In this document: positions 1 through 64,000 of the stretch, one piece after another
How positions within the stretch are numbered: position 1 is the stretch's first letter
Layout of the letters: every line of letters starts with the position of its first letter
Assembly: GCA_049517415.1 (NCBI GenBank)
Contig: JBEKSC010000003.1
Coordinates: 32,001-96,000 of the forward strand
DNA length: 64,000 nucleotides
Reading direction: 5' to 3'
DNA from: Candidatus Bathyarchaeia archaeon
Lineage (GTDB): Archaea; Thermoproteota; Bathyarchaeia; 40CM-2-53-6
The notes under the pieces: generated by a model
What the model was told of the DNA's origin: nothing
Databases searched by the model: none
Seen by the model: the letters and a program-made list of their open reading frames with translations, nothing else
Program-made: the position numbers and the translations under genes

Positions 1-701
1 TTCGTAACAAATTGTCCCCAATAGTTGCTGTACTTCTCCATCAATACGTATTCATTCACACTGACTTCCTTGACCATGTATGCTCCGGAACCGGCATCGT
101 GGGTAAGAAGCCAATCACTGCCGTAGTCGCCATTGGCACCGTAGGGGCCTGGCGTTTTAACGTGCGACATTACTAGTTGCTTGTTGAGAATGTAGATCCT
201 TACGAGGCTGTTGACGAACGGTCCGAATGGTCGCTTCAGCGTGATCACAACCGTGTAATTATCTGGGGCAGTTACGGTGCTTACGTATGGAGTGAAGAGG
301 TAGGAGTAGCCTTGACCTATTGTTAGCATTCTATTCAGCGAGAAGACGACATCGTTAGCTGTCAGCGGTGTTCCATCATGGAATGTGGTTCCGGTTCTAA
401 GCGTGAAAGTCCACGTTAGACTATCAGGAGTACCGGACCACTGAGTTGCAATGTCGGGGGTTACGCCACCTGTAGCAGTGGGATAGACCAAGGTGTCGTA
501 GAGGTTGACGAATTCAACAGAACTAGTTTCGTCTGAGCCGACAGCAGGGTCCAGTTGACCTGTACCCGATTCCGTCATGCTTAGGAGGGTTGGTTGTTTC
601 GTTGTTGGTGCCTGACGCGGTGTCAGAGCATACCATACTGAGCCGCCGACAACAATAATGATGACCAGCGCCGCAATTGCTATTTGAATGCGTTTTTGCA
701 T
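1..701 (-). CDS. ABC peptide transporter substrate-binding protein (family 5), runs off window start
   Basis: Own translation from ATG at 701: MQKRIQIAIAALVIIIVVGGSVW (TM anchor)...LDPAVGSDE..NLYDTLV...WTFTLRTGTTFHDGTPLTANDVVFSL, the SBP_bac_5 N-terminal signature; absent from the ORF track because it is truncated. Confidence 0.9.
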   Translation of the reverse strand, partial: MQKRIQIAIAALVIIIVVGGSVWYALTPRQAPTTKQPTLLSMTESGTGQLDPAVGSDETSSVEFVNLYDTLVYPTATGGVTPDIATQWSGTPDSLTWTFTLRTGTTFHDGTPLTANDVVFSLNRMLTIGQGYSYLFTPYVSTVTAPDNYTVVITLKRPFGPFVNSLVRIYILNKQLVMSHVKTPGPYGANGDYGSDWLLTHDAGSGAYMVKEVSVNEYVLMEKYSNYWGQFVT

Positions 702-978
702 TTTCTAATTTGCACCTCAAATGCAAATTAGGTTCGGGGCTGGCGGTGAGCTATACGTCTATTCTATGTAGAGTTCGTACTCGTAATGTGAACGCACGGT
801 AAATCAGGAATGGTATAGGCTACTCTGAGCTGTGTGAAAACGTTCTTATCTGCACATGTCGGCCAAATCCGTTCGATTTTTGGCCACTGAACCAAAGCAC
901 ACTTCTCGTCAGTCATCTTCGGTCTTGGCAAAGCATTTAACTCAACACTCGATTGCTGGGTTTAAACCTGGAAAAAAC

Positions 979-2097
979 GTGGAGGATTGTGGGGCCACGC
1001 AGCGAGTACTTGAAGAGAGGGTCGCGCGGCTGAAGCACGAAGGAAAGAAACACGGTCTTTCTGGATTCATCATATCCACTACGCCTAACATGAAATATTT
1101 CACAGGTCTATCCTTGCTGGCAATCGAAAGGTTCGCAGCGGTCATAATCCCAATTGACTCTGACCCGGCTATTGTGGTGCCTGAGCTTGAAGAAGAGAAA
1201 GTGAAGTCGCTGTCTGCCATCAAGAACATACAGAAATTCACCGACGCTGAGGGGCCGGAGCGTGTCGTAAAGTCAACGTTGAAGGGACTTCACCTCACGC
1301 GCGGAAAACTGGGCGTAGAGGGTTTCCTGCCTTACAAGTTTTCCATTATGATCAGCCAAGCTGCGCCGAAGGCAGATCTGGCCGAAGCGTCAAAAATCTT
1401 CGCAGAGCTGAGGATTATCAAGACGTCTTATGAGCTCGAAATGATGCGGAAAGCAGCAGAGATCACTGCCCGCGGAATTGAGGCTGGCGTCAAGGCAATA
1501 CGAGTTGGAGCCACAGAGCTTGACGTAGGCTTCGAGATAGAACGGACCATAAGGCAATCGGGGGGCGAGTCAGTTCCCTTCTGCCTCGTTCTCAGAGGCC
1601 CGAACGCTGCACTTCCTCACGGTGCTACTTCAAAGGCTAAAATCCAAAACGGCGACTCCGTGATAATGGATGTCGGCGCCACGGTCGACGGATACTTCGG
1701 TGACCTGACAAGGACAGTATTTGTGGGCAGCGCCTCAGCCAAGCAACGCGAAATTTACGACATAGTGCTTCGAGCGCAGGAGAAAGCGATTGCGGTGGCG
1801 AAGCCTGGGATACCCGCGAGTAATGTCGACAAGACCGCTCGAGGCGTTATCAAGGAGGCAGGGTATGGGGAACGCTTCACACACAGGGTCGGTCATGGGC
1901 TGGGTCTTGAGGTGCACGAAGAGCCGAGCGTAACCGCGACATGCAAAACAGTCCTAAAGCCGGGAATGGCGTTCACCGTTGAACCAGGAATTTACCTGCC
2001 ACAGGAATTCGGCGTCCGAATAGAGGACAATATCGCGATCACCGAAGAGGGCAGGATGACGATCGGTGCGTGCGAAAAGACTCTGACGATAATTTGA
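979..2097 (+). CDS. Xaa-Pro peptidase (M24 family)
   Basis: Metal-ligand motifs MDVG..DGYFGDLTRT, HRVGHGLGLEVHE, TVEPGIY, GVRIED; frame is open from 856, GTG 979 chosen because it follows a TTTAAA box. Confidence 0.9.
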   Translation: MEDCGATQRVLEERVARLKHEGKKHGLSGFIISTTPNMKYFTGLSLLAIERFAAVIIPIDSDPAIVVPELEEEKVKSLSAIKNIQKFTDAEGPERVVKSTLKGLHLTRGKLGVEGFLPYKFSIMISQAAPKADLAEASKIFAELRIIKTSYELEMMRKAAEITARGIEAGVKAIRVGATELDVGFEIERTIRQSGGESVPFCLVLRGPNAALPHGATSKAKIQNGDSVIMDVGATVDGYFGDLTRTVFVGSASAKQREIYDIVLRAQEKAIAVAKPGIPASNVDKTARGVIKEAGYGERFTHRVGHGLGLEVHEEPSVTATCKTVLKPGMAFTVEPGIYLPQEFGVRIEDNIAITEEGRMTIGACEKTLTII

Positions 2098-2111
2098 AGG
2101 GGCGTAAATGG

Positions 2112-3830
2112 ATGGAAGACAGAGCAATTGTTTTTGAAAACGTGAGCTGGCGATACGAAGGGAACCAGGAAGACACTTTGCGAGATGTCAACCTAGAGAT
2201 CAGAGCTGGAGAAACGGTTGTAATTACAGGGGCAAGCGGAGCAGGAAAGACAACGCTCTGCAGGTGCATCAACGGTCTGATTCCCCACTTCTATGAAGGA
2301 GCGCTGAAAGGTGACGTCTTGGTATGGGGTGACAACATTAGGACGAGCACAACGGTCGATCTGGCTCGTAGGGTCGGCATGTGCTTCGACAACCCTTCCA
2401 ACCAGCTCTTCTGCGCCACGGTGCTAGAAGAAATCGCGTTTGGTCCACAGAACCTCTGCAAGACAAGGGATGAAGTAATGCAGAGAGTTTCCGAAGCAAT
2501 GAAGTTCTGCAGGCTCGAGAAGTACAGAGATAAGAGCCCATTTGCGCTTTCAGGCGGGGAAAAACAAGCTGTCGCCATCGCTGCGTTAATCGCGATGGTG
2601 CCGGATGCCATGATTCTAGATGAACCCACATCTAACATTGACGCGGTCGGGACTAGCCTCGTCTTTGAGCGAATGGCGCAGCTGATAAAGGAACGGAAGA
2701 GAACAACCGTGATAGTTGAACACAAGCTACAGTACGCGCTGCCGATGGCGGATCGGCTAATAGTGATTTCTGACGGCGCAATAGTTGCCGACGGCACGCC
2801 TAGGAAGGTTCTCTCTGACGCTGAGTTCCTCGACAAATCACAAATTCAGGTCCCACACGTAACAACTCTGGCACATCGGTTAGTCGACGGCCTCGGTGAA
2901 GAGAACGTTCCGATTACCCTCGAAGAAGGTGTAGCGCTGCTTTCTCGTCTTATCAAAGAGAACAAAGTGCGAGTGAAACCAGCTAGAATACCAGCACCCG
3001 CGCGGAGCAGTCAGAAACCCATAATCTCCTGCCAAGACGTGTGGTTCGAATATCCGGACGGGACGCCAGCGGTCAAAGGCGTGAGTTTTGACATCTTGGA
3101 GGGCGAATTTGTGGGGTTGGTCGGCCGAAACGGCTCAGGGAAGACCACGCTCGCAAAGCTGTTCAATGGACTTTATCGGCCGACAAAAGGCAAGATCCTT
3201 GTGGACGGTATCGATGTCAGAAACGCATCAATCGCGGAGTTGGTCAGCAGGGTTGGGTATAGCTTCCAAAATCCAGATGACCAGATTTTCGCGAAAACGG
3301 TCAGAGATGAGTTGGCGTTCGGGCCGAAGAACCTTAAGCTATCGTACAACGAAATAAGCCGTCGCGTCGAGAGCGCTGCGAGTGAGGTTGAGATAACCGC
3401 ATACTTGGATGAAAATCCTTTCAACCTGAGTCAGGGCTTGAGACAACGAGTGGCTGTGGCTTCCGTACTTACGCTTAACCCGAAGGTGCTCATAGTCGAT
3501 GAGCCTACGACAGGACAGGATTTCACTCGATCCAAGATCGTGATGAATCTAGCCAAGACTCTGTGTGAAAGAGGGCGGACGATTATCATAATTAGCCACA
3601 ACATGGATCTCATAGCGGAATATTGTGAAAGGCTAGTTGTAATGCTTAATGGGCAGATGCTGTTGGCAGGACCCACGAGAGAGGTATTCAGCCAAACTCA
3701 ACGGATACGAGAAAGCTCATTGGAGCCACCTCAGGTTACACAGATTGGACAGGCCCTAGTGAGCCTTGGTCTTCCCTCTGATGTTCTCACGTTAGGCGAA
3801 ATGTTGCAGATCGTTTCAGCGGTGAAGTAA
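2112..3830 (+). CDS. ECF transporter ATPase with two ABC domains
   Basis: Two Walker A motifs (GASGAGKT, GRNGSGKT), LSGG/LSQG signatures, DEPT motifs; adjacent to EcfT. Confidence 0.9.
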   Translation: MEDRAIVFENVSWRYEGNQEDTLRDVNLEIRAGETVVITGASGAGKTTLCRCINGLIPHFYEGALKGDVLVWGDNIRTSTTVDLARRVGMCFDNPSNQLFCATVLEEIAFGPQNLCKTRDEVMQRVSEAMKFCRLEKYRDKSPFALSGGEKQAVAIAALIAMVPDAMILDEPTSNIDAVGTSLVFERMAQLIKERKRTTVIVEHKLQYALPMADRLIVISDGAIVADGTPRKVLSDAEFLDKSQIQVPHVTTLAHRLVDGLGEENVPITLEEGVALLSRLIKENKVRVKPARIPAPARSSQKPIISCQDVWFEYPDGTPAVKGVSFDILEGEFVGLVGRNGSGKTTLAKLFNGLYRPTKGKILVDGIDVRNASIAELVSRVGYSFQNPDDQIFAKTVRDELAFGPKNLKLSYNEISRRVESAASEVEITAYLDENPFNLSQGLRQRVAVASVLTLNPKVLIVDEPTTGQDFTRSKIVMNLAKTLCERGRTIIIISHNMDLIAEYCERLVVMLNGQMLLAGPTREVFSQTQRIRESSLEPPQVTQIGQALVSLGLPSDVLTLGEMLQIVSAVK

Positions 3831-4724
3831 ATGTCAACAAGCTTCTCAAGTCTCTTCAGGTACACTGCGAGAAACACACCTCTGCACAATCTAGATCCAA
3901 GGGTGAAGATGCTGTGGTTCTTTGCTATGATAATTCCCGCGGTGGCATGGTCTGATCCAATTTTCATGCTGGGGATGATTGTGCTTGTAATGATCTGCGG
4001 CAAGATTGCGGGCGACAGTTTGTCGGCGATGATGAAGGCAATAGTGATTCCATTTCCAGCGTATATCATGGTTGCCCTGTTCAATCTATTTGCGTTTGAC
4101 TTCACAGTCAGGAGCATGGTATCATGGAATCTACTATACTTGTTTTGGCTGATACCGCGGATCGGCTCTATCGGGCCTTTTGGACACGTGAGCGTTGAAT
4201 CGCTCGTGTTTATTGTCGGCATTTGTATGCGAGTTGCAGTATTCATCCTAGCGAGCAGGCTTTTCCTACTCTTCACCTCGCCGTCAGACATCGTCACCGC
4301 ATTTAGCAAGTTCAAAGTACCTATGGAAATCACGACCGCCATTAGTGTGGCTTTCGGCTATCTTCCTGAAATTTCACAACAAGTTACAACCATTATGGAA
4401 GCGCAGCGTTCGAGGGGATTGAAAACTGGTTCGAAAAACCCGTTCACAGCCGTCAGAAGCTTCGTTCCGGTCGTCATACCTCTAATATTGCGTTCCATGG
4501 TAACGGCTGAGTTCTTGGCGACCGCGATAACCTCGAGAGGATTCGGAGCCACGACTCATCCAATTTCTCTGCGAGAGACGAAGATCTCTGTAGCTGACAT
4601 AGTGGCCACTTCATTCTTCCTAGTTCTGCTCGTGGTCGCTATCCTGACGGGAACTTGGGTGTACAATCTAGCGAGCTTCAAAGTGACGACGTTTCTCATA
4701 CGCAACGCCTTCTTTAGACATTAA
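3831..4724 (+). CDS. ecfT: ECF transporter transmembrane component T
   Basis: LDPRVK motif, EAQRSRG and ITSRGF (two xRG motifs), multiple TM helices. Confidence 0.9.
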   Translation: MSTSFSSLFRYTARNTPLHNLDPRVKMLWFFAMIIPAVAWSDPIFMLGMIVLVMICGKIAGDSLSAMMKAIVIPFPAYIMVALFNLFAFDFTVRSMVSWNLLYLFWLIPRIGSIGPFGHVSVESLVFIVGICMRVAVFILASRLFLLFTSPSDIVTAFSKFKVPMEITTAISVAFGYLPEISQQVTTIMEAQRSRGLKTGSKNPFTAVRSFVPVVIPLILRSMVTAEFLATAITSRGFGATTHPISLRETKISVADIVATSFFLVLLVVAILTGTWVYNLASFKVTTFLIRNAFFRH

Positions 4725-4921
4725 TCCCAAGCTTCTATTGATCTGCCCAACTCAGATACGTTGACCCTTCTGTCCTAGGTCAGTCTCTCGGACCAAATCG
4801 TAAACTCCAGCAAACAAAACGAAATCGTTTGATGTACGCAAGATTGGCCGCGGCAAAATGTTCCGAGAATATGGAAAGTCTTAATAGCGCTGCACATTTT
4901 TGCGCTCATTCGGCGTTTACA

Positions 4922-6997
4922 TTGGGTTGGCGCGTTGGCGTCGACATAGGCGGAGCCTTTACTGATCTCTTGGCCTTGAACGAGGAAACGGGGGAGTTGA
5001 AATGGGTGAAAATCGAATCAACCCCCAAAGATTACTCTCAAGCCGTGCGTGAAACCCTTTCACGAAGCAAACTGGACTTGAGTAAGACTCGGCATCTAGT
5101 TCACGGACAGACCGTCGTCATAAACACGATCATAACGCGTTCCGGATCGAAGGTCGGTCTAGTCACCACTGACGGTTTCGATATTCTAGAGATTGGTCGC
5201 GCCAACAGACGGGACCTCTTCAACCTCAAATACAGTAAGCCAGAACCATTCGTTCCTCGATACCTTACTGCAGGAGTCAAGGAAAGAATAGGGGCGGACG
5301 GTAATATCATAACCCCACTCGACGGAGACGAAGTCAAACGTGCTGTGAAAGAACTGAGTGGGAAAGGTTGTAATGCGATTGCTGTAAGTCTCATAAACAG
5401 CTATGCGAATCCCATCCACGAACAGAAGGCCGGGGAAATAGCGGTAAGCACACTTGAGCAGGCTAGCTTGAGACCGTTCGTGACTTTGGGCCACGAGCTA
5501 TCAAGAGAATGGCGCGAGTATGAGAGAACGAGCACCGCAGTGCTGAATGCCTACGTGCAACCTGAACTTGACGCCTATGTGACCGTAATAGAAAACACAT
5601 TATCGAGAATGAATTTCAAGGGCACATTCTTCGTGATGCTTGCAGCTGCAGGGATGGCTACTTCAACCTTCGCCAAGAAATATCCGATATTCACAGTCGA
5701 AGGAGGCCCTGTGGCGGGCATCGTCGGAGGAACAGTGCTAGCTGAAATCCTAGGCTACCGTGACCTGATCGTCCTAGACGGTGGGAGCACCACTACTAAG
5801 GCGGGCCTTGTGAAAGGTCTTCTGCCGCGCATTACGACTGAATACTACGTGGACAGAGACAGATTCAGACCGGGCTATCCGCTCAAAGTTCCCGTTGTGG
5901 AGGTTATAGAGGTAGGAAATGGCGGTACAAGCATAGCGTGGGTGGACGATGTCGGCGCTCTTAAGGTAGGGCCCAAGGCGACTGGAGCAGATCCAGGGCC
6001 AGTGTGCTACGGCAAGGGCGGCCTGGAACCGACGCTGACCGACGCTTACGTCATAGCCGGTTACTTGAACTCCAAATACTTGCTGGGTGGCGAATTGGAG
6101 ATCCACCGCGACATGGCGGAGAAGGCGTTGATGAAGCTTGCGAGCAAGTTCAGTGTTTCCGCTGAGGAGATGGCGGATGCGATCATTCGGGTTTCAAATG
6201 ACCAAGCTGCACATGTCATTCGCCTGGTGTCAGTTCAGAAGGGATTCGATCCAAGAGAGTTCACATTGATCGCCCACGGCGGTTCAGGTCCGATGTTTGC
6301 GCCCTTCATAGCAACGGAGCTCCAGATACCGAGAATTGTCGTTCCTGCCATCCCTGCCGGTGTCTTCAATGCATGGGGCATGCTGGTTGCGGATATTCGT
6401 CATGATATTGTGCACACAGATGTCATGAAGATCGGCGACAAGCAGACTGCTGCAGCTCACATAGACGATATCTTCAACGGTTTGGAGAAGAGGCTGCAAG
6501 ATACATTCAAGTCAGAACGGATCGATATTTCTACCGTCAGCACAATTAGGTACGGTGATATGAGGTACTACGGTCAGGAGCACACAATAAAAGTGCCACT
6601 CATGTCGGGTAAGATAACCTCTAAGGAAATTGGTGAGATAGAAGAGAGATTCATCGAGGCGCACAGACGCGAATACGGATTCATTCTTGAGAATGATCCC
6701 GTAGAGATGGTAAACTTCCACGTCGCTGGACTCTCAAAAGTGAAGAGGCCTTCGCTACAGAAGCTTTCCGAAAAAGGGAGAAGTATGGCGAAGGCTTTGA
6801 AAGAGGAAAGAGAGGTCTATTTAGGACGGGACAAGAGAACTAGAAAACTGCCGATATATCAGAAAGACCGCTTACCTCTCAACAAACCTTTGAAGGGCCC
6901 TGCGATCGTTGAGGAAATAACCTCGACCATTGTCATAACCGAAGGATTCAAGGCGATCGTCGACAAATATGGCAACGTCATACTCACAAGAAAATGA
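4922..6997 (+). CDS. Hydantoinase/5-oxoprolinase A subunit
   Basis: VGVDIGGAFTD, EWREYERTSTAVLNAYV, DGGSTTT, GADPGPVCYGKGG..PTLTDA, MRYYGQEH; frame open from 4829, TTG 4922 is the likely start. Confidence 0.9.
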   Translation: MGWRVGVDIGGAFTDLLALNEETGELKWVKIESTPKDYSQAVRETLSRSKLDLSKTRHLVHGQTVVINTIITRSGSKVGLVTTDGFDILEIGRANRRDLFNLKYSKPEPFVPRYLTAGVKERIGADGNIITPLDGDEVKRAVKELSGKGCNAIAVSLINSYANPIHEQKAGEIAVSTLEQASLRPFVTLGHELSREWREYERTSTAVLNAYVQPELDAYVTVIENTLSRMNFKGTFFVMLAAAGMATSTFAKKYPIFTVEGGPVAGIVGGTVLAEILGYRDLIVLDGGSTTTKAGLVKGLLPRITTEYYVDRDRFRPGYPLKVPVVEVIEVGNGGTSIAWVDDVGALKVGPKATGADPGPVCYGKGGLEPTLTDAYVIAGYLNSKYLLGGELEIHRDMAEKALMKLASKFSVSAEEMADAIIRVSNDQAAHVIRLVSVQKGFDPREFTLIAHGGSGPMFAPFIATELQIPRIVVPAIPAGVFNAWGMLVADIRHDIVHTDVMKIGDKQTAAAHIDDIFNGLEKRLQDTFKSERIDISTVSTIRYGDMRYYGQEHTIKVPLMSGKITSKEIGEIEERFIEAHRREYGFILENDPVEMVNFHVAGLSKVKRPSLQKLSEKGRSMAKALKEEREVYLGRDKRTRKLPIYQKDRLPLNKPLKGPAIVEEITSTIVITEGFKAIVDKYGNVILTRK

Positions 6998-7036
6998 GAC
7001 CCACGAGCAAGGACACAATTCCAACTAGCGTATCAT

Positions 7037-7047
7037 AAAAGAAAAAA
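7037..7047 (-). terminator. Oligo-T tract, probable archaeal terminator for the minus-strand unit
   Basis: TTTTTTCTTTT on the minus strand about 30 nt after the stop of the 31-aa ORF. Confidence 0.45.
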
Positions 7048-7074
7048 GGAAGGGAGACCCAGCGCTGTGGATGG

Positions 7075-7170
7075 CTACTTCTTCTTTCTATCACGGAACT
7101 CAAAGTAGGCTGCGATGACGAACACTACGACGATCACTACGATCGCGCCAGCAATCTGCCAAGTTTCCAT
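7075..7170 (-). CDS. 31-aa single-pass membrane microprotein
   Basis: ATG 3 nt after the S-component stop: METWQIAGAIVVIVVVFVIAAYFEFRDRKKK*, one TM helix plus basic tail, followed by a T-tract. Confidence 0.65.
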   Translation of the reverse strand: METWQIAGAIVVIVVVFVIAAYFEFRDRKKK

Positions 7171-7173
7171 TTC

Positions 7174-7782
7174 TTACCACCAGATAACCGCCAAGGCCAC
7201 CGAAATCACGGCGAGAACTATAGCGATGTATTTGGTTGCTGGGAACTTCCAGTCGGGCCTGACGAACCTTGGAGTGGTCATAAGGACAATCCAGGGTATG
7301 AGGCCCCAGATCAGTAGATAGACCACATATGGTCCTGCGAACATGTTGTAGTAGAACATTGCTTGGACGGTCATTAGGTGGAAGACTGCAGCATATAGCC
7401 ACCACCAAGCGAAGTACTGCACGAAAAGTGCAACTGCCGTCGCTGCCCACCAGGCCACTGTTTTCGTGACTCTGCTCTTCATCGACCAGATTGCAGGATA
7501 GAGCGCAGCTATTAGAAAGATGTGTGGCCAGTAGCACCAAGCACCGACGAGACCGACTGCAGATGTCAGCGATTGCAGAATACTTGCTATCACGCCGCCG
7601 AGTGGGCCGGCGGCCATGGTTACAATTGTCATGAAGGTTCCGTTGAGCTCGAAGTTGACCATTGGAAGGTAACCTGGTAATGCCAAGCCTAAGCCGTTAC
7701 AGATCATACCGAGCGCAGCGAATATTGCTGTCACAGCGATTTGTCGCGGGGTCATTAGTAATTTTCTAGTCGTTTGGGTCAT
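7174..7782 (-). CDS. ECF transporter S (substrate-specific) component-like membrane protein
   Basis: N-terminal QIAVTAIFAALG helix and GPLGG motif typical of S components; about 6 TM; EcfA/T nearby. Confidence 0.65.
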   Translation of the reverse strand: MTQTTRKLLMTPRQIAVTAIFAALGMICNGLGLALPGYLPMVNFELNGTFMTIVTMAAGPLGGVIASILQSLTSAVGLVGAWCYWPHIFLIAALYPAIWSMKSRVTKTVAWWAATAVALFVQYFAWWWLYAAVFHLMTVQAMFYYNMFAGPYVVYLLIWGLIPWIVLMTTPRFVRPDWKFPATKYIAIVLAVISVALAVIWW

Positions 7783-7984
7783 TAAGATCCCAAAATCGAG
7801 TTCGAAGTTCTACATATTTATGCTATGCGTATTTACCGTCCGTGTAGTACCTATTTCCGCTTGCAGATCCCTAAACCATGCTTCTACCTGTACCTGATCT
7901 TACTTTGAAAGAGGCAACCAAGGGTTGAGAAGCAAGCGTGCTAGTTTAGCGCCTCGGCTATATGTGAGCTTGCGCAGGCGACCC

Positions 7985-9211
7985 TTACCTGGCTGCTTCC
8001 AACGCTGTGACAAAGCCATCAATATCTTCAGCGCTGTTGAAGTAGTGTACGCATACCCTTGCCCACTTGTCTCTGTGGAAGGTCTTGAGAACGAGGGGAG
8101 AGGCGAAATTGCCAGCCTCGATGACTATCCCTTCTTTTGCCAGTTGACTTGAAATATTCTCTGATGCAACTTTGCTTTTATCGAAGGCTACGATTCCACC
8201 TCGAGTCGCGGATTCGGGGTCGCCGTACACCTCGATGCCATTTGCTTCCCGCAGTCTTTCAAGTAGGTAACTTGTAAGGTGCAGTATTCTGCTACGTATA
8301 TTGTCTATCCCACCGATTTCTTCAACGTAATCAAGAGCTCTATTCAGGGCAGCAACTGTCCCGAAGTTCAGTTCACCGGCCTCAAATCTCTCAGCAGTAC
8401 CGATATGCTTGTAACGACTGCGCGAAATCCATTTGGTTGTTGTCCAAGCGATATGTGAGGGCTCCATGCTACCCAGTAGCTCCTTTCTACAATAGAGGAT
8501 GCCCAGTCCCTGCGGCCCTCGAAGCCATTTCCTACATGGCGCCACCAAAAAGTCACAACCAAGATCTTTGACATCAACTCTAATCTGACCGATGGATTGG
8601 GATGCGTTGACGAGATAGAGCGCGTGGGTCTCTCGGATGAGTTTCCTAGCTTCTCTTAATGGCTGGAGGGTACCGAGCGAGTTTGAAATGTGCATCATAA
8701 CAACTAGTCGAGTCTTCTTGCTCAACGCGCGTTCTAGCGCCTGCAGGTTCACGTGACCGCTTCTACTTATGCCAATTACACGTACTCTGACGCCGAAATC
8801 TCGCTCAAGCCTTAGGAGGGGAACGAAGCCTGAAACGATTTCGAGAATGGACGTCACGACCTCGTCGCCCTTCTTCCACTTTATTCCGTTGATGACCTGC
8901 CCGATTGATTCTGAGCCGCCCTTAGTCAGTGCGACCTCGTTCGCCTGATCTGCGTTGATGAACTCGGCGACTTTTCTCTTCGTATCCTTGGTCGTCTCCG
9001 CTCCCTTCTCATAGAAGGCGGGGTTGACGAAACCGAGTTTGCCTACTTCATCCAGGTAATCTCTCGTTGCCTGTAGAACTGGAATGGGAGGCACTGAGCC
9101 TGCGGCGTGGTCGAGATAGATTACGCCGTTTGAGAAGGTGGCCGTATCCTTACGTGCTTTCGAGACATTGACGCTCACACCAAGCCCACCTGGCTCATTC
9201 TTCGTGGACAT
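7985..9211 (-). CDS. Class V PLP-dependent aminotransferase/cysteine desulfurase-like enzyme
   Basis: IYLDHAA, HISNSLG, CRKWLRGPQGLG (PLP Lys), RFEAGE, RVCVHYFN. Confidence 0.85.
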   Translation of the reverse strand: MSTKNEPGGLGVSVNVSKARKDTATFSNGVIYLDHAAGSVPPIPVLQATRDYLDEVGKLGFVNPAFYEKGAETTKDTKRKVAEFINADQANEVALTKGGSESIGQVINGIKWKKGDEVVTSILEIVSGFVPLLRLERDFGVRVRVIGISRSGHVNLQALERALSKKTRLVVMMHISNSLGTLQPLREARKLIRETHALYLVNASQSIGQIRVDVKDLGCDFLVAPCRKWLRGPQGLGILYCRKELLGSMEPSHIAWTTTKWISRSRYKHIGTAERFEAGELNFGTVAALNRALDYVEEIGGIDNIRSRILHLTSYLLERLREANGIEVYGDPESATRGGIVAFDKSKVASENISSQLAKEGIVIEAGNFASPLVLKTFHRDKWARVCVHYFNSAEDIDGFVTALEAAR

Positions 9212-9235
9212 CAGGTATGATGCTAGTTGCCTATC

Positions 9236-10906
9236 CTAACTGACTCCGTAGACCTTCTGAGCTTGCTCGGCGGTAATATACCCATTCAGTATGTCACGTT
9301 TCACCAGGGCATGGTCTCTGTCCCGGGGGTTACCCCAACCTCCCCCACCGCCGCTCCGAATACTTACTATGTCATTCTCCTTGAGCAGGAAGTTGGTGAT
9401 CCGGTTAACTCTCATCAACTCCTTCCCGTCCCGCAGTATCACTACGTAGTTTACTGTACCATCTCCTCCACCCATGGCTCCCCAAGGAGGAATTTTTCCC
9501 CTGTTGATCGAAGTCGTGAAGCTTGCATTATCGCATTGCATTCGGTAGTCCTTGATCATGCCGAACCCTCCTCGAAACTTTCCGTGTCCGCTACCATCTT
9601 CCACATTCAGCTTGAACCTGTCGACTACGAGCGGGTATCGTTTTTCTAGTACCTCGACTGGATTCGCAAACGTCTCGCCGTCCGCAAAAGAGACTAAGCA
9701 GCTTTCGCCGTCCTTGTCAGGGGCTGCACCCCATCCGCCAGGATTGGGTTCGACTAGTACGAAGTATTCTTTCGTTCTGGGGTCGATTCCAGCAATGATT
9801 TCTGCGCAGACTGAGAGAAAATGTCCGGCGGACAACTTATCCCCGATATGAGGCGCGAGAGCCTTCCAGACGAGATCAGCAGCCTGAGTCATCGTTTCCC
9901 AGTAGACTGATACGGGGGCTGGTCGCTTGGCGTTGAAGATCGTGTTCTCTGGAACAATTACCCTTAGTGGTTTCAGCAGCCCTTGATTGAAAGGCATGTG
10001 AGGATCGGTTATGGCCATATAGACGACCGCCACGGCTGCTAGGGTTGATGGATAGGTCGTGTTCAATGAAACCGGGAAGGCCTTGGGTGCGCCTGTAAAA
10101 TCTACTATGAATTCATTGTCCGTGATCGTGGTTGTCGCAAAGATTTTTAGTGGTTCCTTGCTCTCATAGCCTTCGTCCAAGTAGTCCTCGGCATAGAATT
10201 TGCCTTTCGGAAGCTCGGCTAGTCGGGCCATCGCCCTCTTTTCACCTTCAGCGAGAATGTTGCTCATCGCATCTCTGACTGATTCAACACCGTATTTGTG
10301 AATTAGTTCAGTTATCCTTCTCGTCCCAAGCCTAAGCGCTCCGGCAAGCGCTTCCAAATCTCCGTGAACAAAATCAGGGATTCTTGTATTCCCCAGAATC
10401 ATTCGGATTACGTCTCGGTTTGGTTTCCCCTTCTCGTAGTATTTCACAGGCGGTATGAAGAGGCCTTCTTGTAGGATTTCCTTATTGTCCGGGCCCCAGC
10501 TGCCCGGGTTCATCCCCCCTACATCATTCACGTGCCCCTTTGCGGTAGTGATCGCAATTATTTCTCCACGGTGGAAAATCGGTGAAGCCATTCCGATATC
10601 ATTCAGGTGCGTGCCTGTTATGTAGGGGTCATTGCAGACAATTATGTCGTCTGCGTAGAGTTTGTCATGTTTCTTGATTTCATCAACTGAATTCCTAGCG
10701 ATGGATTTCATGACACCTATCCAAAGAGGAAGGCCGATTGAAATTGCTAGAATGTCCCCCTCCTGATTCGTAATGGCAGTGGAGAAATCGAATGTTTCAT
10801 AGAAAATGGGGCTCTTTGACGTTCTAATCGCGAGCCAGAACATTTCATTTGCGATGCTATCGAAACCACTTTTTATGATCTCGATTGAGAAGGGATCCTT
10901 TCTCAC
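9236..10906 (-). CDS. Hydantoinase B/5-oxoprolinase subunit
   Basis: NDPYITGTHLND, HVNDVGG, QEGLFIPP, PVEVLE, GGGGGWG motifs. Confidence 0.92.
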   Translation of the reverse strand: MRKDPFSIEIIKSGFDSIANEMFWLAIRTSKSPIFYETFDFSTAITNQEGDILAISIGLPLWIGVMKSIARNSVDEIKKHDKLYADDIIVCNDPYITGTHLNDIGMASPIFHRGEIIAITTAKGHVNDVGGMNPGSWGPDNKEILQEGLFIPPVKYYEKGKPNRDVIRMILGNTRIPDFVHGDLEALAGALRLGTRRITELIHKYGVESVRDAMSNILAEGEKRAMARLAELPKGKFYAEDYLDEGYESKEPLKIFATTTITDNEFIVDFTGAPKAFPVSLNTTYPSTLAAVAVVYMAITDPHMPFNQGLLKPLRVIVPENTIFNAKRPAPVSVYWETMTQAADLVWKALAPHIGDKLSAGHFLSVCAEIIAGIDPRTKEYFVLVEPNPGGWGAAPDKDGESCLVSFADGETFANPVEVLEKRYPLVVDRFKLNVEDGSGHGKFRGGFGMIKDYRMQCDNASFTTSINRGKIPPWGAMGGGDGTVNYVVILRDGKELMRVNRITNFLLKENDIVSIRSGGGGGWGNPRDRDHALVKRDILNGYITAEQAQKVYGVS

Positions 10907-11121
10907 GGATCTGTTTCCCTCGTCTTTGTAAGAAGAGCGGTCGCCATTTATGCCTTTTCTAGATGTCGCGAATGTTTGCTCATTGAAAATCTCGCGGCGG
11001 ACGGGTCACACTTTACCTCCTCGTTCACAAGCGCCTAGACGGTTCGTCATGATTGCATGCAGCCAATGGCGCTCAGGAAGATTCGCTCAGCTCATTGCAG
11101 AGACAAGAGTGGAAAGCGGGA

Positions 11122-12162
11122 TTAGATCAGCAACCTGCCTCTTCTCATTATTGTCTTATCGTCTAGCGATAGCGTGGCAAGCGGCATTATGAAGTCTTGG
11201 TGCAGGTCTGTTTTGACGGATCCACCCATGTGAGAGTTGTCTCCTATCGCGACGTGAACTGTCCCTCGGATCTTTTCGGCTTCTAGAGTGTTGTCTGGCC
11301 GTTTCGCGTTCGGGTTAGTGCCGACCCCAAGCTCTGCATGATTTCTGCGTGAGAGATAGGGTTCCTCTTGCTTGCCGAATGACAATAGTTCTCTGTACCT
11401 GTCGCCCACTTGACCTCCACCGTCAACGCTGACGGCTTTCCCGTTCTTGAAGGTGAGTATCATGTTCTCCTTGAGATTAGGGAACCAATCCTTCTGAACG
11501 ACAACTCTACCGTTTGTTGTTCCTTCTACGGGAACACTGTATGCTTCGCCGGAGGGTAGGTTGCCCCATGCTCCCTTTTCGGTGAATATTCCCGTGTCTG
11601 ACATTCCCTTTCTATCCTTGAGACTGAAGGTAAGGTCTGTCCCCGCTTTGGTCTTGATTGTGGCCTCCTCAGCCTGTGTGATCAAGTCAGCTATCTTTTC
11701 CGTTTCTCGCGCGATCTTTCCATAATCTGCAGCCATCGGGCCTCCAGGGTAGAACATCTCAACCAGAAAATTCGGCATACTCGCTACCCGGGCTCCCGCA
11801 AGGTTTGCATGTTCCCGTGCGTCCGTGTGAGTAAGGGAGTAGGTAGTTATTGCTATCACCACATCAGCCGCTTTCATCTTCTCCTCGACCTCGGCCCCCG
11901 GGTAGGTGCCGGGTTTCCCAACTGATGGATACGCGAAAAATTCCACGCTTGATTTCGGGAAGGCCTGAGCACCTATCTCACTCACCATCTTAGCAAGGAT
12001 TGATCGGCGCACCGCTTCTGTAAGTTGCTCGCTGCCCTGGGTTCTCCATTCGTCTATGGTTCGAGCGTCCGTGACCACAAGAACTCGTTCTCCAGCTTTG
12101 AGTCCCATGTTCACTTTGAACATGTTCACAACGCCTTTCTCTATTTTCCTTCTCTCAATCAT
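11122..12162 (-). CDS. Aminopeptidase (M29/aminopeptidase T-like)
   Basis: GNLPSGEAY, AELGVGTNP, EAEKIRGTVHVAIGDN, HQD. Confidence 0.85.
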   Translation of the reverse strand: MIERRKIEKGVVNMFKVNMGLKAGERVLVVTDARTIDEWRTQGSEQLTEAVRRSILAKMVSEIGAQAFPKSSVEFFAYPSVGKPGTYPGAEVEEKMKAADVVIAITTYSLTHTDAREHANLAGARVASMPNFLVEMFYPGGPMAADYGKIARETEKIADLITQAEEATIKTKAGTDLTFSLKDRKGMSDTGIFTEKGAWGNLPSGEAYSVPVEGTTNGRVVVQKDWFPNLKENMILTFKNGKAVSVDGGGQVGDRYRELLSFGKQEEPYLSRRNHAELGVGTNPNAKRPDNTLEAEKIRGTVHVAIGDNSHMGGSVKTDLHQDFIMPLATLSLDDKTIMRRGRLLI

Positions 12163-12378
12163 ACCAGTCTTCCTCGGCACGGCGATACTACACCAGATAG
12201 GGAATAGGCTTTCTACATACACTGAATCTCAGACGCTTAAGTGCAAGCCTGCCCACTACGGCGACAAACCACGCTACCCACGAGCCCTTCGGCTATATAC
12301 TCGACAGTTCTAAATCGGGTTTCGTAAGTGTGCTAATTGTTAAATAGATAATTGAAGTCGCTATCACTGCGATAGATA

Positions 12379-13425
12379 ATGTCAGGATTCTATGAGTACG
12401 AGATCGGACGCTCAGCCGATATTTTATGTAGAGAGCTATTCAGGTTGAAACCAGGGGAAACACTTGCGATAACGGCAGACACCGAATCCGATATGCGGGT
12501 CGTCGAAGGAGTGGCCAGGGCGGCGTTTGCTGTTGGAGCCAAGCCTCTCGTGATGCGGGTCGCTTCTCCCTTGGGCGTGGGAAGAGCGGGTGATCCTATG
12601 CTACCTGTAAATGCTCTAGGAGCAGCCCTAAAGGAATCTGATGCATGGGTTGAATTCAACAACCAATGGCTTCTATACTCAACCCCCTACGAGATTGCAA
12701 TGAAGGGAAACAAGAATCTCAGACACCTTTGTCTTGTCGGCATGAGCCCCGACATGATGACTAGATGTCTCGGGAGAATTGACTACCCAACCCTGAAGGC
12801 GTACCAAGAGAAATTTGTAGACATGAACAAGAAGGGCAAGCACATCAAGCTCACAACGGAGGCCGGGACAAACGTTGAATTCGACATTGACCCCTCAAAG
12901 CCGTTCAGATGCCAGGTTGGCTACGCTGACACCCCGGGGTCCCATATGATGGCGGGTCAAATAGGATGGGCGCTAAGCTTTGAATCAATAAATGGAATCA
13001 TCGCATTCGATGGATCTATTGTCCCTCCGATTGGACTTGCAAGGGAACCCGTCAAACTACACGTGGAGAAAGGCAGGATCACGAGGATTGAAGGTGGCAA
13101 AGAAGCCCTTGAATATGAAAATTGGTTGAGAAGCTTCAATGACCCGAACATGTTCAGAATGGCCCACGTTTGTTACGGGTGCAATCCAGGTGCGAAGCTG
13201 ACAGGAAATATCCTCGAAGACGAACGAGTCTGGGGTTGCACTGAATGGGGAATCGGCTACGTAGGACCGCTGATAGCCCCTCCAGACGGTATTCCAGCCG
13301 CGTCTCACTCCGACGGCATCTGCCAAAACACTTCCATCTGGCTTGACGGCGTACAAGTCGCCGACAAAGGAAAGGTCGTGCACAAAGAGCTCATTGAACT
13401 AGCAAAGAAGCTCGGAAAGGCCTGA
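12379..13425 (+). CDS. M29/leucyl aminopeptidase-like metalloenzyme
   Basis: GTNVEF, INGIIAFDGS, GCNPGA, LEDERVWG, ASHSDG; distant paralogue of the divergent neighbour. Confidence 0.7.
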   Translation: MSGFYEYEIGRSADILCRELFRLKPGETLAITADTESDMRVVEGVARAAFAVGAKPLVMRVASPLGVGRAGDPMLPVNALGAALKESDAWVEFNNQWLLYSTPYEIAMKGNKNLRHLCLVGMSPDMMTRCLGRIDYPTLKAYQEKFVDMNKKGKHIKLTTEAGTNVEFDIDPSKPFRCQVGYADTPGSHMMAGQIGWALSFESINGIIAFDGSIVPPIGLAREPVKLHVEKGRITRIEGGKEALEYENWLRSFNDPNMFRMAHVCYGCNPGAKLTGNILEDERVWGCTEWGIGYVGPLIAPPDGIPAASHSDGICQNTSIWLDGVQVADKGKVVHKELIELAKKLGKA

Positions 13426-13712
13426 ATCTTCATCGGGCAATCCTAGCCCTTTTTTCTCCCACGTTTTTCCTGTGCCGAACTACGATCGGTTCTTGGCTCG
13501 TTCTCGGCCGCCATGAGCTCACAAGGAATAAGATACACCTTCGACTTTAGGAGGACCAAACCGAGCACTGATTAAGTGCCCTTCGCGCTAAGAAATCAGG
13601 TCAGCTGCCAAGAAGAAAACTAAGTCAATGACAGTGGGGAAGTTACCGACGCCCCGTGCGTAGGGCAGAAGAGTACATATTCTACTGAAGCTACAGGAAA
13701 CGATGATCAAGT

Positions 13713-14459
13713 ATGCTTGTTGATGTTCACGCGCACCTTCATGGTGTCGAAGACATGGAAAGGACCCTGAGCGAAGCGTATCAGACTGGAGTCCGGAAGA
13801 TCATGGCTGTAAGCATGGACATGGAGTCGTACGAGAAGACCTGTGCGATCCAATCGGACCGAGTTAAGATCTATCCCGCGCTAGGTATTCACCCGTGGAG
13901 TGCGCCTTCACATCTGAATGAGCTTGAACAAGCATTACGTGAACTGAAGAACGTGCGGTACGTGGGTGAAATCGGCCTCGACCACGCATACTACAAGGAT
14001 CCTAAGGACCATGATGCCCAACTCAAAGTTTTCACGGCCTTCCTTGAAGCATGCAAGGGCACAGACAAGGTAGTCAACATTCATTCCGCAAGCGCAGAGG
14101 AGCAGATTCTCGAATTGCTCCAGACGTATGATGCGAAACACGTGAACATACACTGGTATGATGCTGCCGAACAAGGAACACCGCTAAAGCTCATTCCCAA
14201 AATGATCGACCTCGGATATTATGTTTCCATTACGCCTCTAGTGGCGACTTCCAAGACGGTGCAAGAACTTGCAAAAATGGTTCCGCTGGAGAACATACTC
14301 ACCGAAACGGACACTCACCCACTCGTGAAATATGACGGAGTCCAGTCAGCACCGAAGATGGTAAAGACATCTCTGGAAGGAATAGCCCGCGTAAAGAATT
14401 GCCCCATAAATGAAGTGGAGAACGCGGTGGCCCAGAACTTTGCACGCTTAGTGGGCTGA
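13713..14459 (+). CDS. tatD: TatD family hydrolase
   Basis: DVHAH, GIHP, GEIGLD, IHS, HW, TETD. Confidence 0.9.
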   Translation: MLVDVHAHLHGVEDMERTLSEAYQTGVRKIMAVSMDMESYEKTCAIQSDRVKIYPALGIHPWSAPSHLNELEQALRELKNVRYVGEIGLDHAYYKDPKDHDAQLKVFTAFLEACKGTDKVVNIHSASAEEQILELLQTYDAKHVNIHWYDAAEQGTPLKLIPKMIDLGYYVSITPLVATSKTVQELAKMVPLENILTETDTHPLVKYDGVQSAPKMVKTSLEGIARVKNCPINEVENAVAQNFARLVG

Positions 14460-14579
14460 CTTGCAAATAACACCTCGTTTGACGAGCCCTCTCTTCCATT
14501 GAGCTTCGAACGCGTGTCATGTTCTTTCGGCGAAATTGGAAATTGGACTCTACGAACTTGCTGAGGGGATAGCTCACTG

Positions 14580-15365
14580 CTACTGAGCGGTGTACCCTCC
14601 GTCCACCATTAGCACTGCTCCAGTAGTGAATGAAGCGTCGTCGGAGGCTAGGAACAAGACTGCCTTGGCAACTTCGTCCGGCTTGCCCAAACGATTCATT
14701 GGGTGCTTCTCAAGAAGCTGTTTCTTCAGGATCTTCGGATCGCCATAAGGCGTCATTAGGTGGTCATACCTGTCTGATGACACCCAGCTCGGCGGCGTGT
14801 CTATGGCTCCTGGTGCCACACAGTTCACTCGAATCTTATCCTTCACGTGATCGATCGCCAAGCATCGTGTGAGTTGAAGTGTCCCACCTCGGGAAGTGGC
14901 GTACGCTATGCAGGGAGGAAAGCCCGCGGCGAAACTATCAATAGAGCCTATGTTTACGATGGCGCCGCCCCCTGCTTTTTTCATTTCGGGGATAGCGTAC
15001 TTGGAGCAGAGGAAGGGCCCCCTTAAGTTGACGGCCATATGTCGGTCCCAATCCTCCTCGGTAACTTTGAGGACATTGCCAACAGATCCGATACCTGCGT
15101 TATTGAATAGTATGTCCAGTCTCCCAAATTTCTTAATTGTTTCCTGAACCATCCTCTGAACGTCTGCAGCAATTGATACATCGCCATGAACGTTTAATGC
15201 TTCGCCCCCAGCTTGCTCGATCAATCGAACGGTTTCTTCTCCGCTCTCCTTAACCACATCAAATACGACGACCTTGGCGCCCTCCTTGGAAAATAGTAGG
15301 GCAGTAGCTCGACCAATCCCGGATCCCGCTCCGGTGACTATGGCCACTTTTCCTTCGAGTTTCAT
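14580..15365 (-). CDS. Short-chain dehydrogenase/reductase
   Basis: TGAGSGIG, NNAG, YxxxR variant of YxxxK, VNCVAPG, VDGGY. Confidence 0.9.
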   Translation of the reverse strand: MKLEGKVAIVTGAGSGIGRATALLFSKEGAKVVVFDVVKESGEETVRLIEQAGGEALNVHGDVSIAADVQRMVQETIKKFGRLDILFNNAGIGSVGNVLKVTEEDWDRHMAVNLRGPFLCSKYAIPEMKKAGGGAIVNIGSIDSFAAGFPPCIAYATSRGGTLQLTRCLAIDHVKDKIRVNCVAPGAIDTPPSWVSSDRYDHLMTPYGDPKILKKQLLEKHPMNRLGKPDEVAKAVLFLASDDASFTTGAVLMVDGGYTAQ

Positions 15366-15733
15366 AAGAATCAACGCCACCTAGTCGTCGTTGAAGACTA
15401 ATATAATTTGTCAGACTGGATTCAGCGTGAATTAGCTGTCCACATGTTTCAGTGATAAAGAAAGTCGGGCGACATGTTCAGGCCGAAGTCGCTATATTCA
15501 GTAATGTTTCGTAGGTAATCTATAAAACCACATGTTTTAGTTTCCAAAGCATGAACTCCCCGTGGTTTAGATGGACCTGCAAGAACGTGAATGTTCAGGA
15601 GAACGCTGCCCAAAGTGCGAAGTATGCGGAGCTTTGCCTTACCAGGCCTGTGCCCATTGCTCTCTCGAAATGATGAATACCTGTTTAAGCAATAGTTAGT
15701 TCATTAGCCTGTGCAATATTCTGAGGCTGTGTT

Positions 15734-17644
15734 TTGTCGAAGGCTGAGAGGTCTAGGCTTGTATACCCACCCGAATTGAAGCGGATGCTCACTCGAGCTC
15801 TAAACGACCCAGAAGGTTTCTGGGGGGAAGTTGCTTCCGAGCTTCACTGGTTCCAACGGTGGGACAAAGCCTTCAAGTGGGATTATCCGAATTTTTCATG
15901 GTTCAACGGCGGAGTCACAAACCTGGCCTACAACTGCCTAGAAAGAAACATTGAGCTGGGCAGAGGGAACAAACTTGCGATAATCTGGGAGAACGGGGAA
16001 GGCTTTCCAAGACGAACGTTCACGTACAGTGAACTTCTGACCGAAGTGAAGAAGTTTGCAGCAGCCCTGAAATCACTCGACGTCAAGCACGGCGACCGAG
16101 TCACAATCTACATGCCCATGGTCCCAGAGGCGGCAATAGCAATGCTTGCCTGCACCCGAATCGGGGCGATTCACTCCGTCGTTTTCGGGGGATTTGGATT
16201 TGGAGCGTTAGCGGACAGGATCGAGGACGCGGAATCAAGGCTCGTTGTTACTGCGGATGTGAGCTACAGGAGGGGGAGCGTTGTCAAACTCAAGGAAATT
16301 GTAGATGAAGCTCTCAAGTCACGCCAAAACAAAGTCGGAAAAATCGTCGTGTTGAAGCGTGGCGAAAAATCCCCACCGATGACGCCTGGAAGAGACCTGT
16401 TCTGGGACGAAGCGCTAGTGAAAGGCCGAGATGCTAGCGCTGAGGTTGAAAAGATGCGGACGGATGAACCCGCATTTATACTTCACACATCGGGAACCAT
16501 GGCCAAACCCAAGGGCACCGTTCAACCGCATGGTAGCTACCAAGTCTACGTTTACGCCATGGGCAAATGGGTCTATGATATGCGGGAGAACGATGTCTGG
16601 TGGTCGACGTCGGACATAGGTTGGATTGTGGGCCACAGCTACGTGGTCTACGGCCCTCTCCTCTTCGGCTGCACTACGATAATGTACGAAGGGCTTCCCG
16701 ACCATCCTACCCCTGACGTATGGTGGCAGCTCCTCGAGAGGAATAAAGTGAGTAAGCTTTGGATTTCCCCCACCGGGGTACGTGCCCTAATGAAATACGG
16801 CGACGAGTACCCCAAGAAGCACGACCTGAACTCGCTAAGGCTAGTGTTCTGTGCAGGTGAAGTTTTGAACCCACCCGCGTGGGAATGGCTCCAAAAGAAA
16901 GTTTTCCATGACAGGATTCCCGTCGTCGACCATATGTGGCAAACCGAAACAAGCGGCCCCATAGTCGGTAACCCGATCGGAATCTCACCTCTGCCAATAA
17001 AGCCAGGTTCAGCAACAATTCCTCTTCCTGGAATCGACGCGGACATCGTAGATGAAGAAGGAAAACCTGTGGCAGTGGGAGTTGAAGGAACCTTTGTCAT
17101 CAAGAGGCCATTTCCGGGTTTGACACCGACACTCTGGCGCGATCATGAGCGGTACGTTGAGAACTATTGGAACAGGTTCCCAGGCGTCTATACAAGCGGA
17201 GACGCAGCGTTGAAGGACGAGGACGGATACATCTGGTTCCTCGGTAGGGTAGACGAAGTAATCAAGATCTCAGCCCACAGAATTGGGACCATCGAGATTG
17301 AGAGCGCTTTACTACAACATCCAACCGTCGCGGAAGCAGCAGTTGTCGGCCGACCAGACGAACTGCGGGGAGAAACTGCTTGCGCATTTGTCGTTTTGAA
17401 AGGTGGAGTGGAACCGACCGACGACTTGAAGCAGGCGTTGAGAGAATCCGTGAGAAAGACAATGGGCCCAATCGTAATCATAAGCGACATACACTTTGTG
17501 AGCAAACTACCCAAAACGAGAAGTGGCAAAATAATGCGCAGGCTCATCAGGTCGATTCTAATGGACAAGCCACTCGGTGACTTTTCGACCATAGAGGATG
17601 ACAGTGCAATAGAAGAGCTAACTAGAACCGTACATAAACCGTGA
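15734..17644 (+). CDS. acs: Acetyl-CoA synthetase (AMP-forming), copy 1
   Basis: TSGTMAKPKG, DIGWIVGHSY, WQTET, GD..D.DGY, LPKTRSGKIMRR. Confidence 0.9.
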   Translation: MSKAERSRLVYPPELKRMLTRALNDPEGFWGEVASELHWFQRWDKAFKWDYPNFSWFNGGVTNLAYNCLERNIELGRGNKLAIIWENGEGFPRRTFTYSELLTEVKKFAAALKSLDVKHGDRVTIYMPMVPEAAIAMLACTRIGAIHSVVFGGFGFGALADRIEDAESRLVVTADVSYRRGSVVKLKEIVDEALKSRQNKVGKIVVLKRGEKSPPMTPGRDLFWDEALVKGRDASAEVEKMRTDEPAFILHTSGTMAKPKGTVQPHGSYQVYVYAMGKWVYDMRENDVWWSTSDIGWIVGHSYVVYGPLLFGCTTIMYEGLPDHPTPDVWWQLLERNKVSKLWISPTGVRALMKYGDEYPKKHDLNSLRLVFCAGEVLNPPAWEWLQKKVFHDRIPVVDHMWQTETSGPIVGNPIGISPLPIKPGSATIPLPGIDADIVDEEGKPVAVGVEGTFVIKRPFPGLTPTLWRDHERYVENYWNRFPGVYTSGDAALKDEDGYIWFLGRVDEVIKISAHRIGTIEIESALLQHPTVAEAAVVGRPDELRGETACAFVVLKGGVEPTDDLKQALRESVRKTMGPIVIISDIHFVSKLPKTRSGKIMRRLIRSILMDKPLGDFSTIEDDSAIEELTRTVHKP

Positions 17645-17672
17645 CGATTTCCTGACGATTAGTTCGAAGTAA

Positions 17673-18776
17673 TCAAGGGATTGTTGCTGTCGATACGGAG
17701 TAGATCGGCGGCAACCATTATGCCATCAACCGCCAAGCCTTGCCCTCATCGGTGCTGTGGAACAAGTGTCCCATGCGAGTGCCAACATACACACCTGCCG
17801 GGTCCAGCTGATCAGTGGCCATGCCCTCTCGATAGCAACCTACGTACGCGTTATGATTCGGCAGACCCTTAATCCGTTTCTTCCATGATCTTCCGGCGTT
17901 CCCAGTTTCGTATACTGCGAATTCCTTGTTAGCAACAACGCGGAAGAAATCTCCCTGTTCTGGGACAACATAGAACCTTTCTGAATCGTTCGGGTGAACA
18001 GCCATCGGGAAACCGAACCCGCTTGGTAACCCCTCTGAGATTTCAACCCAGTTTTCAGCAGCGTCCTCCGATTTGTAGACGCCGCAATGGTTCTGCTGGT
18101 AGAGATTGTTGTGCTTGTTTGGGTCCATGACGAGCTTATGCACGCACTGGCCGAACTCTGGGTACTTTTCGGGGTGAAAATCCGCTCGCACATTCCTATT
18201 CTTTACATCCCAAGTTTGGCCTGTGTCTTCTGATTTGAAGACGCCAACCGATGAAATACCAACGTACATTCGTTTCTTATGGAACGGGTCGGTGATGGAA
18301 AGACAATCTACGCCGCAGTCAACAGCGGCCACTTCGGCCCGACAGTACAGAGGAGCAGGAACATGGGGAAGACATGGGAGAATGCAACGACGCCCCCTAG
18401 GTTCGCTGAAGGCTCTGAGATGAAAGTTGAAAACGTTTGGCATGTAGAGCCTGGCCTAGCTGACGAACCTAACGTAGTATACGCGGGCACTGCACCCGCC
18501 GCTTTATTCCGGAGCGATGACGGAGGCAATAATTGGAAACTCAACGAGAACCTAAACAGCCATCCTACTCGCCCGAAATGGCAACCTGGAGCAGGTGGCC
18601 TTTGCCTGCACTCAATCATCACGTTTGTCGAAGGCCATGTGGAAGACTGGTGAATTCTCAAAGAACGGCCCCTTCATCTTCCATGCCCGTCTGCGTGAAT
18701 CAGACTGAAGAATGAACCCTCCTTTTCTAATTCCGAGTAGAACATGTACAGTTGCTCTACTCATCTTGTGTGCCAT
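17673..18776 (-). pseudogene. BNR/Asp-box beta-propeller (sialidase-like) gene interrupted by an internal inversion and a late nonsense codon
   Basis: N-term on minus (18776-18623), middle on plus (GKTIYAA...LCLHSIIT), C-term on minus (DPFHKKRMYVGISS...); repeated SxDxGxxW Asp boxes; TAA at 17718-17720 lies 14 codons before the TGA at 17673. Confidence 0.85.
18292..18622. repeat. Inverted segment bounded by 6-bp inverted repeats GTGATG (18292-18297) and CATCAC (18617-18622)
   Basis: Re-inverting at these repeats restores the reading frame at both junctions. Confidence 0.85.
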
Positions 18777-18785
18777 TGTAATCCA

Positions 18786-19061
18786 TCAACCCCCAGCTAC
18801 GGCTGGTATGATGCGGATTCGGTCTCCATCTTTGAGCTTTGTCGGCAAACCTTCGCCTGAGCGAATATCCTGCTCATTTACGAATATGTTCACGTACCTT
18901 CTCACATCCTTTCCCTCGTCGACAATGAAAGCCCTCAGGCCTGGAAAGAGGCTGTCGAGCTTCAGAAGTAGTTCATCAACGGCGGAAGCATCCAACCCCA
19001 CCTCTGACTTATCTTGGGTATACTGGCGCAGGGCGTATGGAATGCTTATTGTGACCTGCAA
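18786..19061 (-). CDS. MoaD/ThiS ubiquitin-like protein (SAMP-type)
   Basis: Beta-grasp size, VNIFVN motif, C-terminal PAVAGG. Confidence 0.9.
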   Translation of the reverse strand: MQVTISIPYALRQYTQDKSEVGLDASAVDELLLKLDSLFPGLRAFIVDEGKDVRRYVNIFVNEQDIRSGEGLPTKLKDGDRIRIIPAVAGG

Positions 19062-19135
19062 CTGGGTCCACTACAACCTCAGGTAGTTCATAGTACTTAA
19101 ATTTCAACTGCGTTCGAAATAGTAACTGAAACATA

Positions 19136-20116
19136 CTAGGCTTTTCGGAGAGCTTCGGGATTGACGGGGTTTGGCGGCATTTCGCCATTCAACCCAGCGA
19201 TTAGGTTGTCCACTGCCATCAACGCCATCTTAGTTCTAGTCGATACTGAGGCACTTGCGATGTGAGGCGTAACAATCACGTTGTCCAATGTCAGTAGAGG
19301 GTGGCTCGTTGGGAGAGGTTCAGGGTCGGTGACATCGAGGGCCGCAAAAGCAATCTTGTTGTTGCGGAGTGCTTCATACAATGCCATGCTATCGACCAAC
19401 TGCCCCCTGGCCGTATTGATCAGAACACAAGTCCGCTTCATCTTTCCCAGTTGTTCTTTGGCTATGAAGTGGTAGGTTTCGGAAGTTAGGTTTGCATGAA
19501 GAGATATGAAGTCAGCTTCAGCGAGGATCCGGTCGAGTTCCGCATATTCGATTCCTTGAGTGCTCTCGATTTCATTCCTGCGTGTTAGGTCATAGTACAA
19601 AACCTTCATGTCGAAACCTTTGGCGCGCCGTGCTACTGCAATTCCAATTCTGCCTAGACCGATAATTCCGAGCGTGGCGTTATGTATATCCTGCCCGAGA
19701 AGAGTCATAGGGTCCCAGGTTTTCCATCTGCCTGTTCTGACCTGTTTGTCTCCTTCCACTATGCGTCTCGCCGCGGTGGTCATGAGGGCGATGGTGAAGT
19801 CGGCGACAGTTTCTGTGAGGACGCCTGGCGTATTGCCGATAACTATGCCGCGTTGAGTGGCGGCGGCAACATCTATGTTGTCATAGCCAACCGCATAGTT
19901 ACTGATCACTCGCAACCTCAACGCCCGACCCAACAGGTTCGCGTCGATTTTGTCAGTGAGAAGGCAAAGCAACCCCTCAATGTTTCGAGTGTTCTCAATT
20001 AAGACCTCTCTTGGAGGGGGGAGTTTCTCCATCCAAACCTTCGCGTCGCAAGATACGTTGATTCGGTCCATAGCCTCCTTAGGGAGGACTCTTGTTACGA
20101 AAATCTTAGGCTTCAT
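19136..20116 (-). CDS. gyaR: Glyoxylate reductase / D-glycerate dehydrogenase
   Basis: AVGYDNID, NTPGVLT, GLGRIG, INTARG, LDVTDPEP, TPHIAS. Confidence 0.88.
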   Translation of the reverse strand: MKPKIFVTRVLPKEAMDRINVSCDAKVWMEKLPPPREVLIENTRNIEGLLCLLTDKIDANLLGRALRLRVISNYAVGYDNIDVAAATQRGIVIGNTPGVLTETVADFTIALMTTAARRIVEGDKQVRTGRWKTWDPMTLLGQDIHNATLGIIGLGRIGIAVARRAKGFDMKVLYYDLTRRNEIESTQGIEYAELDRILAEADFISLHANLTSETYHFIAKEQLGKMKRTCVLINTARGQLVDSMALYEALRNNKIAFAALDVTDPEPLPTSHPLLTLDNVIVTPHIASASVSTRTKMALMAVDNLIAGLNGEMPPNPVNPEALRKA

Positions 20117-20262
20117 TTGACGGCTAGACCTTCGAGTATTTCCTTGGAGATGTTGGCGAATGACGTACTAGTATGCGAGTCCGTGGGGCGAGCCATAGAC
20201 CGAAGTACAAGGGGGTCCACGTTTGTAGGCCCGAGACTCATCAGTAGGTCCCATTCGTTCAT
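20113..20262 (-). pseudogene. 49-aa N-terminal remnant of an alanine-glyoxylate/serine-pyruvate aminotransferase
   Basis: MNEWDLLMSLGPTNVDPLVLRSMARPTDSHTSTSFANISKEILEGLAVK* resembles the LLxxPGPTxVxxxVLxAM...H.S..F start of this family; stop overlaps the gyaR ATG (ATGA). Confidence 0.7.
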
Positions 20263-20382
20263 TCTACGAAACTCTCGGGGGCGAGGGCGAGCATAGCGTG
20301 ATTAAGCTTTTCCGATTCTCTTTAGGGGCCGTGCTCCTAGAAGTTATCTTGGACGCTTTAGAGACTATAAGCCGGCGTTGCC

Positions 20383-20925
20383 ATGCTGCTTTGGAACCTA
20401 GTTTTGAGTGGGTATCCGGGTTCTGGAAAGACGGTGCTAGCGCGGCGGCTGATCTCCGAACACCCTAACTTCGTACGACTAAGCGTTGACGATTTGCGGA
20501 ACATGTTCTTCGGCCCAATGGAACCCTCGAATGAAGAGGAGTTCGTTTACAACGTTTTTGGCGCATTGCGCGACTTAGCGCTGAAAAATGGGCGGAGCGT
20601 GATCTTGGATTCCACAGCGCCAAAGAACAGCACGCGGGATTTTCTTCTGAACACGAGAGTTGAAGGAGTCGTAAGGCTCGTAGTTCTCATGCTTGTAGAA
20701 AAGAACGAGCTAGCAGGCAGAAATCAAGCACGCGGCATGAAGGGTGTACTTGACGCTTGGGACAAGGTTTGGGAAAACCCTTCGCTATCAATGCCTGTTA
20801 TGAAGTTCAGGAACAATTCTATTGGTGAATTCGAAACAAGCTACTATGTCCTGCAAGACCTTCTCAAGAGCAAAGTCAACCCATATAGACGCAGGTTTCT
20901 AGGGCACATCTATCCAAGAATCTAA
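20383..20925 (+). CDS. P-loop kinase (AAA_33-like)
   Basis: GYPGSGKT, LSVDDLR, VILDST. Confidence 0.8.
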   Translation: MLLWNLVLSGYPGSGKTVLARRLISEHPNFVRLSVDDLRNMFFGPMEPSNEEEFVYNVFGALRDLALKNGRSVILDSTAPKNSTRDFLLNTRVEGVVRLVVLMLVEKNELAGRNQARGMKGVLDAWDKVWENPSLSMPVMKFRNNSIGEFETSYYVLQDLLKSKVNPYRRRFLGHIYPRI

Positions 20926-21067
20926 TCGTTCGGTACACGCCTGAACTCCGAAGAGTGTTAATAGTCAAATTCCTTCTGAAGACCTAACACACCATCCGAG
21001 ACTAATACGGGCAATCCGAAAATCGATCTTAGGCTTAATACGTTCTTCAACATCGGATTACGCGGGC

Positions 21068-21206
21068 GCCGGGGTAGCCTAGCTAGGTAAGGCGACAGAG
21101 CCCCCGAATAACCGGGACGTTGAACCTCGAGATCTGCAATTAGAATGGGCCAGGATAGCTGTTGGTCCTCTGGGCCTCGTGGGTTCAAATCCCACCCCCG
21201 GCGCCA
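21068..21206 (+). tRNA. tRNA-Ser(CGA) with two introns (21099-21124 at position 30/31; 21132-21156 at 37/38), CCA encoded
   Basis: Acceptor GCCGGGG/CCCCGGC with G73 and CCA; spliced anticodon arm ACAGC-CT-CGA-GA-GCTGT; long variable arm; GTGGG-TTCAAAT-CCCAC T arm. Confidence 0.88.
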
Positions 21207-21385
21207 ACTCTCTCGGGTTGGCAAAATAGGATTCCGTTTTGGAATATGTTCCTATGATGAGTATTGTGGAAGATACGACTTCCCTAATCCGGTATTTTGT
21301 ATTTAGAACTTTACGGATTATGAAAAGGTCCGAACTTACGAAAGACATATACGTGCACCTTCCATACTTTTTTGCGTGATTTCAG

Positions 21386-22657
21386 GTGGCAAGCAGTAAA
21401 TCTCAGAGTTCAACAAGGGTTGTCGTCTTTCTCATAATCGGCCTTATTGTCGGAGCTGCACTCGGATATTCGGGAGCGGCGTTTTCGCAGAAACCTTCAG
21501 TACCGACTAAGACAATGACCTATACGATAGGCATCGTGACAGACCTGTCTGGTGGTGGAGAGTCCTTTGGGAAGGAGACGCTTACTGCTGCTCAGATAGC
21601 ATTGGGAGAGATAAATTCGAACTTGGCTCAATCTGGAAGTAATGTAAGGTTCGCGTTGTCGTCTCCACAAGACAGCTTGACAACGACAGACGGGGCAGTT
21701 AGCGCAGTTCAGACGCTAGCTAGCGCGGGGGATACGATAATACTCTGCCATTGCTGGAGCGGTCAGCTATCGGCGATTGAAAGCTACGCGAACTCAAACG
21801 ACATTGTAGTCGTTAGTGTGTCTTCGACATCGAACCTACTGGCTGTGCCAAAGGGATATCTCTTCAGACTGATCGCGCCAGATTCTTTTCAAGGAAAGGC
21901 TCTTTCAACACTGCTCTGGCACGATGGAGTACGAAAGGTAGCAGTGATATACAGAGATGATCCTTACGGTCAAGGAATTTCAGCGGTTCTTAAGACAGAT
22001 TTCACAGGCCTCGGGGGTACCGTTTCGCTTGAAGCATACGAACCGAGCCTCGCTGATTACGCTTCCGAAGTTGTAACGCTCTCCACGAATGTTAAGAGCC
22101 TAGGGGTGGGTCCTCAGACTGCTGTATTGTTCGTCGGCTTTGCCGCCGAGGCCGTAAACATATTCACGCATGCAAGTGTGGACAGCACGCTCACGCAAGT
22201 GCGATGGTTCTCAAGCGAGGGCCCGAAAGGACCAGATATCCTACCACCAAAAGTGCCAGATGCTATAGGCTCATTTGAGGTGCAAACTAGTCTGACGGGC
22301 ACGTTCCCGCAGAGCATAACACCTAATTCCATTGAAGACAGCTTTCTAACGGCGTTTCAATCTGCTAGTGGAAGTGCTCCCATGGCGTACGGAGAACAGG
22401 CCTATGATGGGATATACCTCCTGGCAAACACGATACTCAACGTTGGAAGTTACAATTCCACGGCAGTCAAGAACATGCTCCCCATCATTGCGCAGCATAT
22501 GTTCGGTGCCTCTGGACCAATGCAATTGGACTCGAACGGCGACAGAGCAACTCAGGACTATGTAGTTTGGACCGTAGCGCGCAGTCAGACAGCTTACAAC
22601 TTCGTCAACATAGGCGGCTGGTCTGGTTCAACTGGTGTACTTACAATGGGTTCATAA
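21386..22657 (+). CDS. Branched-chain amino acid ABC substrate-binding protein
   Basis: TM anchor, IGIVTDLSG, FRLIAPDSFQG, DDPYGQG, AYDG, GASG...NGDR. Confidence 0.85.
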   Translation: MASSKSQSSTRVVVFLIIGLIVGAALGYSGAAFSQKPSVPTKTMTYTIGIVTDLSGGGESFGKETLTAAQIALGEINSNLAQSGSNVRFALSSPQDSLTTTDGAVSAVQTLASAGDTIILCHCWSGQLSAIESYANSNDIVVVSVSSTSNLLAVPKGYLFRLIAPDSFQGKALSTLLWHDGVRKVAVIYRDDPYGQGISAVLKTDFTGLGGTVSLEAYEPSLADYASEVVTLSTNVKSLGVGPQTAVLFVGFAAEAVNIFTHASVDSTLTQVRWFSSEGPKGPDILPPKVPDAIGSFEVQTSLTGTFPQSITPNSIEDSFLTAFQSASGSAPMAYGEQAYDGIYLLANTILNVGSYNSTAVKNMLPIIAQHMFGASGPMQLDSNGDRATQDYVVWTVARSQTAYNFVNIGGWSGSTGVLTMGS

Positions 22658-22684
22658 GCGGCAACCCTCTCGTTTTTCTTCGCC

Positions 22685-23593
22685 ATGATCCCGCTCGCAG
22701 ACCTACTTTCAACAGTCATCAACAGCTTCCTAGTGGGTAGCCTCTACGCATTGCTCGGTTTAGGTCTGACACTGAGCATCAACGCAACGAAAATGTACAA
22801 CTGGGCTTACGCGGAATTGGTAACCATCGGTGCCTACGCGGCCGCTGTTCTGACTACCTACCAACACTTGAACATAATCTCCAGCCTCATCGTAGCCATA
22901 GTGCTCTCAGCATGCGCCGCACTCGCTATGGACGAAATTGTCTTCAAACCACTCGTCAAAAGACGTTCAGGTACCATTCAACTGATGCTTGGATCCATTG
23001 CAGCAGGAATATTCATCCGCTACGGAATTTTCATTTACGCCGCCTCGGCGTTTCTACTAACGCTCAAAGCAAACGTGGTTGTTCTGACTATTGCCACCAT
23101 TGCAGGAGCTCAACTAACGTCGCTCCTTCTGTGGATACTGCCAACTACTCTTGGAGTAGTGATTTTGTTGCGGTTGTTATTGTCGAAAACGATATTTGGA
23201 AAACAAATCCGAGCCATGTCGGACAACCCCGCCTTAGCGCGTTCAAGCGCGATTGATGTGGTTATGATGAGAAGGTATGTTTGGCTGATTGTCGGCGGAA
23301 TCGCAGGTTTGGTAGGGTCCTTTTGGGCGATGTATTCATTCATCACTCCCGAAATTGGATGGATACTTCTCCTGGCGGCCTTCGCTGCAGCAATAGTGGG
23401 GGGGCTCACATATTTCGGCACTGTATTAGCCGGCTATCTGCTCGGCTTCGCAGAGAACCTAGGAGCCTATCTATTGAATCAGGCGTTCGGCGTTCCCACC
23501 GAATACAAACTACTCATTACATTCTCAATAATGATTTTTGTTCTCATCGTTCGGCCATCTGGAATCAGTTCAGGCATGTTCAGGGAAGTCTAG
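22685..23593 (+). CDS. livH: Branched-chain amino acid ABC permease
   Basis: YALLGLGLTL, FGKQIRAMSDNPALA, RPSGI. Confidence 0.85.
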   Translation: MIPLADLLSTVINSFLVGSLYALLGLGLTLSINATKMYNWAYAELVTIGAYAAAVLTTYQHLNIISSLIVAIVLSACAALAMDEIVFKPLVKRRSGTIQLMLGSIAAGIFIRYGIFIYAASAFLLTLKANVVVLTIATIAGAQLTSLLLWILPTTLGVVILLRLLLSKTIFGKQIRAMSDNPALARSSAIDVVMMRRYVWLIVGGIAGLVGSFWAMYSFITPEIGWILLLAAFAAAIVGGLTYFGTVLAGYLLGFAENLGAYLLNQAFGVPTEYKLLITFSIMIFVLIVRPSGISSGMFREV

Positions 23594-23638
23594 GAGGAGA
23601 GGTCGTTCGCACTAGACATACTCAATTTTGTTGGCACA

Positions 23639-24625
23639 ATGTCGATCTTCTATGGGGTCTATTTGATCTTGGCCCTGAGCCTAAATCTAGAGTATGGCTT
23701 CGCTGGACAACCTGACTTCGGCAAGGTGTTTTTCTTTTCTATAGGGGCATACACAAGTGGTGCCCTAGTTGTCACTTTCCTTTCGTACCTCGGAGAACTT
23801 CCCGGAAGCATATTTTCGCCAGCGGGGGTCGGCCTCAGAAACGATTATGCTTTCTCAAATCCTTCGGCGGCGATTACGGTCTTCATTGTGTCGATAGTAG
23901 TTTCCATGCTTGTGGGAGGCATTTTCGGATACTTAGCCTCTTATCCCGCACTTAGATTGCGTGCCGATTACCTAGCAATTACCCTGCTATTGACCGGCGA
24001 GATTAGTAGGAACTTTGTTTCATCTTATCCCAGCATAGCGGGAGGCGCGAACGGGCTGGGGGGAATTCCCAATCCGTTCATATGGTTGGGGAATGGACAT
24101 TCAATAACGCTTGCCTATGCTGCATTGGTTCTGAGCTTCGCCGTTTTGCTGTTCGGGGTCACGGACAGAACCGTCAACTCTCCTTTTGGCCGTTTGCTCA
24201 AGGCCATCAGAGACGATGAGTTGGTTGCCAAGTCTTTTGGCAAGGTGGTCCCGACGCGAAAGGCCCAGGTGCTAATTGTCGCGTCAGCTATGTCCGCATT
24301 AGCTGGCGCTCTCTACACATTTTTCATCGGCTACGAAAACGCAGCCAGTTTTACAACTGTATGGACGATAAATGCGTGGATTATGGTAATTCTCGGCGGC
24401 ATGGCGAATAATAGAGGTGCGCTTCTGGGAGCGTTTCTACTCACGGCTATGGATTCAACATCGAGTCTAGTGGTTGCGTTAGTCGGCGTTTACCCCGGTT
24501 TCGAGATAAGCTATCTTCGGAACATGGTTGTGGCTGCATTGGTTATACTTGTCATGGTGTTTCGCCCGAAGGGACTGTTTCCCGAAAAGCCCCTAAGGAT
24601 TCCGTTCAGGACGAGTTCGGAATAG
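23639..24625 (+). CDS. livM: Branched-chain amino acid ABC permease
   Basis: ALSLNLEYGFAG, LRLRADYLAITL, SPFGRLLKAIRDDE, RPKGL. Confidence 0.85.
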   Translation: MSIFYGVYLILALSLNLEYGFAGQPDFGKVFFFSIGAYTSGALVVTFLSYLGELPGSIFSPAGVGLRNDYAFSNPSAAITVFIVSIVVSMLVGGIFGYLASYPALRLRADYLAITLLLTGEISRNFVSSYPSIAGGANGLGGIPNPFIWLGNGHSITLAYAALVLSFAVLLFGVTDRTVNSPFGRLLKAIRDDELVAKSFGKVVPTRKAQVLIVASAMSALAGALYTFFIGYENAASFTTVWTINAWIMVILGGMANNRGALLGAFLLTAMDSTSSLVVALVGVYPGFEISYLRNMVVAALVILVMVFRPKGLFPEKPLRIPFRTSSE

Positions 24626-24627
24626 AA

Positions 24628-25359
24628 ATGCTCGGTAAACAGATTCTTGAGACTCAACGAGTGAGTTGCGGCTACGGCAAGATGCGGGTAGTCAATGAAG
24701 TATCGCTGAAGCTGCACGAGGGAGAGATAACGCTCGTAATGGGGCCGAATGGAAGCGGAAAGAGCACGCTCGTAAAATCTGTCGTCGGATTAGTGGATAT
24801 CTTCGACGGTCACATCATGTTTGACGGAACGGATATAACACGAAGTCGGACCGAAAAAGTGATTCGCATGGGAATCTCATACGTACCTCAAGTCAGCAAC
24901 ATCTTTGTGAGCCTTTCTGTTCACGAAAACTTAGAGATAGGATCAATTCTCCTCCAACCTAGTTTGCGGGAGGAGGCGATAAACAAGGTCTATGAACTTT
25001 TCCCAGAACTTCATCCCAAGGGAAAGGAACTCGCGAACACGCTCAGCGGCGGAGAAAGACAAATTTTGGCCATTGCAAAGGGACTGATAGGCAAACCGCG
25101 GATTCTGATCCTAGACGAACCTACAGCTGGATTGGCCCCTAAAATCGCCAAGAATGTGATATCGAGAATAAGTGAAATTCGCGACAAGGGAGTAAGCGTA
25201 CTACTCGTTGAGCAAAATGCGAGGGCTGCTCTAGAAATAGCAGACACGGGCCATGTCTTAGTTGCGGGAAGCAAAATTGCTGAAGGCACCAAAGATCAGA
25301 TTGCAAGAAACGAAGAAGTCGTTCGCCTCTTTTTAGGCGGCAAACGCGAGAATTCTTAG
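24628..25359 (+). CDS. livF: Branched-chain amino acid ABC ATPase
   Basis: GPNGSGKST, LSGGERQ, DEPTAGLAP, LVEQNA. Confidence 0.88.
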   Translation: MLGKQILETQRVSCGYGKMRVVNEVSLKLHEGEITLVMGPNGSGKSTLVKSVVGLVDIFDGHIMFDGTDITRSRTEKVIRMGISYVPQVSNIFVSLSVHENLEIGSILLQPSLREEAINKVYELFPELHPKGKELANTLSGGERQILAIAKGLIGKPRILILDEPTAGLAPKIAKNVISRISEIRDKGVSVLLVEQNARAALEIADTGHVLVAGSKIAEGTKDQIARNEEVVRLFLGGKRENS

Positions 25360-25433
25360 ACGGAAGCCCACAATGACCTGTTAGCAGATCCTGCGATTCA
25401 TTTCACTTATAACAATAATTCCGCAACAACAGT

Positions 25434-26186
25434 TCAGTATCCAAAATATGCTTCCACAACTTTGGGGTCTTTTGAGACTTCGGAGGGAGATCCGGAATAG
25501 ATTATTTTGCCTTTATCCATCACGAAGGCATGCTGAACATAATTAAAGAGTATCTCAAGCTTGTGTTCAATGATTAGGATTGTTAGGTTGTAACGCTTTC
25601 TGAGACTTGCAATATTTTCGAAGATCTCCGTGGCGAGGTTAGGGGTCACCCCTGCTGTCGGCTCATCTAACAGGAGCATGGAGGGTTCACCCATCATGGC
25701 TCGTCCTATTTCGACCAGCTTGCTTTGTCCCCCAGAAAGGTCCGTGGCGATCGCGCCGAAGAGATGATTCATCTGAAGAAACGTGAGCAGGTCAAGAGAT
25801 TTTTTTGTTAGCTGGGTCTCCTGGTCGATCCAAGAGGTCGGGAAGGGGGCCCTCAAAATTCTTTCACCAATCTGACTTCGCGGGGGGACAAGAGTATTTT
25901 CACGCACTGTCATCCCGTAGAATAGGTGGGGGATCTGATAGCTTCTGACTATCCCTCGGGCAAAGGCCTCATACGGTTCCAATCCGTCTATCCTTTCTTG
26001 CTTGAAGTAGATCTTGCCGGAAGTGGGTTTGATAGCGCCTGAAATGAGGTTGAAGAGTGTGGTCTTACCACTACCGTTGGGACCAATTATTCCAATGAGC
26101 GCTCCTTCATCAACCTCAATCGAAACATGATCGACTGCGTTGAGCCCTCCGAAGGTCTTAACCAAATCCTGCGTGCGAAGGAGCAT
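25434..26186 (-). CDS. livG: Branched-chain amino acid ABC ATPase
   Basis: FGGLNAV, GPNGSGKTT, LDEPTAG, IEH, C-terminal V.EAYFG. Confidence 0.88.
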   Translation of the reverse strand: MLLRTQDLVKTFGGLNAVDHVSIEVDEGALIGIIGPNGSGKTTLFNLISGAIKPTSGKIYFKQERIDGLEPYEAFARGIVRSYQIPHLFYGMTVRENTLVPPRSQIGERILRAPFPTSWIDQETQLTKKSLDLLTFLQMNHLFGAIATDLSGGQSKLVEIGRAMMGEPSMLLLDEPTAGVTPNLATEIFENIASLRKRYNLTILIIEHKLEILFNYVQHAFVMDKGKIIYSGSPSEVSKDPKVVEAYFGY

Positions 26187-26401
26187 GAAGATCAGGACCG
26201 TCAGGTATTCTGTTTGACATAAGCCTTTACGAAGGAGCAAGTTCGTCGGCATGCCCACGGTAGGCACTGAAAATCCACGTTACGGGATCGCAACTACGAC
26301 TAACTGGTTTACAACGAAAACGCATATGCGCCAAGGTATTCCAAGCAAATGTGGTAAGTAACACTTTTCTCTGACGAACTCAGACCTTGTCCAAGATGTA
26401 A

Positions 26402-27814
26402 TTGCACGTTCCCTCGCGTGATCTACTCAGAGACGGCCTCTCAATTCAAAATGGTGGTCTGTTCTTTGATAACGTAGAGCTGTCCAATATTGCTCGTAAG
26501 CATGGGACACCCGTTTTTGTGTTTTCGAGGCGCCGCCTCACCAAAAATGTCGACCAGGTGCGCAAAGCCTTTGGTCATCATTTGAAGAATACGGAACTGT
26601 ACTACGCCGCAAAGGCGAACTCGAACCTAGATGTACTCCGCACCCTTCGGAGAGCAGGTGTCAAACCGGAAATATCATCGGAAGGAGAGATGTTTCTTAT
26701 TGCAGTCGCTGGATTCAAGCCTACGGACGTTATCTTTAACGGTCCAGCGAAAACGAGACGTGAACTCGAACTCGCCGTGCGACTGGGAATAAGAAGCATT
26801 AACCTTGATTCGATAGACGAATTGGAACGTCTGGTGGGAGTGTGCCGATCATTAAGAAAGAGAGCGAATATCTCGTTCCGCGTCCTTCCTTATGTTCATG
26901 CAGGGGCTTCGATAATTCAAACAGGCATTCATGAGAGCAAGTTTGGGATTAATTACGAAGAAATAGTGCGAGCTTACCGAAGGGCGTTAGAGTATCAAGA
27001 TTTTGTGAAGCCAGTCGGTATTCACGGACACATCGGTTCACAGAACACAGATGTGCAGAGTTGGCAAGAGTTTGCTTTGAAGCTTGGCCAAAAGTTTGTG
27101 GAAGTCGAACGCGAGCTTAGTCTTAAGCTAGAACACATTGACCTTGGGGGAGGCCTACCCGTGCGATACGCACGCAACGAAACACAGCAACCAATGGCAG
27201 AGTATCTTGCGTCTAAGACATCTGACGAAGAGATCGCTAGTTCCATAGCGAAGGGTCTAGAGGCGTCGCGCTGTAGGCCCATCACCGTGATAATGGAACC
27301 TGGCAGACGTTTGGTCGCAAACAGTGCTGTCTTATTATCGCGAGTAGTTGGCACTAAGCAGAGAGTCTCTGAAAAATGGCTCTACCTCGATATGGGTTTC
27401 AACGTCACACCTAGCAGCAGAGTTCTGCGCTGGTACTATGAGACATCGGCGGCTGAAAAAATGAGCAAGTCACATTACGTACCTTACCGGTTGGCCGGCC
27501 CACTTTGCGATTCGGCGGATGTGTACCATGATTGGGAAGGTGAACTGTTGGGGACCCCACAACTTCCGAAGAGCCATCTGTTTCCCGACAATATGGCCAA
27601 CGGTGACCTGGTTGCAATGCTGGATGTAGGTGCTTACAATATTGATTTGATGAACCATTTCAACGGTCGCCTCCTGCCTGGCGCGGTAATGATCGATGCG
27701 GGAGGTCGTATCAAGCTCATTCGAAAGCCCGAAAATTATTCCGATCTGATAGCTATGGAACCCCACTCTAAGGTCAAGGTGGAACAAGTTCTCCGAAGAA
27801 TGAAAGGCCGATGA
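26402..27814 (+). CDS. Fold-type III PLP decarboxylase (diaminopimelate decarboxylase-like)
   Basis: YAAKAN, SKFG, HIGSQ, DLGGG, EPGR, GPLCDSAD, GAY. Confidence 0.85.
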   Translation: MHVPSRDLLRDGLSIQNGGLFFDNVELSNIARKHGTPVFVFSRRRLTKNVDQVRKAFGHHLKNTELYYAAKANSNLDVLRTLRRAGVKPEISSEGEMFLIAVAGFKPTDVIFNGPAKTRRELELAVRLGIRSINLDSIDELERLVGVCRSLRKRANISFRVLPYVHAGASIIQTGIHESKFGINYEEIVRAYRRALEYQDFVKPVGIHGHIGSQNTDVQSWQEFALKLGQKFVEVERELSLKLEHIDLGGGLPVRYARNETQQPMAEYLASKTSDEEIASSIAKGLEASRCRPITVIMEPGRRLVANSAVLLSRVVGTKQRVSEKWLYLDMGFNVTPSSRVLRWYYETSAAEKMSKSHYVPYRLAGPLCDSADVYHDWEGELLGTPQLPKSHLFPDNMANGDLVAMLDVGAYNIDLMNHFNGRLLPGAVMIDAGGRIKLIRKPENYSDLIAMEPHSKVKVEQVLRRMKGR

Positions 27815-27820
27815 ATTGGT

Positions 27821-28567
27821 TTGTCGAAGCGAATTCTTCTTTTGAATCCCATAATCTCTAACGTGTTTGACAATTTCGATGAGCAATACCTTCGGGCGAG
27901 AGCCTCGCAGGGCTTTGATGTCACTGTGGAGAGCTTGAAGTACGGAACAGAGTCGATTGAGAGTTACTACGACGACGCCCTTGTCTCGCCATTCGTCATA
28001 GAGCGCGTATTGGATGCTGAACGACGTGGTTTCGCCGCGGTCATCGTAAGTTGCTTCATGGATCCGGGAGTACACGCTGCGAGGGAAGTTGCCCATATCC
28101 CTGTAATCGGCCCAGGGGAAGCTTCAATGTTAACGGCCTTAATGTTGGGAGATAGCTTCAGCATACTCGACGTAGGAGAGCAACGGTTCAAGCGATACAG
28201 CGCTCCCAGAAATGTCCGCGAACTGGGACTAGACGTCCGCTTCAGGTCGACTTGGGGCACCGGTGTGGCTGTTACGGATATTCCTTCTAACGACGATGCA
28301 GTGGCCAACAAACTCATCCAAATCGCAAAACAACTTCGCGATGAGGATGAACCTGACGTAATCATAATGGGTTGTACCGGACTTTCAGTGATTGCCGAGC
28401 GCATGAGTCAGGCACTCGATATTCCCGTGATTGATGCTTCAATCGCTGCACTACGGTGGGCTGAGATGCTGCTGTCAAGTGGGTGGCTTCACAGCCCAAA
28501 ATCCTACCCGAAACCTCCGAAGAAAGAACGGCGACTACCCGGCGACTACTGTCTATTCCAAAGGTAG
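27821..28567 (+). CDS. Asp/Glu/hydantoin racemase family protein
   Basis: Two catalytic Cys motifs SCFMDPG and MGCTG, IPVID. Confidence 0.85.
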   Translation: MSKRILLLNPIISNVFDNFDEQYLRARASQGFDVTVESLKYGTESIESYYDDALVSPFVIERVLDAERRGFAAVIVSCFMDPGVHAAREVAHIPVIGPGEASMLTALMLGDSFSILDVGEQRFKRYSAPRNVRELGLDVRFRSTWGTGVAVTDIPSNDDAVANKLIQIAKQLRDEDEPDVIIMGCTGLSVIAERMSQALDIPVIDASIAALRWAEMLLSSGWLHSPKSYPKPPKKERRLPGDYCLFQR

Positions 28568-28799
28568 ATGGCCTACCTCCATCGGATTTAGCGCACGAGC
28601 GTCTCCACAGGAGTGTAATCGTATTCCAAACCGAAATGCCGAAGAGACTCTCCTCTATAGGGAACCGACACACTTCAGCTTAGCCAGAAGTTTTGTCTTC
28701 GCAGGTCTGTATAAAGTAGCGTCGATGTCAAGACTGGTAGAGCCTTTCTTCTAACGCTGAGAAAATACCCAAGTTCGCGGGGTTACTTCGATTCACACC

Positions 28800-28828
28800 C
28801 GCGGGTTCAACTCCCATCCCTGGCGCCA
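28800..28828 (+). repeat. Degenerate direct repeat of the tRNA-Ser 3' end (attR-like)
   Basis: cgcgggttcaactcccatccctggcgcca vs cgtgggttcaaatcccacccccggcgcca (21178-21206), 25/29 identical, no 5' tRNA half upstream. Confidence 0.7.
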
Positions 28829-28936
28829 GAACAGTTACTAGTTGAATAGAAGAGCTAGTGAGGTACAGAGGTGAGTTGATTCGCAGGTTTCTCCATAGCA
28901 AGAAACAATGCAGGCCCATCGTGCGCTAGACTGATT

Positions 28937-29632
28937 CTACTCTTTCCTCTTCGCCAATGTAACGGCCATGACACGAGCTTGGTCGCACGCATCTTCGCAA
29001 CGATCCGCAGTATTCTCAATCGCTTCCAAGAATTGGCTGAGCAGAATAATCGAACCCACATGTATCCCATCCGTTTCGATATCTTTGAGGATACCCCGTG
29101 CTTTCTGGTGTAGGCCGTCAACTTTCTCCTCCAACCTTTCGACTTGGTCGGCCGCTTTTAGGGATGCGTCAAGACTACCATCCATAAGCTTCTGCACAGT
29201 GTCTGTAACGTGTAATGTGGCTTCGGTCGTTGTGGAGCACATTTCCACCAAAACGTCTTGAATTTGCTTGGGCATTTTGGAGAGGTCGAACATGATGAGT
29301 ATGCGGCTTCCTTCGTGTGCCCAGTCGGTTATCCAATCAAGCTGCCTGCCCAGACGCATCAGGTTGACACGGTCATCCGAAGGCAACTCCCCACGTGCAA
29401 GTTCCTCTATGATTCGCCTCCGCAAGACATCTGCTTCATGTTCCCTCTGCTCAAGTAAAGTGAAGTTCTTCTCCAAATCATCCTTCCCACCTTTGATGGC
29501 ATCTTGGATACATTTTCCTAGTATCTCAACGGTGACTGTAGTCATTCTCGAATGCTCAAGGACTAAGCCCATTGCCTTCACGGTTCGACGTGCCAACAGC
29601 CAACTCTCTAGCGACATCTCATCACACCTCAA
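28937..29632 (-). CDS. DUF47/PhoU-like phosphate transport regulator
   Basis: Two helical repeats: EHEADVLRR..D..D and LEEKVD..ENTADRCEDACD. Confidence 0.8.
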   Translation of the reverse strand: MRCDEMSLESWLLARRTVKAMGLVLEHSRMTTVTVEILGKCIQDAIKGGKDDLEKNFTLLEQREHEADVLRRRIIEELARGELPSDDRVNLMRLGRQLDWITDWAHEGSRILIMFDLSKMPKQIQDVLVEMCSTTTEATLHVTDTVQKLMDGSLDASLKAADQVERLEEKVDGLHQKARGILKDIETDGIHVGSIILLSQFLEAIENTADRCEDACDQARVMAVTLAKRKE

Positions 29633-29650
29633 TCATCATGATGCAATGAA

Positions 29651-30745
29651 CTACTCCAGGCTGGTCTCTTTCTCCAATCCTTCTGCGGGATAGTCAAATA
29701 AGAGCATGCGCCCATCGTCAAAAGATGCCCTAACGCTCTCGCCCACTCTGAAACCAGTACTGTATTCCGCAGTGGACACTTCAGCAATGATTTCAATTCC
29801 GCCTTCAACCTCGACAACGTAACGGTTCAAGTTACCCAAGAAAGTGACCTGCTTGATTAGCCCTTTCCATCCCACTTCAGTTGGCGTTGTCAATGGGACG
29901 AATTCAGGGCGAATCGATACGATCACCCTCTGGCCAACTTTTTTCCCAAATCCCGAAACTCTGATTCTGTGGCCATTAATGTCCACTGTGCACTGCGAGC
30001 CATCCGTTCCCAATACTTTTCCCTCTAGAAGATTAGTTTCGCCAACGAAATTCTCTGTAAACAGTTTCCTTGGTGAAAGGTAAATTTCGGATGGTTTACC
30101 GACTTCGACAATTCGGCCACTTTTCATTACAACCACACGGTCCGCAATAGACAATGCTTCCTCTTGGTCGTGAGTTACGTGGATTACAGTCAGGCCGAGG
30201 TCCGAGGCTAGCTTCCGCAGCTCATATCGTAATTCCGCCCTAACGATAGCGTCCAAAGCTCCCAGTGGTTCATCTAGGAGGAAAAGGTGAGATCCAGTTG
30301 CAATGGCTCGGCCTACTGCTACCTTCTGTTGCGCACCGCCGCTCAGCTCCTTTGGATAGGCCTTGGAGCGGTCTCGGATGTTAATGAGGTCTAACATTTC
30401 GTTTGTAACGGTTGTTATTTCAGTCGATTCTGCATGTCTAACCGCGAGCCCGTATGATATGTTATCCCTAACTGACATGTGTGGAAAGAGGGCGATATCC
30501 TGGAACACGTAGCCAATTCGCCTATCTTCGATTGGGGTTTGCTCAACGGATTTACCGTCGATGAGAATTTGGCCATTGTCTGGTTTGTTAATGCCTGCGA
30601 TGCACCGGATCAGTGTACTTTTGCCGCAACCGCTAGGGCCGAGTATGCATACGTACTCTTTGTCTTCAACGTGGAGTGAGATGTCGGCTAACGCTTGGAT
30701 GTTTCCGTAGATTTTCGACACTCCAAGCAAGTCCAGCTTTGGCAT
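29651..30745 (-). CDS. ABC transporter ATPase with TOBE domain
   Basis: GPSGCGKST, FQDIALFPHM, LDEPLGALD, VTHDQEEA. Confidence 0.9.
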   Translation of the reverse strand: MPKLDLLGVSKIYGNIQALADISLHVEDKEYVCILGPSGCGKSTLIRCIAGINKPDNGQILIDGKSVEQTPIEDRRIGYVFQDIALFPHMSVRDNISYGLAVRHAESTEITTVTNEMLDLINIRDRSKAYPKELSGGAQQKVAVGRAIATGSHLFLLDEPLGALDAIVRAELRYELRKLASDLGLTVIHVTHDQEEALSIADRVVVMKSGRIVEVGKPSEIYLSPRKLFTENFVGETNLLEGKVLGTDGSQCTVDINGHRIRVSGFGKKVGQRVIVSIRPEFVPLTTPTEVGWKGLIKQVTFLGNLNRYVVEVEGGIEIIAEVSTAEYSTGFRVGESVRASFDDGRMLLFDYPAEGLEKETSLE

Positions 30746-30746
30746 G

Positions 30747-31853
30747 TTATGCCACCTCCAACTCCTTCCTCAAGCCCTCCGCTGGATACTCGAAGACTAG
30801 GGCATCGCTCTCAAGGAAACCTACTAACACTTCCTCGCCTACCTTGAACGCGTTGTCCTCACTTTCTGCGAACTGGCGTGAGGCAATGATGTCACCGTTC
30901 GGAATGCGAATTAAGTACTCCTTGGAATTTCCAAGGAATCTGACGCCGCGAATTTCGCCTTTGAAGACGTTTTCCATTTCAAGCCGGTCGCGAGATATTC
31001 GGATACGTTCCTTTCTCAGAGCTAGGATAACTGGCGCGGTGAGTGTCAGGGTTTTTGAAGGTGCTTGGATTGTGAGACCGCCCCTTATGTTAATCAACGC
31101 GGTCTCTCCCACAGTGGTGTCTACTATGCCTTCAAGGAAGCTTGCCCCTCCGATCATGTTGGTCACGAAGATGCTCGCAGGTCTCCTGTAGACTCTGCGT
31201 TGTGGCCCATAATCTTGGATTCTTCCGTTTCGTAGAACCATGATTTCGTCACCAACACTCATGGCCTCATCTTGGTCATGGGTCACGTGTATAGCTGTGA
31301 AACCTGACTGTTTCACGAGGTCTCGAAGCTTGTGGCGAAGGTCTAGTCTTAGTCGCGCGTCCAGTGCACCGAGAGGCTCGTCGAGGAGCAGTAAACCTGC
31401 CCCTGACGCTAATCCTCGTGCCAACGCGACCCGTTGCTGCATACCACCGCTAAGTTCGTTCGGTAACGCTTGTGCTCGCCACGACAGTCTTACCAAATCC
31501 AATGCCTTAGAAGCAGTCTCTAGTGCGATAGAAGCAGATTTGCCTCTAGCTAATGGACCGAAGGCTACATTCTGTAGCACGGTCAGATGGGGAAAGAGAG
31601 CGTATTGTTGTGGAACGTAGACCGCGTTTCGATCCTGCGCATCTAAATGATTGACAGGTTTTCCATCAAAGTAGATCATGCCTTCATCAGGTTTTAAGAG
31701 ACCGGCCAAAAGCTTGAGCAGTGTTGTTTTGCCGCTTCCCGTCGGCCCGAGAACACACAGGTATTGGCCGTCACTGACGTCAAATGAAACCTCGTCCAAG
31801 GCCACAACTTTGCCGAAATTCTTCGTGACGTTGGCAAAACTCACTCTGGGCAT
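30747..31853 (-). CDS. ABC transporter ATPase with TOBE domain
   Basis: GPTGSGKTT, LSGGMQQRVAL, VTHDQDEA. Confidence 0.9.
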   Translation of the reverse strand: MPRVSFANVTKNFGKVVALDEVSFDVSDGQYLCVLGPTGSGKTTLLKLLAGLLKPDEGMIYFDGKPVNHLDAQDRNAVYVPQQYALFPHLTVLQNVAFGPLARGKSASIALETASKALDLVRLSWRAQALPNELSGGMQQRVALARGLASGAGLLLLDEPLGALDARLRLDLRHKLRDLVKQSGFTAIHVTHDQDEAMSVGDEIMVLRNGRIQDYGPQRRVYRRPASIFVTNMIGGASFLEGIVDTTVGETALINIRGGLTIQAPSKTLTLTAPVILALRKERIRISRDRLEMENVFKGEIRGVRFLGNSKEYLIRIPNGDIIASRQFAESEDNAFKVGEEVLVGFLESDALVFEYPAEGLRKELEVA

Positions 31854-31856
31854 GCT

Positions 31857-33545
31857 CTATGCAACTTTCCTGGCTGGAATGCGGATGGTGATCAGCCGAA
31901 GCACGACCAATGCGAGGAATGAAGTTGCTACGAGAAAACCGACTCCTAGCGCGCGTTCCGCCGGAGTCACTGTCACTGTTCCCCTAATCCAGCTAACTAG
32001 TAGTATGGGTGCGGTTTTGAGGGTTACAGCAACTGCGGACGTAGCACCCGTCTCGTCCACACTTCTGGTGAAGACTAAGATGGCTCCGGATAACAAAGAA
32101 TACTTTGTGAGGGGTAGTGTTATTTTTCGAAAGACGCGAAGAGGCTGGGCTCCTAATGTTTTTGCGGCGTCCTCAAGTTCCGGTGCTATTCCCTGAATCG
32201 AGGCCGCCATCGTACGAACGAAGTAACTGTAGGTTATGGTGGTGTGGGCTAGCACGATTATCCAGAATTCTGGCAAAGCGCCCATGTTGCGCCAAAAGAA
32301 GTTCAACGAAACTCCAAGCGCAAGAGAAGGCACGATTATGGGGAGGTCGACGAGAACATCAACGACCCTTGCCATCCTCGTCCCGAACCGGTTCCTCGCA
32401 ATCAAGATAGCTACTGGCAAACCAGATCCGATGTTAACGATGGTCGCTAGGACAGCTACCACATAGGAGAGGAGCATACTCGACCAGAAAGCCTTCCAGG
32501 GCCCGACTCCGGCAAAGGCATCAGTCGCGGTTCCGCCGGCAACAGCCTCAACTGCTGGTAAGGCAATGAAAAGACATGGGAGAAGGACGAATACTAGAAA
32601 CCCGATTAGGCTAATCGCATTCCTTGTTGCTACAACAGGTGACTTGCTTAGTTTTCTTTCAAGATTAGGCCAAACCTTGAGTGGAGCAACCCTGATTCTC
32701 GGCGCGATGGTTTTAATCAGTCCGAAAACTACAAGCGACGAAACTATCATGATCAAACTCGCGATAACAACGGCTGACGTTAAGCCTGATCCACGCGCGT
32801 TGTTAATGAACACCGTTCCGTTCTCGAATGCTCCGGCCACAACTATAGTTGCCCCTGTTTCTGAGAGTGAACGCGCTAATGCCAACAGGAAGGCGGCCAA
32901 TATCCCGGGTCTAAGGATAGGCATTGTGACAGTTCGTACCGCAGTGAAAGCTGAAGCGCCGAGCGTTCGCGCGGCGACCTCGTAGGTCTCACGGTAGTTC
33001 AGAAATTCGCCCACCATTACACGCACAATTACTGGAAATGAGAATGCGAAGTGGAGGAGCATAATCAGTATAACGCCAGGACTCACAATGCTCGTAGATC
33101 CAAATAGTTGTGCGAGACCCACCGGGCTGCTCCAGAACTCCAAGATTGAGAAACCCAAAGCTACAGTAGGAACTATGAATGGAATATCAGCAAGGCTATC
33201 AAGAATTGTTATCCAATGCCCGTGACTTCTAACAATAAGCCAAGCCAACGGGATACCGCCTAAAACATCTAGAGTCGAAACGACCAGTCCAATCACGAAG
33301 GACCATGCTACGGCCCCTTCCATCCTTTTCGCAACGACAGGGCTCAAAGCCAAACTAGGAAGTGAAAAGAGTTGAAAAACTATGCCTGCGATCGCGGGGG
33401 TTATCACGATTAAGATAAAGAAAATGATTGCAATCGAGTATACTCCCTTCGTCACACGAGCTCTAGCCGAGAAGCGTTCCAAGATGAGGAGAAATCGCGC
33501 AGCAACACCCGTTGAGTTGGCAGCCCTGGGGCTTGTGCCCTCCAC
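31857..33545 (-). CDS. ABC permease with two fused BPD domains (FbpB/ThiP-like)
   Basis: Two EAA-type motifs (YEVAARTLGA, LEDAAKTLGA) and two ETGAT motifs. Confidence 0.85.
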   Translation of the reverse strand: MEGTSPRAANSTGVAARFLLILERFSARARVTKGVYSIAIIFFILIVITPAIAGIVFQLFSLPSLALSPVVAKRMEGAVAWSFVIGLVVSTLDVLGGIPLAWLIVRSHGHWITILDSLADIPFIVPTVALGFSILEFWSSPVGLAQLFGSTSIVSPGVILIMLLHFAFSFPVIVRVMVGEFLNYRETYEVAARTLGASAFTAVRTVTMPILRPGILAAFLLALARSLSETGATIVVAGAFENGTVFINNARGSGLTSAVVIASLIMIVSSLVVFGLIKTIAPRIRVAPLKVWPNLERKLSKSPVVATRNAISLIGFLVFVLLPCLFIALPAVEAVAGGTATDAFAGVGPWKAFWSSMLLSYVVAVLATIVNIGSGLPVAILIARNRFGTRMARVVDVLVDLPIIVPSLALGVSLNFFWRNMGALPEFWIIVLAHTTITYSYFVRTMAASIQGIAPELEDAAKTLGAQPLRVFRKITLPLTKYSLLSGAILVFTRSVDETGATSAVAVTLKTAPILLVSWIRGTVTVTPAERALGVGFLVATSFLALVVLRLITIRIPARKVA

Positions 33546-33698
33546 CGTTCACTCAACCCAGCAAGCTAGACTTCAGACCACTTATGAACATGGTGCGCTA
33601 AACCTGACATTAAAGATGGAAAACTAGGTTGTTGAATTAGGGCATCATCCTAGTTACTTCTAGAATGGTGGGTAACCAACTACCCTCCTCAGCCAAAG

Positions 33699-33863
33699 TT
33701 ATTCGGGACGGAGAACCGCTCTCCTCGTTGTTTGCGGGGACGGGCTTTCATGAGTCTTACAGTAACTCTCGCAGCTTTTCGCTGTAGTCTCGTCGGCATA
33801 CCCGAAGCCGCAAATTTCACAGACATACACGATTTTTTGCAGATAACTGATTGTTAGAACCAA
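33699..33863 (-). CDS. 54-aa Cys/His-rich small protein (putative zinc-binding)
   Basis: TTG start after GGTGG; MVLTISYLQKIVYVCEICGFGYADETTAKSCESYCKTHESPSPQTTRRAVLRPE*, pattern CxxC-x12-CxxxCxxH. Confidence 0.65.
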   Translation of the reverse strand: MVLTISYLQKIVYVCEICGFGYADETTAKSCESYCKTHESPSPQTTRRAVLRPE

Positions 33864-33948
33864 GGAACCCACCCTGAAAACGATTTAGATACGTTTCATT
33901 TCAGACGAAGCATGTGCTTTAGGTTTATCTGCCCAGACGTTTCCTCCT

Positions 33949-34863
33949 ATGGTCTGCATGGAGTTGGGTGGCGCAAGGTTGGATCAAGCGGCGTTTGCAG
34001 AGATCGCTTTCGAAAGCGCGAAAGACGAGTATACCGATTTCGCTGTTTACAAGAGGCTATCGGAATTTAAGTTCAAGACCCGTGAATTTAGCAGAACACT
34101 TCGCCGACTTGCCGGTATGGAATACCGTCACTACATTCTCTGGAAGAAGTATTGTCCGGGAAGAAAGCCCACAATTAACAAGCTCACTGTTTACATGATC
34201 GTTCTCCTTAGATTCATCTTGGGTGTAACCTTCGCAGTAAGGTACCTCGAACGGAATGAGAAGAATACTATCAAGAAGTACCGTGATCTAGCGTACATGA
34301 TTCCGTCGAAGGATAAGAAGCAATACAACGAAATGATCGCGGACGAAGAAGAACATGAGATGAAGCTTTCAGATTTCAATGAACCCCAGATCAAATACAT
34401 CTCCTTCATAGTGCTAGGCCTGGCGGACGCGCTAGTTGAAATCGCGGGCATCCACGCTGGCTCACTGGGTATTTACAACTCAACAGAACTGGCGGGGTTG
34501 GCCGGGATAATTGCTGGTGCAGCAGCGTCAGTAGCCATGGCATCGGCCGCGTACGCACAGGCAAAGACTGGTTTCAAGGGATCCGCGGCGCTTTCAGCCG
34601 TCTACACTGGAGTGTCTTACTTCGTTACGGCGGTGATCTTGGCGACACCGTACTTCCTAACGAAGGTTATGTTTGACGCGTTAGGTGCCTCGCTGTTCTT
34701 TGCTGTGCTGCTGATAGCTTTCATAAGCTTCTACGGCGCCGTCATTTCCGGAGCTGCATTCAAGAAGGACTTCATAGAGATTACATGCATAATGTTTGGT
34801 GCGACGATTGCCCTATACTTGCTTGGGACAGCAATCAAGTACTTGACCAAGATAACCATCTAG
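33949..34863 (+). CDS. Rubrerythrin-like plus VIT1/CCC1 membrane protein (iron export type)
   Basis: ExxH ferritin-like motifs (EYRH, EEEH) then LGLADALVEI...ASVAMASAAY and TM helices. Confidence 0.85.
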   Translation: MVCMELGGARLDQAAFAEIAFESAKDEYTDFAVYKRLSEFKFKTREFSRTLRRLAGMEYRHYILWKKYCPGRKPTINKLTVYMIVLLRFILGVTFAVRYLERNEKNTIKKYRDLAYMIPSKDKKQYNEMIADEEEHEMKLSDFNEPQIKYISFIVLGLADALVEIAGIHAGSLGIYNSTELAGLAGIIAGAAASVAMASAAYAQAKTGFKGSAALSAVYTGVSYFVTAVILATPYFLTKVMFDALGASLFFAVLLIAFISFYGAVISGAAFKKDFIEITCIMFGATIALYLLGTAIKYLTKITI

Positions 34864-34899
34864 AGATTTATCTTCGTCTGGACCACTAAAAGTGACCCA

Positions 34900-34924
34900 C
34901 CCCCCTAGGGGGCGCCTCCAAGCG
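34900..34924 (+). repeat. Target motif copy 1, left part (CCCCCTAGGGGG palindrome plus TSD TCCAAGCG at 34917-34924)
   Basis: Continues at 39862 after the insertion; 27/32 identical to copy 2 at 39919-39950. Confidence 0.75.
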
Positions 34925-35074
34925 GGTTCTGGTAACTTTGGAGGGTGGTTCTGAGGGCTGGTAACTTCAGGGGGGCACTCAGTTTTTCGGGTAATGTCAC
35001 GTCTACGTTTGGTAGGCCACCTAATTCTTGTTGTAACATTTCGTTTGGTGCTGGTGTTAGTGTGGTTCCTATCG

Positions 35075-35437
35075 TTAGATGTTCCACGTAGAATCACGCT
35101 TTCCTGCGCCACAGGCGGGACACGCATAGTATGTATTGAGTAGACCACGCTCCGTACTAGTTTGAACCTTAACCATCTTTTCATGGCACCTCCAACAACT
35201 CCTACCTAGCGCTGCGAACGGGCCCACTGCTACTATAATCAATAGTCCTCCAACAAGGCCGCCAAAAAATAGGTAAGCTGAAGGGAGACCTACGTACAAA
35301 CCAGTAGAGGAATCGTAGTACTGAAGAGGTACAAAAATTGCTGTTAAAACCCCTAGCAGCAACATCCCGAATCCTATCACGAGAAATGTGACATCATTAA
35401 AACCCCATCTCGACCTCTTCTTGAGTTTTGACTGCAA
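35075..35437 (-). CDS. Cargo: 2-TM membrane protein with C-terminal zinc ribbon
   Basis: Two hydrophobic helices, then CWRC...CPAC. Confidence 0.65.
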   Translation of the reverse strand: MQSKLKKRSRWGFNDVTFLVIGFGMLLLGVLTAIFVPLQYYDSSTGLYVGLPSAYLFFGGLVGGLLIIVAVGPFAALGRSCWRCHEKMVKVQTSTERGLLNTYYACPACGAGKRDSTWNI

Positions 35438-35536
35438 CGGAGGTGTAGCTCAACACGAGCATTATGGCAGTTGACTATTTACGAGTTAGCAAACAATAAT
35501 ACAAAACGCAAGAATAGAAGATAGAAAGAGTAAGAC

Positions 35537-36103
35537 TTGAAGCCCAAAACGAAATCAAATTGGAAGAAGATTCTGATAACCGCAGTGTTTGTCACACTAG
35601 GTTTGGTAGCAGCCATTGGGTACGAATCATACGCCGAACACCAACAATCACTGTATCCTACGAGTTCAAGCACCGCCGCTCTTCAACCGTCAAATTTTAC
35701 CATGAGCAGCAGCCAAGGTTGCCTAATGAATGAGACAGGGGGAACCTACGACTACTTTGCAATCACCATACGAAATAGCTACAGCGAAAATGTTCGGTAC
35801 CTTAACGCTTCAATCGTCGTCAGTTACATCGACCTGATAAACGATCAAAAGGCTTCCCACTTGTATCCACCACTCAGCAAGCCAATAACGAAGGTCGTTG
35901 AAGGACCTAACGAAACCGTCACTTGGGCATTCCCCATAAACTTCCCAATGTGGGGAACCTATTGGGAACCGCAGTACGCGGGTACGCGGATATTTGGTGC
36001 TAGTTTTACGTTAATTATCTTCTATCAACAAAACGACACGCCGCCCCAAGAGGTCTCCTTTCCTAGAACCTTTTGGGCTATCGACACGCATCCTAATTGT
36101 TGA
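35537..36103 (+). CDS. Cargo: membrane-anchored or secreted hypothetical protein
   Basis: Basic N-terminus, TM helix, Ser/Thr/Asn-rich extracellular-type domain, 188 aa. Confidence 0.7.
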   Translation: MKPKTKSNWKKILITAVFVTLGLVAAIGYESYAEHQQSLYPTSSSTAALQPSNFTMSSSQGCLMNETGGTYDYFAITIRNSYSENVRYLNASIVVSYIDLINDQKASHLYPPLSKPITKVVEGPNETVTWAFPINFPMWGTYWEPQYAGTRIFGASFTLIIFYQQNDTPPQEVSFPRTFWAIDTHPNC

Positions 36104-36112
36104 TTCCCGCAC

Positions 36113-36346
36113 TCACTCTAACCATAGTGAAGAGACACCAATCGCACCGAACGCGAGGATAACAACAATTCCCAGTGTACTTACCGCTTCAACTTGAAAA
36201 GATGAAAGTAACGGGCCAAATCCCTCACGCAACAAAGTCGCAACCATTGCATCCAGACTTACACCCAGAAGCGAATAGGGCCATAGTGACCCAAACCAGA
36301 GAGGCAAACTGAAGGTAAGCTCAATGCGAGCATTTTTCCCACCCAC
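36113..36346 (-). CDS. Cargo: small hydrophobic hypothetical protein
   Basis: 77-aa ORF with hydrophobic segments filling the space; start uncertain. Confidence 0.35.
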   Translation of the reverse strand: MGGKNARIELTFSLPLWFGSLWPYSLLGVSLDAMVATLLREGFGPLLSSFQVEAVSTLGIVVILAFGAIGVSSLWLE

Positions 36347-36455
36347 GTAGACTCGACGCAGACCCTATGCCCACCAAACGGTTTGTTGCAACACCCAAAA
36401 AATGCGTCACCAAACGCAGACATTACGTTACTGGCTTTCGGGACTTGACGCCAAC

Positions 36456-37058
36456 TCAACTCAACCAAACGCGCACGCACGAACAGAGAAATCGTGCAAG
36501 AACCGAAAACGCCCAAGATAGAAATGGGATGAATCCCTCAAGTGCTATGATTATCAAGGCTACTGCGGAAATGTACATGCTGTACTTAGCATAGATTGTA
36601 TTCCACGTAGTCACTTTGACACTCTGAATCGATTGGCCATCCGGTCCGATTTCATACGAAGTTGCGCCGTCAAAGCTAGTTAGACCCGTGTTCGTGGGGT
36701 CAATCCCTCTGCAAAAGAAAAGACCGAAACCGCTTGAGAGAGCCTCACTTTTCTGCTCTGTAAGGACACGGTCGAACTTGGCGTAGTCTTCTTGCTCCGG
36801 CTTCAGTTGTGGGATATCTACTCGCCAAGTGACAAATTGCCCAGATGTCCAGATGACTCGCATGAATGCACATCCGGAAGGGAAAGGCACTGATTGCAAG
36901 TTCTTGAACTTGAACCGCAAAGCGTAACCTTCCGTATCGACGAAATCTTCACGCTTTCCCCATTTATGCTTGCCCAACCTAAGGAAGGGGGCCTCAGACC
37001 TAATCTCAACTTTTAATCCTAGGCGGTGCTGGACTGTGGCAGAAGTTGTGGTGGCCAA
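36456..37058 (-). CDS. Cargo: hypothetical protein with C-terminal TM
   Basis: 200-aa ORF with a hydrophobic C-terminal helix. Confidence 0.65.
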   Translation of the reverse strand: MATTTSATVQHRLGLKVEIRSEAPFLRLGKHKWGKREDFVDTEGYALRFKFKNLQSVPFPSGCAFMRVIWTSGQFVTWRVDIPQLKPEQEDYAKFDRVLTEQKSEALSSGFGLFFCRGIDPTNTGLTSFDGATSYEIGPDGQSIQSVKVTTWNTIYAKYSMYISAVALIIIALEGFIPFLSWAFSVLARFLCSCVRVWLS

Positions 37059-37221
37059 GGGAAGAAATCAAGAATTCTTTTGTTGTGCCTCCTTTATTAC
37101 GGCTTCCCAATGTTGTCTTTAGGCTAAGACTTCTTTTTTCTTCTTCTTAGCTTGATTCCGGTTCTGCTAACTTCCGTAGGTGACGATTATGGATTCCCTT
37201 AGTGCTAACTTGCGGGGGAAT

Positions 37222-37506
37222 TCAATGCCAACCAATAGCCAAGAGATACTCAATAATCGCTCCAAGAGAGGCTACCGCGAAACCTATGATTTCCAAGCGG
37301 AAATGCCAATTGACAGTCTGGTAAAGATAACCCACATCAGAACCCCATCCTTTCACGCCATGCCTATTCCGCTCTATGTTTTTGCGCAACAATTCAATAG
37401 CGTCATGATTCGATTTCTCAATGCCCAACTTAGTGATGTATGAGGCAACAGCTAGACATAGAAACAGAATTGCAATAAAGACGAACAGAACTGAAATCAT
37501 GACCAT
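37222..37506 (-). CDS. Cargo: small 2-TM membrane protein
   Basis: 94 aa with hydrophobic N- and C-terminal helices, directly downstream of the transposase. Confidence 0.55.
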   Translation of the reverse strand: MVMISVLFVFIAILFLCLAVASYITKLGIEKSNHDAIELLRKNIERNRHGVKGWGSDVGYLYQTVNWHFRLEIIGFAVASLGAIIEYLLAIGWH

Positions 37507-37532
37507 GGATAAGTTGAAACGAGGAAATAACG

Positions 37533-38672
37533 CTAACCTTTACGAGTTGATTTCTTGATTAGCGACTCCCACATGTTACCAGTAAGACCTAATTCGATTC
37601 CCGCCGCTTGCGCTGGTGTCTTGCCCCCTAGTGCTGTGTGTGGGCGTAGGTAGTCGTAGTAGATACGTTGTCCCTCAATGAATGCGGAATCTGGTTTCTT
37701 GATTGCTCGCATCGTTTTCGATCTCTCCTTGAATGTGCCATGATAGCGTTCCATGCGATTATTGTTCACACGACCCTGAATGCCAATTCCTGAAACATGC
37801 ACCGCATTCGGAAACTCTCTTTGTGCTGCTGGGACATACGACGACAAGCCATCGGTGAGTAGAACCCTTGCATCGGTCTTAGCTACGGCTTTTGCTTCTC
37901 GGAATGCTTCTCTCGCGTCGGCTACGGTTCTGCCTTGCGAAACATGGTTTGCGAGTAGAAATCTTGTGTCGCTATCCATTAGATGCCATAGCCATACCCA
38001 TTGACCCCGAATGTTCACTTTCGTTTCGTCAGCGTGAAAAACCCGTGAAAGTTCAGGATGTAGAGCATCGACATAATCACGCATTAAAGCCACATATTTC
38101 TTAATCCACTTGATGACCGCAACATGGCTTACGTTCACTCCCTCAAACTGTTTCAAGTGGTCAACTATCTTTCGGAGGCTAACGCCTTTGAAATAAAGGT
38201 CTAGCGCGACCGTAATCGCGTGTGGGTTCGTGTGCATCTTCTCGAAACCGTTGTTCTTCGCATCCCACTTGTGCTTGCAGTCGATGCACTTGTACCGCTG
38301 TGTCCGGCTGTTGGCATGATAACGCCAGCCCCACTTTTGGATATGAGTTGAATTGCATCTAGCACATTTCTCTATTGAGCTATCGGATATTTCTGGGGCT
38401 AAGTCTAGGTTCTGAGCTGTTACATGCTCTCGGAAATTCAGAGAGAAGAAAGTCGCGTAAATGTGCTTGCAGGCTACTTGTCTATTCAGGAAGTCTGGGC
38501 ACTCGCAAGCCCAATCTTCTCCCATTCTAGTCACAAGATAATGACCGTTCCCTGATTGTGACTTCACGCGGTAAGCGTTCTCGTTTAGGCGTTTGATTTC
38601 AGTTCCATTAGATAGCATTTCCCACGCACGAATCTGTCGTGCTTCAAGGGTTACTGCCAATTTCTTCACCAA
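37533..38672 (-). CDS. DDE transposase (IS6/IS240-like) with N-terminal SWIM finger and zinc ribbon
   Basis: CECPDF..CKH (SWIM), CARC...CIDC, SLRKIVDHL HTH, HADETK / TDGLSSY / NNRMERYH (D,D,E), RPHTALGGKTPA tail. Confidence 0.92.
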   Translation of the reverse strand: MVKKLAVTLEARQIRAWEMLSNGTEIKRLNENAYRVKSQSGNGHYLVTRMGEDWACECPDFLNRQVACKHIYATFFSLNFREHVTAQNLDLAPEISDSSIEKCARCNSTHIQKWGWRYHANSRTQRYKCIDCKHKWDAKNNGFEKMHTNPHAITVALDLYFKGVSLRKIVDHLKQFEGVNVSHVAVIKWIKKYVALMRDYVDALHPELSRVFHADETKVNIRGQWVWLWHLMDSDTRFLLANHVSQGRTVADAREAFREAKAVAKTDARVLLTDGLSSYVPAAQREFPNAVHVSGIGIQGRVNNNRMERYHGTFKERSKTMRAIKKPDSAFIEGQRIYYDYLRPHTALGGKTPAQAAGIELGLTGNMWESLIKKSTRKG

Positions 38673-38676
38673 TTCC

Positions 38677-38733
38677 TTGTGTGGTGATATTACTGCACAA
38701 GAGTAATATAATGCTTGCGGTGATATAACTGCA
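38677..38733. promoter_or_regulatory. Divergent promoter with two imperfect palindromic operator-like sites flanking a TATA-like box
   Basis: TGTGGTGATATTACTGCA (38680-38697) and TGCGGTGATATAACTGCA (38716-38733), 16/18 identical, either side of TAATATAA (38704-38711). Confidence 0.7.
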
Positions 38734-38743
38734 CGGTGAAAGC

Positions 38744-38935
38744 TTGGTACGCGCTCGAATTCTAGGCGACTGGGAGAGGAAGATAGTTGAAGCCTATGTT
38801 AAGGGACAACGACTGAAGGGGTACACCGCCTTACTTTCAGACATACGAAAGATGGGATTGAAAACAATCATTGAAGGTTGCGAAAGCGACCTCGCCTTGC
38901 TCAAGAAACTGTTTGCCTTGGAGACTCAACGCTAA
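38744..38935 (+). CDS. 63-aa helical protein divergent from the transposase (candidate regulator)
   Basis: TTG start preceded by GGTGA; basic helical protein; head-to-head with the transposase. Confidence 0.65.
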   Translation: MVRARILGDWERKIVEAYVKGQRLKGYTALLSDIRKMGLKTIIEGCESDLALLKKLFALETQR

Positions 38936-39730
38936 ACAACCATCTTGATAATTTCTTAAAGCCACCTCTCTTAAGGCTTCGCCACAGACGAATCGTTGGG
39001 CGGTCGTAATTTACGTATATTCTGTTCCAGTCTTCTGCCTCAACATAGACACCTTCGTTTGCCGCGTATCTCAATCCTTCGCCCGCTAGAGCGAAATGAA
39101 GCCTATACGTGCTGGCTAATGGGAGTACGACTGGCTTTTCCGTAGCGAGAAAGAGGTTGTTGTAGCCCTTTATAGTATAGAAGCCGGTTGCATAGTGGGC
39201 CCATCCAGCCTTCAGATTTTGCGCATATTTCTTGCACACTACGGAATGAACCGCTCTGGGAATATATTGTTCCAATGCCTCTCCCGTTTGAACTGCAACC
39301 TCTTCGGATTTAGGTTCAAAGAGTACATCCCAAGTGACCGTCTCTGAGACTGGATATCGAATCGAGCGCGGAATATTATGACCACTTACTGCTACAAGTA
39401 GTTCAGCATCTTTGATGTGGCTTTGTTGAACATTGACAGAAAGCATGAATTGCCGAATGATGACTTTAGTCGCACCAAGATTGATTTCAATATCGGTGGT
39501 TAAGGTTTCCTTAGTAAGCTCATCGAGCCAAATGTCAGCACTCGGATGTTCCATAAAAAAACGTATGCTTCTGCCAAGATGAGACCCCCGAACCCTAGTA
39601 CCTCGCTCACAATCAGCCAAAGAGACAGTTTTTCGACTGTTGAGGTTAGAAATTGCTGAACATAGAGTGTCACGCCAATAGCGATTACGAACACTAAAGC
39701 TCCAAGGAATACCAGAAGAGCTGGGCGCAT
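38901..39730 (-). CDS. Cargo: 2-TM N-terminus (39500-39730) and soluble domain (from about 39554 to 38901) in different frames, joined at a T7 run
   Basis: AEAYVF then T TTT TTA; the -1 frame continues MEHPSADIWLDEL... Confidence 0.5.
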
Positions 39731-39918
39731 GAAATGCTGTCCGTCTGTATTGGTATTTAAAACGCCCTAGAAGACTCTCAAGAATTGAGCCATATGAAAA
39801 ACCCCCTAGCCAGTTACCAAACCGAAAAGCCCCCCACAAAAGTTACCAGAACCTCCAAGCGTACGCGCGACTTGGAAAGCGCAAAATCAGCCGCGTTTGA
39901 CTCAGAAAACTGAGTCAC

Positions 39919-39950
39919 CCCCCCTGGGGGGTCCATCCAAGCGTGCGCGC
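39919..39950 (+). repeat. Target motif copy 2 (unoccupied)
   Basis: CCCCCCTGGGGGGTCCATCCAAGCGTGCGCGC, preceded by the palindrome GACTCAG-AAAA-CTGAGTC. Confidence 0.75.
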
Positions 39951-40081
39951 AAGAAAACTAGGGTGTGGCGCACTCTAACCATGGGTGTTGAAGGAAGCGG
40001 CGCTTAGTTGTTGTCCGCACCACGATATCCGCAGACGGATAAATTAGTTAAGTTTAGGAAATGTTTGTAGGTGCGAAAACT

Positions 40082-40429
40082 ATGCCAAGTATAGAGCCTT
40101 CGATTGAATACGCTGATTTTTCTAGAGTTGACATGAGGGTCGGTCGAATAGTCAGGGTTGAGGATTTTCCCACGGCCAAGAACCCATCGTATCGGATATG
40201 GGTCGACTTCGGAGAACTCGGCGTTAAGCAAACTTCCGCACAGTTAACGAGGTACACAAAGGAACAGCTCTTGAATAGTCTAGTGATAGCCGTGGTCAAC
40301 TTTCATCCTAAGCAAATTGCGAACTTCCTCAGCGAGGTTCTGATCCTGGGAGTTGATGACGAGCCAAAATCCGGCGTTGTCGTACTTCATCCGGAGAGCG
40401 ACGTTCCTCTTGGACGACGGGTCTACTAG
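40082..40429 (+). CDS. csaA: tRNA-binding protein / chaperone CsaA
   Basis: DMRVGRI, VDFGELGVKQTSAQLT, VVNFHPKQIANFLSEVLILG. Confidence 0.88.
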   Translation: MPSIEPSIEYADFSRVDMRVGRIVRVEDFPTAKNPSYRIWVDFGELGVKQTSAQLTRYTKEQLLNSLVIAVVNFHPKQIANFLSEVLILGVDDEPKSGVVVLHPESDVPLGRRVY

Positions 40430-40858
40430 TCATGCATTTCGTGGCTTGAGCAAGTTGGCTTAGCCGACTGCTTGGATTTGGCGCTGACAAAGATTCATTA
40501 GATTGCATTCGAAAGTTATGGGTGCGGCTTACGCCGTGTGGTTTGAATGCATCAGGAATCACCGCTTAAGGGTATGAACTCGGCCAGCGTCGGCCGATAA
40601 ACTCCCCTATTTTTTAGGGTCCGTCTTATCATCGGCTTGCGACTAAAAAGACGGTTCGCCTAGATTTTCATGGTTGCGAGTTTGGCTCCTGATTACGGGT
40701 ATTGGCATATTGGGCGGTTGTTATGTGCCGAGGATTATGTGCCATATTACCAGTATGACAGAAAGTGTGACGACGCCGAACAGGAAGCCGATCAATAGCA
40801 TTACGAACAGTGCTCTTTGACCGCCGATATTTCACCGTTGCATGTTAACCCACTGTGC

Positions 40859-42397
40859 CTATGGGTGGTCTTGTTCCTTCATAAGGTCCGCCCAAACTTT
40901 TGCGGGTCTCCAGTTGTAGACTACCGTCTTAAGTCGGGTCATTTCTTCTATGCTGTAGCCAATTCCTTCCCTGCCTATGCCTGAATCCTTGTTGCCACCG
41001 AACGGGTAGTAGCCGACACCATGTCGGGGCGCGGCGTTTATCGTAACCTCGCCCTCCTCTAGACGCTTCGCCACTTTTCTTGCGAGGTTGAGGTTATTAG
41101 TGAACACGCATGAATCTAATCCATACCTTGACTTGTTGGCAAGGTCAATAGCTTCATCCACATCCTTCACACGCGCGATCGGGATTACGGGACCGAAGGT
41201 TTCGTCCCACAGAATCCTAGCCTCTAACGGAACGCGATCCAGAACTGTCGGGTGATAGTAGTTTCCTTCATGTTTTCCTCCAGTTAGGATCTTGGCGCCC
41301 TTACCGATGGCGTCTAAGACGAGTCCGTGAACCCTTTCCACAGCACCATGATCAATCAGTGGTCCAATCTTGACGGACGGGTCCCGTGGGTCACCTACTT
41401 TGTATGTTCCAACTTCCTTCAGAACTTTCTCTACGAATACATCCCCGATTTCTTGCTCCACAAGAGCGCGAGACACAGCATCACATCGTTGACCACTATA
41501 ACTTAGCGACCCCTTCACAGTTTCAGTTACAGCGAGATCTATGTCTGCGTCCTTCAGAACGATGGCAGAACCTTTTCCTCCGAGTTCCATGTGTAACCTC
41601 TTCAAGCCGGCGACACGGGCTAGAGTTCTTCCCACTTCCGTGCTACCAGTGAACGTCAACATGCTAATCCTATCGTGACCTGCCAAATACTGGCCGACCT
41701 GTCCTCTGCCCGTAATCACGTTGAGCGTGCCCGCAGGTATACCAGCTAGCTCCAATATTCTTGCGAACATAAGGAAAGAAAGCGGATCCTTACTCGAAGT
41801 TTTCACCACAACTGAATTGCCTGCTAGAAGTGCGGGTATGACTTTAGTGGCGGTGATGTAGAGAGGGTAGTTGAAGGGTGAAATGGCTAAGACAACACCC
41901 AGCGGTTCCCTAAGCACGTCCGCCGACGTGCCCACAGTCTCCTCAGACCAATCCCCTGGTATATGTTCGCCGCGAATTTTTCCGTACTCATCCGGCGTTA
42001 GCTTCAATCGCTCAGCTGTTGCCTTTACCTCCCCTTCCGCATTAGAAATCGGTTTGCCAGCCTCCAGGGTCAGAACTCTGACGAAGTGGTCGATATTTTG
42101 AAGCAGTATTTCGCGTGCCTGTTGGAAGATTTCTATCTTCTTCACAGCCGGAATGGTCCTGATTCGGTTTCTGCTAATATAGGATGATTCGACGGCACGT
42201 TCGGCTTCCCGTTCTGACGCCGATGGAACAGTTGCTATCACACCGTCATCGATTGGGCTTCGAACCTCGATCCTTTGCGGTAGTTCCGCCCACTTGCCAT
42301 CCAAGTACATCCTGAAATCCATCATGCCCGAATTGGACATCGAATAAATGTGGTCGAAGACCGTGCCGAGTTTGACGAGTTTGCTCTTCATTTCCAT
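40859..42397 (-). CDS. gapN: Aldehyde dehydrogenase, non-phosphorylating GAPN-like
   Basis: ISPFNYP, FTGS, MELGGK, GQRC, ETFGP; IPGDW and GIGREGIGYSIEE resemble archaeal GAPN. Confidence 0.75.
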   Translation of the reverse strand: MEMKSKLVKLGTVFDHIYSMSNSGMMDFRMYLDGKWAELPQRIEVRSPIDDGVIATVPSASEREAERAVESSYISRNRIRTIPAVKKIEIFQQAREILLQNIDHFVRVLTLEAGKPISNAEGEVKATAERLKLTPDEYGKIRGEHIPGDWSEETVGTSADVLREPLGVVLAISPFNYPLYITATKVIPALLAGNSVVVKTSSKDPLSFLMFARILELAGIPAGTLNVITGRGQVGQYLAGHDRISMLTFTGSTEVGRTLARVAGLKRLHMELGGKGSAIVLKDADIDLAVTETVKGSLSYSGQRCDAVSRALVEQEIGDVFVEKVLKEVGTYKVGDPRDPSVKIGPLIDHGAVERVHGLVLDAIGKGAKILTGGKHEGNYYHPTVLDRVPLEARILWDETFGPVIPIARVKDVDEAIDLANKSRYGLDSCVFTNNLNLARKVAKRLEEGEVTINAAPRHGVGYYPFGGNKDSGIGREGIGYSIEEMTRLKTVVYNWRPAKVWADLMKEQDHP

Positions 42398-42427
42398 AAG
42401 CTAGCTTCACCATTCCGTTGAGCCGCG

Positions 42428-42817
42428 CTAGTCGAGTACAGCTTCTGCTTCTATTTCCACAAGCATTTCCGGATTGATTAGCCCCTTTACTTCGACCAAG
42501 CTTGTGGTTGGTCGAATTTCCTTGAAGAATGTGCCGTGCGCTTTGCCAACCTCTTCCCACCGCTTCATATCGGTAACGTAGATTCTTGTGCGAACCACAT
42601 CTTCGAGTCGAGCACCTACACGTTCCAAAGCCCTTTGAATATTCTTCAAGGTTTGAACAGTTTGTGCTCCCGCGTCTCCGATTCCAACAATGTTACCCTG
42701 CGAGTCGGTTGCAGTGGTCCCTGAAACGTGAACCAGCTTTCCAACCTTCACAACTCTTGAGTAACCAACTATCGGTTCCCACTTTGTGCCAGATGAGATT
42801 TTCATACGTTCGTTCAA
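42428..42817 (-). CDS. RidA/YjgF family protein
   Basis: [28 protein letters not shown]. Confidence 0.9.
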
Positions 42818-42908
42818 GCGGGCTCACTAGAATATCTCAGCGCAGGTTCGTTCTATTAAGGAAGCTCAACGCGGGCACCCTTTGACTTAGAAGACCCAGG
42901 TGTAGTGG

Positions 42909-43772
42909 CTACGTCTTTTTCGCTGTGACAAAGGTTACTTTCCACTCAAACAGGAAGCGTCCGCCTCGGATAAACTGCGCCAACTCGTCCCTGAGCGCAC
43001 GCACTAGTTCCCGCTGCTTCCTAGCCCTCAGTTCCCTAAGCTCCTGTTTTAGGGGCGCCCTCTTGAACCGCATGTCCAAATATCCTTGAATTCCATCCAA
43101 TGTAATTCTGTAATTGCGAGTTTTGACTTCGGCTCTCTTGAAACCCACCATTTTAAGCGCACGAACTTGCTCATCAAAGTTCATTTCGCGGTTGCTGAAC
43201 CGCTCCAATGTTGCGAGCGCTGCCCTCTCGAGACTAAGCTCTTTTGAAGGGTTTCTCGTGCGGTACTGCTGCAAAGTTTCGCCAAAGATTCTATGCGCTT
43301 GAACATCCTTCAAACGCCAATCACTGTAGGCGAATGTCCCTCTATTCCTAAGCACTCGGTAAACTTCTGCAACTGTTTGACGAAACCCTACGGAGGAAAT
43401 TCCGCAGTTAGACACGGCCACGTCGAATATTTGGTTAGGAAACAGGAGCTTTTGTGCATCCATCAAGAAGAAACGTACGTTTCTGAGCCTCCTCGCTTCA
43501 GGCTCCGCTCTCCCAGCAGCTAACATTGACTCCATACGATCTATGCCAAAAACGAAGCCGCTCCATTTGACTCTGCGGGCCGCTTCGAACGCGGCCACAC
43601 CTGTCCCGGTGCCAATGTCCAGGACGAGTTGGCCTTGAGAGAGGCCCGAGTCAAAGATTAGATCCTTCGCAAATCTTCGGAATACTGGAACCCAATACCT
43701 TCGCCAAGCTCCGGCATCTTTCCCCCAGAGACTCATCACAATATGTTCCGCTTGTTCTAGATTCATGCTCAA
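42909..43772 (-). CDS. Class I SAM-dependent methyltransferase
   Basis: VLDIGTGTG, GID, MDAQ, FDVAVS. Confidence 0.85.
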   Translation of the reverse strand: MSMNLEQAEHIVMSLWGKDAGAWRRYWVPVFRRFAKDLIFDSGLSQGQLVLDIGTGTGVAAFEAARRVKWSGFVFGIDRMESMLAAGRAEPEARRLRNVRFFLMDAQKLLFPNQIFDVAVSNCGISSVGFRQTVAEVYRVLRNRGTFAYSDWRLKDVQAHRIFGETLQQYRTRNPSKELSLERAALATLERFSNREMNFDEQVRALKMVGFKRAEVKTRNYRITLDGIQGYLDMRFKRAPLKQELRELRARKQRELVRALRDELAQFIRGGRFLFEWKVTFVTAKKT

Positions 43773-43909
43773 AGGGCTCGACCTGGTCTGATTTCACTCT
43801 GCAAATGAAGTATTTCTAGCCTTGGTCATACAGAAAGGGTGTATGCGTTGCGATCAGAAAAACCATAAGAAAAAAGGACGGGGCTAGTTTCCTCGTCCAT
43901 TGATTCAGT

Positions 43910-44416
43910 CTAGTTGTAGCGGAAGCCTACTAAGTTAACGTGCCATAGTGCGCCGTATTCTCCCCGAAAGTCGCTGTAAATGGTCATGTAGGTGCCCTGT
44001 TGGGCCTGGGTAGTGTCTTGGCCGAAGAGTACGAAGTATCCATTTTCCCCGTCCGGTGCTGTGGCTGGTCCTTGATAGACTGAGGTTGCGGTGTTGCGGT
44101 TGTAATTTCCCCTCCAGTTGCCGACATCGAGTATGTAGGGCTTGTCCAAGACCTGGAAGCTGCCGGAGATTACTTTGAAGGCTATGTTGTTTGGGCCTGC
44201 AAAGGTCACTTGTACTTGGAGGTCTAGGTCGGCGGGTCCCGTTAGCCATTGTCCGTTAACCCATGCGCTTGCTTCGCCACGGATAGTGGTCACCGTGTAC
44301 TGGTTTCCGACCATCACATAGCCACCAGCTACAAGTGGGTCGGCGTAGACAGAGGTCGCGGCCAGCGTCAACAGGACGGCGCCCAGGATGACTGGGAGCA
44401 GATGGTTGGTTTGCAT
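43910..44416 (-). CDS. Secreted hypothetical protein
   Basis: Signal peptide ending VYA, beta-rich body, T-tract downstream. Confidence 0.75.
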   Translation of the reverse strand: MQTNHLLPVILGAVLLTLAATSVYADPLVAGGYVMVGNQYTVTTIRGEASAWVNGQWLTGPADLDLQVQVTFAGPNNIAFKVISGSFQVLDKPYILDVGNWRGNYNRNTATSVYQGPATAPDGENGYFVLFGQDTTQAQQGTYMTIYSDFRGEYGALWHVNLVGFRYN

Positions 44417-44490
44417 TTTTCATCACTGGCCACCCGTTTAGCCTAGGGGATTTAAGGCGGTTCAGAAGGAATCATCTGGACGAATCATCA

Positions 44491-46134
44491 ATGAACCTCG
44501 AGTCGCGTGCAAGGCCTTGGCTAAACAGTTGGCCTAAGCGTGTGCCCCACTCACTTGACTACCCGAACCTCTCTCTAGGAGAACTTCTTCGAAGGACAGC
44601 CACAAGATCCACTGAAAAGCCTGCCATCTACTATAGCGGCAGCACAATCACCTACCGGGAACTTGATGCCTTGGCAGACAGCTTCGGCGCGGCTCTTCAA
44701 GCCCTTGGGGTCAAGAAGGGGGACCGAGTAGCACTTTACTTACCAAACTTACCCCAATTCGTTTTCGCTTACTACGGAGCGCTGCGGGTCGGCGCAATCA
44801 TCGTCACAGCAAGCCCACTCTACAAGGAGAAGGAACTCGCCCACATCCTAACAGACTCAGGCGCGAAAGTTCTCGTGTGCCTAGACAAGCTGTACTCATA
44901 CGTCCAACCAGTTAGGGAGAGGACACTTGTCAATCATGTCTTCACAACGAGCATCAGCGACTACGTCCCAGGTTCTCCAATGTCGCCTGCCTTCCCGAAC
45001 GCAGTGAATCTTCGCAAACTCCTCGCGGAATACGCAGGACAAACGAGGCCAGTAGAAATCAACCCAAGAAGTGACCTCGCCCTCCTACAGTACACGGGGG
45101 GAACAACAGGAGTACCGAAAGGCGCTATGCTGACTCACTACAACCTTGTGGCCAATGCGGTGCAGTTCGCTTCTTGGCTTGGGATGAGGTCTGGTGCAGA
45201 AGTTCACATGTCGGTTCTACCCTTCTTTCACATTTATGGGATGACCGTGGCAATGAATGTCCCGGTTCACACAGCTTCTCCAATGGTTCTCATCCCTGAC
45301 GGTCGGGACATCGGCGGCATCCTTCAGGCCATCGACACTTACAAACCCACGATCTTGTGTGGCGTACCGGCCACCTACATTGCCCTAATCAATCAACCCG
45401 AAACAAGGCAGCATGACCTCCATTCAATTCGCGTCTGCGTTTCAGGCGCCTCACCCCTCCCCATCCGCGTGCAAGGGGAATTCGAGAAATTAACAGGCGG
45501 GAGGCTTGTTGAAGGTTATGGGTTAACTGAAACAAGCCCCGTCACACACGTCAACCCCCTAGACGACCCCAGCAAGAACCGGCCTGGTTCAATCGGGATA
45601 CCAATCTCAGACACGCAAGCGAGAATTGTTGACTTAGAATTAGGCGCGAACGAGCTCGCCGCGGGGACGGTTGGGGAGTTAGTGGTTCGCGGGCCACAGG
45701 TCATGGCAGGTTACTGGAAGAACGATGAGGAAACCGGGGCGGTCCTCAGGGATGGTTGGTTCCATACTGGAGACATTGCGGTAATGGACCCTGATGGGTA
45801 TTTTCGTATCGTGGATCGGAAGAAGGATATGATCAACGTTTCTGGTTTGAAAGTCTGGCCTAGGGAAGTGGAGGAAGCTCTCTCCGAACATCCCGCCATC
45901 AAAGAAGCAACCGCAGTCCCCATGCCCGACTCTCAAAGCGGAGAAGCCGTGAAGGCGTTTGTGGTTTTGAAGGAGGAATTCAAAGGGAAGGTTGTAGCAT
46001 CGGATATTATCGCTTTCTGCAAGGATAAAATCGCCGACTACAAGGCGCCCAGGGTTGTTGAGTTCAGGGACGCACTCCCGAAGAGTTCTGTTGGCAAAAT
46101 TCTGAGAAGAGACCTTAGGGGACAGCCTTCGTAG
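44491..46134 (+). CDS. fadD: Long-chain fatty acid-CoA ligase
   Basis: YTGGTTGVPKG, EGYGLTE, TGD, DRKKD, LPKSSVGK. Confidence 0.9.
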   Translation: MNLESRARPWLNSWPKRVPHSLDYPNLSLGELLRRTATRSTEKPAIYYSGSTITYRELDALADSFGAALQALGVKKGDRVALYLPNLPQFVFAYYGALRVGAIIVTASPLYKEKELAHILTDSGAKVLVCLDKLYSYVQPVRERTLVNHVFTTSISDYVPGSPMSPAFPNAVNLRKLLAEYAGQTRPVEINPRSDLALLQYTGGTTGVPKGAMLTHYNLVANAVQFASWLGMRSGAEVHMSVLPFFHIYGMTVAMNVPVHTASPMVLIPDGRDIGGILQAIDTYKPTILCGVPATYIALINQPETRQHDLHSIRVCVSGASPLPIRVQGEFEKLTGGRLVEGYGLTETSPVTHVNPLDDPSKNRPGSIGIPISDTQARIVDLELGANELAAGTVGELVVRGPQVMAGYWKNDEETGAVLRDGWFHTGDIAVMDPDGYFRIVDRKKDMINVSGLKVWPREVEEALSEHPAIKEATAVPMPDSQSGEAVKAFVVLKEEFKGKVVASDIIAFCKDKIADYKAPRVVEFRDALPKSSVGKILRRDLRGQPS

Positions 46135-46209
46135 TACCATCAGAGTATGGAATTCGAACTAAACAGTTAAGAATTCGCTAACTTCGCAAGCTTCAACGTA
46201 ACTAAAACG

Positions 46210-48180
46210 GTGTTTGCATTGGCACTACGCGAAATTCTACCAACTACGGTAATGATATTTCCAGAGAACCGGAACAACATAAAAGTTCTCACGGACATTC
46301 ACACGAAAAGCATTCAAGATCCTGACGCGTTCTGGCGAAAGGCCGCCGACGAGCTATTTTGGTATGAGAAGAAGGGGAAGGCTTTTGACGAGATGGATCA
46401 GCCACCCTTTGGAAGATGGTTCCCCGAATGGAAGACCAACCTCTCCTACAACGCCTTGGACCGGCAGGTTGCCGGCGCGAGAAAGAAGAAAGTAGCCTAC
46501 TATTGGGAAGGCGAAAATGGGGAAAAGCGAACCCTAACCTACAATGACCTCTACGAGGAAGTAAACAAGCTCGCTTCAGCGCTGAAGAAACTTGGCGTCA
46601 AGAAAGGCGATAGGGTCACGATCTACCTTCCCATGATTCCCGAGCTTCCCATTAGCATGCTCGCGGTCACAAGGCTTGGGGCCATTCACACAGTAATCTT
46701 CGCCGGCTTCACAGCGCAATCCATCGCCAGCCGAATGATCGACTCCAAATCCAAAATGGTGATTACAGCAGACGGAGCCTTCAGGAAAGGGAAAACCCTC
46801 GACCTGAAACCCATTGTTGATGAAGCCATCAAACAATCGAGCGGAATTGAGAAAGTCATCGTGGTGAAGAGGGCAAAGAATCAGATACCGATGGTGAGCG
46901 GGCGCGACATTTGGTACCACGACCTGATTGCTTCCGCCGCGAAGTACGTTGAGCCCGAACCTGTGGAGGGTACGCATCCAAGTTTCATCTTGTACACTTC
47001 AGGAACCACGGGAAAGCCGAAGGGATGCACCCACAGCACCGGTGGCTACATGACTTGGGCGCACTACACGCAGAAAGCCGTTTTCGACGTCAAGGAGGAT
47101 GACGTGTACTGGTGCACCGCTGACATTGGCTGGATAACAGGGCACACATACATCGTATACGGTCCACTGATAACTGGCGTTACTTCTCTAATGTACGAAG
47201 GCGCGCCTGATTACCCTCAACCCGACCGATGGTGGGACCTGGTCGAAAAATACCATGTCACAATCATCTATACGAGCCCCACAGCTATCAGAATGCACAT
47301 GAAGTTTGGTGAGCAGTGGGCCCAGAAACACAAGCTGACATCGCTCAGGCTGCTCGGAACGGTGGGAGAACCCATCAACCCTGAAGCGTGGAGATGGTAC
47401 TTCAAGAACATAGGCCGCGAGAAATGCCAGATCGTAGATACTTGGTGGCAAACGGAAACGGGCGGAATCCTAATCAGCCCACAACCGGGCATCGTCCCAA
47501 TTCCACTAAAAGCCGGCTCCGCTACCCTCCCCATCGCGGGAGTTGACGCTGACGTCTACGGAGAGAATGGCGAACCCGTGAAGGTTGGCGAGAAAGGATA
47601 CATGGTCATTAAACGGCCCTGGCCGGGCCAGTTCATGACCTTATGGAACGATCCCGAAAAGTTCAAGCAGGTATACTTCACACGGTTCCCTGGAATCTAC
47701 AACGCAGGCGACTATGCCCTAAGGGACGACGACGGTTACTTCTGGCTACTTGGACGGGCGGACGAGGTGTTGAAGGTTGCAGGCCACAGAATTGGAACCA
47801 TCGAACTAGAAGACAGCCTCATCTCGCACCCAGCTGTCGCGGAATCAGCCGTAATTGGGAAGGCTGACCCGATCAAAATGGAAGTACCAGTCGCATTCGT
47901 AGTTCTGAAACCCGGCTTCGACCCCACACCAGAACTCAAGAAAGAACTAGCGAACCACGTGAGAACAACCATCGGCCCAATAGCAGTCCCAGAAGCAATC
48001 TACTTCGTCGCCAAACTCCCGAAGACTCGCAGTGCAAAAATTATGAGACGGGTTGTGCGCGCAGTCGTTGAAGGGAGACCCATCGGCGACGTCACAACGC
48101 TTGAAGACGAAACAAGCGTCGAAGAGATGAAGAACGCGTACAGCGAGCTTCAAGCCGAAATGGCGAGAACGGGTAAGTAG
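46210..48180 (+). CDS. acs: Acetyl-CoA synthetase (AMP-forming), copy 2
   Basis: YTSGTTGKPKG, ADIGWITGHTY, DTWWQTETG, LPKTRSAKIMRR. Confidence 0.93.
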   Translation: MFALALREILPTTVMIFPENRNNIKVLTDIHTKSIQDPDAFWRKAADELFWYEKKGKAFDEMDQPPFGRWFPEWKTNLSYNALDRQVAGARKKKVAYYWEGENGEKRTLTYNDLYEEVNKLASALKKLGVKKGDRVTIYLPMIPELPISMLAVTRLGAIHTVIFAGFTAQSIASRMIDSKSKMVITADGAFRKGKTLDLKPIVDEAIKQSSGIEKVIVVKRAKNQIPMVSGRDIWYHDLIASAAKYVEPEPVEGTHPSFILYTSGTTGKPKGCTHSTGGYMTWAHYTQKAVFDVKEDDVYWCTADIGWITGHTYIVYGPLITGVTSLMYEGAPDYPQPDRWWDLVEKYHVTIIYTSPTAIRMHMKFGEQWAQKHKLTSLRLLGTVGEPINPEAWRWYFKNIGREKCQIVDTWWQTETGGILISPQPGIVPIPLKAGSATLPIAGVDADVYGENGEPVKVGEKGYMVIKRPWPGQFMTLWNDPEKFKQVYFTRFPGIYNAGDYALRDDDGYFWLLGRADEVLKVAGHRIGTIELEDSLISHPAVAESAVIGKADPIKMEVPVAFVVLKPGFDPTPELKKELANHVRTTIGPIAVPEAIYFVAKLPKTRSAKIMRRVVRAVVEGRPIGDVTTLEDETSVEEMKNAYSELQAEMARTGK

Positions 48181-48194
48181 GCAGGGGATCTGAG

Positions 48195-48767
48195 ATGAGT
48201 TCAAAAGTATCAGCGTTTGCGAATCCTGCGCCACTTGGTTTAATGGGCTTTGGAATGACGACGGTCCTGCTCAATCTCCACAACATGGGCTTCTTCGGAA
48301 TCAACAACATCGTGGTGGCGATGGGGATCTTTTACGGCGGCCTCGCGCAGATGGTGGCAGGTGCGATGGAATTCCGGAAGGGAAACACCTTTGGAACCTT
48401 AGCCTTCACTTCCTATGGTGCTTTCTGGTTGACGCTCGTCTTCATCATAATCTCCGGCGCTGAACTGCCGCTCTTAGCACCAGACAACGCTGCCTGGGCA
48501 GCGTACTTATTCCTGTGGGGCCTCTTCACATTGGGCATGTTCTTCGGAACCCTCAAAACCAACCGCGCTCTCCAGACAGTATTCCTTTCGCTCGCAATAC
48601 TCTTCTTCCTACTCACTGCAGCACAGGCAATCCCACAGCTTGGCCCAATCGCTGGGATCGAAGGAGTCTTCTGCGGCTTCAGCGCATTCTACCTATCACT
48701 CGCAGAAGTTCTGAACGAATCCCACAACCGTACAGTCCTACCAATTGGACCCATGAAATCCGCCTGA
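48195..48767 (+). CDS. satP: Acetate uptake transporter (GPR1/FUN34/YaaH)
   Basis: NPAPLGLMGF signature, YGG.AQ, SYGAFW; directly follows acs. Confidence 0.9.
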   Translation: MSSKVSAFANPAPLGLMGFGMTTVLLNLHNMGFFGINNIVVAMGIFYGGLAQMVAGAMEFRKGNTFGTLAFTSYGAFWLTLVFIIISGAELPLLAPDNAAWAAYLFLWGLFTLGMFFGTLKTNRALQTVFLSLAILFFLLTAAQAIPQLGPIAGIEGVFCGFSAFYLSLAEVLNESHNRTVLPIGPMKSA

Positions 48768-49108
48768 GTTCTGCATAGGCGAAAAAAGACACGAAAAAAG
48801 CGTAAGCCTACTCACTTCCCATAGCCAATTACAGCTCGCTATGAAAACTCAATACATTCGAGCCCGCAAGCGTCTCGTTGAATCCCAAGCCTGAAACTTA
48901 GCCGCTTTGACTAGGCACATCGGTCGCTCACTTGTTAGTTCGAGTTACCTTGCACATTTGTTTGGCAAATAGCGCTACTTACTGCATTCGTTTCGCGCCT
49001 GAGTTTCCCATGAAAGAAGGCGCTATATGTAGAAGTATATGCTACATGTGCATGATAATTAAAAGACGACATTTCTATTTGCGAACCTTACTTAGGAGTT
49101 GAAGAAGT

Positions 49109-50458
49109 CTGCAAACGCTTACGAAAGAACAGCTTCTCGAGAAAGCGAAGAAGCCAGCACAAGACGCGATGAAACTCCACCCATTCTACCGCGGAAAGAT
49201 GGAGATCGTGCCAAAATGTTGCATTCGTGATTTCAATGACTTCGCTATATGGTATACACCAGGCGTCGCTGACCCTTGCAGGGCTATACAAAAGGACGAG
49301 AAGCTCGTTTATGAATATACGAACAAGTGGAATATGATTGCGATAGTTACTGATGGGACTCGTGTTCTGGGCCTAGGCGACATTGGGCCCAAGGCCGGGC
49401 TCCCCGTCATGGAAGGCAAGTCGATTCTCTTCAAATACCTCGGAGGCGTTGACGCCGTTCCAATCTGCCTAGGAACGAAGGACCCCGACGAGATCATAAC
49501 GGCTGTGAAATGGCTCCAGCCCTCCTTCGGCGGCGTCAACCTCGAAGACATCTCCCAACCCAAATGCTTCCGCATCCTCGACACACTCAGAGCCACAGCC
49601 GAGATTCCAGTTTGGCACGATGACCAGCAGGGAACAGCAACAATCGTCCTGGCCGGCTTGATCAATGCTCTCGAATTCGTTGGGAAGAAAGCTAGCGATG
49701 TAGCGGTTACGATGGTGGGGGCAGGCGCCTCGAACGTTGCATGTAGCCGGCTGATGTTTGCCTACGGCATAAAACCAGAGAATACATTGGTCGTTGACAC
49801 GAAAGGCATCCTCAACGAGAGTAGGCAGGATCTTTCAATGCGTAAGGCCGAGTATGTTGACAAGTGGCGGCTTTGCCAAACCACGAACAAGGACCAGCGA
49901 TCAGGCGGGGTACCTGAAGCCATGAAGGGCTCCGATGTTTGCATTGCCCTCTCCAAACCGGGGCCTGATACAATCAAGAAGGAATGGGTTGCATCAATGG
50001 CCAAGGACGCCATTCTCTTTGCGTGCGCTAATCCAATCCCTGAAATTTGGCCGTGGGAAGCGAAAGAGGCTGGGGCTCGCGTAGTCGCAACTGGTAGGTC
50101 CGACTTTCCTAACCAAGTCAACAATTCCCTCGGCTTTCCAGGGATCTTCCGCGGAGCACTTGACGTTCGCGCTAGGACCATCACGGATGAGATGTGCATC
50201 GCCGCAGCTAACGAGCTTGCAAAATGCGCACGTGAGAAGGGCCTCAGCGAAGACTACATCGCCCCAACAATGGACGAATGGGAAGTCTATCCAAGAGAAG
50301 CCGTCGCAGTCGCTCTCAAAGCGCAAGAAGTCGGAGTGGCCGGCCTGAAGTTGACAAGAACGCAACTATTCGAACAAGCAACGAGTATCATCAAAAGGTC
50401 AAGGGACATGACACAGACATCCATGAAACTAGGCTACATCCGGAAGGCGCCGGATTAG
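49109..50458 (+). CDS. NAD(P)-dependent malic enzyme
   Basis: YTPGVA, TDGTRVLGLG, MEGK, NLEDI, HDDQQGT, TGRSDFPNQVNN; first ATG at 49169, probable CTG start at 49109. Confidence 0.9.
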   Translation: MQTLTKEQLLEKAKKPAQDAMKLHPFYRGKMEIVPKCCIRDFNDFAIWYTPGVADPCRAIQKDEKLVYEYTNKWNMIAIVTDGTRVLGLGDIGPKAGLPVMEGKSILFKYLGGVDAVPICLGTKDPDEIITAVKWLQPSFGGVNLEDISQPKCFRILDTLRATAEIPVWHDDQQGTATIVLAGLINALEFVGKKASDVAVTMVGAGASNVACSRLMFAYGIKPENTLVVDTKGILNESRQDLSMRKAEYVDKWRLCQTTNKDQRSGGVPEAMKGSDVCIALSKPGPDTIKKEWVASMAKDAILFACANPIPEIWPWEAKEAGARVVATGRSDFPNQVNNSLGFPGIFRGALDVRARTITDEMCIAAANELAKCAREKGLSEDYIAPTMDEWEVYPREAVAVALKAQEVGVAGLKLTRTQLFEQATSIIKRSRDMTQTSMKLGYIRKAPD

Positions 50459-50473
50459 CGGAGGGGAATTGAT

Positions 50474-51409
50474 TTGAAGAAAGATGCATCAGAAAAAGAA
50501 TACGACCTGTTGATCATCGGCGGCGGACCAGCGGGCCTAACGGCTGCGGCTTACGCAGTCAGAAAAAGAATCGAAGCGATGCTGATCAGCGAAGACCTTG
50601 GCGGGAAGACTAACTACAAGTTCTCCTTGCCTGACGTTGAAACGAACCTCGTCATAGACGGTGAAGAGCTGGTTGGCAAGTTCAAGAGTCAGATAGAGTA
50701 CCTGGACTTTACACGTTACCTTGACGAAGTCACGAAACTAGAGCGAAAAGAAAACAAGTTCGTTGCAACCACGAGAGGCGGGAAGGCATTCAAAGGGAAA
50801 TCTGTCATAATCGCGATAGGCGTAATGCCAAAGCGGCTCAACGTTCCCGGCGAAAAAGACTTCCTAGGTCGAGGGGTTAGCTACTCTGCCGTCAGCCACG
50901 CACCACTATTCATCGACATGGAAGTTGCCGTCGTTGGCGACGGACTGCCAGCTCTTCAAGCCACAGCTGAACTAGCACAAATAGCCAAGAAGGTCAACGT
51001 GGTCGGCCTCCCAGCAAAGTATTTGGACACAGAACTCGGAAAGATGCTAAAGAATTCAGGAAGAGTGCAATTCTTCACCGACTACGAGGCGAGGGAAATT
51101 CGTGGCAGCTCATCCGTAGAGAGCCTGCTGGTACGTTCCAAAGTTGACAAGACGGAGAAAGTAATCGCTGTTAGGGGTGTGTTCGTCGAGTTGGGATACG
51201 TTCCTAACAAAGAGCTGTTCTCAAAACTGGTGAAGACAACTGCGGAAGGAAGGATCATGATAACCGAGAACAACCAAACTAGCATACCAGGTCTTTTCGC
51301 AGCAGGAGACGTAACTGATGTAAACGCGCAACAAGTTGTCATAGCGATCGGGGAAGGAGCGAACGCCGCGCTTAGCGCCTACAATTACCTTCTCAGCCTA
51401 AAACGATAA
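50474..51409 (+). CDS. Thioredoxin reductase-like flavoprotein lacking CxxC
   Basis: GGGPAG, GRGVSYSAVSH (in place of YCATCD), TSIPGLFAAGD. Confidence 0.85.
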   Translation: MKKDASEKEYDLLIIGGGPAGLTAAAYAVRKRIEAMLISEDLGGKTNYKFSLPDVETNLVIDGEELVGKFKSQIEYLDFTRYLDEVTKLERKENKFVATTRGGKAFKGKSVIIAIGVMPKRLNVPGEKDFLGRGVSYSAVSHAPLFIDMEVAVVGDGLPALQATAELAQIAKKVNVVGLPAKYLDTELGKMLKNSGRVQFFTDYEAREIRGSSSVESLLVRSKVDKTEKVIAVRGVFVELGYVPNKELFSKLVKTTAEGRIMITENNQTSIPGLFAAGDVTDVNAQQVVIAIGEGANAALSAYNYLLSLKR

Positions 51410-51601
51410 GGCCGTATTTTGAGACCTGCTCCGCTTGGTTGAAAAGTGGAGCAATCTCCTTTTCTTATTTTCTCTCCAACCCAAATTTACACTTAGAAAC
51501 TGCTAAGCGTAAGGTGAAGGTGCAAGTTCTAGGCAGCCAACCCGTGATAGACCCTGTCTCAATTGAACAGGTCGCGTAGGTGCTAGACCAGGCTGGAAGC
51601 C

Positions 51602-53011
51602 TTAAGATAGCCAGTCGCTGTGGAAGTGCCCTGACTTATCGATTCTTTCGTAGCCGTGTGCTCCGAAAAGGTCCCGCAGCGCCTGAATGAGGTTGGCGGG
51701 TAATCTCTCGCTCCTGTAACCGTCATAGTAGTCCAACGAGGCATCTAGGGCGGGAGTCGGAATTCCAGAAATCTTCGCGGCCTTAATCGCATCGCGCCAT
51801 TTCTTGTCAAGCTTGATCAAAGTTTCAGCGAGGTCAGCGTTTAGCAGTAGGTTCTGTAGGTTTGGATTCGCCTGAAACGCACTTCTAATCGGATCTAGGA
51901 GTTTGGCGCGGATTATGCATCCTCCCTTCCATATACGTGCGACTTCTTCCAACGGGATCCGATACTCATATGCTTCCGAGGCAGCGCGCATCAAATGAAA
52001 TCCTTGAGCGTAGGCTACAATTATTGAGGCCCGAACGGCACCCTCCAGCCTGTCCGAGAGGTTCTTGGGTGGTAAATTTGGCGCAGTTTTTCTGCTTGTT
52101 GTCAATATTTGCGCGGCCTTAACGCGTTCATCCTTTAGTGCTGAAAGGTTTCTCGCTGTGACTGCGGCGTCAATTGTGGGGGTTGGGATCCCTAGGTCCA
52201 AGGCGTTTTGCGAAGTCCATTTTCCGGTTCCCTTTTGTTGTGCTCGGTCGAGGATTAGTGAGACTAGTGGGCGCTTGCTTTCGGCGTCATTTTTCTTGAG
52301 GGCTTGGGTTGCAATTTCCATTAGGAAGGAGTTGAGTTCGCCTTCGCTCCATTCCTTGAAAACGTTCCGTACTTGTTTGATGCTCAGGCGACCAGCTCTG
52401 GTTAGTAGGTCGTAGGCTTCAGCGATGGTTTGGATTATAGCGTATTCGATGCCATTGTGAATCATTTTTACGTAATGGCCTGCCCCTCTTGGGCCAAGGT
52501 ATTGGCAACATGGGCCATCCGCATGCGCTGCTATTCGACTTAACATCTCGCCAACATGTTCGTAACCTTCCTTTGGGCCCCCGACCATCACGCATGGGCC
52601 TCTGAGCGCGCCTTCTTCACCTCCACTTACACCTACTCCCAAGAAGTGAATTCCGTGCTTTCCTAATTCACCACATCTTCGTTCCGTGTCTTGAAAATGT
52701 GAATTTCCACCATCCATCAACACATCCCCACGGTTAAGCAAACTTGTCAGGCTGCTGATGGTCGCGTCGACCGCCGGACCAGCTGTCAACATCAGGAAAA
52801 CGCGCCGCGGTTGTGAGAGCGAGCCGATGAAATCTGGGAGAGTATAGGTTGAGCCGATTTCGGGGTGCTTGGCGGTGAAACTCCTGGTCTTCTCTTCGGT
52901 GCGGTTGAAGGCGGCGACCGAGTAACCGTGGTTATGAAAGTTCAGTGCTAGGTTTTGTCCCATTACGCCAAGGCCAATCAATCCTACGTCTTTGCCGCCC
53001 AACACTCTCAC
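51602..53011 (-). CDS. gndA: 6-phosphogluconate dehydrogenase (decarboxylating)
   Basis: GLGVMG, DGGNS, VSGGEEGA, KMIHNGIEY, QKGTGKWT, GCIIR, RDLFGAH. Confidence 0.95.
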   Translation of the reverse strand: MRVLGGKDVGLIGLGVMGQNLALNFHNHGYSVAAFNRTEEKTRSFTAKHPEIGSTYTLPDFIGSLSQPRRVFLMLTAGPAVDATISSLTSLLNRGDVLMDGGNSHFQDTERRCGELGKHGIHFLGVGVSGGEEGALRGPCVMVGGPKEGYEHVGEMLSRIAAHADGPCCQYLGPRGAGHYVKMIHNGIEYAIIQTIAEAYDLLTRAGRLSIKQVRNVFKEWSEGELNSFLMEIATQALKKNDAESKRPLVSLILDRAQQKGTGKWTSQNALDLGIPTPTIDAAVTARNLSALKDERVKAAQILTTSRKTAPNLPPKNLSDRLEGAVRASIIVAYAQGFHLMRAASEAYEYRIPLEEVARIWKGGCIIRAKLLDPIRSAFQANPNLQNLLLNADLAETLIKLDKKWRDAIKAAKISGIPTPALDASLDYYDGYRSERLPANLIQALRDLFGAHGYERIDKSGHFHSDWLS

Positions 53012-53047
53012 CTCAAGCTGCCTTATGCGTTAGGCTTCAAAAAGAGT

Positions 53048-54217
53048 TCATCTTCGCTGCCTAGCTCGCTTACGGCGACGATGGGGCCGGCGCCTTGCCG
53101 GTTTGTTAGGTCTTCTGCGTACCATGAGGTAAGCTAAGGCAAAGATGATTAGGATTCCTGTCAAGATGAGTAATGGTTCAGAATAATCTGCCTGCCAAAC
53201 TGCAGTGAGCGTATGGGGTCTGTTCATGGATATGGTTCCCGTGGTGGAGCTTGTGAGTAGTTGGCCGTTCTCGTCCCAGCCTTGAAACTTCATCTTGCCT
53301 CCCAAGCTTCCGAGTAGGCCGGGTATGGGTTCGGTCTGTGCGACTGAGAACGTTGCTGTTTCTGCTTCGTTGTACCATCCTGCCCCTGTAGAAATTGCCT
53401 GGGGGCCTGCTAATGTGAGTAAGTTCTGCGTCACGTAGGCAATGGTAATGTTCGTGTCGCTAATTATGAAAACGGTTCTATTCGTGTCAGTCGACCCGTC
53501 AGGCCAATGGTCGAACATCAACCTGGTTGTTGGGCCGACTTGGACGAGAGCGGGTACTGAAATGTTGTGCTTGCCCAATGTAACTCCGACCACGGCTGGG
53601 CCAGGGGGTTCTTGCACTCCATCAACGGAAATAGCTACGGAGGCTGGAACCGTTACCTTCAACGCTAGGGGCGTCAGCTGGATACCGAAGAGAACGGTAC
53701 TCGTTGTTTTCGGGATTAGATTGTGAGCGGGATCGAAGAGCGCCGTTGTCATGTTCAAATCCCATGTTCCAGGTCCGTGTTTCCCGCCAAGGATTCCACC
53801 GATCTTGAAGTTCAAGTGTTCTGCACTCGTTGCCGTTTTGATACCGATAACGCAGAGCGCGGCGAGCACAGGTTGGTTTAGGCATGAGTCAGGCGAGGAG
53901 GTTACGATTCCGGGTGTAATTTCATGAGGAGTCGTGTCTTGGTCAATTATCCCGGTATACAGGTAATTCCCTGGGGTTGTATTATTGTAGTAGACAATTG
54001 CCGTGACTTCTATGGGACTTTGGCCGCCGGCAACCACGTGAATTGGTTGCACTAGTTCATAGATTCTTGTGCTTTGCGCGTAAACGTTGGGAAATGCAAG
54101 AACGAGAGAAGTTACGAACAAGCAGACTAGCATCGCATAAGCTTTTTTCAACTTGAGACCTACCGAACGAAGTTTTGTCGCAAGCACCGATTCCGGAAGA
54201 AAACCCTTGTGGTACAC
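53048..54217 (-). CDS. Secreted, C-terminally anchored hypothetical protein
   Basis: Signal-like helix, Ig-like repeats (FDHW, FQGW), C-terminal TM and Arg-rich tail. Confidence 0.75.
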   Translation of the reverse strand: MYHKGFLPESVLATKLRSVGLKLKKAYAMLVCLFVTSLVLAFPNVYAQSTRIYELVQPIHVVAGGQSPIEVTAIVYYNNTTPGNYLYTGIIDQDTTPHEITPGIVTSSPDSCLNQPVLAALCVIGIKTATSAEHLNFKIGGILGGKHGPGTWDLNMTTALFDPAHNLIPKTTSTVLFGIQLTPLALKVTVPASVAISVDGVQEPPGPAVVGVTLGKHNISVPALVQVGPTTRLMFDHWPDGSTDTNRTVFIISDTNITIAYVTQNLLTLAGPQAISTGAGWYNEAETATFSVAQTEPIPGLLGSLGGKMKFQGWDENGQLLTSSTTGTISMNRPHTLTAVWQADYSEPLLILTGILIIFALAYLMVRRRPNKPARRRPHRRRKRARQRR

Positions 54218-54284
54218 TTGTTCAGATTCCGGTTATCAGCCTCTTCGTGACCTTAGCTCAGGTCCTACGTGAACTACACAATCT

Positions 54285-54533
54285 TCAGGCAGCATGTTGA
54301 GGTTCTTTCGACTTTCCAGTTGTGGCTCCATAGAGCAATAAGAGAGCTCCTAAGAGGATCATGGGAGCTGCGAACAATAGGTTCGGGAAAATTACAACTC
54401 CTCGGCTCGTGTTCGGCAGGTTCACTATAAGTGGCATAGGTGCCGCAGCAAGAGCCGCCGCCACTACAGCGATCCCTAGTAAGATTCCGAGTCTAGTCAA
54501 ACTGCTCACCCATTGGATTATTAGTCCGCTCAC
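54285..54533 (-). CDS. Small 2-TM membrane protein
   Basis: 82 aa with two hydrophobic helices, abuts the upstream ORF. Confidence 0.6.
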   Translation of the reverse strand: MSGLIIQWVSSLTRLGILLGIAVVAAALAAAPMPLIVNLPNTSRGVVIFPNLLFAAPMILLGALLLLYGATTGKSKEPQHAA

Positions 54534-54943
54534 TAAGCGTAAGCGTACAACCCACCTAATTTCGCAACCAAAGTTTCAGAAACAACCACCTTGATAGGTC
54601 TTTGCTCTTTCGTGGAAATGTTCTCCGCCATGACCCTTGACAATTGCGCCCCAGGTGAACCGTACATCGAAGGCTCAAGGGTAGATTGCAAACCCTCCAA
54701 ATGAACCCTCTGAGTGGGGTAGAGCATTTTCATCTCATAATCGTACCCCGTCAGCTCATCTTTGAAAACCGCACGGCTGCCCTCCGCGCCAGCTCCTTCA
54801 ACAATTACATAACGGACCAGAAAGATTCGCTGGGGGTAATTTCCTGGGTCACGGTCGGCGAGGAGAAGTGACTCCACTCCCCGCTCGTCAACGAACAAAC
54901 ACTTGTGGAAGGTCCCGGATATGCGGTAGACCAACGGCTCCAT
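54533..54943 (-). CDS. Hypothetical protein
   Basis: 136-aa ORF with ATG start, stop abuts the next gene. Confidence 0.65.
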   Translation of the reverse strand: MEPLVYRISGTFHKCLFVDERGVESLLLADRDPGNYPQRIFLVRYVIVEGAGAEGSRAVFKDELTGYDYEMKMLYPTQRVHLEGLQSTLEPSMYGSPGAQLSRVMAENISTKEQRPIKVVVSETLVAKLGGLYAYA

Positions 54944-55333
54944 GCAAATTAACCCCTTTGCTTCAGCGGAGAGTTTTCATTGGTCAGTTGAGGGCGATAA
55001 AGTGTAAGCATGAGATTGCAACTTTGATCGGCGAGATGCTTACCATTGATGTCAAGGTTTGAAAAAGAAGGCCAACGCCTAATCTGTGACAAATGCGGTT
55101 TTGAAACAAACAATCAAGAGATCTTTTCCTTACACAAAAAGAACTGCCCTCGCATCTAAAACCCCTAGCTTAATCTTCAGGAAGTATTATCGACACAGTC
55201 AGGGGCGTAGTAGTCACCTCTTACGCCTCCAGTTTCTTCTTGAAAAGAGTCCTCTCACTGAATTCTTAGGGTTCCTGAGGGCTTCGGGATGACTTTAATT
55301 CTAAAGACCCCAGGCCTGTGATGGGCTAGTAAC

Positions 55334-55594
55334 ATGGGGATCCAGATGGAGGGTTTCTTATTCAACGATTACTGCTTCCAATGCCAGAGAACAACCGAAC
55401 ACAAAATCCTACTCGGAGGCAAGGAACTTTTCGGCGCCTGTTCTTCTTGCGGGGAAAAGCGCGCATTAACTGAGGTAAAGCAGGTCCATTACCAGAAAAC
55501 GGACTTCTGGGTTACCCGATTCAAGATGGGAAATCTCCCCAGCGTTGTTGCAGGCAAGCTTGTGGACGCCGTCCGCCGTACAAGGCAAACGTAA
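55334..55594 (+). CDS. Small zinc-ribbon protein
   Basis: CFQC...CSSC motifs, 86 aa. Confidence 0.6.
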   Translation: MGIQMEGFLFNDYCFQCQRTTEHKILLGGKELFGACSSCGEKRALTEVKQVHYQKTDFWVTRFKMGNLPSVVAGKLVDAVRRTRQT

Positions 55595-55991
55595 GGGCAC
55601 GAAATCGCCGCTCGTCCCTGTCCGTTCAGATTTTTCGACTACGCCCCAGCGTACGTTCCATGAAAAGCTGTTGAAAAGTTTCGACAATTGCCATCAGCTC
55701 GTCACAGTACGCACAGGAAAAGTTTCATCGTAATTTCTTGCTGCACGAATCTTGTATGGAAAATTGAAAATCCTGAATCACAAGATCAGATGCGCAAGAA
55801 ACTGATTAGGGATTCGTTGTAACATTTTGGGTTTGCGCGGGAATGGAAACCTAAATTCGTGATGCCGCGGAAAATTTTGGTGAAGAATTTTTTCGCGCGG
55901 CCTTCGATTCTGATGGGGCAAGGCTTATATCCAAATTATTTAACTGTAGATCAAAGTCGGGAATTCTTCGGGAGGGTCTTGAGTACAAAAA

Positions 55992-56399
55992 TTGTCCGCT
56001 AGACCTTATGCTTACAGGCAAATTGTAGCAACGCTTTACGGATGCCGCTCAGACCTTCTCGACGACAAGCTTCTCCTGAATACAACTTTGAAAGCGGTCC
56101 GCAATGCGAACATGGAACTCGCGAAAACGAAAACCACGAACCCGCTCGTCTACAGAGTTACCGACGACATCATGGGCGGTGGTGTGAGCGTGAACGCTAT
56201 CATTACAACAAGCCACCTCACAGTTCACACGTCAAGAATGTACGCGACGGTGGAGTTCGATTGCGCAACTTGCGGCTGTGATAGTAATCCATGGGCAGCG
56301 CTCGAGACCTTCAAACGAGCCTTAAGGCCTACGCACGTTACCATGCAATATCAGCATGGTGAACAGCCACTGCTGACAGTCCCAGCCATCAAAGCTTAA
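55992..56399 (+). CDS. Pyruvoyl-dependent decarboxylase proenzyme (SpeD/AdoMetDC-like, divergent)
   Basis: LYGC, GGVS...TTSHLTVHT (canonical ESHxxxHT), TCG. Confidence 0.7.
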   Translation: MSARPYAYRQIVATLYGCRSDLLDDKLLLNTTLKAVRNANMELAKTKTTNPLVYRVTDDIMGGGVSVNAIITTSHLTVHTSRMYATVEFDCATCGCDSNPWAALETFKRALRPTHVTMQYQHGEQPLLTVPAIKA

Positions 56400-56417
56400 G
56401 CGAACAGGCCGTAAGGT

Positions 56418-56861
56418 TTACTGCGATTCTTCATTTGGACTATTATCACTAGCGAGCTCCAGTTTTCTAACGGAGTTGCCAATCTCGTCCAACAGAGGTT
56501 GTTCCACTTCTGGGTCGAGACTCAAAACGACGAGGTGAGCTGCTGTTCGGTAGAAGACCAAGGTCACCTTTTCGTATCGCAAAGTGACACGTCTAATTGG
56601 GCCGCAGAATGGCCGTAGTTTCTCGGCAGCATCCATGATCAAGCTTGTAGCAATCGTCATGAAGTCGCGGTCAGTTTGGGCGGGAGTTAACGAAGAAACT
56701 CCTCCCCGCATTCTCGATTCTAGGAGGTCATACTGGTGGTTTAGGATAGCGATGTATCTGATGCGTTTGTCTAGTTTGAAGATGTTCTCAGTAATTTCTT
56801 TGTTGTCGATCAATGTCTCCCAGCGTCTACCCGCTATCGGCAGAGATATATGGGCTTGCAA
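56418..56861 (-). CDS. Roadblock/profilin-like small protein (archaeal DUF6659-like)
   Basis: LDKRIRYIAIL...MRGGVSSLT...LRYEKV pattern. Confidence 0.55.
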   Translation of the reverse strand: MQAHISLPIAGRRWETLIDNKEITENIFKLDKRIRYIAILNHQYDLLESRMRGGVSSLTPAQTDRDFMTIATSLIMDAAEKLRPFCGPIRRVTLRYEKVTLVFYRTAAHLVVLSLDPEVEQPLLDEIGNSVRKLELASDNSPNEESQ

Positions 56862-56927
56862 GTCGGGGATTTTGATGTAAGACTTAATTCAGGCCTACTC
56901 CGGTAAGCGTTCGGCGGTGTTTAACCC

Positions 56928-57446
56928 TTGCTTGACTCGACCAAGATACGACGCGAAATATCGAGATTGTACGATAAAGACCCTCAAGGTTGGAGAGTCT
57001 TGGTCGGTAAGGACAAAACTGGATTCTACGACGTACTGATCTCGCATGGCACGCAGGCTTGGCAGGTAAAAGAGTACCAAGTTAACCCCTACAAGTTCGT
57101 GGGGCTAGGTTCTAGGCTCCCAAACTCGACTCCTGGGCCCTTGATTTCTAACGATAACCCCTTCGGTTTTAGGCCCGTAGGGGTCGAACAAATGAAGGAA
57201 CTCGCAACTGTGATAGATGACCCGAGGGCGGTGAGTGACCTAGCAGCCAAGCTTCTCGCTGAAAAACCAGTTAGTTCCACTGAAGCGTTAGAGAGCCCGG
57301 GGGTTCTGCACGGTCCGATCCTGCATTCTACTAGACCGATTGAGGCCCTCTCCTCTTCTCATACGAAGCTGGACGAGAAACTGAGAAGGGAGTTGCAACG
57401 GATCGTCAATAGAGAATTCAGGCACACAATTGCGCCATACATTTGA
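56928..57446 (+). CDS. Hypothetical protein
   Basis: 172-aa ORF with ordinary composition. Confidence 0.7.
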   Translation: MLDSTKIRREISRLYDKDPQGWRVLVGKDKTGFYDVLISHGTQAWQVKEYQVNPYKFVGLGSRLPNSTPGPLISNDNPFGFRPVGVEQMKELATVIDDPRAVSDLAAKLLAEKPVSSTEALESPGVLHGPILHSTRPIEALSSSHTKLDEKLRRELQRIVNREFRHTIAPYI

Positions 57447-57643
57447 ATGGAAAGCTCGGAGTCTTCGGGGGGCACGTTCAAAGCCAACGCGCCGGTGGGC
57501 TATATCTCGCGTGGAGACTTGATAAAGGCCCAAAGAGACAAAATCGTTGATGACACGATCGTCGAGAAAGGCGCTTGGGCGCGCTTAATGCGGAAATAAC
57601 CTTGTTGCATCCTGGTGTGTAGAGTATGTCAGGGGTATGAGTT

Positions 57644-58830
57644 GTGAAGATAACCAACGTTGACATTTTCCAACTTGGTGAATCCGCTGCGACCGGCAGC
57701 GCAACATGGGCTGCTAACTCCATTATCATTAAGCTAACGACCTCGAATGGCCTTGTTGGCTACGGCGAGGCTGTGCCTACGTTGAGAGTTCAACCAGTGA
57801 TACAGTCTCTTCGTGAAGTTGCTCGAATCTACATCGGCACTGATCCTTGTGACGTTGAGCGTAGTTGGCGTGAGTGGTACAAGCATGACTTCTACCTGCC
57901 TGTGTCCTTCGAGTCGACAACCGCGGTTAGCGCATTCGACATTGCCTGCTGGGACATAATCGGAAAACAATTCGGCGCACCCCTACACAAACTGATAGGG
58001 GGGGGTCGACGAGAACGAAGGTACGCCTCTACTCAAACGGATGGTACGACAACTGCGTGATGCCAAGCCAATTTGCGGAACGCGCGAAGAAGTTTGCTGG
58101 AATGGGTTACACCGGCCTGAAGTTCGATCCCTTCGGCAATTACTATGACTGGATTGATGCGAAAGGGTTGAGCTTAGCATACGAACGGGTTAAGGCCGTA
58201 CGGGATGCCACTGGTGGGAAAGTGGACTTGCTCATAGAGCATCACGGAAGATTCAACCCCAACTCCGCCATCATGATCGCTAAGAAACTCGGTGAATTTG
58301 ACCCTCTCTTCATGGAGGAACCCGTTCACCCAGAGAACATAGACGGCCTGAGAAAGTACAGAGAGGCAACCGATGTTAGAGTTGCCCTCGGTGAGAGAAT
58401 ATTAACCAAAGAGCAAGCGGCCAATATTCTATCGAACAACCTTACAGATTTACTTCAACCCGACATAACAAACATAGGTGGAGTAACTCAGGCGTTGAAG
58501 GTTGTGGCCATCGCTGAGGCATACGGAGTGGAGATTGCATTCCACAACGCCTTCGGCCCTATTCAAAACGCGGTAACCGTTCAATTAGACGTGGCCATAC
58601 CTAACTTCCTGATTCAAGAATCCTTCTATGATGTTTTTCCATCTTGGAAACGGCAATTGGTTAGGGATCAGTCAAGGGTTGAGAACGGCTACGCCGCTGT
58701 GCCAACAAAACCTGGTCTAGGTGTTGAAGTAGACGAGAAAGTTCTAGAGGATCATAAGGTGGAAGGCCAAGAATACTTCAACCCAGACGAACCCGTCTGG
58801 GTGGTGAAGAACACATGGGAGACTCCGTAA
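57644..58830 (+). pseudogene. gad: Gluconate dehydratase (mandelate racemase/enolase superfamily), frameshifted at a G8 run
   Basis: [25 protein letters not shown], then the -1 frame [36 protein letters not shown] closely resemble crenarchaeal Gad; G8 at 57998-58005. Confidence 0.85.
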
Positions 58831-58899
58831 GAGAGCAGATACTGCGTCCAAACTGGGAGAAAGAACGGGTTAAGTTATTGGGAATAGGCGGGATATTTC

Positions 58900-59904
58900 G
58901 TGGGGATTCGATTCGGGTATAGGGCAGAAGCTGAAGGTCATCAACCGGACGAACTTTTGAAGTTCGCCGTCCTTGCTCAAAGCTACGGGTTCGACTTCGT
59001 TCCAATAAGCGACCATTTCCATCCGTGGTTTCACACTAACGCCGCTTGCCCATTTGCATGGTCATGGATGTCCGCTGCTGCTGCCACGATCCCTAAGATC
59101 AGACTTGGAACAATAGTCACCGCGCCGATTGGCAGATACCACCCTGCCGTAATTGCTCAAGCCTTCGCAACAATGGACGCCATGTTCCCGAACAGAATGT
59201 TCCTTGCGCTGGGGACTGGGGAAGCCATGAATGACTCTCCGCTCGGCTACCCCTGGCCGAAATTTTCGGAAAGACTGGAGCGGTTCAAGGAATCTCTGGA
59301 GATCATTCGCAGCCTCTGGGCATCTGATTTCGTAAACTATTCGGGCGAGTACTATACGCTTAAGGACGCGAAACTTTACACGAAACCAAAAGGCCGAATA
59401 CCAATCTATGTTGCGGCCAACGGCCCACATGCCGCTAGCCTAGTCGGAAAGTACGCGGATGGATATGCAACGGTCGACCCACTAATGGGCAACATCAAGA
59501 ACCTCTGGCCGATAATTGACGGGGCGGCAAATGAAGTCGGAAGGGACGCAAGCCAGCTTACCAAAAACGTCGAGCTCTTCTTCTCATATTCTCAGAACTA
59601 TGACGAAGCCCTAGCCTCCGCGAGGAAATGGAAATCTGCCTTGATACCAAACATACTGAACCTACCCATCCATGACCCCAGAGAACTTGAAAGGCAGGGG
59701 AACCAAATTTCAGACGACGAACTCGCAAAAGTGTGGACCGTCACAACTGAAGCTGAACCAATAATCAAGAAAGCCGAGGAAGCCATATCGTTGGGATACA
59801 ATGAAATCCAACTCCACAGTGCAAGTCCCTCCGAAGAGAATTTTCTGCAGATGTGCAACAGAGATGTTCTACCTCAACTCAAACAAGACTTCAGTTCAAC
59901 TTAG
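58900..59904 (+). CDS. F420-dependent LLM oxidoreductase (G6PDH/TIGR03557-like)
   Basis: SDHFHPW, RYHPAVIAQAFAT, LGTGEAMND, AKLYTKP. Confidence 0.85.
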   Translation: MGIRFGYRAEAEGHQPDELLKFAVLAQSYGFDFVPISDHFHPWFHTNAACPFAWSWMSAAAATIPKIRLGTIVTAPIGRYHPAVIAQAFATMDAMFPNRMFLALGTGEAMNDSPLGYPWPKFSERLERFKESLEIIRSLWASDFVNYSGEYYTLKDAKLYTKPKGRIPIYVAANGPHAASLVGKYADGYATVDPLMGNIKNLWPIIDGAANEVGRDASQLTKNVELFFSYSQNYDEALASARKWKSALIPNILNLPIHDPRELERQGNQISDDELAKVWTVTTEAEPIIKKAEEAISLGYNEIQLHSASPSEENFLQMCNRDVLPQLKQDFSST

Positions 59905-60057
59905 CGCTTCGTTTCACACACTCCCGAATGGTCGATGCTCCAATGAGTTCATCGAAAACAACCATTAAGGCTCAGCACGAGCGTTTACGAGAACTGAATC
60001 AGCGAACCTAATTAGGGCCCCTTCTTGTTGCGTGCTCCAGAAAAATACTGATGCGCC

Positions 60058-61053
60058 ATGAACCCTGTAGAAGTTAATGAATTGTCGAAAACCTTCGACA
60101 CAAAAGAAGGACCACTGTTTCGTAAGGTTCCTAGAACAGTGGTTGCTGTAGACAGCATTAGCTTCAGTGTGCCGAAAGGCGAAATCTTCGGTCTTTTAGG
60201 CCCGAACGGTGCGGGAAAGACGACGACTATCAAAATGCTATGCACTTTGATAACTCCTACATCGGGCGATGCATACGTCGCTGGCTTCAGCGTAGCAAAG
60301 GAACAGCAGAAGGTTCGAGCCAATCTAGGGGTGATGTTAACGGGAGAGCGAACACTCTATTGGAAACTGACGGGGCGCGAGAACCTAGAATATTTTGCCG
60401 CCCTATACCATATGGAGTCGAGCTACACGAGAAACCGCATCGAAGAATTGCTCACGTTGGTAGGTCTGAAGGAACGTGAGGACACATTAGTTGAGAATTA
60501 CTCAACTGGGATGCGAATACGCCTCTCCTTCGCAAAGGCACTTCTAAACGAGGCGCCAGTACTCCTCTTTGATGAACCTACAGCAAGCCTCGACCCCCAA
60601 TCCTCGCACCTAATCCGAGACATTATTCGGGATTTGAAGAAAGACGGCTATGCAATCCTTCTCACAACGCACAACATGGAAGAAGCCGACATTCTAAGCG
60701 ACCGAGTCGCGATAATTGACCACGGGAAGATCGTAAGTCTCGGCCCCCCATCAGAGCTGAAGCAGAAGGTGAAGAGCAATGATGTTATCGAGATTGAGGG
60801 ACGCAACTTTTCCGACCAAACCGCTGATGCACTCGAATCGTTCAGTGAGGTTTCGAAGGCAGCATATACCTTGCCTGAGATAGCTGGCGAGAAGGGGTTA
60901 CTTCGAATCCATACTGAGAAGGGCAAAGAGGTCTTGCCGAAAATTCTCGAATTCCTAGTTAGGAAGCAGGCTACTATAACCAAGGTCAGTTTCATCGAGC
61001 CTACTCTAGAAGATGTTTTCATAGCCGAAACAGGCAGGAGCCTGAGAGACTAG
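60058..61053 (+). CDS. ABC exporter ATPase (DrrA-like)
   Basis: GPNGAGKTT, DEPT..LDP, TTHNMEEAD, PTLEDVF. Confidence 0.9.
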   Translation: MNPVEVNELSKTFDTKEGPLFRKVPRTVVAVDSISFSVPKGEIFGLLGPNGAGKTTTIKMLCTLITPTSGDAYVAGFSVAKEQQKVRANLGVMLTGERTLYWKLTGRENLEYFAALYHMESSYTRNRIEELLTLVGLKEREDTLVENYSTGMRIRLSFAKALLNEAPVLLFDEPTASLDPQSSHLIRDIIRDLKKDGYAILLTTHNMEEADILSDRVAIIDHGKIVSLGPPSELKQKVKSNDVIEIEGRNFSDQTADALESFSEVSKAAYTLPEIAGEKGLLRIHTEKGKEVLPKILEFLVRKQATITKVSFIEPTLEDVFIAETGRSLRD

Positions 61054-61054
61054 G

Positions 61055-61894
61055 ATGCGAACAACGTCCGGGGTAAGGGCAACTTTTGGGGCTTTGGCCG
61101 CAATCTTCTGGAAGGGGATAAAGCATTACACAAGGTACCCGGGCGGATTTGTGATTTACCTAATCATGCCATTCCTTTTTACTATCTTAATCTTCGGCAT
61201 GGGACAATTTGTGGGCGGCGGGAACGCCGCATCGAATTTCGCAGCTCGAACTGGGACAACTAACATTGTGGTCTACGAAATTCTTGGCAGCGCCGTCTGG
61301 ATGACCAGCTGGGTGGTTGTGGAGGATGTCGGTGTAGCCTTACGCGATGAGCAAATGAAAGGCACATTGGAGCAAAATTTCTTGGCGCCAGTCAGTCGTT
61401 TCACTCTTTTAATCGGCATGAGCCTCACTGACATTGTTATCACAACATTCATTTTCCTGATCGTTGTCGGCGCGACCGTTGCGATCGTTTTGCCCTCCAG
61501 CTTTCTGAACCTCATACAAGCCTTTCTCACCTTACTCATCGGTCTGGTTCCATTATTCGGAATCGGTTTTCTCTTCGCTGGGTTCGTGGTCAAATTCAAG
61601 GAACCATACGTGTTCACTCAGTTGGTCAACCTTATCTTCGCGACGTTGACCGGGACATATTATCCAGTGACCTTTCTACCCTACTGGGTTCAATTCATGT
61701 CAGGGGTACTCCCACAGACCTATGTAATCGATGATATGCGCCGTATTGTCCTAGCTGACCAGACGCTTGTGGGCCTCTACGGCAGCCTCTTCGTACTCCT
61801 TAGCTTAGCACTAGTCTACCCTGTTCTTGGCTACGCAGTCTTTAGGTATCTCGAGAAGAAGGCGAGTGTAACCGGTGAATTCTCAAAATACTAA
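61055..61894 (+). CDS. ABC-2 permease
   Basis: EQMKGTLE, GTYYPV..LP, about 6 TM. Confidence 0.85.
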   Translation: MRTTSGVRATFGALAAIFWKGIKHYTRYPGGFVIYLIMPFLFTILIFGMGQFVGGGNAASNFAARTGTTNIVVYEILGSAVWMTSWVVVEDVGVALRDEQMKGTLEQNFLAPVSRFTLLIGMSLTDIVITTFIFLIVVGATVAIVLPSSFLNLIQAFLTLLIGLVPLFGIGFLFAGFVVKFKEPYVFTQLVNLIFATLTGTYYPVTFLPYWVQFMSGVLPQTYVIDDMRRIVLADQTLVGLYGSLFVLLSLALVYPVLGYAVFRYLEKKASVTGEFSKY

Positions 61895-62705
61895 CTTCAC
61901 CAAACGATTGTTTGAGGAATTCAAAGCCTCATTTCTGAAGGATCTTCGCTCCTACGTGCGCTACCCCGCTTGGGTTTTGGGCGAATTCATCAGCACTCCG
62001 CTTTGGTTCTTCTTCTTCGCTCTAGGCGTAACATTGTTCGCCCCTACTACCATCTCGTCCTCTCGTAGCGGTGGTTTAGGCTTCTTCTTTTTCGGTTTCA
62101 TTTTCATAATTCTATTCAGCACATCAGTCTGGGGTGTGGGTCAAAGCATTCGTAATGAACAAACCGCGGGGACACTGGAACAATTCTTCCTCGCACCTGT
62201 AAACCGAGCAACACTTATCGTTGGTAGATGGGCACGTGTCTTTCTAACTGACACACTCATAATTACGTACACAACGCTTCTGCTCTACTTGTTTGGCGGC
62301 GGACTCGTAACGCTCCTCAATCCGGCGACCTTTCTATTCTCTTTGGGGCTGTATGAAATAGCCCTAATTGGTTTCGGGTTATTCATAGCGGCCCTAACAA
62401 TGCGCATCAAATCCTACAACACAATCTCCAACCTAGTATTCTTCGGCTACATGATCCTCACGGGCGCCCTATTCCCAGTCACCGTTATCCCCATGCCGTT
62501 CCGTTATCTTTCACTGGCCATCCCCTTCACATACTTCAACGATCTCATGCGCCACGCAGCGTTGGGGACTCCAACACTTTTCCCAAACGTCTTAGAATTC
62601 GTCGTCGCGGTCTTCTTGTCGATCTTGATGCTGCTGGTCGGCTTTTTCACGTTCAACGAGATCGAGAAAGGAGCACGCTCTCGAGGCAGCATCGGTACAA
62701 GTTGA
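61875..62705 (+). CDS. ABC-2 permease
   Basis: EQTAGTLE, GALFPV, PFTY, about 6 TM. Confidence 0.85.
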   Translation: MNSQNTNFTKRLFEEFKASFLKDLRSYVRYPAWVLGEFISTPLWFFFFALGVTLFAPTTISSSRSGGLGFFFFGFIFIILFSTSVWGVGQSIRNEQTAGTLEQFFLAPVNRATLIVGRWARVFLTDTLIITYTTLLLYLFGGGLVTLLNPATFLFSLGLYEIALIGFGLFIAALTMRIKSYNTISNLVFFGYMILTGALFPVTVIPMPFRYLSLAIPFTYFNDLMRHAALGTPTLFPNVLEFVVAVFLSILMLLVGFFTFNEIEKGARSRGSIGTS

Positions 62706-62825
62706 CTTGCACGTAGGCCGAGACAGCGCTAATGCTCAAATGATAAACGTCTGCGGAGTAATGAGTTCTGGAAGCTTTAATGAATGGGATGCCATACTGA
62801 GGTCTTGATTGAAAGGCGCTTCTGA

Positions 62826-63866
62826 TTGGTGGCCACGCTTCGGCTCGGGTATTGGGCTGCGCAGGAACAGTACGACCCGGAACGCCTGTTGCAGTACGCG
62901 GTCCACGCTGAAGTTGTTGGCTTCGACATGATAGTCACTAGTGACCATTTTCACCCTTGGAGCGACACCGGCGGTCAGTCGGGATTCCCATGGGTGTGGC
63001 TCGCATCCGCTGCAGAGAAAACTAGGAAGGTTGAAGTGGGGACCGCTGTCACGACTCCCCTCTTTCGATACCACCCTGCATTAGTCGCGCAAGCCTTTGC
63101 AACGCTCGACAACCTCTACCCCGGAAGAATTTTCGTAACCTTGGGCACCGGCCACTCCATGAACGAGACGCCGCTGGGTTTCAAGTGGCCTGGGTTTGAG
63201 GAAAAAGTTGGAAGGCTGCAGGAAGCACTTGAGATAATCCAGAAACTCTGGACAGGCGATTTTCTTACTTACGATGGGAAGTATTACCAACTCAACAAGG
63301 CCAAGCTCTACACGAAACCCAAGACCAAGATCCCAGTTTACTTGGCTACTTCGAATGAGCGAGTGGCCCGGCTCGCCGGCCAATTCAGCGATGGAATTCT
63401 CACCAACCCTAGAGGGTTGGATCGCTTCAAGAAGATCGTGAACGCCATGGAGAAAGCTGCCGCGAAAGTAGGCCGCGACCCAGCTAAGCTCAGTAAGAGT
63501 ATGGAATTCAAGGTCGCCTACGACATTGATTATGACCGAGCCCTCAAATCCGCAATGTTCTGGGCAACCACTGCCATACCACGCGAAAAACGGGAGCACG
63601 TTTGGGACCCGAGGGAATTGCAGGCGCTCGTTGGTCCTGAGGAGGAAAGGAAAATCAAAGAGTCCTGGCTCATAACAACTGACTCCGACGACATCATCAC
63701 ACGTCTGGGTGATTTTCTGAAAATGGGCTTCGACCGAGTTTACATCCACAGCGCCAGCCCTATCGAGGAACGATTCTTGAACCTGCTGGGACGTGAGATA
63801 CTGCCGTGGATGAGGGAGTATTATGAGAGCCTATTTCGCCCCGTTCGCACAATAACCGTAGAATAA
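62826..63866 (+). CDS. F420-dependent LLM oxidoreductase (G6PDH-like), paralogue
   Basis: AAQEQY, SDHFHPW, RYHPALVAQAFAT, LGTGHSMNE. Confidence 0.85.
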   Translation: MVATLRLGYWAAQEQYDPERLLQYAVHAEVVGFDMIVTSDHFHPWSDTGGQSGFPWVWLASAAEKTRKVEVGTAVTTPLFRYHPALVAQAFATLDNLYPGRIFVTLGTGHSMNETPLGFKWPGFEEKVGRLQEALEIIQKLWTGDFLTYDGKYYQLNKAKLYTKPKTKIPVYLATSNERVARLAGQFSDGILTNPRGLDRFKKIVNAMEKAAAKVGRDPAKLSKSMEFKVAYDIDYDRALKSAMFWATTAIPREKREHVWDPRELQALVGPEEERKIKESWLITTDSDDIITRLGDFLKMGFDRVYIHSASPIEERFLNLLGREILPWMREYYESLFRPVRTITVE

Positions 63867-64000
63867 CTGACATTACCTCGCGATAGTGTTCGCAGGGTTT
63901 GTTGTAGGAAGGATCACTGACACCAGAATTCTACTGGTCGCCATGCGCCCTCGGAAAGCACATACCTAATGTAAGCTATTCTTGAAATGAGGGCAACAGT

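Follow-up and report, generated by a model that had tools for sequence, protein, structure and literature searches.

To our knowledge, the target choice of DDE transposases is known in few cases. In the IS110 family, bridge RNAs pair with the target. IS231A, of the IS4 family, is reported to have a target consensus of the GGG-N5-CCC type, and we know of neither a match between its targets and its own ends nor TATA-biased sister clades. Several insertion sequences (IS1397, ISKpn1, IS621 and ISRm22; families IS3, IS110, IS4, IS256 and IS5) insert in a dispersed intergenic palindromic repeat; the sections of PMC1525189 considered here list these five families, IS6 not being one of them, do not mention archaea, and state that the H-HTH of IS30 is required for target binding. 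In the end-directed insertion of IS911 and IS30 (IS3 and IS30 families) and the targeted conservative cointegration of IS26, the own end or a look-alike is the target (PMC7986276). p-MULT elements (TnGBS, ISLre2 and ISKra4 lineage) insert upstream of promoters at a set distance, and a signature in their transposase was identified by comparison of targeting with non-targeting lineages (PMC3942029).

We analyzed a transposon in a 64,000-nucleotide stretch of Bathyarchaeia DNA (the window). The element agrees with the IS6/IS26 family in the broad ISfinder sense: it has an IS6 profile match with a DDE triad, an 8-bp TSD, and GGTTCTG ends with G7, as in the family consensus, which starts with GG (PMC6807381). 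As in the long members with a zinc finger (clades VII/VIII or h/i), the archaeal members and the tIS ISDsp3, the D-to-E spacing is 33 and a zinc finger is N-terminal, and passengers are present as in ISDsp3 (PMC6807381, PMC7986276). Compared with IS6/IS26, it adds SWIM, a length of 4.9 kb, several cargo ORFs, a second gene that is conserved, a pair of bipartite sites at each end and a clear target bias. In the narrow sense of Harmer and Hall, in whose account long and archaeal members do not belong in the family, IS6/IS26 elements are short and bacterial (789-880 bp), with a single gene, no extra N-terminal domains and a 14-bp TIR with G10. In contrast, the window element has 4929 bp, SWIM and a zinc ribbon, cargo, A10 and two-site ends of about 50 bp. 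The main text of the IS6 review contains neither the term "SWIM" nor "sequence specificity", and its passages searched here give no target consensus. In the literature searched, the combination of IS6, SWIM, transposase and archaea was not found, nor was anything on IS26 target preference; Bathyarchaeia gave a single, irrelevant match.

The other systems differ as well. IS231A likewise is a DDE element with a G/C-edged target consensus, but its family and TSD length are different. Unlike IS911, IS30 and IS26, the clade of the window element has a normal 8-bp TSD, matches only the G-run half of its end site, and usually inserts in register with the G-run instead of the tip. p-MULT is the closest model for the sister clades, not for the window element, and differs from them in being of Mutator type and using bacterial sigma-A promoters.

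The element, its ends and its genes

The transposon, inverted ends, TSD and motif features of the original prediction were all present (Table 1). The ends are GGTTCTGGTAACTT, complementary at 18/20 positions, and both open with GGTTCTGG. Perfect TSDs on both sides fit a simple insertion or a resolved cointegrate. The layout of two GGTAACT sites, each with a G-run, was common to 41 G-type ends among the matches listed, and these bipartite sites are likely, by prediction, to be transposase-binding sites. The G-runs form the latter half of a bipartite site, GGTAACT-n-G-run, that is repeated twice and common to the whole clade; CCCCCTAG at 39802-39809, found where it had been claimed, is the G-run half of the second site in its end.

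Table 1. Positions of the transposon, its parts and the flanking repeat copies in the window
Feature	Position	Strand	Remarks
Whole cargo transposon	34925..39853		4929 bp; inverted ends and perfect 8-bp TSD
Left TSD copy, TCCAAGCG	34917..34924	+	
Right TSD copy, TCCAAGCG	39854..39861	+	
Outer end	34925..34975	+	Tip GGTTCTG; GGTAACT sites at 34931-37 and 34960-66, G-run after each
Other end	39802..39853	-	Two-site layout as in outer end
Nested non-autonomous element	34990..36432		Inverted repeats I2/I3; degenerate TSD (6/8)
Inner G-type end	37160..37218	+	Faces transposase; without matching TSD
Transposase, 379 aa	37533..38672	-	SWIM (45-79), zinc ribbon (~102-135), helical HTH region, RNase-H-type DDE
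Pair of 19-bp direct repeats flanking AT-rich box	38680..38734		Between transposase and small ORF
Divergent ORF, 63 aa	38744..38935	+	Second gene of element; conserved
Cargo ORF, 120 aa	35075..35437	-	In nested element; hydrophobic stretch and Cys pair
Cargo ORF, 188 aa	35537..36103	+	In nested element; distant homologue in C6 element of same genome
Cargo ORF, 200 aa	36456..37058	-	Partial homologue in G-type locus L171
Cargo ORF, 94 aa	37222..37506	-	No family (Pfam, PADLOC, NCBIfam)
Cargo ORF, about 217 aa counted from ATG	38901..39554	-	
Cargo ORF, 76 aa	39500..39730	-	Hydrophobic
REP-like repeat copy 1 (target), left part	34876..34924	+	nhmmer E 1e-6
REP-like repeat copy 2, unoccupied	39876..39951	+	nhmmer E 2e-18

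The DDE triad of the transposase (D215, D274 and E308) was invariant in 40 alignment rows. The protein matched Pfam DDE_Tnp_IS240 (PF13610) with a score of 59.9 (cut-off 27), SWIM also above its cut-off, and NCBIfam transpos_IS6 (NF033587) with 134.7 bits (cut-off 125). A fold search with the structure model (pLDDT 77.7) gave generic DDE matches only, the best being ISCth4 (E 6e-7). The 19-bp repeats and AT-rich box probably serve as operator and promoter, and the 63-aa protein is likely a regulator. Its homologues (60-75% identical) adjoin transposases of both clades, its three-helix model has a pLDDT of 91, no Pfam family matched, and atlas and fold searches gave nothing usable (best Z 4.0). 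As a target selector it was rejected, since elements beyond the G clade are among those with its closest homologues (70-75%). None of the cargo ORFs scored above cut-off in Pfam, PADLOC or NCBIfam, and no homologue of the ORF at 38901..39554 was present in the loci collected.

The nested element had been overlooked before. Its ends are of a sister type, with GGTAAYG...GTTTGGT sites, also found on intact relatives. The inner G-type end is likely a relic of an earlier, shorter element.

Relatives of the window element are Bathyarchaeia. No further copy of the exact element was found in its own genome, where five other transposase loci (C3:151 kb, C6, C7, C14 and C23), together with a C12 fragment, are distantly related (34-44%); where their ends were found, end types and targets differ from those of the window element. 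In contigs from 4 of 24 listed runs, neither an empty allele nor another insertion site was seen. A joint of 34912 to 39895 was rejected as an empty allele; the letters between the two positions are unknown, and it fits a different copy of the repeat. Rfam gave no match at E<=5 over 34500-40300.

Target sites of the G-type and sister clades

In a quick tree, the G-type transposases form one clade (SH-aLRT 100). The D274-E308 segment has 35 residues in 10/10 rows of this clade and 40-41 in 55 of the 63 others, and the D-to-E loop, shorter by 5-6 residues, may be linked to the difference in target choice. Both the G-tract and the TATA clades have SWIM, with a between-clade divergence of 0.49 against 0.51 among the others, and so the role in targeting originally proposed for it found no support. 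Close relatives with the same domains differ sharply, being TATA-proximal or at G-tracts, and the family therefore likely changed its mode of target choice. This difference tracks the transposase phylogeny, the end motif and a single small indel, so that its determinant is testable by domain and loop swaps.

Metagenome ends came from at least 130 stretches and at least 125 loci, and were classed by their inside sequence only. Fourteen of 122 ends were dropped as coding or tandem look-alikes, and the remaining 108 were reduced to 95 by collapsing paired ends of an element, TSDs that recurred and flanks of <30 nt. By threshold, some G-like ends fell into the "other" class, a bias that runs against the G-tract reading. 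Three loci (L079, L099 and L113) are identical to the window, and their independence was not assumed.

Among the matches listed, the TSD was of the form GGG../..CCC at 17/34 G-type sites and 5/61 sites of other types (background 3.0%; Fisher p 7e-6), and G5/C5 lay within 25 nt at 18/34 and 4/61, respectively (background 1.9%; Fisher p 6e-7). A TATA-like box was nearby at 26/61 sites of the other types and at 1/34 of the G-type (Fisher p 1e-5), again among the matches listed; in the sister types, its gap was 4-7 nt in 18 of the 22 boxes found among 61 sites. TBP/TFB likely recruits the sister-clade transposases. When the window's own strain was left out, 17/33 listed G-type sites remained in both G tests. 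The criteria had been chosen after the sites were first seen, and the only fair test is that on nine held-out ends from GTDB genomes, two of which share one locus (L214): each feature was present at 4/9 and either at 5/9 (background 4.5%, p 2e-5). This set omits L219, which has no second site, as well as two sites that the metagenome ends had covered, L217 (equal to L172) and L220/L226 (equal to L123).

Among non-G elements of the same host family, 0/22 distinct TSDs had a G signal. The match of the own half-site to the flank gave z=+7.9 in the G-type and z=-2.1 in the other types. In the sister clades, insertions do not favour the elements' own half-sites; therefore, self-like targeting is no family rule. 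The GGG register was seen in six of eight other G-type elements with both ends found, and G-type insertions adjoin the G-run within other G-type ends (L097, L123) or lie in an end tip (L089). Neither G feature was visible, on the single side available, at 11/34 listed G-type sites, and L001/L225 is without G-tract and TSD. The site counts and flank matches support sequence-directed targeting to an end-like G-run motif, as originally proposed.

Usually, the target has its tracts on one side only, where a G- or C-tract is followed by a short link of T/A/G and then by a G-run whose last three G are TSD bases 1-3. This overlap (+3) was found for 9/17 visible G-runs, the overall range being +5 to -7, and only 2/17 lay at the register expected for C5-TA-G5 at 4 bp from the TSD, which refutes this as a fixed distance. 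The usual register puts the G-run at the cut, not about 20 nt off as in the ends, and is not predicted by a simple end-mimic model. The window's copy is 7 nt off this register. Counted from the junction on the minus strand, its target has TA at 18-19 and a G-run at 20-25, just where the end consensus of the clade carries its G-run half-site; therefore, the repeat may have served as a pseudo-end in this insertion, with one similar case in L089. In the listed sites this register had no peak, with 1/34 at the exact offset.

The REP-like repeat at the target

The empty-site 32-mer matches 39919-39950 at 27/32 positions, 82 bp away from start to start (5019 minus 4937), as had been noted. The tandem pair is not unique: the 32-mer is the core of a dispersed REP-like repeat of ~75 bp, and a genome scan found 15 copies (E<1e-3), 12 of them outside ORFs of >=130 aa and only one split by an element. 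Copy 1 contains C6-TA-G5 at 34900-34912 and resumes at 39862-39868 beyond the element. Like REP/BIME sequences, the repeat is palindromic and dispersed, with predicted hairpins and tandem units. The RAYT/Y1 transposase (PF01797) was not found in the source genome, searched with one profile in a 59-contig assembly (G000).

Insertions in the same repeat family were found in two other genomes, with a perfect TSD in L217 (G045) and in a degenerate unit in L215 (G037), so that three genomes are hit, at differing positions. These cases support the predicted use of an intergenic repeat for landing. The refuting case of an abundant dispersed repeat hit by chance holds by half: the repeat is dispersed, but it covers 0.054% of the genome and is hit in three genomes. 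Unlike the targets of REP-targeting insertion sequences, which hold most copies at one position, it is one carrier of a wider signal, hit at different positions by an IS6-like, archaeal element; the repeat model reached E<0.01 at just 1/33 other metagenome G sites among the matches listed. We conclude that the targeting is real, clade-wide and broader than the repeat, which carries the G-tract signal and is not the signal itself. An archaeal REP-like repeat is thus added as a transposon landing site.

Explanations of the target choice

We propose that the window holds a cargo-carrying, IS6-like element of a G-tract-concentrating clade, whose transposase itself reads the tracts with its own-end G-run specificity; to this account as a whole we give equal weight for and against. 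This would be the specificity that is predicted for the G-run half of its end sites. In the window's genus, the REP-like repeat would supply many paired tracts, and so would be hit. Direct reading, and the domain responsible, are inferred, and the mechanism is one suggested by comparative genomics only. A G-run is low in information; therefore, the end likeness argues only weakly for a binding site common to both.

A wider reading is possible but doubtful, namely that this DDE family went from guidance by the host, at the upstream edge of the TATA-bound initiation complex, to guidance by the element itself, with co-evolving ends and targets. The clade would have lost the catalytic loop of 5-6 residues and would reuse the G-run half of its end code for targets, the genus-specific repeat being a pseudo-end landing pad. 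If true, these clades would lend themselves as a natural pair for swaps to map and reprogram DDE target selection.

Alternatively, the catalytic domain may prefer a G/C-edged, bendable target (a palindromic GGGWWCCC-like TSD in G-tracts) by shape or direct contact at the cut, as in IS231A, the end likeness being incidental. The G-run at the cut, a clade-specific change located within the catalytic domain, and the symmetrised TSD matrix (G at 50/50/42% in positions 1-3, C at 6-8) are consistent with this. However, tracts outside the TSD are one-sided and extend to about 12 nt, the off-register sites of the window and L218 lack GGG in the TSD, and insertions lie next to G-runs in the ends of other elements; we regard this explanation as unlikely.

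It is rather improbable that a host protein on paired G/C tracts (a REP-like palindrome), or non-B DNA, recruits the transposase. The upstream tract is at about the same place as the sisters' TATA-like box, and the repeat, besides being hit in three genomes, holds 10/29 inverted paired tracts. Nevertheless, the tracts at targets are both direct and inverted with varied spacing, the repeat model fits hardly any other G site, and the G-runs in the ends are left unexplained.

Random insertion that survives only in neutral intergenic repeats, G-rich by chance, would fit the location of most repeat copies outside long ORFs and the insertion of L133 (transposase 79% identical to the window's) in G-poor, coding-like sequence, but is very improbable given the base-precise register and the lack of G signal in non-G elements of the same host family.

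A guide (RNA or DNA) encoded near 34940-34990 that pairs with the target is largely refuted, and we give it hardly any credence, because the enzyme is DDE, not DEDD as in IS110/IS1111, and inside sequences matched their own flanks no better than other flanks (25.8 vs 25.5, n=21) and did not co-vary with target (own vs permuted end variant, p=0.30). The mirror at 34968-34986 is as claimed. Its longer form with ACTCAGTTTT (34968-34991) does match one repeat subtype at 20/24, that of copy 2 and not of the occupied copy, at a borderline level (scores 29-33 against maxima of 32-37 in 300 shuffles), and the end of another clade member scores equally against the repeat (38 vs 38).

The element and its transposase

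The window element occupies an intergenic site (see table). All sequence features described in the original prediction were confirmed, including the 27/32 identity between the empty site and positions 39919-39950, 82 bp away; the features that it had missed are marked.

Features of the element, its flanks and the target repeat
Feature	Position	Strand	Details	Missed earlier
Element	34925-39853		ends GGTTCTGGTAACTT; perfect 8-bp duplication TCCAAGCG	
Transposase	37533-38672	minus	379 aa	
Nested non-autonomous element	34990-36432		sister end type; TSD 6/8	yes
Inner G-type end	37160			yes
Conserved divergent gene	38744-38935		63 aa	yes
Flanking host gene	33949-34863		VIT1/rubrerythrin-like (below cut-off)	
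Flanking host gene	40061-40429		tRNA-binding-domain protein	
Tandem repeat units, source genome (G000)	C10:44000-44170; C15:51700-52060; C17:36950-37170; C24:35060-35230			

The transposase scored above the cut-offs for NCBIfam transpos_IS6, Pfam DDE_Tnp_IS240 and SWIM, and also contains a zinc ribbon. Its structure model was reasonable (pLDDT 77.7), and the fold search with this model matched DDE enzymes only generically. The element is an IS6 member in the broad sense only. Its closest named relatives are Bathyarchaeia records, and homologues were present in 19/59 host-family genomes. The 63-aa gene belongs to no known family; its similarity between clades (60-75%) exceeds that of the transposases (35-50%), which suggests shuffling. 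None of the six cargo ORFs matched a family above cut-off in Pfam, PADLOC or NCBIfam. The final transposase codons contain an end-like site at 37561-37582 (GGTAAC with a G-rich stretch after it), which may be just the conserved GNxW coding motif.

Each element end carries two GGTAACT-n-G-run sites. Two variants of the first site, GGGTGG-type and TAGGGGG-type, occur among the elements with G-run ends (G-type); in transposase orientation relative to these variants, L111 and L001 differ from the window element, L103 and L133. A quick tree (54 rows) grouped the G-type transposases, those of the window element, L133, L001, L121 and L097, in one clade with an SH-aLRT of 100. SWIM was common to all transposases compared, in the G clade and outside it. 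The length of the D274-E308 segment is 35 residues in 10/10 G-clade rows and 40-41 in 55/63 others.

Targets of the G-type clade

Metagenomes were scanned for the two-site end, which gave at least 130 stretches; 125 loci yielded 122 distinct ends. After removal of 14 look-alikes, the remaining ends were assigned to classes from their inside sequence alone; collapsing them left 34 G-type and 61 other sites, most with only one visible flank. The criteria for the site features below were fixed after the data were seen. Among the matches listed, the TSD began with GGG or ended with CCC at 17/34 G-type versus 5/61 other sites (background on the same contigs, 3.0%), G5 or C5 lay within 25 nt at 18/34 versus 4/61 (1.9%), and a TATA-like word was found at 1/34 versus 26/61 (8.5%). 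Neither G feature was seen on the visible side at 11 of these 34 listed G-type sites. For nine held-out ends from GTDB genomes, the values were 4/9 for the TSD (2.6%), 4/9 for G5/C5 (2.1%) and 5/9 for either (4.5%); non-G elements of the same host family had the G signal in 0/22 distinct TSDs. From these sequence comparisons, the clade of the window element almost certainly targets G-tracts.

The register was counted on a looser G-type set of 45 sites among the matches listed. A G-run of at least four was present on the visible side in 17, of which nine ended at TSD base 3 and two ended 4 nt before the TSD, as in the window; nine of the remaining 28 had a CCC-ending TSD. The GGG register was found in 6/8 other G-type elements with both ends identified, the tract being one-sided (the right end of L217 lies one base past the value used in this comparison). 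Thus, the fixed 4-bp spacing proposed originally is wrong, and the window copy is not typical. Read on the minus strand, its target has TA at positions 18-19 and the G-run at positions 20-25, counted from the junction, as does the clade end consensus; at locus L089, the duplicated bases are positions 2-9 of a G-type end that has decayed. Since this pseudo-end register showed no peak across the matches listed, the pseudo-end reading stays anecdotal.

The motif at the target proved to be a dispersed repeat, of which a profile search of the genome gave 15 copies at E<1e-3. The copies total 1417 bp (0.054% of the genome) and come as degenerate units in tandem, with about 80-90 bp from one to the next; 12 of the copies lie outside ORFs of at least 130 aa. 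The repeat contains 10/29 of the genomic inverted C-tract/G-tract pairs and 17/152 GGGGGGT words. Its strict core was found in 3/59 family genomes, all of one genus, and a looser core in 3/5 genomes tested; besides the source genome, the tandem units were seen in G037, G045 and G046. One Y1 transposase profile had no match in the source genome (59-contig assembly). L217 of G045, a G-type element of 1.66 kb whose TSD is perfect, is inserted in another member of this repeat family, on the opposite side of the central TA from the window's insertion, and L215 in G037 sits in a degenerate unit. In this respect the window element acts like the REP-targeting IS described in PMC1525189. Only 1/33 other metagenome G sites among the matches listed fit the repeat model; thus, the signal is the G-tract and not the 32-mer core. 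The original interpretation is partly supported: the data favour sequence-directed targeting of an end-like motif and the repeat as a landing site, and do not support fixed spacing, a unique tandem pair or a guide.

How the G-tract may be read

Judged from sequence comparison, as are the alternatives below, the transposase would read the target G-tract with the specificity used on its own ends, a reading to which we give about an even chance. In its targeting, the window element resembles the end-targeting IS described in PMC7986276. Among the matches listed, the own half-site against the own flank gave z=+7.9 for G-type versus z=-2.1 for other types; within G-type, own and permuted half-sites did not differ (p=0.30). 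Alternatively, though with clearly lower probability, a shape or contact preference of the catalytic domain may select the tract, its likeness to the ends being incidental. IS231A has a target consensus of the GGG-N5-CCC type. Somewhat less probable still is a host protein or DNA structure that directs G-tract insertion. Survival bias is an improbable explanation. The element-encoded guide sequence proposed earlier was rejected as very improbable because inside sequence showed no excess of matches to the own flank in 21 elements; the long mirror described with it is present, and is only borderline against shuffles.

The value of the finding is that target choice differs between clades in step with the tree, the end motif and a single indel, a difference open to testing by swaps. 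No description of the G-tract clade was found in the open-access main texts covered (IS6 with SWIM in archaea, archaeal IS TATA targeting, IS26 target preference and Bathyarchaeia IS). In a 354-bp non-autonomous element of the source genome (C44:3426-3779), the duplication is 9 bp long, and its last 8 bases are found again at positions 10-17 of the element's own left end.

Sister types and TATA-like boxes

Among the matches listed, a strict TATA-like word was found in 22/61 flanks of the other types, 18 of these being 4-7 nt from the TSD. Many such elements were stacked at one site. Head-to-tail sister elements with one 8-bp duplication between them occupy the same site in several genomes (L040, L042, L046, L050, L059 and G000 C23:35150-42130). 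The TSD there is TTACGTAA or a near variant; beside it lie a TATA-like box and a palindrome, GTTAC-n-GTAAC, similar to the core of the sister elements' own ends. A GTTAC/TTACC...GGTAA palindrome near a TATA-like box was also observed at several different targets (L038, L043, L048, L054 and G000 C7:61087-61150); it may represent the operator of a single host regulator, with that regulator's promoters as favoured targets. At L090:5970-6000 and L121:75-112, the TATA-like core of the target lies within a C-tract/G-tract palindrome. The L090 transposase has a loop length of intermediate type, and the ends of this element are non-G.
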